Positions 1 through 64,000 of a stretch of 64,000 nt of DNA are shown one piece after another. The stretch spans positions 5,120,001 through 5,184,000 of the forward strand of contig OY843751.1 of assembly GCA_963693055.1 (NCBI GenBank), written 5' to 3'. The DNA comes from a bacterium (GTDB lineage Bacteria > Zhuqueibacterota > Zhuqueibacteria > Residuimicrobiales > Krinioviventaceae). The first letter of the stretch is position 1. Every line of letters begins with the position of its first letter. The notes beneath the pieces are model-generated. The model did not search any database, was not told the origin of the DNA, and worked only from the letters and a program-made list of their open reading frames with translations. The translations under genes were made by a program, and so were the position numbers.

Positions 1-254
1 CCAATTACAATAATCCCAGACACGAGGTTCGGGCTACCAACTAATTTTACGATCCGTGACAAAGGGTTACCGGTTTAAGAGGAGTACAGTCCGTTTATGG
101 ACTGTGTGTGGATCGCAGATCCACTCATATATTTTACGCCTGTGCTTCAATGCAACCGATATTCACCGGTTTCCAGGACGGATTGAGTAAAACTTTGGAC
201 CTTTCGGTTCGGCAAATTGCTTAAAAGCAATGAACTAAGCCCGGGATTTTTTTC

Positions 255-305
255 TCCGTCCCAAATTCCGATTTGGGACGGAACTATGGCGCAAAGCTCC
301 GCTTC
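255..305. repeat. REP-like palindromic element
   Basis: Hairpin tccgtcccaaat-tccg-atttgggacgga followed by gcaaagctccgcttc, in non-coding DNA. Confidence 0.45.
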
Positions 306-386
306 ACAATTCTCTGTAAAACAAACATTTACACAATGCACTAAATTCTCCGGGCACAGGTTGTATTATCCACCTGGAGTTTTTAA

Positions 387-1238
387 TCAATCACCCACAA
401 AAGTTGAGGGTAATGTTAATAATTTGTATTGAATCGTTTTTGCTAACCGGTAATTCCCTTTGGAATTCAAGTGCAAACGGTCCGTTTCACTGTTTCTAAA
501 ATACTGCGTGTGAGAATCGGACAATGGATACAAACCGCTCACGGAGTAAAGATCAATAATGGGTACCGCCCAGTGCAAGGCTGCTTCTTTGATAGTATTT
601 ACATAATCTTCAATGTACAATCCCTGATCGTTACAAAAATTTTCTTCGGGTTGAACATTGCGATCACTGAATTTGGCAAATCCACGATGCAGCGGAGTTA
701 AAATAACAACCTGCTGCTCCGGATAATGAGTCTTGAGAAAAGACATCACTTTGTTTATGCGTCCGCAAAACGTAGAATCACTATAAATCCGTGATCTGTA
801 TTTGCGGGTTACCGTTTGACCATTATGGTTGGTTTGTTTTGTAGTTTCGGTAAAAAATTCACCCATGGGGAGGCTGTGATTGTAATCATTCGTGCCGGCA
901 AAAATAAAAATAGCATCAACATCAGAGCCACGCTCATTCTTGAGCTTGACAGCCTGATCATAAATATCATCCCACTGGTGCCCGCTAATACCATAAACAA
1001 AGGGCTTAATACCCAGTAATTTTTCCAGGTACTCCCAATACACCGTAGAGCCATCGCCCGGTTTTTGTGTCATTGAATCGCCCAGGTAGGCAACACGTTT
1101 TCCATCCCACTGCGAGTTGAGGGTTTTCTCTGAATCTTTTATTACTTTTTCGGTTGCGGATCCATTCTGGCAAAAGCCATAGCTGGAAATCAGCAGAAAA
1201 ATCAATATAAATCTGGATATAACTTTATTAAACGTCAT
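387..1238 (-). CDS. SGNH/GDSL family hydrolase (secreted)
   Basis: Signal peptide; GDSMT block I, FAGTND block III, DRLHLN catalytic D-x-x-H. Confidence 0.9.
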   Translation of the reverse strand: MTFNKVISRFILIFLLISSYGFCQNGSATEKVIKDSEKTLNSQWDGKRVAYLGDSMTQKPGDGSTVYWEYLEKLLGIKPFVYGISGHQWDDIYDQAVKLKNERGSDVDAIFIFAGTNDYNHSLPMGEFFTETTKQTNHNGQTVTRKYRSRIYSDSTFCGRINKVMSFLKTHYPEQQVVILTPLHRGFAKFSDRNVQPEENFCNDQGLYIEDYVNTIKEAALHWAVPIIDLYSVSGLYPLSDSHTQYFRNSETDRLHLNSKGNYRLAKTIQYKLLTLPSTFVGD

Positions 1239-1512
1239 AAAGCGTTCCTTTCATCTGTTCAAGCGCAAATATAATATTAAAAAATTTAATAACATTTTTA
1301 CAGGATTTGAATCACCCGGGAACATTATTCTTTTTTTAATATATATACATTTTTGTATAAAGAATCAAGGGATTATTAAATTTGTTATTCTCTCCGCCCT
1401 GGCTGGTATGTTGTGTGAAAACTTGTTTCTATTTGAGTGCATCGCATTCATGCGCTTGACTGTGAGCATATACTTGCCCGACACCTCGGAGGTGCCGGGC
1501 AAACCAAAACCC

Positions 1513-2685
1513 TCAATCTCCCCTGCGTCTCTCTAACATCGCCCGGATTCCCGCCAGCGGCAACGCCGCACTGGCAAGATAATGCGGTAATTTGTGGGTG
1601 TCTCCAATGGTCCATTCGCAGGCGCCATAGGTTTTAAAATCCGTCACCATATCCACGACAGTCTGTTCGGCAAGGTCCCTATCCACAAGATCGAGTGTGT
1701 ACACAAACCAGCCTACGGGCGTGGCCCAATAGGCGCCGTTCTGATAGGTGTCGGGCTGGGTATGATAAACCGACTGCCAGTACATACCGCCCGGCAGATG
1801 GCGCAATTGTCCCCTGTACACAATCTCGTAATAATGCTGTTTAAAATATGAAGCAATTTTCAAGGCAGTTTCCGTATCCGCAACGCCAAGATACACAGCA
1901 AAGGCAGAGCCCCAGATATCGGGCTGCCTGCAGGAAAGCGTAGCAGCAGTGTACAATCCCGTTTCCTCATCCCAAAAGACGGCATGAATTTGCGAGATCG
2001 TCTCTTGCGCCTTTCGCTCCCAAACCACTTTTTCGGCAGGATTACCGGCGACCTCTGCCAGGTCCGCCATTTGCCGGCAGGCCTGTATGTACAACAGCGA
2101 GGCAAACAGTACGTCCCCCTGTTTCAATACCGTATCCGTAAATCCATAGGGACACCGGTCATGCCCTTCGGGACGGATGTGCACCAATCCGGTTTCTGGA
2201 TTCAGCGGCACCGCCTCCATCGTCCGGACCAGGTCCGCTATGACCTCGCGCACAAACAGCGAGTCACCGGTCTTTTTCCAGGTATGCCACACCACATCCA
2301 CGGTAAACTGCGAGCCGTCCGCAACCGGGTTCTCTCCCATACTCCCGAATCCCGGTTTGTATATGGGGGTACCGTCGAATTTGATGCAATCCACACCCGC
2401 ACCATCATCACGAATAGATTTTACAAACAACCGTGCCGCATCAAGCAGTTCCTTGTCCGAATACGCTTCTATGGCACCTTCCAGAGTATAGGCATAATCG
2501 CGCAGCCAGAACGCTTCGTATCCCAATCCCACCTGGGGAGGAAAAGCCGCGGTCCCGTCCTGCATGGTCCGTTCCGATTCACGAATGATCCGGTAAGCCT
2601 CTTTTTCCAGCCAGTTGACAGATGCCTGAAAATCCGCAGCAAATATATTAATCGCTAAAAATAAAAAGATAGTAATTCGATACAC
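1513..2685 (-). CDS. Six-hairpin glycosidase-like protein (secreted)
   Basis: FWLRD and YQNGAYW motifs; likely GTG start at 2685 behind an AGGAGG RBS, followed by a signal peptide (ORF track extends to 2778). Confidence 0.7.
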   Translation of the reverse strand: MYRITIFLFLAINIFAADFQASVNWLEKEAYRIIRESERTMQDGTAAFPPQVGLGYEAFWLRDYAYTLEGAIEAYSDKELLDAARLFVKSIRDDGAGVDCIKFDGTPIYKPGFGSMGENPVADGSQFTVDVVWHTWKKTGDSLFVREVIADLVRTMEAVPLNPETGLVHIRPEGHDRCPYGFTDTVLKQGDVLFASLLYIQACRQMADLAEVAGNPAEKVVWERKAQETISQIHAVFWDEETGLYTAATLSCRQPDIWGSAFAVYLGVADTETALKIASYFKQHYYEIVYRGQLRHLPGGMYWQSVYHTQPDTYQNGAYWATPVGWFVYTLDLVDRDLAEQTVVDMVTDFKTYGACEWTIGDTHKLPHYLASAALPLAGIRAMLERRRGD

Positions 2686-2735
2686 AAACCCCTCCTGTTT
2701 TCGGTCTTGTATATAAAAATATACGTATCCGCAGG

Positions 2736-3053
2736 CTATATCACAAACAATTTCACTGCCAGCGCTGCACCCAGCCATATCCCGGACAAAGTAACCGCCC
2801 AGTTAGCAATCCTGGCCCAATGCTCTGTCATCCATTTCCGCTGCAATACCAATCCAACAGACATGACATGAAACGGAACCGGTAGACTCAATATCAATGC
2901 AGACAATAGACCCAATTCAACTGTTACATGAGACACATCAAGCGTTCCCCGGGATGCCTGAAATAAAATTTTCATCAATAGTAAAAACCCCACAATCACC
3001 GTCAAAGACGCGGCAGTTCTATATATCTTTAGAGCAATATGATTATTCAACAT
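2736..3053 (-). CDS. Small membrane protein
   Basis: Three hydrophobic segments; GGAG RBS before ATG 3053. Confidence 0.6.
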   Translation of the reverse strand: MLNNHIALKIYRTAASLTVIVGFLLLMKILFQASRGTLDVSHVTVELGLLSALILSLPVPFHVMSVGLVLQRKWMTEHWARIANWAVTLSGIWLGAALAVKLFVI

Positions 3054-3344
3054 GAACCTGGCTCCATATATTCTCAATCCGCATCAGCATAAATCATCAC
3101 GGAAGTCATAGACAAAATGAATGTACAATGTAAGAAACCCAAGAACCAAAATAAAACAAAATGGACAACAGATCGATATGATACCACGAAATACTGCATT
3201 CTCTGAAAAATAATCTCTAAAAAAAGGTTAACAATGTATTGCATCCCTAACAATAAATACCTATAATAATTATATTTAGAAACAGCTTGGTATTGATTTT
3301 GCTATAAAAATCAAAAAAACCTAATTATATCTCCAGAGGCAAAA

Positions 3345-6158
3345 ATGAAAAAAATCTTTTCGCTACTTTTAATCCTTTTGATAATTTCAAATATAACCGG
3401 TGCAGCAGAACAAAACCATGTGTTCCATGTTCACGCAAATGGCGTAATCCAAACTGCTGATCAAACCTTTACAACCTGGCAAGACTATTATGCCTCTGAC
3501 TATTTCAAACAGACCGGCAAACGCTGTCTGGTAAAATCCGTTCCCGAACAATACCGCAGTAATGAAATTAATAGCCAATCGGACTGCTCCATGTTCAAGA
3601 CTGTCATTAAAGATGAATACTGGCCAACGGTCACCTGGATCATCCCTGTGGTTGTACATAACATCATGGACACTGACAGTACGGGTTTTCTTGACGATGA
3701 ACGCATACAAGCCCAGATTGATGTGCTGAACGAAGACTATGGCGCCATTGAAGGCACCATGGGAGAATTGGGATTCGACTCTAAAATCCGTTTTGAACTT
3801 ACTGAAATCACTCGCACCTATAAGGATGATTGGTTTAATGATGAAAACGAATACGAGTATAAAAAGGATCTTGCACGGGACACCGACCGGTTTTTAAATA
3901 TTTATACCAACTCTGCTGGTGGTTATTTGGGATATACTTATTTACCGCAGCAAGAAGCAGGAGTAGATTCAGTGGATGGTATAGTAGTGCTTTATGAAGC
4001 CTTTGGCGGCAGAGACCAGGGAGCTTGGCCCTATAACCAGGGACGCACACTGACACATGAAGTGGGGCATTATTTGGGTCTTTTACATACATTCAAAGGA
4101 TTTGACTGTTATAGCGGCTATACAGAAGGTGATCTTTTGGATGATACTTTTCCTCAAAAAGATGAATTGTTTGAATGTGTTGAAACAAACTCTTGCAACA
4201 GTCCGGACAATATTCACAATTACATGAATTATACCCCCGATCTCTGCATGTCCGAATTTACTGCCGAGCAGGCCAACCGCATGATCTGCGCCCTGCTATC
4301 TTATCGTCCTCAACTGGCAACCGTGGGAAATTACGCGCCGGTTATCACCTCTGTGCCGGATACGGTTGGACATGTTAACGAACCCTATCAATACACAGTC
4401 ACGGCTACCGATGAAGAAAACGACGCCATTACCTTTACTATTGAACAAGGCCCCGAAGGTATGGATCTTGATCCGCTAACCGGTGAGCTGACCTGGCTGC
4501 CCGGAGCTCTGGATGCGGGATTTTACACTATAACCATATTGGCTTCTGATGAAACCGGCTATGACAGCCAGACTTTTAATCTCTCTATTCTTCCCTCAGG
4601 TCTATCCATTGTAGCAGATTTTGTTGCAGATACAACCACAGGCAATATTCCTTTTGCAGTACAATTTCAAGACCGGTCTCTGGGTGAACTTACGCAATGG
4701 GCCTGGGATTTTGGAGATTCCTCGACATCCGACCTGCGTAATCCCGAGCATATTTATACGGTCCCCGGCATCTATACGGTAAAACTGCGGGTAACCGGCC
4801 CCTTTGGTGCGGATTCGCTCATCCAGGAAGATTATATTACCGTACTGGGTCAGGCCCCGGTTGCCGCATTCACATCCGAAGAGATCCTCAGCGACAAGCC
4901 CTTTCATGTTCAATTCACCGACCAATCCCAGGGAGAGATCACTTCGTGGTATTGGGATTTTGGCGACAGCTCGTTCAGCATCTTGCAAAATCCTTTGCAT
5001 GTCTATACACAACCGGGAGTATACTCGGTTGGATTGACAGTTACCGGTCCCACCGGTCAGGATTCTCTGTACAAAGAAAATTATATCGAAATTATGGGCC
5101 CCGGTGTGACAGCCAATTTTTCAGCCGAACCGCGTTCCGGCAGTGTCCCGCTGACCGTGCAATTTGCGGATTCATCAACCGGCAATGTTATTGCCTGGTA
5201 TTGGGATTTTGGGGACGAAACAACCAGCTCTGATCAAAATCCACAGCACCTCTATACAGACATTGGCAATTATACGGTTACATTAATCGCAATCGGTCAG
5301 ACTGAATTTGACACGCTGACAATAGAAAACTGCATCCGGGTGACCGAAGAAACTCCCACAGCCGCTTTCGCGGCTGATCCGCTTATTGGGCCCTGGCCCC
5401 TGACAGTACAATTCTCCGATTCATCAACCGGCATTGCCGATAGCTGGATCTGGGATTTTGGAGACAGTACCCTCAGTAGTCGTCATAATCCCGAGCATAC
5501 CTATGAACTGCCGGGCTTTTATACCGTCAGCCAGATTGTTACCGGTCCCGGTGGCGCAGATACATTGAGAAAAATAAATTATATACAGGTTTTGGAAAAA
5601 GCCCCGGTTGCCTGGTTTGGCGCGGGAGAAACCACAGGCATCATCCCCTTTACGGTACAGTTTAGTGATTCGTCTTACGGCATCATTACCTCATGGTACT
5701 GGGATTTTGGGGACAGTACCCACAGTGAGGAACAAAGTCCTGTTCACGAATACGCGCAAGTCGGTGATTATACGGTTGCGTTAACGGTCAACGGACCGGG
5801 AGGGGCAAACACAGCCACCCGTGAACTGTTTATCGAGGCACAGTTTCCACTAACAATCGATGATAGTGAGGCCATTCCCACAGAATTCAAACTACACCAG
5901 AATTACCCCAATCCTTTTAACGCGGGTACAACCGTCTCGTATCAACTGCCCAACAGTGAAGATGTTTGGCTGGGTATTTATGACATGAACGGCAAGCTGG
6001 TACGTGTTCTGGAGCACGGTAGTCGTAATCCGGGCCATTATCAGGTACAATGGAACGGCCTGGACAATAACGGCATTCCGGTTTCTTCGGGACTGTATAT
6101 GGTACAGATCCAGGCAGGCTCACACCGGGAATATGTCAAAGCATTGATGCTGAAATAA
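3345..6158 (+). CDS. M43 (pappalysin-like) zinc metalloprotease with Ig-like domain, five PKD repeats and FlgD/T9SS-type C-terminal domain
   Basis: HEVGHYLGLLH zinc motif, NYMNY Met-turn, five WxWDFGD PKD repeats, NYPNPFN C-terminal domain, signal peptide. Confidence 0.92.
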   Translation: MKKIFSLLLILLIISNITGAAEQNHVFHVHANGVIQTADQTFTTWQDYYASDYFKQTGKRCLVKSVPEQYRSNEINSQSDCSMFKTVIKDEYWPTVTWIIPVVVHNIMDTDSTGFLDDERIQAQIDVLNEDYGAIEGTMGELGFDSKIRFELTEITRTYKDDWFNDENEYEYKKDLARDTDRFLNIYTNSAGGYLGYTYLPQQEAGVDSVDGIVVLYEAFGGRDQGAWPYNQGRTLTHEVGHYLGLLHTFKGFDCYSGYTEGDLLDDTFPQKDELFECVETNSCNSPDNIHNYMNYTPDLCMSEFTAEQANRMICALLSYRPQLATVGNYAPVITSVPDTVGHVNEPYQYTVTATDEENDAITFTIEQGPEGMDLDPLTGELTWLPGALDAGFYTITILASDETGYDSQTFNLSILPSGLSIVADFVADTTTGNIPFAVQFQDRSLGELTQWAWDFGDSSTSDLRNPEHIYTVPGIYTVKLRVTGPFGADSLIQEDYITVLGQAPVAAFTSEEILSDKPFHVQFTDQSQGEITSWYWDFGDSSFSILQNPLHVYTQPGVYSVGLTVTGPTGQDSLYKENYIEIMGPGVTANFSAEPRSGSVPLTVQFADSSTGNVIAWYWDFGDETTSSDQNPQHLYTDIGNYTVTLIAIGQTEFDTLTIENCIRVTEETPTAAFAADPLIGPWPLTVQFSDSSTGIADSWIWDFGDSTLSSRHNPEHTYELPGFYTVSQIVTGPGGADTLRKINYIQVLEKAPVAWFGAGETTGIIPFTVQFSDSSYGIITSWYWDFGDSTHSEEQSPVHEYAQVGDYTVALTVNGPGGANTATRELFIEAQFPLTIDDSEAIPTEFKLHQNYPNPFNAGTTVSYQLPNSEDVWLGIYDMNGKLVRVLEHGSRNPGHYQVQWNGLDNNGIPVSSGLYMVQIQAGSHREYVKALMLK

Positions 6159-6166
6159 TTTCATAT

Positions 6167-6205
6167 ACAGGTTTCAGGTATTGCCTGAAACCTGTTTTTC
6201 TTTTT
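6167..6205 (+). terminator. Rho-independent terminator
   Basis: acaggtttcagg/cctgaaacctgt stem followed by a T-tract. Confidence 0.8.
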
Positions 6206-6542
6206 AACAGAATAAATACATATCTGCTTGTTGCCAAACTTTTATTTATATAAATTGCAATTCCTTCCCCTTAATAGAAATTTTAATTTATCCTCATCAT
6301 AACGCTGTCATTTAATTTGTGACAATTCGCTTCATGGGTGTCATTCGTGTTCAATTATTGCGATAGTATTCAAAATTCACCCACAGATTACAACATAATC
6401 CCCAATTCCTTGACATTGAATGAATATTCATTCACGTGCCATTGTTATGATATTCACAATAATTAAAATATTCAAGGGTGACTGCGGGGAGCTAATTATA
6501 TCACAAAAATAGATATTGATTATCTATACAAAGGAGTAACTC

Positions 6543-7523
6543 ATGCTAAAAAAGAAACTCGGAAATTCTGACCTGGTGGTTTCTCAGATCGGCTTGGGAA
6601 CCATGGGCATGTCTGAATTTTACGGAAAAGGTGATGATGCTGAATCCATTAAAGTCATACACAAGGCAATGGAAAAAGGTATCACTTTTTTTGACACTGC
6701 CGACATGTATGGATACGGTCATAACGAACAACTTTTAGGTAAAGCTTTAAATGGCAAATTTGATCAAATAGTACTGGCCACCAAGTTTGGTGTAAAACGC
6801 GGTCCCAACGGTGAATGGTTGGGATTATCAGGCAAGCCTGAATATGTCAAACAGGCCTGCGATGCCAGTTTGAAACGCCTGGGTACCGACACCATTGATC
6901 TCTATTACCTGCACCGCGTAGATCCTGAAACTCCTATTGAAGAAACGGTTGGTGCCATGGCAGAACTGGTGCAAGCAGGCAAGGTACGCTACCTGGGCCT
7001 CTCGGAAGTCAAGGGCGAGACATTGAAAAAAGCCAATGCGGTCCACCCCATTACCGCGGTCCAGTCCGAATATTCCATCTGGACCCGCGATCTGGAAGAC
7101 GCCAATCTGGATGCCTGCCGCGAGCTGGGTGTGTATACCGTAGCATACAGCCCGTTGGGACGCGGATTTTTGACCGGTAAATTTCAAACCAAAGAAGATA
7201 TGGCCAAGTTTGAGGCCCGTGGACTGGCGCCCCGTTTTGACGATGAAAATTTTGAGCACAATATGGGTATTGTAAGAAAAGTGGAAGAGATTGCCGCATC
7301 AAAAGGAGTAAAACCCTCACAGATTGCGCTGGCATGGGTACTTGCAAGAGGCGAGGACGTTGTACCTATACCCGGTACCAAGCGGGAAAAATATCTGCTC
7401 GAGAATATTGCTGCCGTGGATGTATCACTCACATCCGATGAAATAGCAGAATTGGACAAACTCTCAGATCTGGTACAAGGAACAAGATATCAGGCAGAAA
7501 GCATGAAAGCGACCCTGCGTTAA
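6543..7523 (+). CDS. Aldo/keto reductase
   Basis: [31 protein letters not shown] and PIPGT motifs. Confidence 0.95.
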
Positions 7524-7535
7524 CCCCCTCAAACA

Positions 7536-7564
7536 AATCCCCGGTAACATGATTACCGGGGATT
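7536..7564. terminator. Bidirectional terminator
   Basis: aatccccggtaa/ttaccggggatt inverted repeat between convergent genes. Confidence 0.75.
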
Positions 7565-7572
7565 GTATTATT

Positions 7573-7908
7573 TTAATTGGGACGTATAACCTTGTCCGCA
7601 GTTGCCATAACCTGAACTGTCATATCCATGGTACCCACGCCGCCAATCAACAATTCATCACGACGTTTATGAAAATCCAGACAGGTACCGCAGGTTGCAA
7701 TCTGTGCGCCTTTGGCCTCAAGCGCCTTTAGGCTGTCAATCACTTCGCTGCCCTCGGTGGTTAAATTAATCCCTGAATTGACGCAACCAATCACATCAAT
7801 TTGCACATCCGATTTTGCCAACTCACTCAAAAACGATTTCATCAGTTTCTTGCCCAATTCAGGGTCCCCTTGTCCCATTTTATCAGAATTCAGATACAAA
7901 AAAGTCAT
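7573..7908 (-). CDS. DsrE-fold / YedF-like sulfurtransferase (selenium metabolism family)
   Basis: SDKMGQGDPELGKKLM, NSG and CGTCL motifs typical of the YedF C-terminal domain. Confidence 0.8.
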   Translation of the reverse strand: MTFLYLNSDKMGQGDPELGKKLMKSFLSELAKSDVQIDVIGCVNSGINLTTEGSEVIDSLKALEAKGAQIATCGTCLDFHKRRDELLIGGVGTMDMTVQVMATADKVIRPN

Positions 7909-8000
7909 ATTATCTCTCCAAATTTACGGTTTAGCATCTTAATTGTTAATCAAAAGCACCTTTTGTACGGCCTGGTGTTGTGTGGTTTAAGTTAAAAAAA

Positions 8001-8399
8001 TCACCTTTCAATCGCCAGTCTCAAAGTCAGTACAGCCATAATAATCGTTACGGGACTAAACACCCATTGTTCAACAAATGAATGAGATGCAAAATTGCCA
8101 ACAGTATTGAGCAGAAAATATACAAACAGCACCCAGACCGTAATGTCTACAATCCGTTTCAGGATCTTACCGGCCTTGATGTACCCTGCCTTTATTGCAA
8201 CAATGAGCATGAACAGCAGCATCACCACAAAGGCAATGCCTTCTAATAGAACTACACTGCTCCCTGATGCGTCCATCCGCCCGCCCCAGACAATGGAGGA
8301 CGGTACAATGCCCACCAGAATCAGCACATGCATCAGCTCAAACAATGCCATAATCGCCAACAAAATGTTGGCAGCGAGTTTAAAATCCAATTTTCTCAT
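8001..8399 (-). CDS. Four-TM membrane protein
   Basis: Hydrophobic helices, IVWGGR and NTVGNFAS motifs. Confidence 0.75.
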   Translation of the reverse strand: MRKLDFKLAANILLAIMALFELMHVLILVGIVPSSIVWGGRMDASGSSVVLLEGIAFVVMLLFMLIVAIKAGYIKAGKILKRIVDITVWVLFVYFLLNTVGNFASHSFVEQWVFSPVTIIMAVLTLRLAIER

Positions 8400-8431
8400 A
8401 AACATCTCCCCTTTTTATCAGGACCTTTCGG

Positions 8432-9517
8432 TTATGAATGGTCCAGCAGGTATTTTAATCCGATCTCACTCAAAAAACGCCCGGGGAAAATGCCGCTCAG
8501 CGCTATTACCCGCTCTTCCCGGTTTGCCGCACGCAGCCATTTACTCAGATCTGTAAAAGACGCACACGCGTTTCTCAATTTTGGATTATAGATAATCTTT
8601 TCGTCTTTATCGAAATAGAGATATTTATCGGATTTAAATTCTTTTAAAAACTTTTTTCTTTTCAACAAGGGACGATAATAATGCAACAGATGCAGTGTAT
8701 TGTGATGATCGAGGACCAGGTTGCCGCAATGAGAACAGCATGATCCTTCAATGCGCCAGAATTTCAACTCCTTGTTTTCGTACAGCTTTTCACAATGGCT
8801 GCAATGGGCATTAACGGTTTTGTCATTTTCCTGAAACAGTTCCTTGTCCAACACTTTTCTAAATGCAGAAAATCCCAAAGCGATTCTCAGCAAATACAAT
8901 TGCAGCAATATCAATCCAATAAACAGGGCATGAAACACAAACGGCGATGCCTGATGAAACAACACACCGTCATAAAATCCATGTGCCAGTGCGGCAATAA
9001 CAATGGATAAAACAATTCCGCCATAATTCTTGTGCACTTTTTTGTGGATATAAAAGGCTATACCCATGTAACCCGAGAATGAGATATGGCCCAGAACCGG
9101 ATAAATAGAACGCTGAAATAGAATCAAAAACGGACCGTCAAACTTGAACGCGTAAAAAATATTTTCTATGGTGGCAAATCCCAAAGCGATGGCAGTGATA
9201 TAGATTATACCGTCCACAATCTCGTTAAAGTCCCGGCCAATAAACCGGAACAGGATCACCAATGCCAGGTACTTGGATGCTTCTTCAATCAATCCTATTT
9301 TAAAAATAGCATCAGACCAGTTGTATTCCACATGTACAAACTCGTACAAAAACAGCGAAGTAAAGATAGAAATGAATCCGCCAAAAGCGGTCACTATCAT
9401 CAATTTTAACAGGGGTTCTTTTTCATAAATATCATAACTCCTGATCTTGAGCAGGTAAAGCAAGCCCACTACCGAAGCCAGAGCGATGATCAGTATGTCC
9501 TGAATGTTCATTCGCAA
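8432..9517 (-). CDS. PrsW family intramembrane glutamic protease with C-terminal Zn-ribbon
   Basis: EEASK, GFATIEN, H and HGFYD motifs; two CxxC pairs. Confidence 0.88.
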   Translation of the reverse strand: MRMNIQDILIIALASVVGLLYLLKIRSYDIYEKEPLLKLMIVTAFGGFISIFTSLFLYEFVHVEYNWSDAIFKIGLIEEASKYLALVILFRFIGRDFNEIVDGIIYITAIALGFATIENIFYAFKFDGPFLILFQRSIYPVLGHISFSGYMGIAFYIHKKVHKNYGGIVLSIVIAALAHGFYDGVLFHQASPFVFHALFIGLILLQLYLLRIALGFSAFRKVLDKELFQENDKTVNAHCSHCEKLYENKELKFWRIEGSCCSHCGNLVLDHHNTLHLLHYYRPLLKRKKFLKEFKSDKYLYFDKDEKIIYNPKLRNACASFTDLSKWLRAANREERVIALSGIFPGRFLSEIGLKYLLDHS

Positions 9518-9543
9518 TTCCCTTACTGGTGAATGTCATAAAA

Positions 9544-9735
9544 CTATTTTTTGTATATTATATATTCCACAATTAACAGAAAAAGAGGAAAGGTCAAACT
9601 TAATGCAATTTGTGTATCCATGCCGATAACAGCATCGCCTTTGATCTGGGACAAGGACCTAAACAGTAGAAATACAATAGCAGCCAGTGATAAACTTTGC
9701 AGGGAACCGAATATCCAGAATGCGCTAGATTTCAT
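9544..9735 (-). CDS. Small two-TM protein
   Basis: AGGAG RBS and hydrophobic sequence. Confidence 0.6.
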   Translation of the reverse strand: MKSSAFWIFGSLQSLSLAAIVFLLFRSLSQIKGDAVIGMDTQIALSLTFPLFLLIVEYIIYKK

Positions 9736-9778
9736 TAGAGACTCCTTTTGTTGAAATGAATGATCTGATTAAAACAGA

Positions 9779-9934
9779 TCAACGTACCAGGCGATACAAT
9801 ACAAACAATACAGTGAGTGATAACCACAAGTAGAATACCCTCAGCCAGTGAATTTTATTCCCCTTGCCGGACCGCAGCACCACATGCAGGGCACCCAGAA
9901 AAAACAGAATGATGATCAGAACATACGAAATCAT
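9779..9934 (-). CDS. 51-aa two-TM protein (below ORF-track cutoff)
   Basis: GGAG RBS; MISYVLIIILFFLGALHVVLRSGKGNKIHWLRVFYLWLSLTVLFVLYRLVR read by hand. Confidence 0.5.
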   Translation of the reverse strand: MISYVLIIILFFLGALHVVLRSGKGNKIHWLRVFYLWLSLTVLFVLYRLVR

Positions 9935-10071
9935 TGGCAATCTCCAACACCCAAACAGTCCCCATTATTGAATTAAAACAGCAAACCAAACATAGCGGAT
10001 TTAAATGAAAAAATCAAGATATTGCGGTAAACAGAGCAAAAAAGATTAGTGTAGTTGAGCCTTTTCAATTG

Positions 10072-10656
10072 TTAGTGGGATTGCGCAATATTCTCATCAT
10101 CAATATTGAAATATTGGGGAACACTGGAGGCCTTTAATGAATGTTTAAAAATTTTCAAATCCACGTCCGAGTTATCCAGCAATTCTACAACATAATACTC
10201 ACCGGGCACATAATATCTGAACAAAGATACTTTAATATCGGGAGCAGTTCGAATGGAGCTGATCCTGCTCCAGGGGATGAGCAGGGTCGGATGACTAAAC
10301 CTGAGCGGCAGCAACATTTTTAATATCATTCCCTGCTCGCTCGCGCCAATCTGTAAGCAACTGTTGTACCGCATGTTGTTGATTCGGGCACTGGCGATTT
10401 TGAACCGGATATCCTTTATTGCCGGTAATTGGCTTTTATCCAGAGCATAGCGTTTCGCAAGGCCTGCCCAGCCGCTTTGTCGGGAAACGATATATGTCGT
10501 CAACATGCCTATTGTGATAAAAACAACCGGTATGGCAAAAGGCCTTATTGCCCGATCAAGCGATACGGGGACATAACCGGTGAGCTCCAGCAATAAATAC
10601 ACAAAAATAATTATTGCCACTATGCGTAACAAAAATTTAATTCTACGAACCATCAC
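10072..10656 (-). CDS. Hypothetical membrane-anchored protein (paralog of 10999-11630)
   Basis: Two TM helices, SRQSGWxxLA and HPTLLIPWS motifs shared with the neighbour. Confidence 0.75.
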   Translation of the reverse strand: MMVRRIKFLLRIVAIIIFVYLLLELTGYVPVSLDRAIRPFAIPVVFITIGMLTTYIVSRQSGWAGLAKRYALDKSQLPAIKDIRFKIASARINNMRYNSCLQIGASEQGMILKMLLPLRFSHPTLLIPWSRISSIRTAPDIKVSLFRYYVPGEYYVVELLDNSDVDLKIFKHSLKASSVPQYFNIDDENIAQSH

Positions 10657-10719
10657 ATCCTCATTTTTTCCTGGTTCCGGGGCTCTTGGCCTATGTGAAA
10701 GCTAAAAAATTGTACTTTT

Positions 10720-10891
10720 TGGAGTGCAGCGCCTTTATGCGCTGCGTCGGGCCGGAGGTCCGATTTAGATTAGACTTTATTGTCCAATTATTTATACCAT
10801 AGTAACATGACAAGTTCAATATTATTATATAAATTTATTTTTATTATGGCCGTCTACGACGGCCCGCATTACATAAAGGTAATGCACTCCA
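10720..10891. repeat. Inverted doublet of REP-like hairpins
   Basis: tggagt-gcagcgc-ctttat-gcgctgc at 10720 and, on the minus strand, tggagt-gcattac-ctttat-gtaatgc ending at 10866. Confidence 0.65.
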
Positions 10892-10998
10892 CACCATTTT
10901 GACTTTTCTCAATCTCAACAAATTTTTTATTTTCAAAATTAAATCATTTTCATACAGTCTGTCAGCCCTGGAACCAACAAGAAACACAGACCTACTTT

Positions 10999-11630
10999 TT
11001 AAACCACCTGTTGCAATCCATTTGCCATTACCGTGCAATACTGCGGCACTGTAGAGTTTTCCAGTGATCGTTTCCATATCCGTATATGCGCCTCGGGATG
11101 GTCTCGCAATTCGATGCGGTAATATTGTCCTTTATAGACGTTTCTCAACGATGAAAATATAGACGTTTTATCACTATTATCTTCAAGTGTTATGGATTTG
11201 ATATTGCTCCAGGGTATAAACAACGGCTTGTGAAACAGGCTGAATAAAAACATTATTTTCATACCCACACCATGCTCATTGGCACCTATCAGGATACAGT
11301 TACTAAAACTGGCATTGTTCATCTTGCCACTGGACAATTTGTATTTAATACCGTCTATAGGATCACGATCTTTATTTTGGCTAAAGTCCTCAGCCAATCT
11401 GGCCCAGCCGGACTGCCGGGACAATGCAAACAACACAAATACCCACATGGCAATAAAAAACACAAAAAAAGTAATATTGTTTGAAAAAAAATTTTATCAA
11501 ATAAACCTGCCCCTCCAAAGAAAATCCTTTCCACAAATGATGAATGATAGAATCCCATTCGCTCAAGAACAATCAAAAAAAATAAAACAGGCCCAATATA
11601 CTTTAGCACAAATTTAAAATATTTATTCAA
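10999..11630 (-). pseudogene. Frameshifted paralog of 10072-10656
   Basis: N-terminus in ORF 11355-11630, C-terminus in ORF 10999-11463; frame switches around A8 (11484-11491) and A7 (11464-11470) runs. Confidence 0.7.
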
Positions 11631-11650
11631 CAGCAGCTCCTTGTTTTCTA

Positions 11651-12052
11651 TTATTTTCCTTTCGCATCCATTTCAAGCACATCCATACCGCAGGCAACGA
11701 TCCAGCCTGTCATTCCATAAGAAGGAGATAAAACAAAAGCCTTTAATCCTTTTTCATTGATCTCTTCAATGAACTCTTGCATTGTCCCTGTTTTTATGTC
11801 CGACCCGTGGATTGCATGCTCAATTAATTCTTTGTTAAAATATCCATAAAACTGTTCCGGTGGGTACGTCTCTACATCCAGAACAATATTGCCCCGGCAA
11901 GTTCCTGTAAAATGGTGAGCCGCCACACCACTAAAACGGACGAGATAATACTGCGGCGGATTCACCTCGTTTAATTCAGTATAGATATGTATTTCTTGTT
12001 TTTCTGCAAATACAGTATATTGATAAATATTGTGATCATGAAGTTGTATTAT
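11651..12052 (-). CDS. Hypothetical protein; frame open back to ATA codons at 12049/12052
   Basis: Stop-free frame upstream of the annotated GTG (IQLHDHNIYQY...), GGGGGA RBS-like sequence. Confidence 0.55.
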   Translation of the reverse strand: MIQLHDHNIYQYTVFAEKQEIHIYTELNEVNPPQYYLVRFSGVAAHHFTGTCRGNIVLDVETYPPEQFYGYFNKELIEHAIHGSDIKTGTMQEFIEEINEKGLKAFVLSPSYGMTGWIVACGMDVLEMDAKGK

Positions 12053-12072
12053 TCCCCCTGATTCTTTCCCGC

Positions 12073-13098
12073 CTACATATTCAAAGCAGCCATTCTAAAA
12101 TCATCAATAAATGGTAAATCATCTACATGCTCTATCTTGATATTCAAATCATTAAATAACGGTTCTAAAAGACTGACCAATAAAGGTGTTTTCATTTTTA
12201 CTTTGCAAGGTTTTTGCAGATCGCCCAAAGTCTTGCAAACATTTAAAGGGAGATTGCAATACATACTATTCAAATCTGGTAATGGTGACAGCAACTCGTG
12301 TGCGATGATCATGCCGGTCTTTTCATCCACTATAGCAAGCATATAAGGATAATAAGGCTGTTCTTTATTATCATCAATAGGCCTTGGCAATAAGAAAACA
12401 TCCATTTCAACTATCAGATCACTAATTGGCATTTCAAGTAATTTTTCAAATACCAACGAATCCACCCTTATATTATAATCAGCAGGTACAGGATCAGGAA
12501 CCTCAAATTCAGTATCAATCCAAACTTTTTCATTCCCTTGCTGGACTTGCTTCCGTAAAAGGCAGATATCTTTATCATTATCCTCAAAATTTAATATAGA
12601 GGAATCATTTTCTGCTCTGGCACAAACATCCAGAGCCTGCTCAACAACAATTTGTAAAAATTTGACTTCAGACGCATCCAAATACCAGGGCACAAAACCT
12701 GGCTTGAAACTTTTAGCCAGTGGCCAGGCATTTTTCCCTCTAAAGGTTAATCCCAATTGTTTGTATAATTTCTTGTCCCTGGAAGAAACATCTACACTAT
12801 CTTCAAAAGAAACTTGTAACTGTGGAATTTCCAGTATTTTTTGATACGTAAATGGTCCCGGTTCGGTAAACTGTAATCCCCAAAATTGATGATAGGCATT
12901 TATACCCATGTAGAAAGATAAGGCATAGAACTGTTCTGTTGCGCCCATAACACTTGCAAAGCCAATTTCCCCGGTGTCTGGATGCTCGACGGCAAACATC
13001 TCTTCTTCTACCATCCACTGCCATGGGGCCAATTTCTTCAATTCTATTATTAATTGATACAATTTTCCCCAATCTTTAATCTCTGGCTGTTTACTCAT
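12073..13098 (-). CDS. Conserved hypothetical protein
   Basis: 341-aa ORF with RBS; LAPWQWM, SVMG and PGFVPWYL motifs. Confidence 0.75.
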   Translation of the reverse strand: MSKQPEIKDWGKLYQLIIELKKLAPWQWMVEEEMFAVEHPDTGEIGFASVMGATEQFYALSFYMGINAYHQFWGLQFTEPGPFTYQKILEIPQLQVSFEDSVDVSSRDKKLYKQLGLTFRGKNAWPLAKSFKPGFVPWYLDASEVKFLQIVVEQALDVCARAENDSSILNFEDNDKDICLLRKQVQQGNEKVWIDTEFEVPDPVPADYNIRVDSLVFEKLLEMPISDLIVEMDVFLLPRPIDDNKEQPYYPYMLAIVDEKTGMIIAHELLSPLPDLNSMYCNLPLNVCKTLGDLQKPCKVKMKTPLLVSLLEPLFNDLNIKIEHVDDLPFIDDFRMAALNM

Positions 13099-13135
13099 GA
13101 ATCCCTCTTTCAGTATACATTAACATTCATTAAAC

Positions 13136-13430
13136 TTAAATCACCTCTTGAGCAAGATACTCTTTAATATACGGTTTTATATACTTTTCTCTGCACAAGT
13201 CTACATCCCGTTGAAAAGACTGTTTTAAAAAAGGCCCTCAGGTCTGACTTTTTTTCAAAAATATTATCAGTATCCGGTTGAAACTCGAACAGAATATCAA
13301 TATCACTTTTTTCGGTCTGTTCACCCCTGGCAGAAGAACCGATCAACCCGATTTTTGATATTAAATACTCGGATTGTAATTCATCACGATGGTCACGTAA
13401 AAATTGTAATATTAAATTTCGATCAAGCAT
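13136..13430 (-). pseudogene. Minimal nucleotidyltransferase (MNT antitoxin-like), frameshifted
   Basis: GSxARG...SDIDIL motif; the expected tail QRDVDLCREKYIKPYIKE is in another frame after a T6 run. Confidence 0.75.
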
Positions 13431-13573
13431 TTATTCAATTATCCCGATAATAATATATAAATAAATGGAATTCAACCATAATATGCAATTGAAATCCATT
13501 AGGGCACCCACATTTTGGAACCAACAAGAAATACACGTGTCCAGGCAGGGCTTGTGCACAAAATAACACCTGT

Positions 13574-14164
13574 TTATACTACTTTTATCATAGGCTCAAT
13601 TATATTCTCGTTTACAGATACCATTTCTTTATTTCGTTTTAACTTGAAATTCCAGATTGAAATCACAATTGGAATTATTGGAAATAATAAACATCCGTAA
13701 TCATCCAGATAATTTTGCTCAATGGGACACTCTATAACCTTGTCACCTTGCTGCCAAACGCAATCTGTTTTGTATTTTTGACTTTCATAAAAAGTTGTAC
13801 GTTCTATCCAACCATGATACAATGGAATATTTACCCACTCATCAACATCTTTAACATTTTTGAGATTGAAAGCTGACCCTACACCGTCAAAACCGTATTT
13901 ATTAGCTTGATTATCACGTCTCAATTTAGGTGAATCCGGATGATTAAAATAAACATCAAAGAGTTCTAAGTAATGGAACAAAATAAAAATGATCTCTGTT
14001 TTACATTTTTCATCCTTCAATGTAATCCGGTAACTAATCAAACGTACATTTTCTTTGTCAAACAACTCTATATTGAAAATATTATTATTACTAAACTTGT
14101 AATGAAAATAATCCATCCAATTCTCAAATTTTTGATCATTATATATTACAGCACTCATTTTCAA
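13574..14164 (-). CDS. Hypothetical protein
   Basis: 196-aa AT-rich ORF, co-oriented with neighbours. Confidence 0.6.
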   Translation of the reverse strand: MKMSAVIYNDQKFENWMDYFHYKFSNNNIFNIELFDKENVRLISYRITLKDEKCKTEIIFILFHYLELFDVYFNHPDSPKLRRDNQANKYGFDGVGSAFNLKNVKDVDEWVNIPLYHGWIERTTFYESQKYKTDCVWQQGDKVIECPIEQNYLDDYGCLLFPIIPIVISIWNFKLKRNKEMVSVNENIIEPMIKVV

Positions 14165-14189
14165 GCCTTACAATATCTTTTTAAAAACA

Positions 14190-14879
14190 TTAATAACTCC
14201 AAACAAACAATTTTTCAACGACCTTATAAAATCCCACAAGGACATATCCCAAGGGTCCCGGAGTTATATGTGGTTTAGTGGATACGTGTATGGTAGAAAA
14301 CTTTGCCAAATGAGTCAAACGGTTCAATTCCCCTTTTAACAAATCAATTTCTTTGTTCAATCTTTCCAATTCTTTTTCAACATCCAATGCTGATTCTACG
14401 GATTCTGCCATTTCCAGCAATTCCAGATAGCGGTGCCTGGACTTTTCCGCATTGTCTAATCTGATCTCATAATCACGATATTGACTGGTTACATCACTCC
14501 CTTTGATATTTTTATTCGTCACGATACCGAATGTTTCTACATCCATCAGGACATCATCCAGACTACTGGTGGGTATACGTATTGAAGTTTTGGTATTGCT
14601 TGAAAGTAAAACATATCCCTTATATTTTTTTGCCAAATTTGAAACAGCATGGTGCACGGAATCCGGCGTATTGGTTTCAATGTCGATATTGGCAGTAAAA
14701 ATTATTATACGATTTTCTGAATTGTTTGAGGCAGAAAAATCATCCTGATTTTTAGTACTTGTTATATTCCTGTCCTGAGTAACATAAACTTTAGCACTGG
14801 TCATTTCAGGAGGTGCTGCACAAGCGGCAATCATAAAAAAATATGATAAAGCAATCAACAGACACTTTTTCGTTCTCAT
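14190..14879 (-). CDS. DUF4349-like lipoprotein
   Basis: Lipobox IAAC; IRIP, DVTSQYRD and coiled-coil pattern; AGGAG RBS. Confidence 0.8.
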   Translation of the reverse strand: MRTKKCLLIALSYFFMIAACAAPPEMTSAKVYVTQDRNITSTKNQDDFSASNNSENRIIIFTANIDIETNTPDSVHHAVSNLAKKYKGYVLLSSNTKTSIRIPTSSLDDVLMDVETFGIVTNKNIKGSDVTSQYRDYEIRLDNAEKSRHRYLELLEMAESVESALDVEKELERLNKEIDLLKGELNRLTHLAKFSTIHVSTKPHITPGPLGYVLVGFYKVVEKLFVWSY

Positions 14880-15286
14880 TTTTTCTCCTTTTCAGAATTG
14901 ACTGAATATAAATTCACAGGTGATTTTCATGGTTACAATTGGACGAAAACATGCTATTTTTAATAATTCATAATTATGACACCCCGTTACCCCGTTTATT
15001 ATTTTACTTTATAAATTAATGCAATTCAACCATAATATGCAATTGAAAAACATCAGGGTACCCACATTTTTTAACGATTCGGTCACAACACTATTGCATA
15101 CCTGACGGGATGCAAACACCCGCAGTCACGTTGCTACAAATAATCCATTTCGTTTGTCCGTCGCAGACGGACCCTTGATGATTATTGGATGTACAAAAAA
15201 AAATTATTAATGACGATAAAATACCCCAAGAAAAACAATGAATTCTCTAAAAAATGTTAACATAGAATAATGCTTACCCCTAAACG

Positions 15287-15319
15287 AAAAAAGCCGCTAC
15301 CCCAAAAGGGCAGCGGCTT
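15287..15319 (-). terminator. Rho-independent terminator of the HesB-like gene
   Basis: aagccgct/agcggctt stem with an A-tract on the plus strand. Confidence 0.75.
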
Positions 15320-15323
15320 GAAA

Positions 15324-15632
15324 TCAACAAGAAGACGCGCCGCTAAAAGCGACAATAAAACGTCCTCCGGAGAGATGTCTCACATAATCAACGATCAAAC
15401 CACCGTAAAAACGAGTCATGTTGTCGACCTGTTTGTCCCAGATCAGGGTTATGCCCTCTTCAACAAAACTCCGGTCTTGATCTATGTCCTTTTCAGAAGC
15501 CTGTACCAGGCCCATACTGGGTCCGCCTCATCCAAATCCTAAAATCAATACACGAAATACCGGTTCTTTGATATCTCCGCTTGTCAAAAGTGTGTTGAAT
15601 GCCTTTTTGGCTTCCTGCGTAATTTTAAACAT
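15324..15632 (-). CDS. HesB/IscA-like selenoprotein with in-frame UGA
   Basis: MFKITQEAKKAF...RVLILGFG-TGA-GGPSMGLVQ...GASSC; TGA at 15528-15530, GGAG RBS, hairpin right after the UGA. Confidence 0.8.
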
Positions 15633-15706
15633 CATTTCTCCATAATAAATCATTTTACAGGTAATAATTAGATGCGCTATTCTTGAAAAAGATTCACATC
15701 CGCCCA

Positions 15707-16993
15707 TTATTTTAACAATGTAATCCGTTTCATGACCGATGCATTATTCACTCGGGTTTGGACAACATAAATACCTGTAGCAACCGGCATACCATTATCA
15801 TTTGTACCGTCCCACAATTGTTCATGGTCTCCGTTGTTCATCATTTGGTTCGAGATCAGTGTCTTGACTTTTTTGCCGTTGATATTGTAAATCTCTATCG
15901 ATACCGGCCCCGGTTCAACCAACCGAAACGCAATCTTTGTACCCGCATTAAAAGGATTGGGATAGGTCTGAACAGTTACCGGAATAAACGTTTCCGGTTG
16001 GTGTTCCTGAATTCCAGTTAAAGAATTATAAAAAAATATTATTTTATTATTGGGACTCCATTTATCAGAAAGCCAGCTCCATTCTACTTTTTCAACAAGG
16101 TTCCCTTCCTGGTTATTTTCATAATAAACTTGTTTTTTATTTTCCCATTCATCTTTGAACAATTGTTGTCTTTCTTTTATCAACCATTGGTTATCATCAT
16201 ATTCATACAAATACCGTTGATCATCATCATAACCATCAGTATGATAGGTTTGGTTACGTCTTTCTATCAAATTACCCCATTCATTATAATCAAAAACCGT
16301 GTTAAATCGACGCATAAAAGTTCCATCATTTAAATATAAAAATTCCGGCTGCTCTATCAATTGTCCTGATTCATTATATATATAATCGTAATAATTTACC
16401 GATTCCCAGGATTCTTCATGCCAGCTTTCACGCTGACGTCTGATCAACTGATTTTCTTCATTATATAAATAAGTATAACGTCGATAATTTTGCAATTCCA
16501 AATTACTTTGTCTTTTTTCCAACATTTCAATTTGATTATTTAAATCATCAAAAATATATATAGTCTGATACTCAAGTATCCAGTTTTCTTGCAAAAATCT
16601 CCATTCATCTTTTATAATCAAGTTGCCTCTATTATCATAGGAATAGTTCTCTCTTTTTTTCTCATACCATTTTTCATCATCCCAATCATAATAGGTATAT
16701 TTTGTCAATTGATTTTGTTCATTATAAATCCAAACCACACTATCAAGATTTGTTTCTGAACCGTCATAATAAGAGTTTCTCTTTTTTACTATTGCATTGC
16801 CGAATTGGTCATACTTGAAAAAACTTTTTCCATTCAAGAACCAGTCTAAACCTGACCAGACATAAACCTCCTCGCAATACACATTATCACCTGTAGCAGA
16901 CGGCACAACCTGTCGACTTTCATCATATGCATATACAGAAACTACAATAACAGCACAAACACAAAAAATCGAAAGAAATGACAATTTTTCCAT
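15707..16993 (-). CDS. Secreted Tyr/Trp-rich repeat protein with FlgD/T9SS-type C-terminal domain
   Basis: Repeated YxYNxxG(N/Q)LI...W units, YPNPFN C-terminal domain, signal peptide. Confidence 0.75.
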   Translation of the reverse strand: MEKLSFLSIFCVCAVIVVSVYAYDESRQVVPSATGDNVYCEEVYVWSGLDWFLNGKSFFKYDQFGNAIVKKRNSYYDGSETNLDSVVWIYNEQNQLTKYTYYDWDDEKWYEKKRENYSYDNRGNLIIKDEWRFLQENWILEYQTIYIFDDLNNQIEMLEKRQSNLELQNYRRYTYLYNEENQLIRRQRESWHEESWESVNYYDYIYNESGQLIEQPEFLYLNDGTFMRRFNTVFDYNEWGNLIERRNQTYHTDGYDDDQRYLYEYDDNQWLIKERQQLFKDEWENKKQVYYENNQEGNLVEKVEWSWLSDKWSPNNKIIFFYNSLTGIQEHQPETFIPVTVQTYPNPFNAGTKIAFRLVEPGPVSIEIYNINGKKVKTLISNQMMNNGDHEQLWDGTNDNGMPVATGIYVVQTRVNNASVMKRITLLK

Positions 16994-17073
16994 TTGAATA
17001 CTCCCCGGATTTAGATGAACTTTCCCCGACATAAATCCGATCCGCCGAAACGGACCGGATTCATTTAAAAAAA

Positions 17074-17823
17074 CTAGCCGTTCACAATCTTGATACTTGC
17101 GCTGGCGCCAATTCGGTTTGCCCCGGCTTTGACCATGGCAAGCGCGGTCTCGCGGTCACGGATACCGCCTGCGGCTTTAACTCCTACGGAATCTCCCACT
17201 ACGCGGCGCATTAATGCAACATCCTCAACCGTTGCACCAGCCGCGTTAAATCCTGTCGATGTTTTTACAAACTGTGCACCCGCTTTTTTTGCAATTATAC
17301 ACGCCGTGACTTTTTCTTCATCCGTCAACAGACAGGTTTCAATGATCACCTTAACAAGTGCAGGCTTGGCCGCTTCAACCACCCGATGAATATCACGATA
17401 GATAAAATCCAGATCACCGGTTTTCAGCATACCGACATTGATAACCATATCAATCTCCATAGCCCCGTCAGAAACCGCGCGTTTGGTTTCTTCTACCTTT
17501 AGACAGGTGGTATTGGTGCCCAGGGGGAATCCGATTACGGAGCATACATCCACTTTGGATCCAAACAACCGCTCAGACGCAGTCTTGATCCAATAGGGAT
17601 TCACACACACGGATGCAAAGCCATACTGTTTGGCTTCATCGCATAGTTGCAACACCTGTTCTCGGGTGGCTTCTGGCTTTAATATGGTATGGTCAATATA
17701 TTTGGCCAGATTCGATGGCTCACCGGCTTCAGGCACACTGCTTCCTTCCGGTTTACCGGTCACTTCGGCAATGACCTGGTCAATAATACGATCTATATCT
17801 TTTTCCTGCATTCTATTCTCCAA
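17074..17823 (-). CDS. deoC: Deoxyribose-phosphate aldolase
   Basis: [33 protein letters not shown]. Confidence 0.97.
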
Positions 17824-19200
17824 TCAGGCTAAATTCATTACTTCTTTTTTAAACTGCTCTACCAGCGATTTTGTTTCAGCTTCTGTGGGTGATTCAGCAA
17901 TCACCCTAATGATAGGCTCTGTATTAGACGCGCGGATGTGCACCCATGCCTTGTCATAGATAATTTTTAATCCATCAATCAGATCAAGGTTTTCATTGAC
18001 GTGAGCGGCCTCAAGCTTATTCACCACGCCCTTGGCGTCTGCGTCAAAGGGCAGTTCAATTTTGTCTTTGATCATGGTATAATGGGGAATGCTGTCATAC
18101 AATTCGCTGATAGCCTTGCCGCTTTCAGCCATATACTGCAATACCAGGGCAATGCCTACCGGGGCATCACGACCGATATGAATAGCCGGATACATAACAC
18201 CACCGTTACCTTCGCCCGCAATGACAGCGCCAACCTCATGGGCCTTGACCGCCACATTGATTTCACCCACTTTAGAGCGGTGCGCGGTTTTGCCATAATC
18301 CTTTGCAACATCATCGATCATTCGCGAGGTAGATGCGTTCACTACAATATCTCCCGGTGTTTTGGAAAGGATATAACGGCTCACACAAGCCAGTGTATAT
18401 TCTTCACCCATGGGCTCACCCTTGTCCGATACCAGCGCCAACCGGTCCACGTCAGGATCCACGGCAATACCCAAATCTGCTTCATATTTTTTAACCGCGT
18501 TACACAAATCGGCAAGATTTTGGGGAATCGGTTCGGGACTACGCGGGAAAAATCCGTCGGGTTCCGGATTCATATGTATCAATTCACAGTTCAGTGCTTC
18601 AAGTAATGGCGGTACAATGGTTCCGCCAGCGCCATTACAACTGTCCAGAACAATTCTGAATTTTTTGGATTTAATTGCATCCGCATTGACCAAAGGCAGC
18701 GCAAGGATCTTGGCGATATGGTCCTGAACCGCAGTATCGTATGTAGTTACTTTGCCCATCTTGTCCCATGACGCAAAATTATAATCATTATCTTTAACGC
18801 GCTGCAAAACTTTTTCACCGGCCTCTGCGGTTAAAAACAATCCGTTTTCCGCCAACAGCTTTAACGCGTTCCATTCGCGGGGATTATGACTGGCGGTTAT
18901 AATGATGCCGCCGACATGTCCGGACAATTCAGTAACCAGTTCGGTGGTAGGAGTTGAGCAGATGCCTACATCTACTATATCACACCCAACGGACATGAGA
19001 CCCGCCCAAACAGCGTGTTTAACCATTTCACCCGTGGCGCGTGAATCGCGACCTACAACAATTTTTCCGGGTCCCATTTCACTGCCATATGCCTGGGCAA
19101 ATTTCATGGCGACATCCGGGGTAAGGCCTTCACCCACTATACCCCGTACACCGGAAACAGATATCATTAAATTTTTCAATTCACTCAAAATATACCTCAC
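17824..19200 (-). CDS. glmM: Phosphoglucosamine mutase / phosphomannomutase
   Basis: TASHNP phosphoserine loop, DPDVDR metal loop, GEGNGG, RASNTEP. Confidence 0.85.
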   Translation of the reverse strand: MRYILSELKNLMISVSGVRGIVGEGLTPDVAMKFAQAYGSEMGPGKIVVGRDSRATGEMVKHAVWAGLMSVGCDIVDVGICSTPTTELVTELSGHVGGIIITASHNPREWNALKLLAENGLFLTAEAGEKVLQRVKDNDYNFASWDKMGKVTTYDTAVQDHIAKILALPLVNADAIKSKKFRIVLDSCNGAGGTIVPPLLEALNCELIHMNPEPDGFFPRSPEPIPQNLADLCNAVKKYEADLGIAVDPDVDRLALVSDKGEPMGEEYTLACVSRYILSKTPGDIVVNASTSRMIDDVAKDYGKTAHRSKVGEINVAVKAHEVGAVIAGEGNGGVMYPAIHIGRDAPVGIALVLQYMAESGKAISELYDSIPHYTMIKDKIELPFDADAKGVVNKLEAAHVNENLDLIDGLKIIYDKAWVHIRASNTEPIIRVIAESPTEAETKSLVEQFKKEVMNLA

Positions 19201-19224
19201 GCTAAAAATTAGATCGGTTTAAAC

Positions 19225-20532
19225 TCAAATATAAGGAACCAGACGCATATTTACAACCCCCGGTCTGGACAATTGTTCCACCTGCTTATCCAATGCCGGT
19301 TTATCCTTTTCTGCTTCTTCCATCGTCAAGGGCTTGCCCTTGTTCGGTAGTGTATGGCCAATATCTGCCCGCAATGCTCCATCATAGAGCTGACGGCGTT
19401 GACGTACCAGATTGAGCAGCTTGGCACCACGATAAGAGATATCAAAAGCAGGAATGTCTGACAAATCCAACCCCTTTTCCAAATCCTCACGGCTGTATTT
19501 ACCCAACAAATGTTTATCGTGATATACCGCATACCCCGCAACGCCGGACTGACTGACCTGCAATACAGGACGTATCAGTTTATCATCCAACGCTGACAGC
19601 TTTTCTACTCCCGGAACCTTGAGAAATACCGGGACCTTTAAGGTCCAGTCAAATTGTACATCTCCACCGGGAAAGGATACATTTTTCACACTTCCGGAAA
19701 TCTTTTTATCCTGAATGCGCACTTTGGTCATCTCTGTTACCGGGAATTCGTTCCAAGCCTTTAAAATGGTTTCTGCCATAATCCAGTGCCCGGCAGGACC
19801 GGGATGCACACCGTCTCTTGCAAGATAATAGTTGGGATCCTGTTGACGGTTCTTGCGCAAATGCTCTAGCATGGGTGTATGGATGTCCACAGGTGTTATA
19901 TCCGGTGCGGATAAAGTCATAATCCATTCACCATAATGATTCAACACATCATCATAATTTTCATAGGGTGTCTGATATCCAAATTGCAGAGCATCTTCAC
20001 CTACGGTTTTGTCTTTGACCGGTACGGGATCATAAGGCGGCGGAGTGATCACATACTGGTGCTGCGCGCCGGCAGCCCGCACCTTTTCAATTACTTTTTC
20101 AATACCCGCCTTGTACGCGGCAAAACGATCTTCCGACAAGGGCGCATAAATACCGTCATTCATACCGTAACAGGTCATTACAACATCCGGTTGGGTACGC
20201 TCAAGTATACGATCCAGCCGGTCATGCACATTGGGGCGCGGATACGGGTGCACCGGTTCTGTCAACCCGCAAACCGTCTCGCTTGACAATCCCAGACCCA
20301 CAACATTAAAATGCCTGTCAGGATGCTTTGCCAACAGGAATGTTTCAATAAAATTAACATACGTTGCATCCTGAGTAATACTATCACCAATGAACAATAA
20401 AGTTTGCCCGTCTTTTAATACCGATTTGGCAGCAGGGTTCTTTTCAGATTTTGAACACTGCACAAATCCACCAAAAACAACCGGGGCTGCAGCACTGCTC
20501 AATAAAGTTTGAATAAACGCTCTTCGTTTCAT
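19225..20532 (-). CDS. SGNH/GDSL hydrolase (Tat-like signal, possible lipoprotein)
   Basis: KRRAFI signal; GDSIT, YGMND, DGVHP. Confidence 0.88.
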   Translation of the reverse strand: MKRRAFIQTLLSSAAAPVVFGGFVQCSKSEKNPAAKSVLKDGQTLLFIGDSITQDATYVNFIETFLLAKHPDRHFNVVGLGLSSETVCGLTEPVHPYPRPNVHDRLDRILERTQPDVVMTCYGMNDGIYAPLSEDRFAAYKAGIEKVIEKVRAAGAQHQYVITPPPYDPVPVKDKTVGEDALQFGYQTPYENYDDVLNHYGEWIMTLSAPDITPVDIHTPMLEHLRKNRQQDPNYYLARDGVHPGPAGHWIMAETILKAWNEFPVTEMTKVRIQDKKISGSVKNVSFPGGDVQFDWTLKVPVFLKVPGVEKLSALDDKLIRPVLQVSQSGVAGYAVYHDKHLLGKYSREDLEKGLDLSDIPAFDISYRGAKLLNLVRQRRQLYDGALRADIGHTLPNKGKPLTMEEAEKDKPALDKQVEQLSRPGVVNMRLVPYI

Positions 20533-20540
20533 AATGTCCT

Positions 20541-23006
20541 CTATTTTTGAGATGCCAACAGATACATACCATCTCTGTCGGTTTTTAAATCATATACATA
20601 CCATGTCTTTTCCACAACCTCTACCGGTTGCGCTGAACGATTTTCAATAGCCGGTATCGGCTGTTGCTTGCATAAGGGATTGGGGTTCTCACCTTTAGCG
20701 GATTCTAAAACTCCTGATGACAACAATTGCAGCGGGACTGCACTTTTGATCCGGCAGTTGCCGCCAAGCGGAGATTTAACCAGAACACTATCCATTGCAC
20801 CATCCTGCCATTTCACATCAAATTCAAAGCCGCCACGGGCCTTGAGTCCGCTGAACCCTCCATCTGGCCAGGCTTTTGGCAATGCAGGTAAAAGATGTAT
20901 CTCGCCGGCATGACTTTGCATCAGCATCTCGGTTATTCCCGCGCAACCGCCAAAGTTACCGTCAATTTGGAACGGCGGATGGGTATCGAACAAATTGTAC
21001 AATGTAGATTTGGCAAGCAGAGCCACCAGGTTTTCATAGGCGCGTTCTGGTTGCAGCAATCGGGAGAAAAAACTGATAATCCAGGCTCGGCTCCATCCTG
21101 TATGTCCGCCGCCATTTGCCAAACGATAATCCAGTGTATGGATTGCAGCCTGTGCCAGTTCCGGTGTGTGCGGCCAGGTGATCTGCCGTCCGGGATGCAG
21201 TCCAAACAGATGCGAAACATGCCGATGTCCGGGTTCCACTTCTTTAAATTCGTGCGGCCATTCCATTATACGGCCGTCTTTACCAATACGGATAGGTGTA
21301 AGCTGTTTTCGCAAATCAACCAGTTCATTATGAAATCCAGTGTCTGTACCCAATACATCGGCAGCTTCAATGCAGTTGCTGAACAGATCATAAATGATCT
21401 CGGTATCTACAGTGGTCCCCATATTCAAAAAGGCAACTTCACCAGACGGACCATAAAATCTGTTTTCCGGTGAACCCGATGGTCCTGTTACCAGATAACC
21501 CGTTTTGGGATCTTTGACCATATAGTCTACAAAGAACAGTGCCGCCTCTGTCATAATGGGATACGCTTCCTGTAAAAAAGCCCTATCACCGGTATACAAG
21601 TAATGCTCCCACAAATGCTGACTACACCAGCCAACACTCATGGGCCACATGCCATATTGGATATTGCCAATAGGTTCTGTCCACCACCATACATCCGTGG
21701 TATGGTTGGCGGTAAACCCCCTGCTGTTATATACATGCCTGGCGGTCTTGCGTCCGCTTGCGCGTAAACTGTCAATCAATGCAAAGAACGGAGTATGGCA
21801 CTCGCTCAGGTTGGTGACCTCCGCGGGCCAATAGTTCATTTGAATATTGATATTTATATGATAATCCGAGTTCCAGGGCGGTGTTAAACCATCTACCCAA
21901 ATTCCCTGTAAATTAGCGGGCAAACATCCGGGACGTGAGCTGCTCATCAGCAGATAACGCCCATATTGAAAATACAGCGTCTCTAACCAATGGTCCTGCT
22001 GCCCGTTTTTAACATTCTCTAATCTCTGATTTGTGGGGATATCATCCTGAAAAGCATCAGTCAGTTGCAATTTTACACGACCAAACAACTCTTGATGCGC
22101 CTGTTTATGATCGTTTTTAACAGATTTTAAATCTTTATTTATAACACCCTGCATAGTTTTATCGCATAGAACATGTGGGCCCTCGCCTCTATAATTTGTA
22201 GCCGCAGCTAAATACAGCACCAGGGAGTCTGCATTTTTCACAGACAATGTCCTGGCATCTGCCTGAATTGTACCACCGGCAGGCATTGCTTTTAATTGCG
22301 ATTCATAACGAACACCTTTACCATTTCCGCCGGTAACATGACCGTTCATGAACAGCATATCATTCCCAACAGCCTTAACATCAAATTCAGCGGGACGATC
22401 AAGCGCCAAATCCACCGTAATCTTGCCCGGTTTATCGGCTGTCAACACAACAACAATCACCTGATCAACAGGAGATGAAAAGACTTGTCGTTTATATTTT
22501 ACACCATCCACAACATATTCAACACCAGCAATGGCTTCATCAAGCGATAAAGATCGTTTATAATCGGTATAGGCTCCGTGCCCCGGGAACGTTAATCTCA
22601 GATCGCCCAGGGTTTGATAGGTATGATAATTATTATCGTAACGGGGGCCCATTACGTTGTCTTGCATTACTTTTTCGGCCTCGTTAAATTTGCCGTCAAA
22701 AAGTAATTTGCGGGCCTCCTGAACGTATTTCCAGGCATCATCCTGCAGGCGAGTGGTCTTTTCTCCGGTCCAAACCGACTCTTCGTTCAATTGTATACGT
22801 TCATGCTCAACCGTGCCATAAACCATTGCCCCCAAGCGGCCGTTTCCAATGGGCAATGCCTCTATCCATTGGCTTGCGGGTTCTGTATACCACAGATTTA
22901 ACTCAGGTTGATTAATGCTTAACGCCTCAACAGTATTGCCAGACATTCCACAATTAACTGACAAACAGCAAATTATGATCAATAAAAAACCCAAATATCG
23001 TTTCAT
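20541..23006 (-). CDS. GH95 alpha-L-fucosidase
   Basis: [39 protein letters not shown]. Confidence 0.95.
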
Positions 23007-23158
23007 AATGCCCTCAATTTAATTTATTTGTAATGTAAAAAAAATACATATAAAAAACATCTTTGAATTATTTTTTCACAGAAATATTACTTGCATTGTG
23101 GCAAGGCAAGTGGTATATTTCTTTATTTATTAATAGTTTTGAGAAAACAGGACAATTT

Positions 23159-23887
23159 TTGAAGTACGCAATAATATCCGACATTCACAGCAATCTGGCC
23201 GCGCTCGAACAGGTACTAGAGTATATCCATAATGAAAAATGCGACAGCACCATTTGCCTTGGTGATATTGTAGGATATGGCCCGCATCCCAATGAATGTA
23301 TTCAGCTTGTTCGCGATTATACGGATATCGTTATTGCCGGAAATCACGATTATGCCGCCGCCGGCTTGACAAATATGGATTATTTTAACGTCTATGCTAA
23401 AAAAGCAATGGATTGGACCATTGCCAACCTTAAAGATGAATATATGGAATATCTCAGGTCGCTACCTCTTGCTGCGGAAATAGACCAGGCACACCTTGTT
23501 CATGCGGCGCCCATGTCCCCCGAAAAATGGGGCTATATTTTCACACCCTATCAGGCGCAGTTGAATTTTGAACATTTTTCAGAACGTTGTTGTTTTATTG
23601 GTCACTCGCATTTACCCATTATTTTTCAGAATAACGACAACGAAGAACCGGTTACAATTTATGATACCAAATTGGAACTTGAAAAGGACAAGAGATATAT
23701 AATAAACGTCGGCAGTGTTGGACAACCGAGAGACCACCAGCCCACCGCTGCTTTTGGCATTTTAGATACCGACAACGCTTTTTTTCATATCGTTCGTGTT
23801 GAATATGATGTGTATACTACGCAAAAAGCAATGATGGCGCGCGACTTTCCTGAATTTCTCATAGAACGCCTAAAACATGGCAGGTAA
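23159..23887 (+). CDS. Calcineurin-like metallophosphoesterase
   Basis: SDIHSN, GDIVGYG, GNHD, GHSH, NVGSVGQPRD; likely TTG start at 23159. Confidence 0.9.
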   Translation: MKYAIISDIHSNLAALEQVLEYIHNEKCDSTICLGDIVGYGPHPNECIQLVRDYTDIVIAGNHDYAAAGLTNMDYFNVYAKKAMDWTIANLKDEYMEYLRSLPLAAEIDQAHLVHAAPMSPEKWGYIFTPYQAQLNFEHFSERCCFIGHSHLPIIFQNNDNEEPVTIYDTKLELEKDKRYIINVGSVGQPRDHQPTAAFGILDTDNAFFHIVRVEYDVYTTQKAMMARDFPEFLIERLKHGR

Positions 23888-23901
23888 CGAATTATTAGTA
23901 T

Positions 23902-24432
23902 ATGGTGGAACCCGATATGGAAGCAAATCACAAAGAAGCTTTTAACAACCGCATCGTTTTTTCTGAAAAGACTTATCAAAACATTATCAGCATTTTAACT
24001 GAACTGCGCACACGCCTCAATGCCAAAATCACTATTTTTGCGGATATGAACGGGTATCCCATCGGATATGATGAAACAGTACCCGCAATTGACATTACCT
24101 CACTAACGGCTCTTGCATCTGGTACATTTTCAGCAACATCCGAAATGGCAAAAATGGTACAGGAACAAGATAAATTTCGCTTTATCTATCTTGAAGGTAA
24201 AGAGAATAATATTTACATGTGTAATGTTAGTAAAGATTACCTGATCATTGTCTTGTTCGACAAGAGTGTAGCTATGGGTATGGTAAGAATACTGACCCAC
24301 AATACAGTTGAAAAACTGTCAAAAATATTGGATGAGTTGTCAATGGAGAATCAGCAGGCATCCAAATACATAGACATAGAATTTAAATCTATGCTTAATA
24401 AAGAATTGGATAAATTTTTCGGAATTGACTAG
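23902..24432 (+). CDS. mglB: Roadblock/LC7 protein, MglB-like GAP
   Basis: DITSLTALASGTFSATSEMA and MGMVR pattern; directly upstream of mglA. Confidence 0.85.
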   Translation: MVEPDMEANHKEAFNNRIVFSEKTYQNIISILTELRTRLNAKITIFADMNGYPIGYDETVPAIDITSLTALASGTFSATSEMAKMVQEQDKFRFIYLEGKENNIYMCNVSKDYLIIVLFDKSVAMGMVRILTHNTVEKLSKILDELSMENQQASKYIDIEFKSMLNKELDKFFGID

Positions 24433-24438
24433 TTTTAT

Positions 24439-25011
24439 ATGTATATAGATCAAAACAGACAAGAAATACAGTTCAAAATTGTATATTATGGGCCGGGTTT
24501 GGGTGGCAAAACAACAAACCTGGAATATATCCATGCCAATATTGATCCCTCAATTCGTGGTGAACTGGTTAGCCTGAAAACCAAGGACGAGCGCACGCTC
24601 TATTTTGACTTCATGCAGCTTGAACTGGGACAAATCAACAACAAAAAACCACGCTTTCATCTTTATACAATCCCCGGACAGTTGCATTACAGCTTTAGCC
24701 GCAAAATCATTTTGCGTGGCACAGACGCTGTGGTCTTTGTTGCGGACTCTCAACCGCTTCGAATGGATGACAATCTAGACACCCTGCTTGACCTGGAACA
24801 AAAGCTGATTGAACAGGGCGCCTCACTCGATTCTTTTCCATGGGTTATGCAATACAACAAAAGAGATCTCACCAATTCCATGAGTATTGATGAAATGCAG
24901 TCTAAACTTAATTTTTTAAACGTTCCCTATCACCAGGCCATTGCAACAAAGGGAAACGGAGTTTTTGAAACCCTGAAAACAGCCATCCAACTGGTTATTG
25001 AAAAAATGTAG
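24439..25011 (+). CDS. mglA: MglA small Ras-like GTPase
   Basis: YYGPGLGGKTTN, ERTLYFD, TIPGQ, NKRD, AIAT. Confidence 0.93.
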   Translation: MYIDQNRQEIQFKIVYYGPGLGGKTTNLEYIHANIDPSIRGELVSLKTKDERTLYFDFMQLELGQINNKKPRFHLYTIPGQLHYSFSRKIILRGTDAVVFVADSQPLRMDDNLDTLLDLEQKLIEQGASLDSFPWVMQYNKRDLTNSMSIDEMQSKLNFLNVPYHQAIATKGNGVFETLKTAIQLVIEKM

Positions 25012-25019
25012 AGGAAAAC

Positions 25020-25454
25020 ATGCCAGGCTTTCCCAAAAACGGAAAAAACACACCGCACCATCACCAGAACAACTCGATACAAGTTAAAATAGAAACCATA
25101 CTAACCAATCTGGTTAATAGCGGCCTTTACGATGCCATCTATTTGTTTGACGAAACCGGTTTGCCCATCGTTCAGCGTAAAAAGAACCAAGCCTTTAGTA
25201 ATGATATTGAGACTGTTGAAGTTACCACGTTAATGAATCAGATCAAATCTTCAACAACACGTATAGAAGAATTTGAAAAATTGAACGAGATCATTATTGA
25301 AAGCAGTACCGGTAAAAGGCTCATTTTTAGATTTATTGACTTTTTTGGACAAACTGCAACACTGGTTGCTATTATTCCCCAGGGAAAAAGCTATAGAAAT
25401 ATGACCAACAATCTGCTGCGCACTCTTGACCGTCTAACTGAATCGGAATTGTAG
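25020..25454 (+). CDS. Second roadblock/profilin-like fold protein
   Basis: AIYLFDETGLPI pattern typical of roadblock domains; operonic with mglA. Confidence 0.55.
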   Translation: MPGFPKNGKNTPHHHQNNSIQVKIETILTNLVNSGLYDAIYLFDETGLPIVQRKKNQAFSNDIETVEVTTLMNQIKSSTTRIEEFEKLNEIIIESSTGKRLIFRFIDFFGQTATLVAIIPQGKSYRNMTNNLLRTLDRLTESEL

Positions 25455-25457
25455 AGA

Positions 25458-26780
25458 ATGACAGAGTCCACAATTCAACGTAAACCCACACGCATTTCAA
25501 CAACCGCGTGGATACTTTATGATCTGGCAAACACTGCCTATTCCATGAATGTGGTTTCACTCTATTTCAGCACCTGGATCATTTTAACATTTCAAATGAG
25601 TGATATCTGGGTATCGCTTGTCAATTCATTATCCATGTTGTTTGTTGCTTTTACTATGCCGGTATTGGGTGACTGGTCAGACATTAAACAAAAAAAATTA
25701 AAGGGATTAATGCTGTTCTCCCTTATTTGTATCAGTGGAACAGCACTTATTGGGCTTTTGGGCCTAACCCTAAAATCCACCGCAATACTTTTACCCTTGG
25801 TTTTGCTCATTTATATTGTCACCAATTATAGTTACCAGGGCGGACTCGTTTTTTACAATGCCCTGATGCCTGCTGTCAGTACCCCCAAAAATATGGGACG
25901 CGTTTCCGGTTACGGTACAGCTATTGGCTATATGGGGACCATTCTTGGGCTTATGGTGGCCCGCATTTTTGTAGAAGGTGATTTTTTCGGACTCACCCTG
26001 CCCGGCGTACAAGCCGGAGGTCCCGGGGCTGCATTCATCCCCACTGCCGTTCTATTTCTTGTGTTTGCGCTGCCGGTATTCTTTTTGGTGGACGAGTCTT
26101 TAATACCCGCGCCCAAGCAAAAAGAATGGAAGATCAAAGCCTCTTATAAAAAAGTGATCAACAACATCAGAGATACGCAAGAACATCCCGGATTATTGCG
26201 ATTTCTCATATCACGGTTGCTGTATCAGGACAGTGTAGCCACCATCATTATCTATATGGGTGTATTTACGCAGGTGGTTATGGATTTTACCCTGAACGAA
26301 GCTTCGCTGTTTATGATCATCCTTACACCCTTTGCAATTATTGGATCAGCAATTTGTGGTATTTTGACCGACCATTACGGCCCCAAAAAGGTACTTACCG
26401 TGGTAATCGTTTTTTGGGTGATCAGTCTTGCGGTAATCATCATTTCATCCAACCGCACCCTGTTCTGGATCATGGGAGCCATCATTGGCATTCTGCTGGG
26501 ATCGGTAGAGACCTCATCCCGTCCGCTGCTCATCACTCTTGCACCGCGGGAAAAAATGGGCGAGTTTTTCGGAATCTATGCATTATCGGGAAGATTGGCG
26601 GCCATAATCGGCCCACTGGTATGGAGCGCGGTAACCTTTTCATTTGGCGCCTTTGGTGATGTGTTTAAATTCAAAGCTGCCATAGGCGCACTGGCTATAA
26701 TCATGATTTTGGGACTCTTGGTACTGCTGCCGGTACCAGATTTTCATAAAAAAGTTAAAAAATTACACATTCAAAGCTAA
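25458..26780 (+). CDS. MFS transporter (UMF1/YxiO-like)
   Basis: WILYDLANTAYS, FYNALMP, EFFGIY; about 12 TM helices. Confidence 0.88.
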   Translation: MTESTIQRKPTRISTTAWILYDLANTAYSMNVVSLYFSTWIILTFQMSDIWVSLVNSLSMLFVAFTMPVLGDWSDIKQKKLKGLMLFSLICISGTALIGLLGLTLKSTAILLPLVLLIYIVTNYSYQGGLVFYNALMPAVSTPKNMGRVSGYGTAIGYMGTILGLMVARIFVEGDFFGLTLPGVQAGGPGAAFIPTAVLFLVFALPVFFLVDESLIPAPKQKEWKIKASYKKVINNIRDTQEHPGLLRFLISRLLYQDSVATIIIYMGVFTQVVMDFTLNEASLFMIILTPFAIIGSAICGILTDHYGPKKVLTVVIVFWVISLAVIIISSNRTLFWIMGAIIGILLGSVETSSRPLLITLAPREKMGEFFGIYALSGRLAAIIGPLVWSAVTFSFGAFGDVFKFKAAIGALAIIMILGLLVLLPVPDFHKKVKKLHIQS

Positions 26781-26786
26781 AAAAGC

Positions 26787-26815
26787 TTGACTCGAATATA
26801 AAAATACCTTATATT
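26787..26815 (+). promoter_or_regulatory. Sigma70-like promoter
   Basis: TTGACT-17 bp-TATATT upstream of the DUF3098-like gene and tRNA-Val. Confidence 0.5.
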
Positions 26816-26828
26816 TACTTCTGTGACT

Positions 26829-27095
26829 ATGGACAAAAAAAGTACAAAACCAAACACAGCCAAAAAGTCGAATAAAACCTTTTTGGATTTTTCAGCCCGC
26901 AACTATCAAATATTCGGTGTTGCGTTGGTTGTTATCGTTTTGGGTTATTTTGCAATGGCCCAACCCCCTGCGGAAGGTGCTATGTCTTTGACAGTTGCGC
27001 CCATTCTGCTGGTCATTGGTTACTGTATTTTGATTCCTTTGTCTATTTTCTGGCGCCCTAAAAAGCAAGCCAGTGCCACAACAATGGGCGATTAG
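26829..27095 (+). CDS. DUF3098-like small membrane protein
   Basis: NYQIFG...LTVAPILLVIGY pattern; stop codon lies inside tRNA-Val. Confidence 0.75.
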   Translation: MDKKSTKPNTAKKSNKTFLDFSARNYQIFGVALVVIVLGYFAMAQPPAEGAMSLTVAPILLVIGYCILIPLSIFWRPKKQASATTMGD

Positions 27096-27160
27096 CTCAG
27101 TTGGTCTAGAGCACCTGCCTTACAAGCAGGGGGTCGCTGGTTCGACTCCAGCATCGCCCA
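27086..27160 (+). tRNA. tRNA-Val(TAC)
   Basis: GGGCGAT/ATCGCCC acceptor, cctgc-ctTACaa-gcagg anticodon arm, GGTTCGACTCC T arm. Confidence 0.97.
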
Positions 27161-27241
27161 CAGCCGCAAGGCACATCAAGATAAAAGATTTTTATTGCAT
27201 CTTGATAAAAAAAGCACTAAGTTGTTAGTGCAAACCCAAAC

Positions 27242-27315
27242 GGGGTCGTGGTGCAGATGGTTAGCACATCGGCCTGTCAAGCCGAAGGTCGCGGGTTCAA
27301 GTCCCGTCGGCCCCG
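27242..27315 (+). tRNA. tRNA-Asp(GTC)
   Basis: GGGGTCG/CGGCCCC acceptor, tcggc-ctGTCaa-gccga, GGTTCAAGTCC. Confidence 0.97.
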
Positions 27316-28065
27316 CAAAAAGCCTCAGAATTTTTCTGGGGCTTTTTTGTTTTCAGGGGATATAATATAGAGGTCATTCTGATTTCAATTTGAGACTTGC
27401 CCCGCAAAAAGCCTCAGAAATTTTCTGGAACTTTTTTGTTTTTAGGGGATATATTGCAATGGCCGTCCCGATTCCACTTCGGGGTTGGTACCTGATAATT
27501 ACATCTAAATTCATTCAAGGTCTTTTATCAAATCAATTGGGGGTAAATATGGGGAAAACAGATCAATTTTTCGTTTATGTTTTAAAAAATCCATTCGGGA
27601 AGTTCTATGTGGGGCAAACTCAAAATCTTGAAGAACGATTAAACAGACATAACTGTGGCCAATCCACATACACAAAAAACAGAGGCCCTTGGGAATTAGT
27701 TTATTATGAACCTGTAGAATCCCGATCAGCAGCTATGCAAAGAGAAAAAGAAATCAAGAATAAAAAAAGCGCAAAATATATACAATGGTTAATCGATAGT
27801 CAAAATATCTAACCTTATCTAACCGTGGTCGTCCCGAATTCACTTCGGGATCGGCCCCGCAAAAAGCCTCAGAATTTTTCTGGGGCTTTTTTGTTTTCAG
27901 GGGATATAATATAGAGGTCATTCTGATTTCAATTTGAGACTTGCCCCGCAAAAAGCCTCAGAATTTTTCTGGGGCTTTTTTGTTTCTAGAGGGGTGTATT
28001 GCCGAGGTCATCCCGAATTCACTTCGGGATCGTCTACGCAAGAAGCCTCTGAAATTCTTCAGGGG
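27310..28065 (+). repeat. Tandem 89-bp units derived from the tRNA-Asp 3' end plus terminator
   Basis: gccccgcaaaaagcctcagaa... at 27310, 27399, 27854, 27943 and a degenerate copy at 28032. Confidence 0.9.
27549..27812 (+). CDS. Small GIY-YIG nuclease (YhbQ/UPF0213-like)
   Basis: VYVL...YVGQT...RLNRHN...GPWELVYYE...AMQREKEIK; 87 aa from ATG 27549. Confidence 0.92.
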   Translation: MGKTDQFFVYVLKNPFGKFYVGQTQNLEERLNRHNCGQSTYTKNRGPWELVYYEPVESRSAAMQREKEIKNKKSAKYIQWLIDSQNI

Positions 28066-28370
28066 ATTACCATGTAGAACGAAATTTATTTCGTTTACCC
28101 GGCGCAGATGGACCCGGCAGGACGCGACTTGACGAATCATTTATCGTTATTAGCAGGCGAGCCCTCATGATAAAATAGTGCCAACCTGCAAAGCCCCCAG
28201 AGTATTCGAAATGAGAGTTGAATGGTATAATCAGAGTTGTAATGGAGACAATCTCTCACAGTAACAGTTTACAAGGTCAATTCAATCCTGTAATCCTTTA
28301 ATCATACAAATCATAACTCAAACAAAAAAGCGTCGAGTACTGCATGGTTAGCAGAAGACTGGTGCTTCAT
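28032..28370. repeat. Inter-cassette spacer, copy 1 (also 30305-30631 and 32484-32819)
   Basis: cgcaagaagcctctgaaattcttcaggggatt(a/g)ccatgtagaacgaaatt...gacccggcagg... shared by three loci. Confidence 0.88.
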
Positions 28371-28408
28371 GATGAAAACTCGTGCCACAAGTACGGGCTA
28401 CAGTCTAT

Positions 28409-29104
28409 TCACTCGTTTTCAATTTTCGTAAAACAAATATCCTTAAACTCTAATTTTTCAACAATATTTTTAAAATTCTCTGTTACAATAATTGCAGTTG
28501 GCAATTCAACAATTCTAAAAACCTCTTCATCCAAAAGTTTTGGTGAAATACTAATTTTTATCTTATCCGGCATTGTGATAGGGATGCGTCCACATCTTTC
28601 ACACTTTTCAATAGGATAATCTAAAATTCTGGCTTTGGGGATTATCTGAAATTCATAATAATCAAAATCCCTTTTATCATTCATTACAATTTTCGTTTTA
28701 GCAACCTTAGGTAACTTTATATCCTCTTTTTTCAATAATTCATATGCATTATAACTTACCAGTAGCGTCCACGGATTAAGCCATGCAAAGTCATAGAACC
28801 TACCTTTTGCAATACCTTGTAAAGGACCAAATTTTGTTCCAGGCAAAACAAACATATCTTTAAATAAATTATCTGTAGTTGGTTTCATCTCATGATGTGT
28901 TTGCCATGGATAAGGCTTTCGAATTGAATAATACTCTTCATATTCAGCATATTCATTACTTAAAACAATATTTGGATATTGAATACCAGTAACGGCCCAT
29001 TTGCTTTTGCATATGTCACAAATCATACCGGGTATACTATATTTGTGAACAGCATCAATTAAATAACTTTTTGATTTGTCACATGAAATTTTATAAAAAC
29101 TCAT
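28409..29104 (-). CDS. Double-CXXCG motif (SitI6-like) immunity protein
   Basis: HKYSIPGMICDICK...W...GIQYP, LPGTKFGPLQG, CERCGR; directly downstream of the toxin tip. Confidence 0.8.
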   Translation of the reverse strand: MSFYKISCDKSKSYLIDAVHKYSIPGMICDICKSKWAVTGIQYPNIVLSNEYAEYEEYYSIRKPYPWQTHHEMKPTTDNLFKDMFVLPGTKFGPLQGIAKGRFYDFAWLNPWTLLVSYNAYELLKKEDIKLPKVAKTKIVMNDKRDFDYYEFQIIPKARILDYPIEKCERCGRIPITMPDKIKISISPKLLDEEVFRIVELPTAIIVTENFKNIVEKLEFKDICFTKIENE

Positions 29105-29113
29105 ATTAACCTT

Positions 29114-30225
29114 TCAATATAAAATTTTGATATTAATTTGAGCTTGATTTAAATCAAAATCATACAACATCTTACCCAATTGTTTATAAATATCCTTGTC
29201 ATTAGCCATTGGATTTAAATCAAAAAAATCTTGCCATGCTTTATTCCAGTTTCCTCCTCGAGCTCCTCCTCCATGTATACCTGTTGAACCAATATAAACT
29301 CTTCTTGGGAGTGGCATTATATAATCATGTATATCTATTCCTTGTTCTACAAACTTCTCAGCTAAATCTTGTCTTTGAGAGAAAATATGATGACCTTGAA
29401 TAGGCGTTGCTTCAATTGCTGTTGGATAATCATACGTAAATACACTAAAATCTTCATCAACTACATCATCTAAACCAAATCGTTGTGACCCTAACTCACG
29501 TCTTTGAAAAAAATCAGTGTTAGGTACCAAGTTTGACTGTAACATTTCCGGAGTATCAGCCAATCCACCAGTCCATGGATTATACCCCATATTTTTAGCA
29601 TACCTATAACCTCCAATACCACCAAAAAGGCCTCCACCGACTGCTCCCCCAATAAAACCTGCCCAAACATCCTGGCCGGAAAGCCCAGCTGTTAAGGCAC
29701 CAACCCCTCCACCAGTGGCTGCACCATATGCCAATCCTGGCAGGAACCCAGCGGGAGCGAATATTGAAGCAGCTGTACCTAAACCTCCACCTAAGGCCCC
29801 AATACCAACTGAAGAGAAAAAGCCCCCTACTCGAAATTATCAGAGTGGTTTATTGCATATGAAATGCCACCTGTTGCGCCACCAATTAGCGCACCTGCAA
29901 GAATTACTTGCCAAAACTCCCCATCCGGATCCACCATAATCAATGGATTATTGCCGCAATACACATACGGGCTGAATCCCTGTCCAGCGGGGTCAGGCAC
30001 AAACCAACGGCCAATCTCGGGATTATAGTATCTTGCTCCAAAGCCGCAGCGTAGCGGAGGTGCGCCTATGGAGTATAATAAAGTCCGATGTCTGAGTCAA
30101 GCTCTTTTTGTGAGAACTGGTAGCTGTTATCATCATTCCCCGAAGCGACCAGAGTTTCACCAAAGGGGGTGTAATCACGGGTCATATCTAAATTGCTCAG
30201 CCGTCGAGTACTGCAAATCTGATTC
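29114..30225 (-). pseudogene. Orphan Rhs cassette A1 with DUF2380/SitA6-like toxin tip; frameshifted and interrupted
   Basis: DYTPFGE...QKELD..GLYY[32-nt insert]FGARYYNPEIGRWFVPDP...NPLIMVDPDG; frameshift near 29830; tip HHIFSQ...IDIH...HGGGARGGNWNKAW. Confidence 0.85.
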
Positions 30226-30304
30226 AGTCCCCATCCCGTAAGTAACGGATCACGCTTTCTAATCTCGCAGCATTTTCCCTCCGGGATGTAAAAGCCCAAG
30301 ACCA

Positions 30305-30631
30305 GCCCCGCAAGAAGCCTCAGAAATTCTTCAGGGGATTGCCATGTAGAACGAAATTCATTTCGCTTGTTCAGCGCAGACTGACCCGGCAGGACGCGAC
30401 TTGACGCATCATTTATCTTTATTAGCAGACAGGCCTCATGATAAAATAGAGCTAACCTGCAAAGCCCCCAAAACATTCGAAATGGATAAAAGAGTTATAA
30501 TCAGAGTAGTGACGGAGATAATCTCCCCCATGATCAGTTTTACAAGATCATTTCAATCCTTTAATCCAACAAATCTTAATTCAGACAAAAAAAACGCCGG
30601 GTACTGCGTGGTTAGCAGTGAAACGGCGCTT
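30305..30631. repeat. Inter-cassette spacer, copy 2
   Basis: Starts gccccgcaagaagcctcagaa; aligns with 28032 and 32484. Confidence 0.88.
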
Positions 30632-30759
30632 AATAAAGGTATTTATTCGTTGGATAAATGTCAAGGGAAATTAAAAAAAATCTATCCATCTAACCAGAAC
30701 ATAATAATTATTTCCCCTTTTCAGGGATAAAATTTAATATACATGAATAAAAATTTACC

Positions 30760-31245
30760 TTATGGTTTAAATCTTCTTGTAATAAAGAAATCAATGGGGC
30801 CGATATCAAAATATTCATCATCAATTTTTATATAATTTTGAGCCTTAATAGTTACTTTATCTCCAATATTTAATATTTTATCTCCTTTATAATAAAATCC
30901 ATATCTAAAAATGTCGCTCTCTTTATTGAGATTTACATTTAACTTTTCATATTCTTTTCCTTTATAAAGAATATAATATTCAGCTTGATTATCATTAAAA
31001 AATATTTTTAATGAATCCAAAAAAAATTGAATTGAATCTTTAGTATTTACACTTTCAAGTACGCCAAAATGTATATTATGCATTGTATCTAAACTAAATG
31101 ATAAGGTAGTATTGTTAATATTAATTATTTTTTCATCACTTCCATTTTTTAATAATAATGTAGCCTTTGGATCACAACTAAAAAAAACAAAAAAAACAAG
31201 AACACCAAATTGAAATATTTTACAATTTCCAGGGATTTTTTCCAT
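30760..31245 (-). CDS. Putative immunity lipoprotein (cassette A2)
   Basis: FFVFFSC lipobox; overlaps the toxin 3' end; very AT-rich. Confidence 0.65.
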   Translation of the reverse strand: MEKIPGNCKIFQFGVLVFFVFFSCDPKATLLLKNGSDEKIININNTTLSFSLDTMHNIHFGVLESVNTKDSIQFFLDSLKIFFNDNQAEYYILYKGKEYEKLNVNLNKESDIFRYGFYYKGDKILNIGDKVTIKAQNYIKIDDEYFDIGPIDFFITRRFKP

Positions 31246-32400
31246 ATGCAATCCTTTCCTGATAATTTGCACGTCCCTTTGAATCATGACCTATCGATAA
31301 AGCATAGTACATTTGTAATATAAAATTTGGAAAAAAAGAATTATTAAAAGCTCGTGAGGTCCATAGATGATGAAGTTCATGTTTCCAATAATTAGTTCCA
31401 GGAGCTTCATTAATAACACTAAAAGCTCCAAAGCCTCTACCATTTATACTTTTTATTGTACCACCTGTATAATAAGGTGTTAAATGATTCTTATCAAATC
31501 CCCATTCCCCCTTACCAAAGAATTTATTTCCAATACCTAATGCATTAATAGCAATATTTCCAATATTATTTTCAGCTTGCAATAAGCGCTGATTTTTACC
31601 AAATGTAAAATTAACTGGGCCAACTCCAATAGTATATTTTGAAAATAGATCTCTTCCTGCAGCCCAATTATTCCCAACGGAACTACCTGCGGTTGCTAAA
31701 CCTTGATATCCAAGTCTCCCCCAGAATCCCTTTTTAACCATACCAAATCCACCGGTAATATTAAAAGCACCAGAAGCAGCTCCAGTAATACCAAACTTCC
31801 AAAGATCACCACCATTTGCACCTGATGAATAAGCCATAGCCATATTAACATTAGCACCATTGACAATACTCGATGTTATACCCCAACTCGTTGTTGCAGC
31901 AACTTGTGGAGTTCCAACCCCAGTAGCAATGGCTGAGGGATATAAAGGAACAGCAATCATAGAACCAATTCCTGCTCCAATAAAACCACCTGTAATAGCT
32001 CCTTTCCACCAATCTATATCATTATTATGAGCTATAATACCACCAGATGTTGCACCAATCGTTGCACCTATTGCCATAGCAATAAATACAGGATTCCTTC
32101 CATCCGGATCCACCATAATTAACGGATTATTGCCACAATACACATACGGGCTAAATCCCTGTCCGGCGGGGTCTGGCACAAACCAGCGCCCAATCTCGGG
32201 GTTATAGTATCTTGCTCCAAAGCCGCAGCGTAGCGGAGGTGCGCCTATGGAGTATAGTAAAGTCCGATATCCGAGTAAAGCTCTTTTTGCGAGAACTGGT
32301 AGCTGTTATCATCATTCCCCGAAGCGACCAGGGTTTCGCCAAATGGGGTATAATCGCGGGTCATGTCGGAGTTGCTCAAGCGTCGTGTACTGCAAATCTG
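31220..32400 (-). pseudogene. Orphan Rhs cassette A2 with Gly-rich linker and HExxH tip (ORF 31220-32179)
   Basis: PYVYCGNNPLIMVDPDG core end, KHELHH...NYQE; same 32-nt insert at GLYY|FGARY. Confidence 0.85.
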
Positions 32401-32483
32401 ATTCAGTCCCCATCCCGTAAGTAACGGATCACGCTTTCTAATCTCGCAGCATTTTCCCTCCGGGATGTAAAAGCCCAAGACCA

Positions 32484-32819
32484 GCCCCGCAAAAAGCCTC
32501 TGAAATTCTTCAGGGGATTACCATGTAGAACGAAATTCATTTCGTTTGTCCGGTGCAGACGGACCCGGCAGGCAGGATGCGCCTTGGCGTATCATTTATC
32601 TTTATTAGTAGGCGGACCTCATGATACAATAGAGCTAAATTGCCCCCCCAGAGCATACGAAATAAAGCAAAGATATATAATCAGAGTTGTTACGGAGTCA
32701 ATCTCCCCCATGATCTGTTTTACAACGTCATATCAATCCTATAATCCCTTAATCCTACAAATCATAATTCAGACAAAAAAAGCGCCGGTTACTGCTTGGG
32801 TAGCAGTGTGACGGCGCTT
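32484..32819. repeat. Inter-cassette spacer, copy 3
   Basis: Starts gccccgcaaaaagcctctgaa; aligns with copies 1 and 2. Confidence 0.88.
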
Positions 32820-32917
32820 AAAGAAAGTTCAATATGGCTAACGTTTCAATTTCTTAACCCATTTTTGCAAACCTGTTGGTGTGCGCTGTAAAACTACAGG
32901 CTATAGAAAATAATGAA

Positions 32918-33472
32918 TTATGAAAAATAATTATAAGAACTATCCAAATATGCTATTTTTTTTATTTTACCTTTTAATGCAATAAATTCAATTAATCCAA
33001 ATAGATAAACAAACAACATTAACAGTATTGAAGTTAATATACCACTACTAAAACTATAATCTTCGTAAAAAAAAGAATAAAAAAATGGTAAAATCACACT
33101 AATCCAAGGAAAAAAAATTGACTTAAATTGCGCTTGTATTAAAGAACCAGCTTTATCATTAATAATAGTCAATTTACATTCGAGAAATACTAAAGTCCCC
33201 CATTGAATCCATTTAAAATATTTTCTTCGAAGTAAAATTGCATCATCAGCAATAATTTTTTTGGGTGAAATGTTTTCCTTAATAAATTTCATTATTTCAT
33301 CCCTTGAATAACTACTAGAAATGGAAAATTTATACATTGGGATTCCATAATAAAACAAATTACGAAAACCTTTTCTATCATAGAAATTGATGAATGGCAT
33401 ATATTTGATAAAATAGAATACTAATTCAAAAACGATTAAAAAAAATATTATATCTTTTAAAATAATTATCAT
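32918..33472 (-). CDS. Putative membrane immunity protein (cassette B1)
   Basis: ATGA overlap with the toxin stop; about three TM helices. Confidence 0.65.
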   Translation of the reverse strand: MIIILKDIIFFLIVFELVFYFIKYMPFINFYDRKGFRNLFYYGIPMYKFSISSSYSRDEIMKFIKENISPKKIIADDAILLRRKYFKWIQWGTLVFLECKLTIINDKAGSLIQAQFKSIFFPWISVILPFFYSFFYEDYSFSSGILTSILLMLFVYLFGLIEFIALKGKIKKIAYLDSSYNYFS

Positions 33473-34465
33473 TCTTCTTCCTCTTGATATTGATATTTAT
33501 CTATTCTAGAGTATTCGATTGTGGTTTTAATCTCAATAATATCGTTGTAAATTTCTTTACCTCCTTTTGCTAATGCATCACCAACCTCAGTGAGGTTTAT
33601 ATTAACTCCGGCCCCGACAAGCCCAGCCTTAACTTCTAAACCTAATCCTAAATCTACATCCTTGTCAAATTCTGACACACTAGTACTTACCTCCTTAATC
33701 ATTTGAATATTTTCACCCTGATCCTTAAAACCCAATTCTCCTTTTAAATTTCCAAATCCAGCAACATTTACCTCCCCACTTACAGAACATCTAAATCCTA
33801 CAGAGAAATCTCCAGCTAAATTTATGTCTGCTGAAACTCCAGCTTGGGCAGAAAATCCAGCTTTAAGTGGACCCATTCGCCCTGTAACTCCTATTTGAGG
33901 TCCAATTGAACCTCCTGCTTCAACAATCTCACCAATTTCTTTAACAGCTACAGGATGTGAATATACAATATTTGCAATTAATTTATACATTTGTATTTGA
34001 TTAAAATTACCATTAAAATCTTTATATCTTAATGGGTTATTGTGACTATAATGATATGGAGTATAGTCTGGTGCCAAATCCGCCAACGGATCAACGCTGA
34101 TAAACCGCCCGACAACCGGATCGTGGTACCGCGCACCAAAACCGCAGGTCCGACCTCTGGCGGATAATAAAGATCAAGGCCGTGCTCATCATCCAACTCT
34201 TTGCCGGTAAATTTCTGGATCGTTTCAATGTCACTCGAAACCGAACTACGCGAAACTGAACCGAACGTTGGAGCGAAGCGGAAATCCGCCCACTGGCGGA
34301 GGTAGTAATCATAGCGCTCAACCACGTTTTGGTCCGCATCTATCCGCCTAACTGATTTGCGGACGTAACCGCAACCCGGGTACTTGACCGCCTACCGGCG
34401 GTTTACTCCGCCAGCGGGCGGACACGCCTGTGGTCGTGAATATGAAAATAATACTCGCCTGCTGA
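33469..34465 (-). pseudogene. Orphan Rhs cassette B1 (toxin tip ORF 33469-34086); core broken by palindromic inserts
   Basis: EYYFHIHDH..STRV..VERYDYY..PFG..KFTGKELD..LYY..FGARYHDP..GRFISVDP..PYHYSHNNPLRYKDFNG. Confidence 0.85.
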
Positions 34466-34678
34466 CACAACACTGTATTGAAGCATAACAAGAATAACGC
34501 AAAAAAGCAAACATTTTACTCGTGACGGAGACTATCTCTGTAACGGGTGCTTTTCAATCCTATAATCCCTCAATCCTATGAATCCCAATTCAGACAAATA
34601 AAAAAACGCCGCCACTGTATGGTTAGCAGTGTGACGGCGCATAATCAATTGGATACATTAATAATTTAAAACAATGAA

Positions 34679-35083
34679 TCAATCATAAAAATATTCATGA
34701 TCTGATGTTAAAAACTTCATTTTCCTTTTACATGTACAAGTATCAACGTCCATAAAAAACCGTACTACTTTGGCACCTTGTATTGGTATGCTGAAATAAT
34801 ATTTTGTAAAAAACTCATCCTTAAAATGTAACATTTCAGATTCAAATACAAGTGTATCCCTATTAGTAGAGTAGTAAAACCCGTCTGCAAAGCCAATATC
34901 ATCTTCACTTATTAATGTATCTTTTTCAAGATATATATTAAATGTATCTAACTTTACATAACTAACATATGTACCCCAAAAACCGTCTTCAAAAGCAATT
35001 CTTATTTTTGTGGGTTCTTTCGAAAAACTTGCTGAGAAAAAAAATAGTAATAAAAATGAATAAGAAAATATTTTCATAATCAT
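34679..35083 (-). CDS. Putative secreted immunity protein (cassette B2)
   Basis: Signal peptide; GGAG RBS; 6 bp after the toxin stop. Confidence 0.65.
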   Translation of the reverse strand: MIMKIFSYSFLLLFFFSASFSKEPTKIRIAFEDGFWGTYVSYVKLDTFNIYLEKDTLISEDDIGFADGFYYSTNRDTLVFESEMLHFKDEFFTKYYFSIPIQGAKVVRFFMDVDTCTCKRKMKFLTSDHEYFYD

Positions 35084-35089
35084 ATCTCC

Positions 35090-36075
35090 CTATTTTTGTT
35101 CATTTATCATTTTATGAGCTTTTTCAATCTGATTTTTGTTAATTTCCATCCCCTTCGAATCTTGGCTTTGAATCATTAAATTATTTCCTTGCCTTAACAC
35201 TCTTCCATTTGCATCCTTTGGATGTTCTAAATAACAACCATGACCGAATTCATGTGCACCAGTTCTTTTGACTTGATTAGCACCATGAAGAATTGTGGCT
35301 GTAGAAATCAACATTTTTTCTCCACCGATTTTACCCTTACCTGTTTTTTTATCAACATTTCTACCACCAACTGGTTTACCTGTAGAATTAGTCAAAGTAT
35401 TTGCATCAACAAATGCAAAAATATGATCAGTACCCTTCACTTTTTCAGGATCAGTATTTATGTTTACATCCATAACTACATTTGTACCTTGTACATTACC
35501 AAATGACTCCTCTATTCCAGATTTAATCAATTCCGCTGTTCTTTTCAGAACTCTATCTGTTATATTTTTTTAGTGCTTTCATTTACAAGAGAAGCGTTTA
35601 CTGTATTATTATATTGATTTTTTCCCTTATCATAAGTTGACGTTATCTCCCTCCCATCCGGGTCAACAAATATCAGCGGATTATTCATCGTATAATTATA
35701 CGGGCTCAACCCCGGATATTTCTCCGTCATGGGATCAACGCTGATAAACCGCCCGACAACCGGATCGTGGTAGCGTGCACCAAAACCGCAGGTCCGACCT
35801 CTGGCGGATAGTAAAGATCAAGGCCGTGCTCATCATCCAACTCTTTGCCGGTGAATTTCTGGATCGTCTCAATGTCATCAGATACTGTACTGCGCGAAAC
35901 AGAACCGAAGGGATAATAGTCATAGCGCTCAACCACGTTTTGGTCCGCATCTATCCGCCTAACTGATTTGCGGACGTAACCGCAACCCGGGTACTTGACC
36001 GCCTGCCGGCGGTTTACTCCGCCAGCGGGCGGACACGCCTGTGGTCGTGAATATGAAAATAATACTCGCCTGCTG
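35090..36075 (-). pseudogene. Orphan Rhs cassette B2 with metallopeptidase tip, frameshifted
   Basis: NNPLIFVDPDG core end; HEFGHGCYLEH...NNLM zinc motif; frameshift at the T7 run 35565-35571. Confidence 0.85.
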
Positions 36076-36301
36076 ACACAGCACTATATTGAATCATAAC
36101 AAGAATAACGCAAAATAGCAAACATTTTAATTAAATGTTCGCTATTCAGGGGATTGAGGATAAATCAAAAAGCGCCGGACAATGCATAGTTAGCAATGTA
36201 GCTCGGCGCTTGATAGTTTGGAATATAAAGCAAGTCTTAACTCGTAAAACCAGAATGTATACCGGGTAAGTAAAACCTGGGCCACAGGCCCAGATTACGA
36301 A

Positions 36302-36545
36302 CTATTGCGTTATTGGTTCATACGCTTGGGGAGGACCTTCATCTTTTTGGGGAATTGTATATGTGTGTTTCGCAATAATATAATCACCATCAACAAATGG
36401 ATTATAAATATTAGGATTATTTAATTCAATCATTCTTGACAAATTGGGAAGTGTAAAGATTTTTGTGTAAATCATGAACAAGGGTTCAATAACCCGTAGG
36501 GTTATTGAATTTCGATCGCTGATTGATTTGCACACACTTTTCCAA
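36302..36545 (-). pseudogene. Probable 3' fragment of the immunity gene split by IS256
   Basis: Open frame ending just before the shared cassette terminator; abuts the IS end. Confidence 0.5.
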
Positions 36546-37877
36546 GGGACTGTAAATTCGCTTGTGTTTTAAAAACAAATATTACATTTTATTAAATACA
36601 GGAGAATTTACCAATGAAACTTACACCTGAAATTATTAAACAACTTGAAAAAGATTTTGAAAATTGCAAGACAGCAGACGATCTGCTGGGCAAAAATGGT
36701 CTGGTCAAGAATTTGATTAAGGGCATATCAGACCAAATTATGGAAGCTGAAATGACCCAGCACTTGGGCTATGAGAGACATTCTTCAGAAGGTGATAACA
36801 GTGGCAATAGTAGAAACGGTCACAGCAGCAAAACAGTGAAGACAGATTTTGGTGAAATTGACATCAAAATCCCCCGTGATCGGAATGGAGAATTTGACCC
36901 GGTACTTGTCAAAAAGCACCAGCGTGATCTGGGCAAAATAGATGAAATTATCGTTGCCTTATATGCCAAAGGTCTGAGTACAAGAGACATCAAAGACCAC
37001 CTGGAAACACTTTACGGCCTGGACGCTTCCCCAACATTTATTTCCAATGTTACCGAACGGGTACGCGAGCTTGTCGTTGAATGGCAGTCAAGACCGTTGG
37101 ATAGCGTTTATCCTATTGTTTATTTGGATGCTATCCACTATAAGATACGTGACGAAGGGCGTATTATAAACAAGGCCGCCTATACTGTACTGGGAATCAA
37201 TGGTGAAGGCTTTAAGGATTTACTTGGTATTTGGATCGACCAGTCCGAGGGCGCCAATTTCTGGCTGTCTGTTTTAACCGATATACGAAACCGTGGGGTT
37301 GAAGATATTCTGATTGCATGCGTAGATGGGCTGAAAGGCTTTCCGGATGCTATTGCCAGCATTTTTCCCGATACTGAAGTCCAGCTTTGTATCATCCATC
37401 AAATCCGTAACTCGCTTCGTTATGTTGCATCAAAACATCAAAAAGAATTTATCAAAGATCTGAAGCTGGTTTATCAAAGCACAACTAAAGAAAACGCTGA
37501 ACTGCAACTGGATCGCCTTGAACAAAAATGGGGGGTCAAATATCCCATTGTTATCAATTCCTGGAGAAAAAACTGGGACAACCTGTCCAACTATTTTAAA
37601 TATCCCGAAGAAATTCGGCGAATGATCTATACCACAAATAGTGTAGAGGCTCTGCACCGGCAGCTTCGCAAAGTCACTAAAACCAAATCTCTGTTCCCCC
37701 ACGATGATGCGTTGAAAAAAATGCTGTTTCTGGCCTACAGGGATATTGCTAAAAAATGGTCGCAGCCCATCAGAAACTGGGCCTTTGTTGTTTCTCAATT
37801 TTCTATTATATTTAAAGACAGGATGAAAATCCAAATATAGCACTACTATTCATTTACACAAAAAAGTTTACAGTCTC
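36546..37877 (+). mobile_element. IS256 family insertion sequence
   Basis: Imperfect terminal IRs gggactgtaaa...tgtgt / acaca...tttacagtctc enclosing a transposase. Confidence 0.9.
36614..37840 (+). CDS. IS256 family transposase
   Basis: NSRNG, IPRDRNG, VYLDA, VDGLKG, QLCIIH, YTTNSVE. Confidence 0.97.
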   Translation: MKLTPEIIKQLEKDFENCKTADDLLGKNGLVKNLIKGISDQIMEAEMTQHLGYERHSSEGDNSGNSRNGHSSKTVKTDFGEIDIKIPRDRNGEFDPVLVKKHQRDLGKIDEIIVALYAKGLSTRDIKDHLETLYGLDASPTFISNVTERVRELVVEWQSRPLDSVYPIVYLDAIHYKIRDEGRIINKAAYTVLGINGEGFKDLLGIWIDQSEGANFWLSVLTDIRNRGVEDILIACVDGLKGFPDAIASIFPDTEVQLCIIHQIRNSLRYVASKHQKEFIKDLKLVYQSTTKENAELQLDRLEQKWGVKYPIVINSWRKNWDNLSNYFKYPEEIRRMIYTTNSVEALHRQLRKVTKTKSLFPHDDALKKMLFLAYRDIAKKWSQPIRNWAFVVSQFSIIFKDRMKIQI

Positions 37878-38286
37878 ACAAATTGTCATCATCCTTGTCA
37901 AATCCCCAAGAATAAAATACAAATGAGTATGTCGAATCCTCAAAATTTGTTTCGCATTTAAATGAATATTTGATATCATACAATTGCAATAAATATGGTT
38001 TAATTAATGAATCAAAACCTTCTATATTTTCAATTTCATTTAAACTTGGTATTCTATTATTAAAATAATAATAATCATTTATATATAAAGATATGGGATC
38101 ATCAAGTATTAAAATACGACGCATATAATAAATACGATTATGTATAAATAATGCATATAAAAAAGAAAATACAACAATGAGAGCGATAATATTCTTTGAT
38201 GATTTTGTTTTAAATATTTTATTTCTTAAGGAAAAAATAAATAATGAAATAATAAATGTAATCCATGGAAATAATACTAAATTCAA
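37878..38286 (-). pseudogene. 5' fragment of an immunity-like membrane protein truncated by IS256
   Basis: Two TM helices then YSWGFDKDDDN; the stop codon is supplied by the IS end. Confidence 0.65.
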
Positions 38287-38511
38287 TTTTTCACCTTTTT
38301 ATTGTAAGACATTTAATTTTTAATAATATAAGCGTTGTCTACTATTCATTCTTGATATTCCAACAGTGCTCCAGTTTTTTGTGGCTGTAACTTCATTAGT
38401 GCTACGCACTAATGATGCCATTGATCCTTTTTTAACTGTTGCACTTGTTACTTGAACTTACGAGTGTAAACAACGCTCGCAATATCATTATTTTAATATT
38501 ATTTTGAGTCT

Positions 38512-39460
38512 TTAGTTTTCTTTTTCTTCTTCTTCTTTATCTCTTGATTCTTGTCCCTTATGTAAATTTTCATTCCATTGTTTAATCCATACATTATATT
38601 GCTCAATTGTCATAGATAACTTAATAATAGCTAAGCCTTTAACTTCATCATTAGAGTTATAATAACACAAAATAATCCTTGAATTTTCATCACCCTTGGT
38701 ACCATGTCTATCATCTCTTTTTATCATTTTAATATTCATGTTTTCAGGTTTTGAAACAAAAACTTCTATGTCACCCCCATATTCAGTGTCTTGACCATGC
38801 AATATATTTTGTGAAGGATCGCCCGCCGCTGGTCCATACGCCATGCCAGTTTCATATACTTGTCGAGGTCCACCACTATATTCACCACTCATTTCAATAC
38901 CTTCTATAGGAACCGAGATATCAGGATATTGTTTCTTTTGTTCTCCTTGCTTGAATCGAAATTCTTTTTCGGCTGTACGCATAGCATTCATTATTATTTG
39001 ATGTTCTTCTTTAGTCATAGGTCTTTTCCCATCCGGATCAACCAGTATCAATGGATTGTTCATCGTATAATTATACGGGCTCAACCCCGGATACTTGTCC
39101 GCCATGGGATCAACGCTGATAAACCGCCCGGCGACCGGATCGTGGTATCGTACGCCGAAATAGTAAAGATCAAGGCCGTGCTCGTCATCCAACTCTTTGC
39201 CGGTGAATTTCTGGATCGTTTCGATGTCACTCGAAACCGTACTGCGCGAGACAGAACCGAACGTTGGAGCGAAGCGGAAATCCGCCCACTGGCGGAGGTA
39301 GTAATCATACCGCTCAACAACGTTCTGGTCCGCGTCTATCCGCCTTACTGATTGGCGGACGTAACCGCAACCCGGGTACTTGACCGCCTACTGGCGGTTT
39401 ACTCCACCAGCGGGCGGACACGCCTGTGGTCGTGAATATGAAAATAATACTCACCTGCTG
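38512..39460 (-). pseudogene. Orphan Rhs cassette B3 (ORF 38512-39192), unknown toxin tip
   Basis: LYYFGVRYHDPVAGRFISVDP...NNPLILVDPDG; upstream core carries palindromic inserts. Confidence 0.85.
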
Positions 39461-39936
39461 ACTTGTCCGACCTCTGGCGGAAACCGCACTGTATTGGATC
39501 ATAACCAAAATAACGCAAAAAAGCAAACATTATAATTAAATGTGTTTTCATCCGTGAGGACCAGTGCGGTTACGTGGCACGATTCAGTCGCGAAAAGCTC
39601 TTACCGCAAAGCCCGCGGAGCATTCGCGATGAACGCAAAGATATAATCGGGGTCATAATGGATACAATCTCTGCCGCAACCGTTTTTAAAACATTATTTC
39701 AATCTTATAATCCCTTAATCCTATAAATCATAATTCAGACAAAAAAAGCGCCGGTTACTGCATGATTAGCAGTGCCGGCGCTTAAAGTAGTAAACACGTG
39801 CTATATAATGGCACGAGTATTATGATTGTAATGCATAGATGTAGAAAACGGATAAAAAAATCGTGCCACAGGCACGGGCTACCAACTGGGAATCCTGTTC
39901 CAAGGACATGAACATCATTCTATTCATTGTAAGGAA

Positions 39937-40340
39937 TCAAGCACAATCAGAGCTCCAATGAATTCTAAATAGTAAATCAATTGCCGCATTATACCTATTC
40001 GATTCATGAAATGGTACAAACAGCAGAATTGGTATTATAGACTCAAGAATAATATTGTAACTTGGATTGAGCATATTGAAAATTAAAATGGATAAAACGA
40101 CATGATAAAAAATCAACTTAACTTGTTTTGGACATTTATTATCACTTTCTTTTGGATAAATTTTAAAAATGGCCATCCCAGCGGTTCGCCCTTTTAATAA
40201 AAGAAACATCTGAAATATTGGATTTTTTCATATTGAACTAATAAATTGAGTTCAATTTTCCAAAGAGAATGAAATATTTATAAAATCTATAACATTTAAA
40301 ATTGTTCTTTGACAAAATTTACTATCATTACTCTAATACA
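39937..40340 (-). pseudogene. Degraded RDD-like membrane gene, remnant of a sixth cassette
   Basis: KGRTAGMAIFKI motif; followed by the shared cassette terminator at 39741; abuts IS5. Confidence 0.5.
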
Positions 40341-40347
40341 TAGGTTA

Positions 40348-41414
40348 TATACCTACGAAATGGCTCAAGTGGTTAATGTAACCATACGCCTGATATTATA
40401 AACCCATGCTGCAATCACAAATTCAAAACGATTTCGGCCCATATCATAATAACTGCACCGATCATAATCTAATACTTGCTTCATAAAGGCAAACGGTCTT
40501 TCAACTGCATTCCGAACTTTAGATAATTGCTTATTTCTTTTTACCTGCTTTGATGTCAAATTTCGGTTTCTATATCCTTTATCAAGAATGCCGCAATAGA
40601 CTCCTTTGCCTCGCAGGTTGCACTTGCGGGCTTTGTTCGTGTAACCTTTATCTGCGAACACCGCATTTTCTTTTTCTGTTATCAGATCCGGAAAAAGATT
40701 TGTGTCGTGAATACTTGCGCTGGTAAACTCTACAGAATGAATAATATCACTGTCCAAATCTGTACCAATATGGCCTTTGTAGCCATAATGCGTTTTGCCA
40801 CGTTTCTTTGTGAAATCTGCATCACGATCACGCTTGCTTCCTGGTTTCGCTTGTGCTTGTTTTATAGTTGCATCAACAAGTGTTCCTTTGCCAACGATCA
40901 GACCCATTTTTTCAAGCTGTTTGTTGAATTGCCGGAACAGTATTTTATCAAGACCAAGGCGAGAAAATTGTTCACGATAGCGACAGATAGTGGTCTCGTC
41001 AGGGATTGCATCAGCACTGGTCAGTTCCAGAAACAATTGAAAACTACGTCGATCCGCAATCTCTTCTTCCAGGCGAGGATCGGATAAACCATAGATACGT
41101 TGTAATAAAAAACAACGAACAATAACTAACAAATCAAATGACGGCTTGCCTGCATTTGATTTTCTGGTTTTTGATTGTTCAATACGTTCTTCAATGGGTT
41201 CAAGTAAATTTTGCCAATCAATTTTTTCTTTGATAATTTCCAGAGCTTGTTTGCTTTGGGTTTTTATATGCTTTTTGAAATTTTCATTTGCTGCTGTGGT
41301 AAACAAGTCTTCATTGTGTATTCTATTGCGACCCATGTAAAACTCCAGTTTTTTTTATCATACAGCAAATTAGTAAATTATTACCTTTGATTCTAATAAT
41401 ATTTCAGAGGTTTC
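40348..41414 (-). mobile_element. IS5 family insertion sequence
   Basis: Imperfect IRs tatacctacgaaat / atttcagaggtttc; ends approximate. Confidence 0.75.
40365..41336 (-). CDS. IS5 family transposase
   Basis: LSDPRLEE, PDETTICRYR, VDAT, GYKGH, ADKGY, RNAVERPF. Confidence 0.95.
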   Translation of the reverse strand: MGRNRIHNEDLFTTAANENFKKHIKTQSKQALEIIKEKIDWQNLLEPIEERIEQSKTRKSNAGKPSFDLLVIVRCFLLQRIYGLSDPRLEEEIADRRSFQLFLELTSADAIPDETTICRYREQFSRLGLDKILFRQFNKQLEKMGLIVGKGTLVDATIKQAQAKPGSKRDRDADFTKKRGKTHYGYKGHIGTDLDSDIIHSVEFTSASIHDTNLFPDLITEKENAVFADKGYTNKARKCNLRGKGVYCGILDKGYRNRNLTSKQVKRNKQLSKVRNAVERPFAFMKQVLDYDRCSYYDMGRNRFEFVIAAWVYNIRRMVTLTT

Positions 41415-41436
41415 TAAAAACATTTTAAAAAGTCAC

Positions 41437-42189
41437 ATGTTGTTAGAGCTATTGTGGGTACGGACAATTTATACACTGGTACTCATCAATGTAGTCTATA
41501 TGGGATACGCCCTTTACACAAAAAAGATTGAAAAGCGTAAACCTCTTGAATACTCGCTAAAACACTGCAAAAAAGAACTATTGCAAGGCCTGGGTTTGGG
41601 AGCAGGTTTAATAACGCTTCAGGTTGTGTTCTTGTGGATTATTGATGTGTATCAATTGCAAGGGATGGCCTTTTCTATAGGTATCATTAGATTTCTCCTG
41701 CTAAATCTTTTCATAGGTTTTTTTGAAGAACTGGTAAGCAGAGGTATTCTCTTCCGTATATTAGAAGAAGGATTAGGCAGTTGGATTGCTATCCTTATCT
41801 CTTCGCTGGAAGTGGGACTAACGCATTTAGCGAATAGCGGCTCATCTGCCCTCAGTACTTTTGCAGTAGGTATAGAGTTTGGTCTGATGCTCACGTTGTT
41901 CTATATGATAACCCGCAGGTTATGGGTTATTACAGGCTTTCACTTTGCATGGAATTTTACCATGGGAGGTATTTTTGGCATTAATGTATCTGGACTGGAA
42001 TTGTCCGGATTATTGCAAGCCAATCTGGTGGGACCGGCTATCCTGACAGGCGGACAATGGGGAATTGAAGCGGGTTTACCGGCTATCTTGATTTGTTCAG
42101 GAATATCTATTTATCTGCTGATAAGAATAATTCGCGAGAAAAAGACTGTGCAACCTATATGGAAACAGGGCAAATCACAAATGATCTGA
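41437..42189 (+). CDS. CPBP (CAAX/Abi) intramembrane protease, possibly 5'-truncated by IS5
   Basis: EELVSRG, HLAN and HFAWN motifs. Confidence 0.85.
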   Translation: MLLELLWVRTIYTLVLINVVYMGYALYTKKIEKRKPLEYSLKHCKKELLQGLGLGAGLITLQVVFLWIIDVYQLQGMAFSIGIIRFLLLNLFIGFFEELVSRGILFRILEEGLGSWIAILISSLEVGLTHLANSGSSALSTFAVGIEFGLMLTLFYMITRRLWVITGFHFAWNFTMGGIFGINVSGLELSGLLQANLVGPAILTGGQWGIEAGLPAILICSGISIYLLIRIIREKKTVQPIWKQGKSQMI

Positions 42190-43584
42190 CTTTTTATTAT
42201 CTTCAAGTTTGGTCATGGTAATGCCCGTATATCCATAAAAAATAGAGATCAACGGGTTGATGATGTTCAAAAATGCAAATGGCAAATATGCCAGTGGATA
42301 GACTCCCAGGGTGGCCCACATATAGGCGCCTCCGGTGTTCCACGGAATCAGCGATGAACTGAGGGTGCCGCCATCTTCCAGGCAACGAGATAAATTTTTG
42401 GGATCAAGACCCGCTTTTGCAAAAGCATCTTTGTACATCCGCCCCGGTACGATAATAGACAGATACTGGTCCGGTGCTATGGTATTCATACACATACAGG
42501 TAAGTACGGTTGAAGTTACAAGTCCGCCAACAGATCGGGCCAGTTTCAGTATCGCACCGGCTATAACTTCCAGCATACCGGTCTTTTCCATCACACCGCC
42601 AAACGACAGCGCGCACAAAATCAATGCTACGGTTGTCAACATACTCTCCATTCCGCCACGGCTGAGCAGTGTATCAACCGCCTCGAGCCCAATCTGCGAC
42701 ACATACCCATTTTGCGCCGCGTTCATGATCTCACTGACCGGAGTTTGCTGAAAAACAAATGCGGCAATCCCGCCCAAAACAGCGCCCCCTAACAGAGACG
42801 GTAAAGCCGGGAGTTTAAAAACAACCATCAAGATAACCAAAAGCGGCGCTACAAGCAGTATGGGGGATAAATTAAACGTGGTCTGTAACGAATCAAGAAT
42901 CTGATTAATATTTTGCATTTGCACTGCATTGCTGCCATATTTAAACCCCAATAACAAATATAAAACCAGGGCAATAACATAACTTGGCCCTGTTGTATAC
43001 AACATGTGCCGAATATGACTGAATATTTCGGAACCGGCAACAGCAGGTGCCAGATTTGTTGTATCGGAAAGTGGTGACATCTTGTCGCCAAAATACGAGC
43101 CTGAAATGATAGCACCGGCAACCATAGGCAGCGGCACTCCAAGCCCCTGGCCAATCCCAATTAATGCAATACCAACCGTACCTGCGGTTGACCAAGAACT
43201 TCCGGTAGCCAGCGAAACCAGGGAACAAATCACACAGGTTGCAGCCAGAAAAACCGATGGGGATATGATCTTTAATCCAAAATAGATCATTGTAGGTACA
43301 ATTCCACTGATTATCCAAGTGCCAATAAGCAATCCAATAACCAATAAAATCAAGCACGCCTGTAAAGCGATCTCTATTCCCTCAACAATACCCCGCTCTA
43401 TAGTTTTCCAGGTATACCCCAGATACATACCCACCAATGACGCGGCAACAGTTCCAAAAATCAACGGGATATGCGGACTGCCATCAAATAACAGTACATT
43501 GATTCCCAAGAACATAACCAGGAACACAACGGGAATCAATGCCTGAAACAGTGTGGCTTGTTTTTTCTCATTTATTTTTCTCAT
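42175..43584 (-). CDS. nhaC: Na+/H+ antiporter NhaC
   Basis: GSSWSTAGT, FGDKMSPLSDTTN, LEDGGT, LIPWN. Confidence 0.93.
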   Translation of the reverse strand: MRKINEKKQATLFQALIPVVFLVMFLGINVLLFDGSPHIPLIFGTVAASLVGMYLGYTWKTIERGIVEGIEIALQACLILLVIGLLIGTWIISGIVPTMIYFGLKIISPSVFLAATCVICSLVSLATGSSWSTAGTVGIALIGIGQGLGVPLPMVAGAIISGSYFGDKMSPLSDTTNLAPAVAGSEIFSHIRHMLYTTGPSYVIALVLYLLLGFKYGSNAVQMQNINQILDSLQTTFNLSPILLVAPLLVILMVVFKLPALPSLLGGAVLGGIAAFVFQQTPVSEIMNAAQNGYVSQIGLEAVDTLLSRGGMESMLTTVALILCALSFGGVMEKTGMLEVIAGAILKLARSVGGLVTSTVLTCMCMNTIAPDQYLSIIVPGRMYKDAFAKAGLDPKNLSRCLEDGGTLSSSLIPWNTGGAYMWATLGVYPLAYLPFAFLNIINPLISIFYGYTGITMTKLEDNKKSDHL

Positions 43585-43816
43585 AATTATATAAACATAA
43601 CAATCTATTTATTCAAAGGCAACAAACAGTTAGTTAAAATGAAATAATTTAACAAATGCACAAAACTTTTTAACAATTTGAACGTTATTAATATAGATCA
43701 AAAACCAACAATGCTTGTTTGTTATTTTTCAAATTTATACATTCAAATAATTCTCTAAAAAAAAGCAACTCATAGAACTGTTCAATAATGTAAAACATAC
43801 ATATCAAGGGTAGAAT

Positions 43817-44665
43817 ATGAAAGTCCTTTTTGTATCGTTCTTATTGCTCTTCTCCGTAACAGCTTTTTCACAATCAGCACCTGAACCGGTTCAATTTTCT
43901 CCCATATCTGAAAATCTCTTTCTTGTCAAAGGTGGTCGTGGCGCCAATGGTGGTGTTTATATTGGTCAAAATGCGGTTTTGCTGATTGATGCAAAAATGA
44001 CTAAAGAGCATGTTGACGAAACACTAACAGCAATCAAAAAACTGACAGATAAACCTGTAAGGTATCTCATCAACACACACAGCGATGGAGATCATGTAAA
44101 TGGTAACCGTTACGTATCCCCTTCTGTCACCATCATCGCTCATGAAAACTGTCGTAATGATTTTTTTCGGTCTGACAGAAACGGGAATCCATCGGAATGG
44201 GACTCTTCTGGACTCTGTCCATTCATCCCCGCAGTTACATTTCAAGATAAATTAAATATCTATGTCGGACCCAAAGCCATAGAATTGTATTATTTTGGTG
44301 TGGGGCATACTACGGGAGATATTGTAGTGTATTTCCCGGAAGCTAAAATTGCATTCATTGGCGATCAGGTATTTGCAGACAGACCCCAATTGATCCATTC
44401 TCACAAAAACGGAAATTCATTCGAGCACGTTAGAACATTGCAAAACATGCTAAACACACTTGACGCTGAACAATTTTATTCAGGGCACAGTGATGTACTC
44501 TACCGAAAAGACATTGAAAATCACATATCGACAATGAAACAAAAGCAATCATCAATTAAAAATATGATAAATGAACAAAAATCTCTCTCTGAAATAAAAA
44601 ACGAATTTGATTTAAAGGAGGAGCGATTAGTAGAATCAATATTTAATGAAATACATAAAATGTAA
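43817..44665 (+). CDS. Metallo-beta-lactamase fold hydrolase (secreted)
   Basis: THSDGDH, GHT, GD, GH motifs. Confidence 0.9.
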   Translation: MKVLFVSFLLLFSVTAFSQSAPEPVQFSPISENLFLVKGGRGANGGVYIGQNAVLLIDAKMTKEHVDETLTAIKKLTDKPVRYLINTHSDGDHVNGNRYVSPSVTIIAHENCRNDFFRSDRNGNPSEWDSSGLCPFIPAVTFQDKLNIYVGPKAIELYYFGVGHTTGDIVVYFPEAKIAFIGDQVFADRPQLIHSHKNGNSFEHVRTLQNMLNTLDAEQFYSGHSDVLYRKDIENHISTMKQKQSSIKNMINEQKSLSEIKNEFDLKEERLVESIFNEIHKM

Positions 44666-44689
44666 TATCATATCATTTTTGGAGGAAAC

Positions 44690-46231
44690 ATGGGAAATCA
44701 ATCAGAAAAAAATGGATTGAACCGCAGGGATTTTATCAAATCGACTGCAGTAACAGGTGCCGCAGTAATGGCAGCCAACAGTTACCCTACTGCCATTAAA
44801 GCTCAAGACCGAAAAAAACGATTTGCACATGTGGGTGTTGGTGCCAGATCTTATATGTATCGCCGCGCTATTTTTGATACATATAAAGATCATTGTGAAT
44901 ATGTTGGTTTTTGTGATACCAATGAAGGTCGTTTGAAAATGGCACAGGCCCAGGCCAAAGAAGCAACAGGACTGGATGTACCCATTTTTGCAGCAGACGA
45001 CTTTGATGAAATGGTAGAAAAAACCAAACCTGACGTAATCATTGTTACTACAGTTGATGGTTTTCATCACAAGTATGTCATCAGAGGTATGGAACTGGGT
45101 TGCGATGTAATTACCGAAAAACCCATGACCATTGACGCTGAAAAATGCCAAAAAATCATCGATACCCAAAAAAGTACCGGCAAAAATTGTAAAGTAACTT
45201 TTAACTATCGCTATTCTCCCCCCAGATCTCAAGTTAAAGATATTTTAATGAGTGGTGAAATTGGTGACATTCTGTCTGTCGATTTCCATTGGCTGCTCAA
45301 TACCCAACATGGCGCGGATTATTTCCGTCGCTGGCACAGCCAAAAAAAGTTCTCGGGTGGTTTAATGGTGCATAAAGCAACACACCATTTTGATCTGGTA
45401 AACTGGTGGTTATCCGCAATACCGGTATCTGTTATGGCAAAAGGGAAAAGAGAATATTACACTCCTGAAATGGCCAAACGCATTGGTTTAAACAGCCATC
45501 ATGAACGTTGCCATACCTGTCCCGAAAAAGACAAATGTACCTTTGCAATGGATCTCGAAAACAGCTGGGGATTAAAAGAACTCTATCTGGAAAATGAAAA
45601 ATACGATGGTTATTACCGTGACCGCTGCGTTTTCCGTCCAGATATCGATATTGAAGATTCCATGACATTGGCTGTTGAATACGACAACAAGGTACAAATG
45701 TCATATTCATTGAATGCGTTCAATGCCTGGGAAGGTTACATGGTCAACTTTAACGGTACCAAAGGTCGTCTGGAACACCAGATTGTGGAACAGATCTATG
45801 TTAGCGGTACCAATACCGTTCAGGGTGGTATTGAAGGTGCAACCACACGGGTTATTCCCTTACGCGGCGCACCCAAAGATTACGAACCTTGGTCTGGCGA
45901 AGGAGGCCATGGCGGTGGCGATCAGGTTATGCTTGACGATATCTTTTTACCGGAAAAGAAAAAAGATAAATATCAACGCGCGGCAGACCAACGCTCGGGA
46001 GCGTACTCTATCCTTACAGGTGTTGCTGCAAACATCTGTTTTAAAACCAAACAAGATGTAGTGATTGCTGATCTGGTTAAGGGAATTGGCTATCCCGATT
46101 ATCCGGCAATGCCAACCAAAACAGAATCTCTGCCCATGCCGAAAAAAATTGAACGAAGACGTCCACCACGCCGCAGACCTGGCGAACAAGGTGGTCCTGG
46201 ATCTCAAAAGCAGGAAGAGAAAAAAGGTTAA
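44690..46231 (+). CDS. Gfo/Idh/MocA oxidoreductase (Tat-exported)
   Basis: NRRDFIK Tat signal, GVGAR, TEKPM, HKATHHFD, HGGGD. Confidence 0.92.
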   Translation: MGNQSEKNGLNRRDFIKSTAVTGAAVMAANSYPTAIKAQDRKKRFAHVGVGARSYMYRRAIFDTYKDHCEYVGFCDTNEGRLKMAQAQAKEATGLDVPIFAADDFDEMVEKTKPDVIIVTTVDGFHHKYVIRGMELGCDVITEKPMTIDAEKCQKIIDTQKSTGKNCKVTFNYRYSPPRSQVKDILMSGEIGDILSVDFHWLLNTQHGADYFRRWHSQKKFSGGLMVHKATHHFDLVNWWLSAIPVSVMAKGKREYYTPEMAKRIGLNSHHERCHTCPEKDKCTFAMDLENSWGLKELYLENEKYDGYYRDRCVFRPDIDIEDSMTLAVEYDNKVQMSYSLNAFNAWEGYMVNFNGTKGRLEHQIVEQIYVSGTNTVQGGIEGATTRVIPLRGAPKDYEPWSGEGGHGGGDQVMLDDIFLPEKKKDKYQRAADQRSGAYSILTGVAANICFKTKQDVVIADLVKGIGYPDYPAMPTKTESLPMPKKIERRRPPRRRPGEQGGPGSQKQEEKKG

Positions 46232-46243
46232 ACTTGACAAATT

Positions 46244-46276
46244 AAAAAAGGTCTCTTATATTAAGAGACCTTTTTT
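46244..46276. terminator. Terminator hairpin
   Basis: aaaaaaggtctctta/taagagacctttttt. Confidence 0.8.
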
Positions 46277-46302
46277 ATTCATATGAATGGGGAGTTGTTA
46301 TC

Positions 46303-47226
46303 ATGACCAGATTCAACACCATTACCTTTTCTTTGTTTATTATTCTTTTAAATGTTTGTGTTTCTTTTGGCGCGTCTGATTCCAAATCCGGCACATTACG
46401 AATTGCGGCCTGTCAATTTCCGGTTTCAGGAGACATTGTAGAAAACTCGAAATGGATCCAAAAGCAAATGCATAAAGCAGCAAAGCAAGGCGCAGAACTG
46501 GTACAGTTTCCGGAATGCGCTTTATCCGGCTATGGCGGTGCGGATATTGAAACGCTTCAGGTATTGAACTGGACGCTTCTCCATCAGGAAACAACAAATA
46601 TCATAAAACTGGCTGACGAGTTAAACATTTGGGTCCTTCTGGGTAGCACGCATAAGCTTTCGGATGGCAATAAACCCCACAACAGCTTGTATCTCATCTC
46701 ACCCGAGGGTAAAATTACAGATCGTTACGACAAACGCTTTTGCACCACGGGCGATTTGGACCACTATACACCCGGTGATCATTTTGTTACCTTTGATATC
46801 AATGGAGTCAAATGCGGTCTCTTGATCTGTTACGACATCCGCTTCCCCGAGCTTTATCGGCAATACTCCAGGCTGGGCGTACGTGTCATGTTTCACTCGT
46901 TCTATAATGCGCGGCACAAAAAGGACTGCATCCATCCCAAAATCATGCCCGTTACGGCCCAGGCACGTGCCGGTACCAATGCCATGTATGTCTCGCTCAC
47001 CAACTCGAGCGCCAAACACAGTTGGCCATGCTATTTTATTACACCGGATGGACTCGTAGAGTCCAAGCTCAAACGCAACAAAGCTGGCGTACTGGTATCC
47101 GACATTGATATCAATCAAAAATTTTACGATCCCAGCAAGCCCTTTCGCGCAGATGCCATAGACGGCAAACTCAACAGCGGTGAAACAGTAGATGATCCCA
47201 AATCTAAAGACCGTACAGGGTATTAA
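46303..47226 (+). CDS. Carbon-nitrogen hydrolase (nitrilase superfamily)
   Basis: FPE, YDK, ICYD catalytic triad; signal peptide. Confidence 0.92.
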   Translation: MTRFNTITFSLFIILLNVCVSFGASDSKSGTLRIAACQFPVSGDIVENSKWIQKQMHKAAKQGAELVQFPECALSGYGGADIETLQVLNWTLLHQETTNIIKLADELNIWVLLGSTHKLSDGNKPHNSLYLISPEGKITDRYDKRFCTTGDLDHYTPGDHFVTFDINGVKCGLLICYDIRFPELYRQYSRLGVRVMFHSFYNARHKKDCIHPKIMPVTAQARAGTNAMYVSLTNSSAKHSWPCYFITPDGLVESKLKRNKAGVLVSDIDINQKFYDPSKPFRADAIDGKLNSGETVDDPKSKDRTGY

Positions 47227-47425
47227 CGATTGATAAATTAAACCGCTTTCAAAAGACAATTCTGTAAAGGGGGTTAAACAATTCGACAGTCCGGGTTTTA
47301 TTGAATTTTAAAAAAGTGGCCATTTAAAATAACCAGATACATACAAAAATTTCTTGCATATTTTGATGGAAATGTGTAATTAAATAAACGGGTAATTACA
47401 ACCTCATTATTAAATTAAATAGAAT

Positions 47426-47701
47426 ATGAAAAACGATCATTATGAAACACCTGTAATAGGTAAAGTAATGGTACCCTGTCGGTTTTGCGGTGGAGCGGGG
47501 CTTTTATCACGCAAGAAACATCGTGATGACCGTTATTGTCCAGCTTGTGGCGGAGCTGGTTCGGTTCCGGTATATCCGGACAAGCATGGTGACGGCTGTG
47601 AATGTGCGGCCTGTAATGGTACCGGAAGCGAAAAGATAAACTGGCGCCGCAAGTGCAGATGTAGTGTATGTAACGGTACCGGCTGGGCGGGGTGTGATTG
47701 A
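47426..47701 (+). CDS. Stand-alone DnaJ-type zinc-finger protein
   Basis: Four CxxCxGxG motifs. Confidence 0.75.
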   Translation: MKNDHYETPVIGKVMVPCRFCGGAGLLSRKKHRDDRYCPACGGAGSVPVYPDKHGDGCECAACNGTGSEKINWRRKCRCSVCNGTGWAGCD

Positions 47702-47781
47702 TTCACTCGATCATTTATTTGTAATACTTTATTAAATAGGGAAAACCACCTCACAATACTTTTAAACATACAGGTAATATT

Positions 47782-48333
47782 ATGCTTCAACTGAAACCTT
47801 GCAGTATATTTCTACTCTTTCTATTGGTATTCAATGCTGCAGAATTGCGTTCTCAAACCAGATTCAATCCTGTTCTCCCCCCTGTGGAATTCACTGCATA
47901 TCAAAACAATGAAACATCGGCACCTTTGATGTCAAAATCAAATCATTATCAATCCCAACCGGCCGCATGGGTTGCCGCGCAGCAATTGGTGATAGGGCCT
48001 ATTGAAGGCTCGGTAATTGGGATTTTGAGCGGCTTGGGTACCATGTGCCTGTTTGCAGATTTTGAAAATTCGGACAAACATAAAATGTCCATAGGAACAG
48101 GATACGCCATAGGTGCATCAATTGGCTATGTTCTGGGTAACGGCTATGCCATACACAAAGCTGGAGAAAATCGAGGTATACAAGGCTCCCGCACAGCAAC
48201 GATAGTCGGCAGTATACTCGGTACGTTAGCGGGTGCTTATATTTACGACAGAACCAAAATGGGATGGGGTGTTTTGGCCGGTGCGCCGGTTCTGGCAACG
48301 TTATCCTTTCATATTTCAAGCAAGAGGTACTAA
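47782..48333 (+). CDS. Secreted Gly-zipper membrane protein
   Basis: Signal peptide and GxxxG helices. Confidence 0.65.
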   Translation: MLQLKPCSIFLLFLLVFNAAELRSQTRFNPVLPPVEFTAYQNNETSAPLMSKSNHYQSQPAAWVAAQQLVIGPIEGSVIGILSGLGTMCLFADFENSDKHKMSIGTGYAIGASIGYVLGNGYAIHKAGENRGIQGSRTATIVGSILGTLAGAYIYDRTKMGWGVLAGAPVLATLSFHISSKRY

Positions 48334-48335
48334 TA

Positions 48336-48878
48336 ATGAGGCACAATTTATGGATTCTTTGTATTCTCTTGATTTCAGCATCCCTTTGGGGACAAAACGA
48401 TCAAAAAAATGAATATGTTGTACATCGTCACTGGCTCAGTCTGAATGTGGGTGCCATACGCAACCAGGACACAGAAAACGGTTGGGTCTCTAATTTGGTG
48501 CAATATGCCTATACCTGGGACAGGGACTATCTCAGCATCTGCTATAGTAATTCCATTGATGTTCTTGAATTTGACAGCAGTGACGAACACGAGTATATAA
48601 AAAACATCAGCATCCTATTTGGGAAACAGTATATAAAAGGACATTTGGGAGCAGCCGTATCCTTGGGAGGGGGATATTCATGGGGCGCAGAGACCGAATG
48701 GATACATGCAAAAGAAAGGTTTGACTTTTACCCTTTTCAGGGAATTTCCGGAGCTATTCAAGGGCAAATCTTTTTGGGTAACGAGAACTGGCGATTAAAT
48801 TTATTAGCATTCGGCAATATCAATGACAAATGGACTGTTCCCGGTGCTGTTTTCGGATTGATGTATTTTATTCATTAA
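48336..48878 (+). CDS. Putative small outer-membrane beta-barrel protein
   Basis: Signal peptide from ATG 48336; alternating beta pattern; aromatic C-terminus. Confidence 0.55.
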   Translation: MRHNLWILCILLISASLWGQNDQKNEYVVHRHWLSLNVGAIRNQDTENGWVSNLVQYAYTWDRDYLSICYSNSIDVLEFDSSDEHEYIKNISILFGKQYIKGHLGAAVSLGGGYSWGAETEWIHAKERFDFYPFQGISGAIQGQIFLGNENWRLNLLAFGNINDKWTVPGAVFGLMYFIH

Positions 48879-48939
48879 CATCAAATTGCTGATATACTTG
48901 GAATTTCGAAAAACTGTCTAACAACTAATTGGGGGGGGG

Positions 48940-50406
48940 TTATTCAACAACCTTGATTGATTTCACATCCAATCCTTCATCAAATATGGCTTTGCGCACC
49001 AAAAACCGAAAAGCCCCGTGCTCATCAACAGGAACCGGTTTCATATCTTTACTAAATCCACTTGCATATTTGGCAATGAGATTGTTTGTAAACAAGTTGT
49101 AAACAGATATCTCGCTCTCAGAAACGCGTATTGCGTATTTTTCAGAGTTGTAAGCTCGATTCGGGAACATCTCTTTGAATAACTTGCTGTCATAATCCGG
49201 GTAGCGAATTTGAGAATTAACAAACAGGTCCTTTTGCGTTACAAACAAATACCAATCCCGGTTCTGTGCAACTGTATATTCATCACTCGTGATAAAGCCG
49301 ATCATATTTTCAGTATTTCCGGTAGCGGGTAAAACATCTTTATCCCCAAACTTTGCTAAATATTGCTGCCATAATGCATCAGCAGGTAAATCCGCTGAAT
49401 TTATAGAATTTTTCTCAACACTCTCAATACTGCCGCTGTATTTCTCGTACAATTGCTCATACGCATCAAATCCCAGAGTATCGATCAAAAATCGGGTATA
49501 CAATCCTGAAGCAGGATAACTCATGGAAGCATCCATACTGTAGAATCCATTTCTGCTCAACAGAGTTTTATAATCCAAAAATCCGCTGTTCATTACAAAA
49601 TGTCCCAAATTCAGTATCACCCCCGGTTCTTTGCCGCCACGACCACCTAACGCAACAGCTAGCCCCTCTTGCAAAAACGGCTGGGTATACAAAGGCAGCT
49701 CGCCCAGTCGATAATTGATCAGTAAATGGATCAACTCGTGATAATGACAATTAAAAGTCGATATCACATAATCATAAGGAATGTAAAACTGGCCGCGAGA
49801 CACATAACCGGTCAATTGTTCTATCTTTTTATCGTCTTTACACAAAAAATAGTGGATTTTTTTACGCTGTAAACGTTCAATATCAGATTCCGAGAAAACC
49901 ATCAGATCTGCAATCTGTCTGACAAACGCATCTAATCTCTCAGCGGCATAAGTATTGTACAAGCAAGCATCGCTGACATGGAACACAAAAAATTTGGACT
50001 CGAACTGTTCCCAGTCTTTTGCATAATACGCGGGACGAGAGATCAGTAACGAATACTGAAAATAAAACCGCAATTGCTGCTGTTGTGGCAAATCCAATAA
50101 AAGACAATCAAAGCCATTACCAAGCGTTTCAATAGAGCATGTATATGGAATTTCTCCCGCAAGCATTTGTTGTTTTACATCATCATTTAGATCATTAGAG
50201 ATCATGAATTTGTGCTGTACACCTTTATACATTGTTCCCAACCGACCAGACAAAGCCAACTCTTGCGGCTGCACAAAATTCGTCAATTGGTCAGAATTCT
50301 GCAGCCAGGCAGTAAAAAACGGGCGATACCCACCAGGGACTGAATCATTTTGGGGAAAAGAACAGAGTGGCAACAAACACAGGATAATAATTTTAAAAAC
50401 ACGCAA
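48940..50406 (-). CDS. Secreted protein with gluzincin-like HExxH...EG motif
   Basis: HELIH...LQEGLAV. Confidence 0.6.
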   Translation of the reverse strand: MRVFKIIILCLLPLCSFPQNDSVPGGYRPFFTAWLQNSDQLTNFVQPQELALSGRLGTMYKGVQHKFMISNDLNDDVKQQMLAGEIPYTCSIETLGNGFDCLLLDLPQQQQLRFYFQYSLLISRPAYYAKDWEQFESKFFVFHVSDACLYNTYAAERLDAFVRQIADLMVFSESDIERLQRKKIHYFLCKDDKKIEQLTGYVSRGQFYIPYDYVISTFNCHYHELIHLLINYRLGELPLYTQPFLQEGLAVALGGRGGKEPGVILNLGHFVMNSGFLDYKTLLSRNGFYSMDASMSYPASGLYTRFLIDTLGFDAYEQLYEKYSGSIESVEKNSINSADLPADALWQQYLAKFGDKDVLPATGNTENMIGFITSDEYTVAQNRDWYLFVTQKDLFVNSQIRYPDYDSKLFKEMFPNRAYNSEKYAIRVSESEISVYNLFTNNLIAKYASGFSKDMKPVPVDEHGAFRFLVRKAIFDEGLDVKSIKVVE

Positions 50407-50423
50407 TACCTGCCCCCTTGAAT

Positions 50424-51134
50424 TTACAACGAGTCATTTTCAACCGGATAAATGTCGTCATCCGTAAAGGGTTTATAATCAAATCCCACAAAAAATAACA
50501 GGTATTCACCCGGCTCTTTATGTTCATAATGATATGCTTTTAACATTTTACCCTGGTCTTTATTAAACAGTTCCAATTTTTCTTCCAATGTTAGCATTCG
50601 CAATACCTGCCGTAAAGAATCCGGATAGACATTGTTTCTTTCATGATACAATTCAATGTTTTTGTCCAGAATTGCCAGATCGTTTTCAATATGTGGAATT
50701 TGCCAGTCATTCGATCCCAACCCCTGGAACCCATGGTTACCAATAATAATCAATGCAATAATAGCAGGAATCACCATACTCAACATAGTACCGCTAAATG
50801 CTATTAATAATACAATTAATCCTCGGTGCTTGATTTTGATCAATCCCCAAACCAGCGATATCATTGCCGGTATCAAACCAATCAAGGGTATAATTGAAAG
50901 AGAAGCAAAAAAGAACGACCACCCACCCACATCTTTATTCTGCGCTATGGCATCTACTTCCGTTTTCCATTCCTGGTACCGTTCGTCTTTCGCCTCATCA
51001 TGTTCGTAATATTTCCAAATACATTTTTTCAAAAAACGTTTGGGGTTTAGCCGCACATTTTCATGGATCACTGAACAGGCACCGGTTTCCGGTGCATAAT
51101 TCACACAACTCATACATGGATATGTTTGATGCAT
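50424..51134 (-). CDS. Membrane protein with N-terminal Cys cluster and GspG-like C-terminus
   Basis: Two TM helices; IELYH...YPDSL...VGFDYKPFTDDDI. Confidence 0.55.
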   Translation of the reverse strand: MHQTYPCMSCVNYAPETGACSVIHENVRLNPKRFLKKCIWKYYEHDEAKDERYQEWKTEVDAIAQNKDVGGWSFFFASLSIIPLIGLIPAMISLVWGLIKIKHRGLIVLLIAFSGTMLSMVIPAIIALIIIGNHGFQGLGSNDWQIPHIENDLAILDKNIELYHERNNVYPDSLRQVLRMLTLEEKLELFNKDQGKMLKAYHYEHKEPGEYLLFFVGFDYKPFTDDDIYPVENDSL

Positions 51135-51315
51135 AGGATGATCCCCCCCCTTCAGACATGGTATTACCCTTTAATCCGGATAAACAATAATATTGCTCTT
51201 AAAAATACCTGATTACTTTATAACAATCAACATATTTATTTACCGGAGGACCTGTATACAAGGTGCAGATATCGCCCTCTATTGAAGAATATCCACACCC
51301 TGTTTAATCATAACA

Positions 51316-53163
51316 TTATTTGTTCAGGTCATTTACTATTTCCGCCATTTCAGGGCTTTTTTCAATCCGATAATTATCGGTTAAACGGGTGTAATTGGCG
51401 GTTTCATACATCACAAAACCATCCAGCTCAGGACTGGATTTTACCCGTTTGATCTCATTACGTGTGCGGTCAAAAGGGCCCTCAAAGGTCATACCGTGAA
51501 AGTCCCCTTGCAAATAAAACGGTTTCCCCACAGCATGGGCCGCATTACCAAAAGTTTCAATAGTGTTGCGCAGCTTCCATGGACGCAGGGAATAATGTCC
51601 GCGCAGTTCAAATTCGTCGCCAATTTCTTTTATCCAGGTTTGCCATTGCCATTCAAAATTTGGCGGCAGCGCGATAGTGGGTTTTCGATCATCAAGCCAC
51701 AGTATACCGGTGTTCAGATGCAGGTTTATATTTTTACCCCGGCTTTTAATGAGATCACGTGCCTGGCGCAGAAACTGTGTATAGGCATCACCATTGATCC
51801 GACAGATAGTCGGGTAATCGGTTTTGCCCCCGGACGCTTCCAATACCGGTTCGTTGTATCCATACTCCCAATACTCGGCCATACGGGTATGATTTCCAAC
51901 ACGGAAATTCACGCCATCCACACCCCGGTCAAGGCAATATCGTGTCAATCTTAACCACTCTTCACGCACCTCGGGATAGATAGGATGCAATGTGCCCAGC
52001 ATGTATTCCGGTTTACCACAGGCAGCGATCAGAAATCCCTCTTTATCCAGCGTAGTCCATTTTGTTGACAATTCGCTTCCAAAAGCATAATGATCATTGT
52101 AATGCTGCTCCATCTTGCGCGCGTCGTTGATCTCTGCCTGCACTTCCGGCAATTGTAAATACGGTACTGATTTCTTTTGGAGATCGTGCTGAAAAAAACC
52201 GGCGTTATGAGATTTCAAACTTGCCGGGCCTTTACCCAGTGTATGCGGCATGATCTCACCGTCCGCGTTTAGCAGTTCAAGTATGTTGCCGTTTTCGTTG
52301 CTGAAATTACCCTGCTCATCGGCAAGCGAGCATTTGATCAGGATATAAACATGGTCCCGGGGAATTTGCAGCCCGGAAAAGGTCAATGCCCGGCATTTTC
52401 TCCAATAGGCAAAACGATATCGGGGCACAAGGGATTCTTCAAACTCGATCGGACCGGTATATTTTACAAAATTATTGTTTGTGGCACTCGTCCAGATGGA
52501 AATGTGCTCTTGTTTTACCCGATGGTCCCTGTGATCACCTTTGAGCAGTCGAATAGCAGTTATCGGGCCTTTTACCTCAAAAGTACCGGGCCTGCGTTTC
52601 AGGTTCATTTCAGGGTGTTCCGCAGCAAAAGGCAGCGCACCGGGACATATTCCGCGCAAATCTTTAAAAGCGCACGAATGTTCGGGGAACGGCATGGTTA
52701 CCGGGAGGAATGTTCCGAATCCACCGTTTTCAAAAGGCTTGATGATCGTGTAACATTCCAGACCGTGCGCGTAGGCCGATTCGGCAACCTGAGCGATCAG
52801 ATCAAATCCATGCGGATAATTATCATAATATGCTGCTCGCGGATTATACATAAACTGGTGCCGGCTGACGCCCATAGACGCCAGCTCTTTGTGCAGATCA
52901 TCAATTTGTGATTTGTCCCAAAAGTACAGATTTTTTTGATAAAATTCTTCAGGTCGTTTTTTAGGCGCACCATAGCGGGAACCTTTATAGTTCACACCCA
53001 GATTATCATTATAATCTGTGGTGGCAATGAGTTTTTTACCACTGGCCGCAATTGATGTTTTCATTAAAGGACCGACATAACCACCCAGCATTGCAGCTCC
53101 CAAACCGGATGCGGTACAGGTTATAAAATTTCGTCGTGTAATTGTTTTTCTTGCTTTTCTCAT
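51316..53163 (-). CDS. Tat-exported hypothetical protein, possible glycoside hydrolase
   Basis: TRRNFI signal; HPIYPEVRE...GVDGVNF TIM-barrel-like motif; last gene of the TonB locus. Confidence 0.55.
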   Translation of the reverse strand: MRKARKTITRRNFITCTASGLGAAMLGGYVGPLMKTSIAASGKKLIATTDYNDNLGVNYKGSRYGAPKKRPEEFYQKNLYFWDKSQIDDLHKELASMGVSRHQFMYNPRAAYYDNYPHGFDLIAQVAESAYAHGLECYTIIKPFENGGFGTFLPVTMPFPEHSCAFKDLRGICPGALPFAAEHPEMNLKRRPGTFEVKGPITAIRLLKGDHRDHRVKQEHISIWTSATNNNFVKYTGPIEFEESLVPRYRFAYWRKCRALTFSGLQIPRDHVYILIKCSLADEQGNFSNENGNILELLNADGEIMPHTLGKGPASLKSHNAGFFQHDLQKKSVPYLQLPEVQAEINDARKMEQHYNDHYAFGSELSTKWTTLDKEGFLIAACGKPEYMLGTLHPIYPEVREEWLRLTRYCLDRGVDGVNFRVGNHTRMAEYWEYGYNEPVLEASGGKTDYPTICRINGDAYTQFLRQARDLIKSRGKNINLHLNTGILWLDDRKPTIALPPNFEWQWQTWIKEIGDEFELRGHYSLRPWKLRNTIETFGNAAHAVGKPFYLQGDFHGMTFEGPFDRTRNEIKRVKSSPELDGFVMYETANYTRLTDNYRIEKSPEMAEIVNDLNK

Positions 53164-53188
53164 ATATACCTGCTTTTAATAATTGTTA

Positions 53189-54757
53189 TTATAATTTTCC
53201 CGGAACCGTATAAAAAACACTATTCTTGTTGACATTATTATCAAATACAACAGGATCGTTTTTTAAATTCAAAAAATCATGAATATGAATATTGGCTGTT
53301 GACGCACCTGTAATCCTTGTCTTTTCCTGCTTTTGTGAATACCATAATACTCCATTTCGGCACTCATTCAGCAGATAAACAGGCGTTTTCGTATCACGAA
53401 TGATATCACCAGAATTGATTTTTTCCAAATGAAAACGATCAACATGATTCAGACATAACGATAAGCGATCATATCGAATTGAAGGCTGATCATACCAAAA
53501 TAGCTTTATATCACTCAAAGTTAATCCATGAATATTAGCAAAGGTGAAATATGAATTATGGCGTGCATACAAAGTATCCTGAATACCATGAGTCGTACGG
53601 CTGCCACCAATATGTTTTTGAAACTGAGAAAAATCCAGTGGTTTGTCAATACGTATGGTAATGTTTTCAAATGTTAAATTTTCAATAGGGCTTTCGGGCA
53701 GTCCCTGAATGAGCACTTTGCTGTCACATTTTATTTGGATATCTCTGAACGTTACATCTCTTATCTTTCCGATTTTTGAATCGGGATGTCTTTTTTCAAT
53801 ATCCATGTGTATTGGATACGGTTTGAGGCGTAAAAATGGGAATGTATGGGTTGTGATAGAAATATCACTAAACGTAATACGCTCTATCGTGGCACCGTCT
53901 TTTAAATTAAATCCCAGGCCTATGCGTGAATTTTTGATAACACAATTTGAAACATGAATATCTCTAAAATCACCGTGTGACTCGGTGCCAATTTTAATAG
54001 CAGCGGCAATAGATTCAAGAATACAATTCTCAACCACAATATTTTCACAGGGATACTTTTCAGTCGATTTAAATACAATACAATCATCACCTGCTACAAT
54101 ATTACAATTTGAAATGGTAACATTCTTACACGAATTGGGATCAATACCGTCAGAATTAACCCGCAAGGGATTATTAAGAATTGTCACATTGTCAATAGAT
54201 ACATTTTCACATCGCTTTAAATGTACAGTCCACGAATCAGAATACAACATATTAATATCAGAAATTTTGACAAAAGAACATTGTTCAATATACAGCACAC
54301 CTGTTCGGAATGACAATTTTTCATATTTCACATCTTTTCTTCTACCGTAATCATTTTCTCCCTGTCCGTAAAGGCTTCCCATTCCGGCAATAGAAATATG
54401 CTTTTTGCCTTTTGCGTAAATCAAGCATTTTCCGGTTTGAGGAGAGTAATCTGACAGATCGCGGCTTGCCTTGATAACAGCCCCTGATTCCAGATAAAGA
54501 GAAATATTGTCTTCAAGCACGATTGTACCTGACAAATATTCCCCGGCAGGGAACAAAACGGTTCCGCCTCCTGCTTTAGAACACGCATCAACCGCTTCCT
54601 GGATAGCATTTTGATCGTTGGTTAATCCGTCTCCAATTGCGCCATAATTTTTGACATTTTCAATTGCTGCAAAAGACAATGATGGGGCAAGAAAGGCCAT
54701 TAAGATTATTGACAACGTGAATTGTCGGTTTAATTTTAATAATAACTTGAAATACAT
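53189..54757 (-). CDS. GH28 polygalacturonase-like glycoside hydrolase
   Basis: YGAIGDG, NSDGID, GDDCI, KIGTES. Confidence 0.9.
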   Translation of the reverse strand: MYFKLLLKLNRQFTLSIILMAFLAPSLSFAAIENVKNYGAIGDGLTNDQNAIQEAVDACSKAGGGTVLFPAGEYLSGTIVLEDNISLYLESGAVIKASRDLSDYSPQTGKCLIYAKGKKHISIAGMGSLYGQGENDYGRRKDVKYEKLSFRTGVLYIEQCSFVKISDINMLYSDSWTVHLKRCENVSIDNVTILNNPLRVNSDGIDPNSCKNVTISNCNIVAGDDCIVFKSTEKYPCENIVVENCILESIAAAIKIGTESHGDFRDIHVSNCVIKNSRIGLGFNLKDGATIERITFSDISITTHTFPFLRLKPYPIHMDIEKRHPDSKIGKIRDVTFRDIQIKCDSKVLIQGLPESPIENLTFENITIRIDKPLDFSQFQKHIGGSRTTHGIQDTLYARHNSYFTFANIHGLTLSDIKLFWYDQPSIRYDRLSLCLNHVDRFHLEKINSGDIIRDTKTPVYLLNECRNGVLWYSQKQEKTRITGASTANIHIHDFLNLKNDPVVFDNNVNKNSVFYTVPGKL

Positions 54758-54807
54758 ATTAAAATATTATCCATGTTAATAGAAAAATAATCTGTGGGGA
54801 ATTAAAT

Positions 54808-54847
54808 GGCACAATAAAGAACAAAATCAATCATTCTTTATTGTGCC
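54808..54847. terminator. Intergenic hairpin
   Basis: ggcacaataaagaa/ttctttattgtgcc. Confidence 0.6.
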
Positions 54848-54864
54848 GGGGAGAAATGGTAGCG

Positions 54865-56586
54865 TTATCTTACAAGTACCATTTTAATGTTTTTCTTTAA
54901 ATCATTAGACTGGATCTGACAATAATAAATACCGCTTCCAACACTTCGGCTATATTCATCTGTTCCATCCCAAACAACTGAATGGTTGCCTGCCTGTACT
55001 TTGGCATTTACCAGGGTCTTAATTGCCTGGCCCAGGGTATTATAAACAGTCAAAGTCACTGCAGCGTTTTTATTCAAAGAATAGTTGATAGTGGTTACCG
55101 GGTTGAACGGATTGGGATAATTCTGTTTCAACTGAAAATCATCAATCACCATAGCTTGTTCATCTTCAACTGCAGTTGATAAACTGATCGGTGTCAAAGT
55201 ACCAGCGTCACCATTTTCCCATTTTTCTTTCAATTCGGGGAACCAGTTCAAGTCACCAACCGGGTAACCATCGTCTCCTGCAAGATGGTATCCTTCGGTA
55301 GCGTATGTTTGTTCATAATCAAAAGAAAAATCAATGGGCAGCGGCCAGGGATTGGTAAACGGATCTTCATCATCATCCGGGTACCAACTTCTGGTTGGCA
55401 TTTCCTGACTTGTTCTGTTAGCATCCTGCCATGCGATCACTTTATCATACTGATCTTCGGTCAATGGAGTAGTTAAAAGCGGATCAATACCTTCAACATT
55501 GTTTTCAAAAGTAAAATTGGGATAAGCATCAAACATTTCCTGGCCTGTAGCTGTTAACCAGGGAATATTCCACACATTGTTGTCCGCATGCCAGTTGAGT
55601 ATTTTAGGAGTATCAAAACGAACGTTATGGTGAATTTGAATATCGCGCTCAGTTTCATCTATGCCCCATTCAACGGCAAGGGTATCTACCGGGAAAAAGC
55701 CTTCAGTTTCATTTCCTTCTCTCCAGGAATCATGACCAGCCATATAATCGCCTGCATAATCAACACCCTGATAGAGACCAGAGTCTACAACTGCGCGAAC
55801 ATAACCATCAACAAATAAATTGTTTTTAATAGTATAACTCTTTAAAACCTCCATAACCTCAAATACCTGTCGGCTTGTTAGCACAATTGTATTATGTTCT
55901 ACAACTACATTCTCTACCACATCGAAAACCTTATCGTGATTCAGGAAAGCAGGGCCGGTTGTATTGAACACAGTATTGTTTGCAATATAGTAGGAACCCG
56001 TATGCGCACCTTGAATCCAAACAAAACGACCGCCTGAATTAACACTGGATTCAGAAAAAGAATTATAATATAAGCAATTGGTCACTTTTAAATTGACCAT
56101 AGCTGCATTCTCAAGATGAACAAAATAACCACGGCCTCCACTAGAGATAACATTATCAATAGTAACATCAATAGAATCTTCTACAACCCTGATAATAGCT
56201 CTCTTACCCCAAATTCCACTCAGCGTTGTATTGTGAACCCACAAGTTTTTAAGAGTAATGTCACCTTCAACAGTGAAAGGGTAAATCTTATTTGAGTCAG
56301 AATCACGGATCAGTTGCGGGGGGACCTTGTCATCATCTTCGCCTTCTACTATCAGGTGCCAGCCATTATTAACAATATCTTCAGTCATGATATAAATCGC
56401 ATCAGGACCGCTTTGCAGTTTAAATACTTTACCATGATTTGCCTCATCATTAACTGCATCATTAAGTGTTCCATTACCAGGCGCTACATGAACTGTATCA
56501 GGGACCTGAGCAAAACACATCACTACAAACAACAAGATAATACTAGTAACCGATTTCAGTTTCAACATAATTGAATTAACCTCCAT
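54865..56586 (-). CDS. Secreted beta-helix protein with FlgD/T9SS-type C-terminal domain
   Basis: NNT/HNT/NNLF repeats, PVGDLNWFP, NYPNPFNP. Confidence 0.8.
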   Translation of the reverse strand: MEVNSIMLKLKSVTSIILLFVVMCFAQVPDTVHVAPGNGTLNDAVNDEANHGKVFKLQSGPDAIYIMTEDIVNNGWHLIVEGEDDDKVPPQLIRDSDSNKIYPFTVEGDITLKNLWVHNTTLSGIWGKRAIIRVVEDSIDVTIDNVISSGGRGYFVHLENAAMVNLKVTNCLYYNSFSESSVNSGGRFVWIQGAHTGSYYIANNTVFNTTGPAFLNHDKVFDVVENVVVEHNTIVLTSRQVFEVMEVLKSYTIKNNLFVDGYVRAVVDSGLYQGVDYAGDYMAGHDSWREGNETEGFFPVDTLAVEWGIDETERDIQIHHNVRFDTPKILNWHADNNVWNIPWLTATGQEMFDAYPNFTFENNVEGIDPLLTTPLTEDQYDKVIAWQDANRTSQEMPTRSWYPDDDEDPFTNPWPLPIDFSFDYEQTYATEGYHLAGDDGYPVGDLNWFPELKEKWENGDAGTLTPISLSTAVEDEQAMVIDDFQLKQNYPNPFNPVTTINYSLNKNAAVTLTVYNTLGQAIKTLVNAKVQAGNHSVVWDGTDEYSRSVGSGIYYCQIQSNDLKKNIKMVLVR

Positions 56587-56674
56587 TATTAACCTTCATG
56601 ACACACTTACATTTCAATTCTTAACAGCAACATTTTTCAAATTTTATCCGAGTTTGATCACCTCCTTTATATTT

Positions 56675-59600
56675 TTAATAAGTAAAACGTAATCCCAAAG
56701 ATGCCTGCCAGTCATAATGTTCTTCTTTTTGCAGATAATCGATAATATTATAACGGATAATATCCGGATCATTGGTCAGATTGTTCAAATCAAAGAACAG
56801 ATCAAAATTATGAGTCAATTTTTGCTTAAGCTTTATATCCATCCTGATCACTTCATCTTTGTAATAATCCTGAATAGTAAACACCCTGTCAACATAAGCC
56901 AGTGTGTTACCCTGGTAATAGAATGATAAGCGCCCTGAAAAACCGCCTTTATCATAACCTACAGATACGTTCCCTACAATTTTGGGTTGGTTCTGCATAC
57001 GGTTTTTCCTATATATTAAAGAGTCTACTCTATCACGATACCAGGGGGCCGTACCTTGAGTTTCGGTATAATGCGGGTACCGGGTTTCAGTATCTATAAA
57101 TGAAATATTTGTATTTAATACCAGGCCGTCAAAAGGTTTGGGCAAATACCAGAATCGGGTCTGCCATTCCAATTCGATACCACGCACATAAGCAGTAAGT
57201 TCATTATTAATTGGTTCTGTCAGGGTGTAGCCCACAAAATCATCAGCACTGTAGGCTACAAAATCTTCATTTGGGAGTCCGCTTAAAACTTCCCCTTTAC
57301 GAATATTGGTGGTAACTGCATAAATATAATTATCAATTTCTTTATAAAATCCACCAACAGAAAATAAACCAACAATATTATTATAAAAAGAGGCCTGGGC
57401 ATCTAAATTCTGACTGGTCTCCACTTTGAGGTTCGGATTACCACGATAAATAGCTTCACTTGAACTTGATATACGCAATTGTGGCGAATATTGCAGATAA
57501 TTAGGTCTGCGTAATGTCTTTGTAGAGGCAACACGCAAATCACACCAGTCATTAACTTTGTATTGCAGGTGTATCATTGGCAGCCAAAACTCATTTTCAG
57601 GTTTGGCATTTAATACCTCTTTAACACCTTGGTGCTTTTTGTGTATGTTATAAACACCCCGGTAATCGATATAATACGCATCAATATCATGCTCAACGCT
57701 TTCATAACGGACACCCGGAGTAAAGGTCCATTTTCTGCCCAGGTTGATCTCACTCATCATATATCCGGCAGAATAATAGGAATTGCTTGTATAATCCGAA
57801 TAATCCGCGGTAAGGGATTCCATCATATGAGGCGGGGTTGGAGCATCCTTGGAAGCATTATAAACATCTGCAATTCTCTTCATATCGTCATGATTCGAAT
57901 AGGCAAGAAAATTATACCCTTTTAAAAGGTCTGAAACCTCCAATGAGTAATCGACAAAGTTAGAATAAGCAACATATAATCCATCAACAAGCACCAAGTC
58001 CTTTTCAGGAAAAATCTCATCCCGAATTCGTCGAAGCTGTCCATCATGACCGCCTCCTGCCCGGGTATCTGATTTCCAGATTTCATAATCTTTTGACCGA
58101 TCATGGTACCTGTATTTCCCGCCAAATTTGATATTACCGTTTGAATAACTGCCTATGCGCCAGGGACGTTCAAAATTGAATTCCGAGCTATATTCCTGTG
58201 CCTCGGTTTCAGTCCATTCGTGTTCTACTTTATTCCATCTGACTTTATCAAGGTCCCAGACAAACATATCGTAAATCTGGTCAGGAGATTTGTCAAGGTC
58301 TGTTGTGCTACCAGTAAAGGATATATAACCGCTGGAAAACTGGACAGTCCAGTCTTCCGGTGTTCTATATTTTGTATTTGAATGAGCAAACTTCCAATCA
58401 AACAAACCGTTAAATAACTGATGCTCTCCGCCCAAAGAGTTGGAAATATTGCGGTTTTCGGATTTTGTAAAAATATGACTAAAATCCAAAGCATCCGAAC
58501 CACCTATAGGTTCCGCTTTAATGCGACGAGTAAGATTTTCTGTATTCAACTGGCTGCCAAAATTCTTGAATAGCAGCTTGCCATTGGACAAACGATAATC
58601 CATAACCAGAGTTACACCATAACGATCTTTAATACTGTTAACATTATACAAATTAATGGATTTTAATTTGGGGTCACCGGGCTGATCAAAGATATTATGA
58701 GATGAATGTTCATAGCTTGAACCAAAATAATCTGTACTGCGATCATCTTCACGTGCTGAAATCTGGGCATAGATACCCAACCTTTCATCAAAAAAGCGAT
58801 TGCTAACACTCAGGTTCCCTTTCGGCATACCAAATTCATCACGTAAACCGGAATACCCTCCCTGCAGATCCAGTTGTACATTGAATCCGCTGGGCGCGTC
58901 TTTGAGCACAAAATTCACATTACCACCGGTGGCATCGCCTTCCATATCGGCAGTCAACGCTTTGGTCAATACTATGCCGTCCAGCATATTGGGACTGATA
59001 AAGTCTAATCCCACACTACGGCTGTCATTCGCACTGGGCACCTTTACACCGTCAATAGAAACCGTATTAAATCCCTCAGACAAACCACGGATTGTCACGC
59101 TTGTGGCTTCTCCACCATCACGATTTATTGATACACCCGGTAAACGTCCTACAGATTCTGCGGCATTTGCGTCCGGCATCTCCTGAATTCGGTCTGACGA
59201 TACCACATTCACAATTTGTCGGGAAGCCAATTGTTGGTTAATTGCAGCCATCTGCCCCTCAGCCTGCGCGGTAACCACAACTTCAGCTCCTTCTACAACA
59301 ACAAAGTTGAGGTTAAACTCGATCTCTCTTTGCTCACCCAAACTTAATTGTACGTCTTGCTCTTGTTCTTCATAACCGATAAATTTTGCAAAAACTGTAA
59401 AATTCCCCGGAGGTAAATTCTGTATTTTAAATTCACCGTCAATATTGGTAGCTGCACCAAAATTGGTACCTTTGAGCATTACATTTGCACCGGGCAGCAC
59501 TTCACCTGTAACGGCATCTTTAACAACGCCTTTAATTAATCCACGAGATTTTTTCTTACCTTGCGGCATAATCACCATGTGGCCGTTATCCGTTATCATT

Positions 59601-59917
59601 AAACTGGTACCGGTTTCATCTAAAACAGCCATCAATGCCTGGGCAGCAAAAACCTCGTTCATCTTGATTGAAATGCGTTTTTTAACAGGTATTACATTTC
59701 TATTAAAATTAAATTGCAAATCAATCTTGTCTGATATCAACGCCAATGCGTCTTCCATTGGTGCCTTGTCAAGATTTATGGATATTTTTTTCAACATTGC
59801 CCGGGGAATAGTGGGGCCCAATTTTTGACTGATATCGTAAAGAGCCACATCATCATTGGCGAACAATAAAACATAACTTGATAGCAAGAGCATTAAAATT
59901 TTAAAAACCAACTTCAT
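56675..59917 (-). CDS. TonB-dependent receptor/transducer with STN and carboxypeptidase-like domains
   Basis: LPGANV, PDANAAESVGRLPGV plug, GNPNL, C-terminal GLRFTY. Confidence 0.93.
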   Translation of the reverse strand: MKLVFKILMLLLSSYVLLFANDDVALYDISQKLGPTIPRAMLKKISINLDKAPMEDALALISDKIDLQFNFNRNVIPVKKRISIKMNEVFAAQALMAVLDETGTSLMITDNGHMVIMPQGKKKSRGLIKGVVKDAVTGEVLPGANVMLKGTNFGAATNIDGEFKIQNLPPGNFTVFAKFIGYEEQEQDVQLSLGEQREIEFNLNFVVVEGAEVVVTAQAEGQMAAINQQLASRQIVNVVSSDRIQEMPDANAAESVGRLPGVSINRDGGEATSVTIRGLSEGFNTVSIDGVKVPSANDSRSVGLDFISPNMLDGIVLTKALTADMEGDATGGNVNFVLKDAPSGFNVQLDLQGGYSGLRDEFGMPKGNLSVSNRFFDERLGIYAQISAREDDRSTDYFGSSYEHSSHNIFDQPGDPKLKSINLYNVNSIKDRYGVTLVMDYRLSNGKLLFKNFGSQLNTENLTRRIKAEPIGGSDALDFSHIFTKSENRNISNSLGGEHQLFNGLFDWKFAHSNTKYRTPEDWTVQFSSGYISFTGSTTDLDKSPDQIYDMFVWDLDKVRWNKVEHEWTETEAQEYSSEFNFERPWRIGSYSNGNIKFGGKYRYHDRSKDYEIWKSDTRAGGGHDGQLRRIRDEIFPEKDLVLVDGLYVAYSNFVDYSLEVSDLLKGYNFLAYSNHDDMKRIADVYNASKDAPTPPHMMESLTADYSDYTSNSYYSAGYMMSEINLGRKWTFTPGVRYESVEHDIDAYYIDYRGVYNIHKKHQGVKEVLNAKPENEFWLPMIHLQYKVNDWCDLRVASTKTLRRPNYLQYSPQLRISSSSEAIYRGNPNLKVETSQNLDAQASFYNNIVGLFSVGGFYKEIDNYIYAVTTNIRKGEVLSGLPNEDFVAYSADDFVGYTLTEPINNELTAYVRGIELEWQTRFWYLPKPFDGLVLNTNISFIDTETRYPHYTETQGTAPWYRDRVDSLIYRKNRMQNQPKIVGNVSVGYDKGGFSGRLSFYYQGNTLAYVDRVFTIQDYYKDEVIRMDIKLKQKLTHNFDLFFDLNNLTNDPDIIRYNIIDYLQKEEHYDWQASLGLRFTY

Positions 59918-59971
59918 TTTCTTATAACCTCCGGAGATTCACCTTTGTTAACAAACGCTCATCAAACTATT

Positions 59972-61045
59972 TTAATTACGAACACCTGCCGTTGGGCTGG
60001 ATTGAAAATTCACTTTAATATCTTTTCGTTCAATCTGACTGTCTGTCAGAATTGCAATCAATTTTAACACATCATCAACATTGGATTGCTCAACATGCAC
60101 ACTGAGACGTTCCTGAAGTAATGATTGGTCATCATATTGAAATTCAAATCCATACCAACGATGCAACTGATCAAATATTTGTGCAACACTGGCGTTTTCA
60201 AAATTCATATCATTTTGCATCCATTTAAGATATTGTTCAATATCAATCCCGGTTGGGTCTTCCGGGTCGCCCTCAAGAGATAAAGAACTGTATTTCCCCT
60301 TGGTTAAATAGACTGTTTTTTTAGCAAACCCATCATTTCTACTAAAAGAAACTTTACCGCTTTGCACAGCAACAGATACTTGGGAATCAATATCCCAGGC
60401 TCTAACATTAAACTCGGTTCCCAGGACTTTAACCAATCCATGGTTGGCTTTTACTCTGAATGGTTTTTCGGGATTATGTGTCACTTTGAAAAATCCTTCA
60501 CCGGACAATTCAACCAACCTGTCACTCAAAAAATTTGATGAATATTTTAATTCACTTCCGGCATCCAGCGTTACGGTAGAGTTATCGGGCAATGTTATAG
60601 TCTTACGCTGACCGTTTTCTACCTTGATAATGTTGTACTGTTCTGCTATTTGATTATCAGAATTCCATGGCAGGGATGAATATCCTTCTGTGAGGAAATA
60701 AGACAGGAACAAAGCAAATATAAATACTGCGGCGTATCTCATTAACCTAAAAGCAATACGTGTATGCGCTGCGTGTATGATAACATTGGGGACTGATTTT
60801 GTTTCTTTTTTCTCTAATCCAGCTCTAAACTGTTGCCAATCTGCATCAATATCAACATTTGCCAATGGTTTCTCTTCTGCATTCCATACCGTTCTCAATA
60901 ATTGGATTTCATTGCGTATATCCGGATCATTCTGTATCCAGTTTTCAACCATTTTACGTTCCTGCTCGGAACATTCGTTTGATAAATATCTTTGTATGAT
61001 TTCAAATTTTTCAGGTGGGACCATGAATCGCCTCAAGTTTAGCAT
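59972..61045 (-). CDS. FecR family anti-sigma factor
   Basis: LPDNSTVTLDAGS, LSGEGFFKV, VLGTEFNV. Confidence 0.93.
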   Translation of the reverse strand: MLNLRRFMVPPEKFEIIQRYLSNECSEQERKMVENWIQNDPDIRNEIQLLRTVWNAEEKPLANVDIDADWQQFRAGLEKKETKSVPNVIIHAAHTRIAFRLMRYAAVFIFALFLSYFLTEGYSSLPWNSDNQIAEQYNIIKVENGQRKTITLPDNSTVTLDAGSELKYSSNFLSDRLVELSGEGFFKVTHNPEKPFRVKANHGLVKVLGTEFNVRAWDIDSQVSVAVQSGKVSFSRNDGFAKKTVYLTKGKYSSLSLEGDPEDPTGIDIEQYLKWMQNDMNFENASVAQIFDQLHRWYGFEFQYDDQSLLQERLSVHVEQSNVDDVLKLIAILTDSQIERKDIKVNFQSSPTAGVRN

Positions 61046-61120
61046 TATCGTTATCCTTTAACTATAATACCCTTGAGGGAACAAAACACCCCTACAACAT
61101 TTTAAAATTTTTAGATTTTT

Positions 61121-61684
61121 CTAGATTTTTTCTAAAAGCTTGACTAATGCAGGTTGTATTGCTTTTAGTGCGCGGGACATGTGGGTTTCAACCGTTTTAA
61201 CAGATATATCCAAAACTTTAGCAATTTCGGCATATGTTAATTTGTCAAACCGGCTCAAACAAAATATCATTTTACCTTTTTCGGGCAATTTATCTATAAC
61301 GTCATTGATTTGTTTTTCAAGCTCTTTGGCATGGATGTGATCTTCAATATGTCGTATATCATCATGCAAAATAACATATGAAGACGCATATTCACGCTCT
61401 ATATTCAATTTTTGAATTTTCTTCAAGCATTGATTTCTTACAGCGGTAAACAGATATGATTTTATATTTTTAGCAGAATCCAGATTTTTACTGTTTTCCC
61501 AAATTTTATAAAACACCTCTTGCACAACATCCTTGCACATATCAACATCATTTAAATATCTATATGCAAATTGTAATAACGGTTTATAAAAAGTTTTGAA
61601 AAGAATCTCAAAAGCATCAACATCTTTATTTCGGATCTTTTCAATTTGAAAATCTGTTAATTCCAGAGCATTATTTGTATTCAT
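61121..61684 (-). CDS. ECF RNA polymerase sigma-70 factor
   Basis: DVVQEVF...W, SYLFTAVRN, YAEIA...ISVKTVE. Confidence 0.94.
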   Translation of the reverse strand: MNTNNALELTDFQIEKIRNKDVDAFEILFKTFYKPLLQFAYRYLNDVDMCKDVVQEVFYKIWENSKNLDSAKNIKSYLFTAVRNQCLKKIQKLNIEREYASSYVILHDDIRHIEDHIHAKELEKQINDVIDKLPEKGKMIFCLSRFDKLTYAEIAKVLDISVKTVETHMSRALKAIQPALVKLLEKI

Positions 61685-61970
61685 GCTGGTATTGAACCAT
61701 ATATTGCTTTCACATGTATCTTGATAAACGCTAATTATATATTAAAACATTATCTCACCATTCAATACAAAACCGGAATCATATCTAAAATGCTTGAATG
61801 TGTTAACGGGGTTGAACAGGAAGTGAAAGCTATTGTTCTAATTCAACTCGATTAAAAATATAACCAATTTATTTTTGAATGCAAAAATCTTTTTAGCAAC
61901 AATAGCTTTCCAATTCACCAAAAAACAGATATAAAAACAACTGCACAAATAATTTTTCGTACCAAAGTGT

Positions 61971-63128
61971 TTACTCTTTTATTCGCCAGTGTGTTGCCTT
62001 TAAAACCGTCATTTCACCACGTTTGGGCGACTGGTAATATATAGAATAGATGGATCCATCGTCCAGTTGAACGGATGCCGGGTATCCCAAATCACTATTG
62101 GTAGCGGATGACAAGGTAAATACATTATCAACATCCCAGGTTTCGCCATTGTCACGACTAACACAGGCGCGTTCACCATAGGGTTCTTTACGGTATCCAT
62201 AAGTTACCAACAGCCAACCATTGTTGAGGCGAGCTAAATGCGGCGGATAGCCCCAAATACCGGATGTATGCAGAGGCGTCCAGGTAACACCGCCATCAAA
62301 ACTCTCGGACTGGATCAGTTCATAATGATGAGGTTCTCCATGGTAACGGACCATGGCAACCAGGCGGCCGTCGGCTGCTTCGATTACATGCGGTTCATGA
62401 AAATCTTTTGCACCGGGATCAAAATTCTCAGGAATGGGAATATAACCAATGATCTGCCAGCTTTTGCCGTCATCACGGGATTCTGCCGCGGCGATTCTAT
62501 ATGCGGCTGCAGGACTCGCACTGTTCTGGTCTCCCACTTTTTTATTGATACCCACATACAGTTGGCGGCCATCGGTTAGCTGAACAGGACCATGCGGCGC
62601 ACTTACTTTGGAATCAATATAATCGCCCCAGGTCAATCCACCGTCGGTAGAACGACGCACCCAGTTACCTATCCATTGTTCTCGAGTATCAGGACCTATC
62701 TTTTCAATATGACGTTTCCAGCTCAATACCCGTTCCTTTGTATAGTCCTGCCATTTTCTTTCAAACTGATAAGCAAACGCTAATGAAGTAAACCAACTCA
62801 CAATGAGCGTATTATTCCGTGTACGCAGAATACCGGCATCACGATCATCCAGCGGGGTATTGTTGATGGTAACCGGATCGGACCAGGTGGCGCCATTGTC
62901 CGTACTGGTGATCATCTGTGTCACGCCCCACGGACAAACATGTGATTCACGGTCACCGGAAAATACCACATATAACGTTCCATCCTCTCCTTTATCAATG
63001 GTAGGCCAGCCGATATAGCGATCCGGTTGTTGGCAGATAACCTTTTCTGAAAGGATCTCTGCTTCAGGAGCTGCTGCAGCTATAGATACAGCAAAACAGA
63101 TCAGAAATAACAGGGTCACTCTATTCAT
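61971..63128 (-). CDS. Sialidase-family (BNR repeat) protein
   Basis: Multiple SxDxGxTW Asp-boxes, DDRD, DLGYP. Confidence 0.88.
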   Translation of the reverse strand: MNRVTLLFLICFAVSIAAAAPEAEILSEKVICQQPDRYIGWPTIDKGEDGTLYVVFSGDRESHVCPWGVTQMITSTDNGATWSDPVTINNTPLDDRDAGILRTRNNTLIVSWFTSLAFAYQFERKWQDYTKERVLSWKRHIEKIGPDTREQWIGNWVRRSTDGGLTWGDYIDSKVSAPHGPVQLTDGRQLYVGINKKVGDQNSASPAAAYRIAAAESRDDGKSWQIIGYIPIPENFDPGAKDFHEPHVIEAADGRLVAMVRYHGEPHHYELIQSESFDGGVTWTPLHTSGIWGYPPHLARLNNGWLLVTYGYRKEPYGERACVSRDNGETWDVDNVFTLSSATNSDLGYPASVQLDDGSIYSIYYQSPKRGEMTVLKATHWRIKE

Positions 63129-63162
63129 AAAATCCTCACAATTATAAATTCATAAATTAGAA

Positions 63163-64000
63163 TTATTCTTTAATCCGCCAGTGTGTTGCCTTTAACACCG
63201 TCATTTCTCTGCGTTCAGGTGCCTGGTAATATATCGTATATATGGAGCCATCATCCAGTTGGACCGATGCGGGATATCCCAGATCACTATTGTTTGCGGA
63301 TGACAAAATAAATGCATTGTCTACATCCCAGGTCGTACCATTGTCACGACTGATACAAGCGCGTTCACCATGGGGTTCTTTACGGTATCCATAGGTCACC
63401 AGCAGCCAGTCATTACTGAGACGAGTGAGATGCGGTGGATACCCCCAAATACCGGATGTGTACAGCGGGGTCCAGGTCACGCCGCCGTCAAAACTTTCGG
63501 ACTGGATCAATTCATAATGGTTAGGCTCTCCGCTGTATCGGAACATAGCTACCAGCCTGCCATCTGCCGCTTCAACCACATGCGGTTCACTAAAAGAGCC
63601 TGATCGGCTGTATTTTTCTGGAATAGGGACATAACCAATGATCTGCCAGCTTTTACCGTCATCTCTCGATTCTGCTGCAGCAATACGATGAGCTTTTGCA
63701 GGATTTGCGCTTTTTCGGTCACCTACTTTTTTATTGATTCCAACATACAACTGTCGACCATCAGTTAGCTGAACAGGACCATGCGGCGCCGTCACTTTGG
63801 AGTCGATATACTCTCCCCATGTCAATCCACCATCAGTGGAACGACGGATCCAGTTTCCCAGCCACTGTTCGCGGGTTTCATCACTGATTTTCTCGATATG
63901 ACGCTGCCAGCTCAACACACGTTCCTTTGTATAATTCTGCCATTTTTCTTCAAACTGGTAAGCAAATTCAAGCGAGGTAAACCAACTTACGATCAGGGTA
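63163..64000 (-). CDS. Sialidase-family (BNR repeat) paralog, 5' end outside the window
   Basis: Very similar to 61971-63128; frame open to the window edge. Confidence 0.88.
   Translation of the reverse strand, partial: TLIVSWFTSLEFAYQFEEKWQNYTKERVLSWQRHIEKISDETREQWLGNWIRRSTDGGLTWGEYIDSKVTAPHGPVQLTDGRQLYVGINKKVGDRKSANPAKAHRIAAAESRDDGKSWQIIGYVPIPEKYSRSGSFSEPHVVEAADGRLVAMFRYSGEPNHYELIQSESFDGGVTWTPLYTSGIWGYPPHLTRLSNDWLLVTYGYRKEPHGERACISRDNGTTWDVDNAFILSSANNSDLGYPASVQLDDGSIYTIYYQAPERREMTVLKATHWRIKE

Follow-up and report, generated by a model that had tools for sequence, protein, structure and literature searches.

A row of likely Rhs toxin-antidote gene pairs near a tRNA-Asp gene, and its probable relation to a split Rhs toxin

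Introduction

How does a row of Rhs toxin tips and putative immunity genes come to stand in a chromosome with no complete rhs gene beside it, and why is it kept? To our knowledge, known Rhs toxins are single chains in which the weapon changes when an orphan tip recombines onto the complete gene. A first-pass annotation of a 64,000-nucleotide stretch of a bacterial chromosome (the window) proposed something else, a stand-alone library of orphan cassettes growing at a tRNA-Asp gene. Here the window is placed in its own genome (G000) and set beside a genome of the same genus (G001), so that two genomes of the genus are compared.

The array and its cassettes

The array is real and consists of six likely pairs of toxin and antidote genes in a row. 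Its features are as follows.

28032..28372, minus: terminal long spacer with hairpin (28321-28372), GTCTGAATT/GGATT repeat arm and ~290-bp leader
28409..29104, minus: immunity gene 1, intact, 231 aa, SitI6 family double-CXXCG protein (TIGR02264 above cut-off; PF09535)
29114..29915, minus: toxin tip 1, SitA6/DUF2380-like (PF09533 above cut-off; TIGR02269 just below cut-off)
29916..30304, minus: core A stub 1 and leader, with a 32-nt insertion (~30045-30076) between LYY and FGARYY
30305..30636, minus: long spacer with hairpin (30585-30636), repeat arm and leader ending in a 17-nt motif at 30305
30760..31287, minus: putative immunity gene 2 (by position), intact ORF of up to 175 aa, GC 0.24
31220..32099, minus: toxin tip 2, open frame of 292 aa with glycine-rich start, no toxin family found
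32100..32483, minus: core A stub 2 and leader, with the same 32-nt insertion as stub 1 (32224-32255)
32484..32824, minus: long spacer with hairpin (32773-32824), repeat arm and leader ending in the 17-nt motif at 32484
32918..33472, minus: putative immunity gene 3, intact ORF of 184 aa, GC 0.22
33469..34009, minus: toxin tip 3, open frame of 179 aa, no family found
34010..34510, minus: core B 3, signal-peptide-like segment and Rhs plug, four short palindromic insertions
34520..34647, minus: short spacer with hairpin (34597-34647) and repeat arm, no 17-nt motif
34679..35083, minus: putative immunity gene 4, intact ORF of 134 aa
35090..35650, minus: toxin tip 4, HEFGH metallopeptidase-like, frameshift near 35560
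35651..36125, minus: core B 4, signal-peptide-like segment and Rhs plug, three insertions
36163..36216, minus: hairpin alone, no repeat arm
36302..36446, minus: immunity gene 5, 3' part
36447..37877, plus: IS256-family element inside immunity gene 5 (NF033543), near-identical copies elsewhere in G000
37878..38286, minus: putative immunity gene 5, 5' part
38512..39024, minus: toxin tip 5, open frame of 171 aa, no family found
39025..39530, minus: core B 5, signal-peptide-like segment and Rhs plug, four insertions upstream of an intact final stretch of ~70 codons
39540..39788, minus: spacer with hairpin (39739-39788), repeat arm and leader, no 17-nt motif
39937..40202, minus: immunity gene 0, 3' half, 96% identical to an intact cassette in G001
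40203..41414, minus: IS5-family element (NF033581), one breakpoint of a chromosomal inversion

The five co-oriented cassettes of the first-pass annotation are borne out by hairpin-ended units and five minus-strand Rhs cores, each with an NPxxxxDPxG-type motif (at ~29967, 32146, 34056, 35700 and 39075) and each over the TIGR03696 cut-off. So are its two core families: the core A repeats (29921-30633 and 32100-32821) share 88% identity and the core B repeats (34079-34518, 35723-36129 and 39098-39534) 83-87%. By blastp there is no mutual similarity among the six tips or immunity proteins, the two frameshifted tips being represented by their longest open piece. Pairing of tip and putative immunity gene is supported by family profiles for cassette 1 (a SitA6-like/SitI6 pair), by co-occurrence for cassette 0 and by position for the other four. 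The tip and immunity protein of cassette 0 are 67% and 66% identical, respectively, to a pair in genome G055 that is fused to a connector-like and plug gene. For toxin tip 4 there is an Atlas lead of 0.95 to clusters with 12% Peptidase_M10 members.

The damage is uneven between the two halves of the cassettes. All six toxin genes are broken. Each of the five cores is interrupted by short palindromic insertions, tip 4 is frameshifted and tip 1 has a stop and a frameshift near 29827; both tip lesions have identical letters in contigs of three read runs from one sample, which may be the source sample. Four of the six immunity frames are intact and two are split by IS elements, gene 5 by the IS256. 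No gradient of damage runs along the array. Every unit has kept its core and tip. The immunity genes have a GC content of 0.21-0.30 vs 0.394 for the genome.

The cores had been described as stubs. Core B is not a truncated stub, since it begins with a signal-peptide-like segment immediately before the Rhs plug, lacking a clear start codon. In core A a simple hydropathy check showed no such segment.

A split Rhs toxin elsewhere in the genome

If the cassettes are spare parts, where is the weapon? A search for full-length rhs genes matching the cores found none in fused form in G000, where all 11 TIGR03696 matches lie in open frames of 85-366 aa. The array cores are 69-76% identical, over at most 188 bp, to intact and separate plug-toxin genes. 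These belong to two islands (G000 1531026-1539973 and 2188410-2195088) that lie behind T2SSE, secretin, T2SSF, pseudopilin and peptidase genes. A type II secretion-like operon comes first, followed by genes for a large YD shell and a connector, then by a short gene for signal peptide, plug and toxin with an immunity gene. Each chain begins with a hydrophobic signal-peptide-like segment (simple hydropathy check). A second array lies inside island 2, ~33 kb after a split Rhs.

The layout is not confined to this genome. G004 has it twice. Of 13 loci taken from 11 further genomes, 8 show it, and in 4 the plug was seen on a gene of its own downstream; the type II operon upstream of the shell is absent in L113, L116, L117 and L120. 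The same motif closes four shell homologs (P0084-P0087). Signal-peptide and plug proteins make up 24 of the best 150 matches to the plug profile, which favours such proteins. Modelled as a complex, the island's own chains (with its own plug, not an array core) scored 0.78 vs 0.00 for the best of three controls, with a partner pLDDT of at least 75 and runs agreeing in at least 93% of contacts. Among test pairs, 116 of 157 solved and 2 of 215 mismatched ones reach the mark applied to such models. The shell profile matches 27 PDB sequences, and the score may be due to likeness to solved Rhs and Tc cocoons. Plug, connector tail and shell are predicted by the model to assemble into one cocoon. We found no prior account of the shell/connector/plug split in the literature searched, which held few subscription journals and no supplements.

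What ties the array to this toxin? Core B starts where the mature chain of the islands' short third-chain gene starts. The core B of G001 can be aligned through the signal segment with signal-peptide and plug proteins (58% over 83 aa), and such proteins are 15 of its top 20 matches. Judged by these alignments, the core B cassettes are broken copies of the third gene of the split Rhs. The array cassettes as a whole are likely to be spare warheads of this toxin encoded elsewhere in the genome.

The pgm end of the array

The sixth remnant at the IS5 end is present as annotated, but it proved to be the 3' half of an immunity gene. The 5' half lies with its toxin at G000 362758-363673, 4.8 Mb away, beside pgm. 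The two places were parted by an IS5-IS5 inversion, shown by both reciprocal junctions and symmetric about the GC-skew minimum. Because the other half of cassette 0 stands beside pgm, the array likely began there. The distance from pgm to the array is 220 bp in G000 and 230 bp in G001, and no shell remnant lies in either. The G001 array at pgm holds different cassettes from that of G000, and cassette 0 occurs in G001 at a site that is empty in G000. An rhs gene where the IS5 now sits had been named beforehand as the observation that would make this an ordinary decayed locus; beyond the IS5 junction lie a further cassette and then pgm, and G001 has no rhs gene at this place either. With no rhs gene upstream at pgm, and with no full-length rhs or secretion gene adjacent to the array, as had been claimed, the view of a stand-alone set rather than the tail of a full rhs gene gains support. 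Nor does G001 have a fused rhs gene. In both genomes the array was traced to pgm.

Spacers and unit boundaries

What had been called a shared terminator is present: a hairpin and T-run closes all six units. The hairpin (loop of 7 nt, TAACCAT, conserved) is found in 6/6 spacers and is followed by the GTCTGAATT repeat arm in five. This repeat is also dispersed in the chromosome. The 17-nt motif had been taken for an att-like boundary. However, three of the six spacers have it (at 30305, at 32484 and, in degenerate form, at 28032) and the core-B spacers, also three, do not; it further occurs at three tRNA-free sites outside the window (G000 1540409, 2229661 and 2234158). The unit boundary common to the cassettes is the hairpin, not the 17-nt motif. 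The spacers are about equally diverged (81-86% identity), and none of the nine branches of their tree is supported, giving no order of events.

Is the hairpin more than a terminator? A covariance model run with strict filters over 125 genomes of the class gave only two weak hits beyond its 15 training copies. These two excepted, the hairpin is located only at the ends of cassettes or of lone immunity-like genes. The exact pattern has three matches in GTDB contigs, all in one genome, and none in metagenomes, where a core B protein scan gave one distant locus among 406 candidates. RNAalifold found no consensus pairs. In a hand-set structure 84.8% of cells pair, vs 24-61% when it is slid. Covariation was not above shuffles (119, 61 and 22 of 500 by three measures), and for this reason the hairpin may be just a terminator. 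A reading of GCTAACC...GGTTAGC across the long spacer as attC was abandoned, since its distal site shows no conservation.

The tRNA-Asp side

Between the tRNA genes and the array lie the following features.

27086..27161, plus: tRNA-Val(TAC) (ARAGORN, Rfam)
27242..27316, plus: tRNA-Asp(GTC), intact (ARAGORN)
27310..27483, plus: two ~89-bp units, each the last 8 nt of tRNA-Asp, a terminator-like hairpin and a REP-like palindrome
27552..27812, plus: GIY-YIG nuclease gene, 86 aa, between tRNA-tail repeats (PF01541, 1.7e-18)
27823..28060, plus: more tRNA-tail units, continuing into the last spacer of the array (degenerate 17-nt motif at 28032)

Neither the final 16 nt nor the final 22 nt of tRNA-Asp are duplicated in G000, each occurring once. 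No integrase stands beside this candidate att site, none of the seven PF00589 matches of G000 being near the window. Rfam returned the two tRNAs and two chance-level hits for the window. GIY-YIG genes have been linked with CGTC-type REP repeats. That link was not found in PMC3733652, whose main text has GIY-YIG 0 times.

The long spacer ends in tRNA-tail-like sequence, and on this likeness, together with the weak hairpin copy after the tRNA-Asp attR of G001, the array may have a historical tie to the tRNA-Asp tail. It is another matter whether cassettes integrate successively at the tRNA 3' end via a tRNA-derived att core, perhaps with help from the GIY-YIG nuclease. The two tRNA-proximal units and the terminal spacer do carry the 17-mer. 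Moreover, the tRNA-Asp of G001 is an integration site, hosting a 22.5-kb element with integrase, and a weak hairpin copy lies ~120 bp after its attR. Nevertheless, only 8 nt of the motif are tRNA sequence, the missing and tRNA-free copies of the motif do not fit, and the same core A cassettes are found at 2.23 Mb of G000 with no tRNA there. Growth from this end is also left unsupported by about equally diverged spacers, an unresolved tree, damage with no gradient and a G001 array that lies 32 kb from its tRNA-Asp; the suggested GIY-YIG link found no match in the DNA of G001. We therefore regard successive integration at tRNA-Asp as very improbable. The neighbouring tRNA is probably not the builder of the row, and its adjacency is likely due to tail sequence in common and to a block of 32 kb that was gained or lost, rather than to an att-driven integrase.

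How the array may have been built and why it may be kept

Our preferred explanation, held at a little better than even, is that the array is a pgm-born bank of spare third-chain genes of the split Rhs, kept for immunity and reshuffled at repeated spacers. Cassettes would come in from other cells or islands, and crossover in the hairpin/GTCTGAATT spacer would add, remove or exchange them at several loci, with no fixed growing end. Decay of the toxin halves would follow, and the immunity genes would give protection from neighbours with matching tips. The array is probably now kept for its antidotes, that is, the putative immunity genes, and recombination between repeated spacers is probably what reshuffles it. 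One observation that does not fit easily is that the spacer (81-86%) and core (69-76%) identities are low for homologous recombination today. Cassette-number variation, expected on the first-pass reading, was not seen either: no insertion event was observed, and the read contigs contain no credible excision joint. One candidate, 35798-39486, was rejected, as it matches the copy at G000 362.8 kb.

Could the array be no more than the trailing orphan stack of an Rhs island, its delivery genes deleted, its function gone, and IS elements and palindromes building up in it? Six broken toxin genes and two IS insertions suit this idea, as do the similar array behind the split Rhs of island 2 and a classical fused rhs gene with trailing orphans in G096. 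However, a decaying leftover would not readily explain why the arrays of both species lie so close to pgm with different cassettes and no shell remnant, or why four of six immunity frames are intact while every core has been hit. In addition, G001 (98% complete) keeps cassettes at three sites, yet no Rhs shell was found in it with the query used. We consider mere decay unlikely. A site-specific recombinase acting in trans on the hairpin and its 7-nt loop, as in integrons or rAID arrays, is a shade less likely still. Its appeal lies in the co-oriented low-GC genes with a conserved intergenic motif, in a loop conserved beyond the needs of a terminator, in a degenerate hairpin at the pgm end of the array and in a broken gene for a tyrosine recombinase that lies, in divergent orientation, upstream of the second array (G000 2226746-2227081). 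Against this, 124 other genomes gave no close homolog of that gene at E 1e-20, neither pgm array has a recombinase beside it, and the filled sites of G001 start at the GTCTGAATT arm or a degenerate arm, with no hairpin. The RYYYAAC...GTTRRRY pair is missing in 5/6 spacers on either strand. The integron integrase profile TIGR02249 is not over cut-off in G000 or G001; it is present in G004 and G050, and no such hairpin was seen by eye at the G004 locus.

A wider version of the preferred explanation is more tentative, and we would put it somewhat below even. Here a three-piece Rhs weapon, with its own type II secretion-like export and in-trans assembly, would be served by mobile warhead-immunity units bounded by hairpin and GTCTGAATT, which move from one chromosomal repeat to another and give rise to arrays at several loci. 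On this three-piece reading the warhead is a complete small gene, so new toxin-immunity pairs could be taken up with no need for recombination into a full rhs gene.

Comparison with known systems

The YD shell is related by sequence to the TcB-TcC cocoon of Tc toxins and to DUF6443 Rhs proteins (PF20041 at cut-off). The Tc cocoon is made of more than one chain. Unlike these, the present system is split at the very end of the shell, and the toxin chain has only the final plug (~110 aa), with a signal peptide of its own. It also differs in a DNRLRE-domain connector in between, a type II secretion-like operon as partner and an immunity-like gene after. If true, a conserved split with a self-exported plug-toxin chain, often beside an operon of type II secretion-like genes, would amount to a new way of laying out delivery. 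Among short 'RHS-associated core' genes, many would then be real genes, not fragments, and mixing chains would offer a direct test of cocoon loading. The polymorphic toxins with RHS repeats assigned to the T2SS/Sec route (Zhang et al., 2012, PMC3482391) are alike in signal peptide, RHS repeats and standalone cassettes. In the part of that paper available to us, the table gives no signature neighbouring genes for this route, and neither a shell/plug split nor a dedicated operon is described.

The array itself shows a storage form: broken toxin halves, mostly open immunity genes, a common spacer and, at one and the same site, a content that differs between two species. As in integrons and CALINs, gene cassettes are each closed by a palindromic site, although IntI and the attC consensus are missing. 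The rAID arrays of Bacteroidales, as far as the available text of PMC12247911 goes, share co-oriented low-GC putative immunity genes and conserved intergenic motifs; the present array differs in keeping its toxin tips and in being headed by pgm rather than by an intact tyrosine recombinase. The orphan rhs-CT/rhsI and cdiA-CT/cdiI modules, in the portion of Poole et al. (2011, PMC3150448) at hand, also form co-oriented rows of stub, variable tip and immunity gene, have tips with no working start and open immunity frames, suffer IS disruption and move between genomes. Unlike those orphans, this array lacks a full-length gene, both upstream of it and elsewhere in the genome, and its core DNA is only 69-76% identical to intact toxin genes. 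Core B corresponds to a whole signal-peptide gene, and a conserved non-coding spacer closes each unit.

Anatomy and damage of the array

The cassette array claimed in the first-pass annotation is real, because five minus-strand Rhs cores in the window exceed the TIGR03696 cut-off in a profile search, cores A and B recur (88% and 83-87% DNA identity) and cassette 1 pairs the immunity gene SitI6 with a SitA6-like tip, which scores just below the TIGR02269 cut-off and above that of Pfam DUF2380. What the annotation overlooked is the damage. All five cores contain short palindromic insertions, tips 1 and 4 have frameshifts and immunity gene 5 is interrupted by IS256. Both frameshifts are letter-identical in sequencing-run contigs (five unique stretches compared; three runs of one sample, perhaps the source sample). 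The insertions, 20-44 nt and of the CCGCC...GGCGG type, fall within conserved Rhs motifs and are dense at 34142-34428, 39264-39481 and 30045-30076. One site, between LYY and FGARY, is common to both core families; the inserts there are unrelated between families and each 3n+2 in length. Related palindromes occur at a few further sites in the source genome (G000).

Two tRNA genes lie on one side of the array:

27086-27161, tRNA-Val
27242-27316, tRNA-Asp

Repeats of ~89 bp follow tRNA-Asp and surround a GIY-YIG gene. A trio of roadblock-like, small GTPase and second roadblock-like genes (23902-25454), which we take to be MglB/MglA-like, is conserved in the same-genus genome G001.

A split Rhs system

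The main weight of the finding is that a split Rhs system probably accounts for the cassettes. In G000, a single contig of 6.535 Mb whose positions C1:5120001-5184000 form the window, all 11 Rhs cores lie in frames of 85-366 aa. The split system occupies two islands (loci L134, L003, L135 and L004):

G000:C1:1519441-1539973, island 1, inside an element integrated in tRNA-Arg; operon genes assigned by Pfam
G000:C1:2177812-2195088, island 2; operon genes assigned by similarity

In both, a type II secretion-like operon (ATPase, secretin, PilN/PilO-like, pseudopilins, T2SSF, prepilin peptidase) precedes a YD shell of 1619 or 1704 aa that stops short of the core. A connector follows (558 aa with a DNRLRE domain, or 169 aa), then a third gene (351 or 335 aa) that joins a signal-peptide-like segment to the core's last ~110 aa (the plug) and a tip, and finally a putative immunity gene.

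The C-terminal part of the shell has matches in 19 of 125 class genomes, and none in G001 in the same search. Of the 18 other genomes with a match, 11 supplied thirteen loci for inspection, strong matches being favoured. Eight have a shell without core and a separate connector-type gene next, the plug being visible on a downstream gene in four of them; one is a fused gene of the classical kind, followed by orphans, and four are not resolved. Four shell homologs terminate at the same motif. The operon adjoins the shell twice in G000 and also in genomes G004, G094 and G032, is cut down to the ATPase at one G119 locus and is absent upstream of the shell in four fetched loci. Behind the operon, G004 carries two-chain and three-chain versions in tandem. 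Among 1.84 billion representatives, 24 of the best 150 matches to a plug profile biased towards signal-peptide+plug proteins have a signal-peptide-like start, called by a crude hydropathy rule, directly before the plug; of ten proteins looked up, a single one carries a source name, that of a Calditrichia MAG. Gene content suggests that G000 belongs to a KSB1-type bacterium.

Plug and shell are predicted to assemble. Modelled as a complex, shell 885-1619, connector 525-558 and plug 24-135 gave a score of 0.78, the best control one of 0.00, with partner pLDDT of at least 75 and contact agreement between runs of at least 93%; the mark is reached by 116 of 157 solved pairs and 2 of 215 mismatched pairs. 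The shell profile matches 27 sequences of solved Rhs and Tc cocoons, and the pass may derive from that likeness.

The element around island 1 spans ~60 kb in tRNA-Arg(TCT) (G000:C1:1483408-1543244); it carries an integrase and what appear to be cas genes, and the tRNA 5' half is duplicated at 1543244. Directly after island 2 stand ~20 tandem, co-oriented secreted proteins with 'VGIG' repeats and coiled-coil-like C-termini (G000:C1:2195605-2225691), presumably of the tail-fibre/S74-chaperone type. Elsewhere (G001:C2:1940092-1957619 and G000 4.075-4.095 Mb) there is a tandem array of at least five secreted paralogs of ~1100-1190 aa sharing a C-terminal sorting-like domain.

A probable link between third chains and cassettes

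Core B opens with a hydrophobic segment ending VSA/ASA, where intact third chains begin. No copy has a clear start codon, and core A has no hydrophobic signal-like segment. The less damaged core B of G001 aligns, signal segment included, with signal-peptide+plug proteins at 58% over 83 aa; such proteins make up 15 of its top 20 matches among 258 proteins. The tip of cassette 0 shares 67% identity, and its immunity protein 66%, with a pair in G055, a genome of another family, where the tip comes after a connector-like region and plug. The array cassettes would then be third-chain/immunity units. Their cores are not copies of the intact third-chain genes, because DNA identity is only 69-76%.

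Probable start of the array at pgm

The annotation's 'sixth remnant' does exist as a cassette; what it saw is half of an IS5-cut immunity gene, the rest of which lies beside pgm. The ORF at 39937-40202 (90 codons) is the 3' half. Cassette 0 is intact in G001 (C2:1962553-1963932), one part being 96% identical to the window and the other to G000 362813-363673, which adjoins pgm and a further IS5 copy. Both halves carry the four-base IS5 target, and the sequences outside the two IS5 copies neighbour each other in G001 (C3:2380080 and 2380095). Therefore the original order was pgm, cassette 0, the five cassettes and tRNA-Asp, and the array was cut by an IS5-IS5 inversion. No rhs gene stood where IS5 now sits; the junction leads to cassette 0 and pgm. 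The inversion ends (G000:C1:364886 and 5160202) lie symmetrically around the GC-skew minimum near 6.02 Mb, ~0.86 and ~0.88 Mb away on either side. In G001 an array also starts at pgm, 230 bp away versus 220 bp in G000, and the two species hold different cassettes at this one site.

Spacers and proposed cassette movement

A hairpin with a T-run is common to all six units (outer stem GCGCCG/CGGCGC, inner stem ACTGC/GCAGT, loop TAACCAT). Its pairing holds in 84.8% of cells, versus 24-61% when slid, with no significant covariation. Over 125 class genomes a model trained on 15 copies returned those copies and two weak matches only, one of them ~120 bp past the tRNA-Asp attR of G001. In five of the six units a GTCTGAATT...GGATT arm comes after the hairpin. 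This arm is a dispersed repeat with 29 regex matches in G000, a few of them by chance, seven lying after a hairpin. In genome G034 GTCTGAATT-type arms surround a GxxExxY gene (G034:C209:8032-9030, L025), which belongs to a type I restriction locus and is enclosed there by GTCTGAATT/AATTCAGAC palindromic repeats; possibly this is the autonomous form of the hairpin-following repeat. One G001 cassette starts at a GTCTGAATT arm and ends with the hairpin and a complete two-armed repeat, and the site is empty in G000. A second G001 block ends at a two-armed repeat that stands by itself in G000. The long spacer also terminates the intact toxin-immunity pair of island 1.

We lean, by a modest degree, towards a mechanism in which third-chain/immunity cassettes enter, leave and are exchanged when crossovers fall within the hairpin/GTCTGAATT spacer. 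The toxin halves would degrade over time, and immunity genes would be retained against neighbours with the same weapon. Such breakage could instead mark a leftover without function, a reading we hold unlikely; one pgm site carries differing cassettes in two species. Somewhat less likely still, a recombinase built the array with the hairpin as its site. The same spacers and core A recur in a second array (G000 2.228-2.234 Mb; C1:2228354-2234241, L005), at whose head stand an IS and a broken tyrosine recombinase gene; it has no tRNA. Both G000 and G001 lack an integron integrase, the attC consensus is missing in five of six spacers, and none of the seven tyrosine recombinase matches of G000 is near the window. 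One tip/immunity pair of the second array is 41%/36% identical to a G001 pair. At G000:C1:1118516-1119863 (L002) a solitary broken Rhs core with tip and putative immunity gene lacks the spacer.

Least probable is polar growth at tRNA-Asp, as the annotation proposed from a 17-nt motif read as a tRNA-derived, att-like boundary. At up to one mismatch the motif has nine copies in G000. The tRNA-tail repeats contain four of them and the array two; the other three, at 1540409, 2229661 and 2234158, lie where ARAGORN detects no tRNA. The boundary claim fails on these three sites and on the motif's absence from all three core-B spacers. Only 8 nt of the motif are tRNA-derived, and G000 has a single occurrence of the final 16 nt of tRNA-Asp. 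The copy at 1540409 lies 2.8 kb from the tRNA-Arg attR fragment, which differs in sequence. Growth at the tRNA end is not supported by the long spacers, 81-86% identical without a divergence gradient (the spacer tree is unresolved), or by the G001 pgm array, which is separated from the tRNA-Asp attR by 31.6 kb; no part of that block has a G000 counterpart of at least 85% identity. The supposed GIY-YIG link is not supported either: G001 shows no DNA match to that gene. Overall, both the observation and the interpretation of the annotation hold in part. G001 also has a 22.5-kb element in tRNA-Asp (G001:C3:582676-605259) with integrase, methylase and helicase-like defence genes.

Comparison with known systems

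No split or type II-linked Rhs was found in the literature searched, most subscription journals and supplements being outside its coverage. In the available text, Zhang et al. (PMC3482391) list RHS toxins that have signal peptides and give no signature neighbour genes for them. Fused Rhs and trailing modules are described in the accessible parts of PMC10539506, 10.64898/2026.07.13.738213 and 10.1101/2025.05.08.652813, the last with no occurrence of 'signal peptide' or 'split' in those parts. The rAID arrays, as far as the available text of PMC12247911 describes them, combine a recombinase with co-oriented immunity genes and intergenic motifs, whereas the window array keeps its tips and no intact recombinase adjoins it. 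The orphans in the accessible text of Poole et al. (PMC3150448) have silent tips and expressed immunity and sit downstream of full genes; the array agrees with them on the former and differs in its position.
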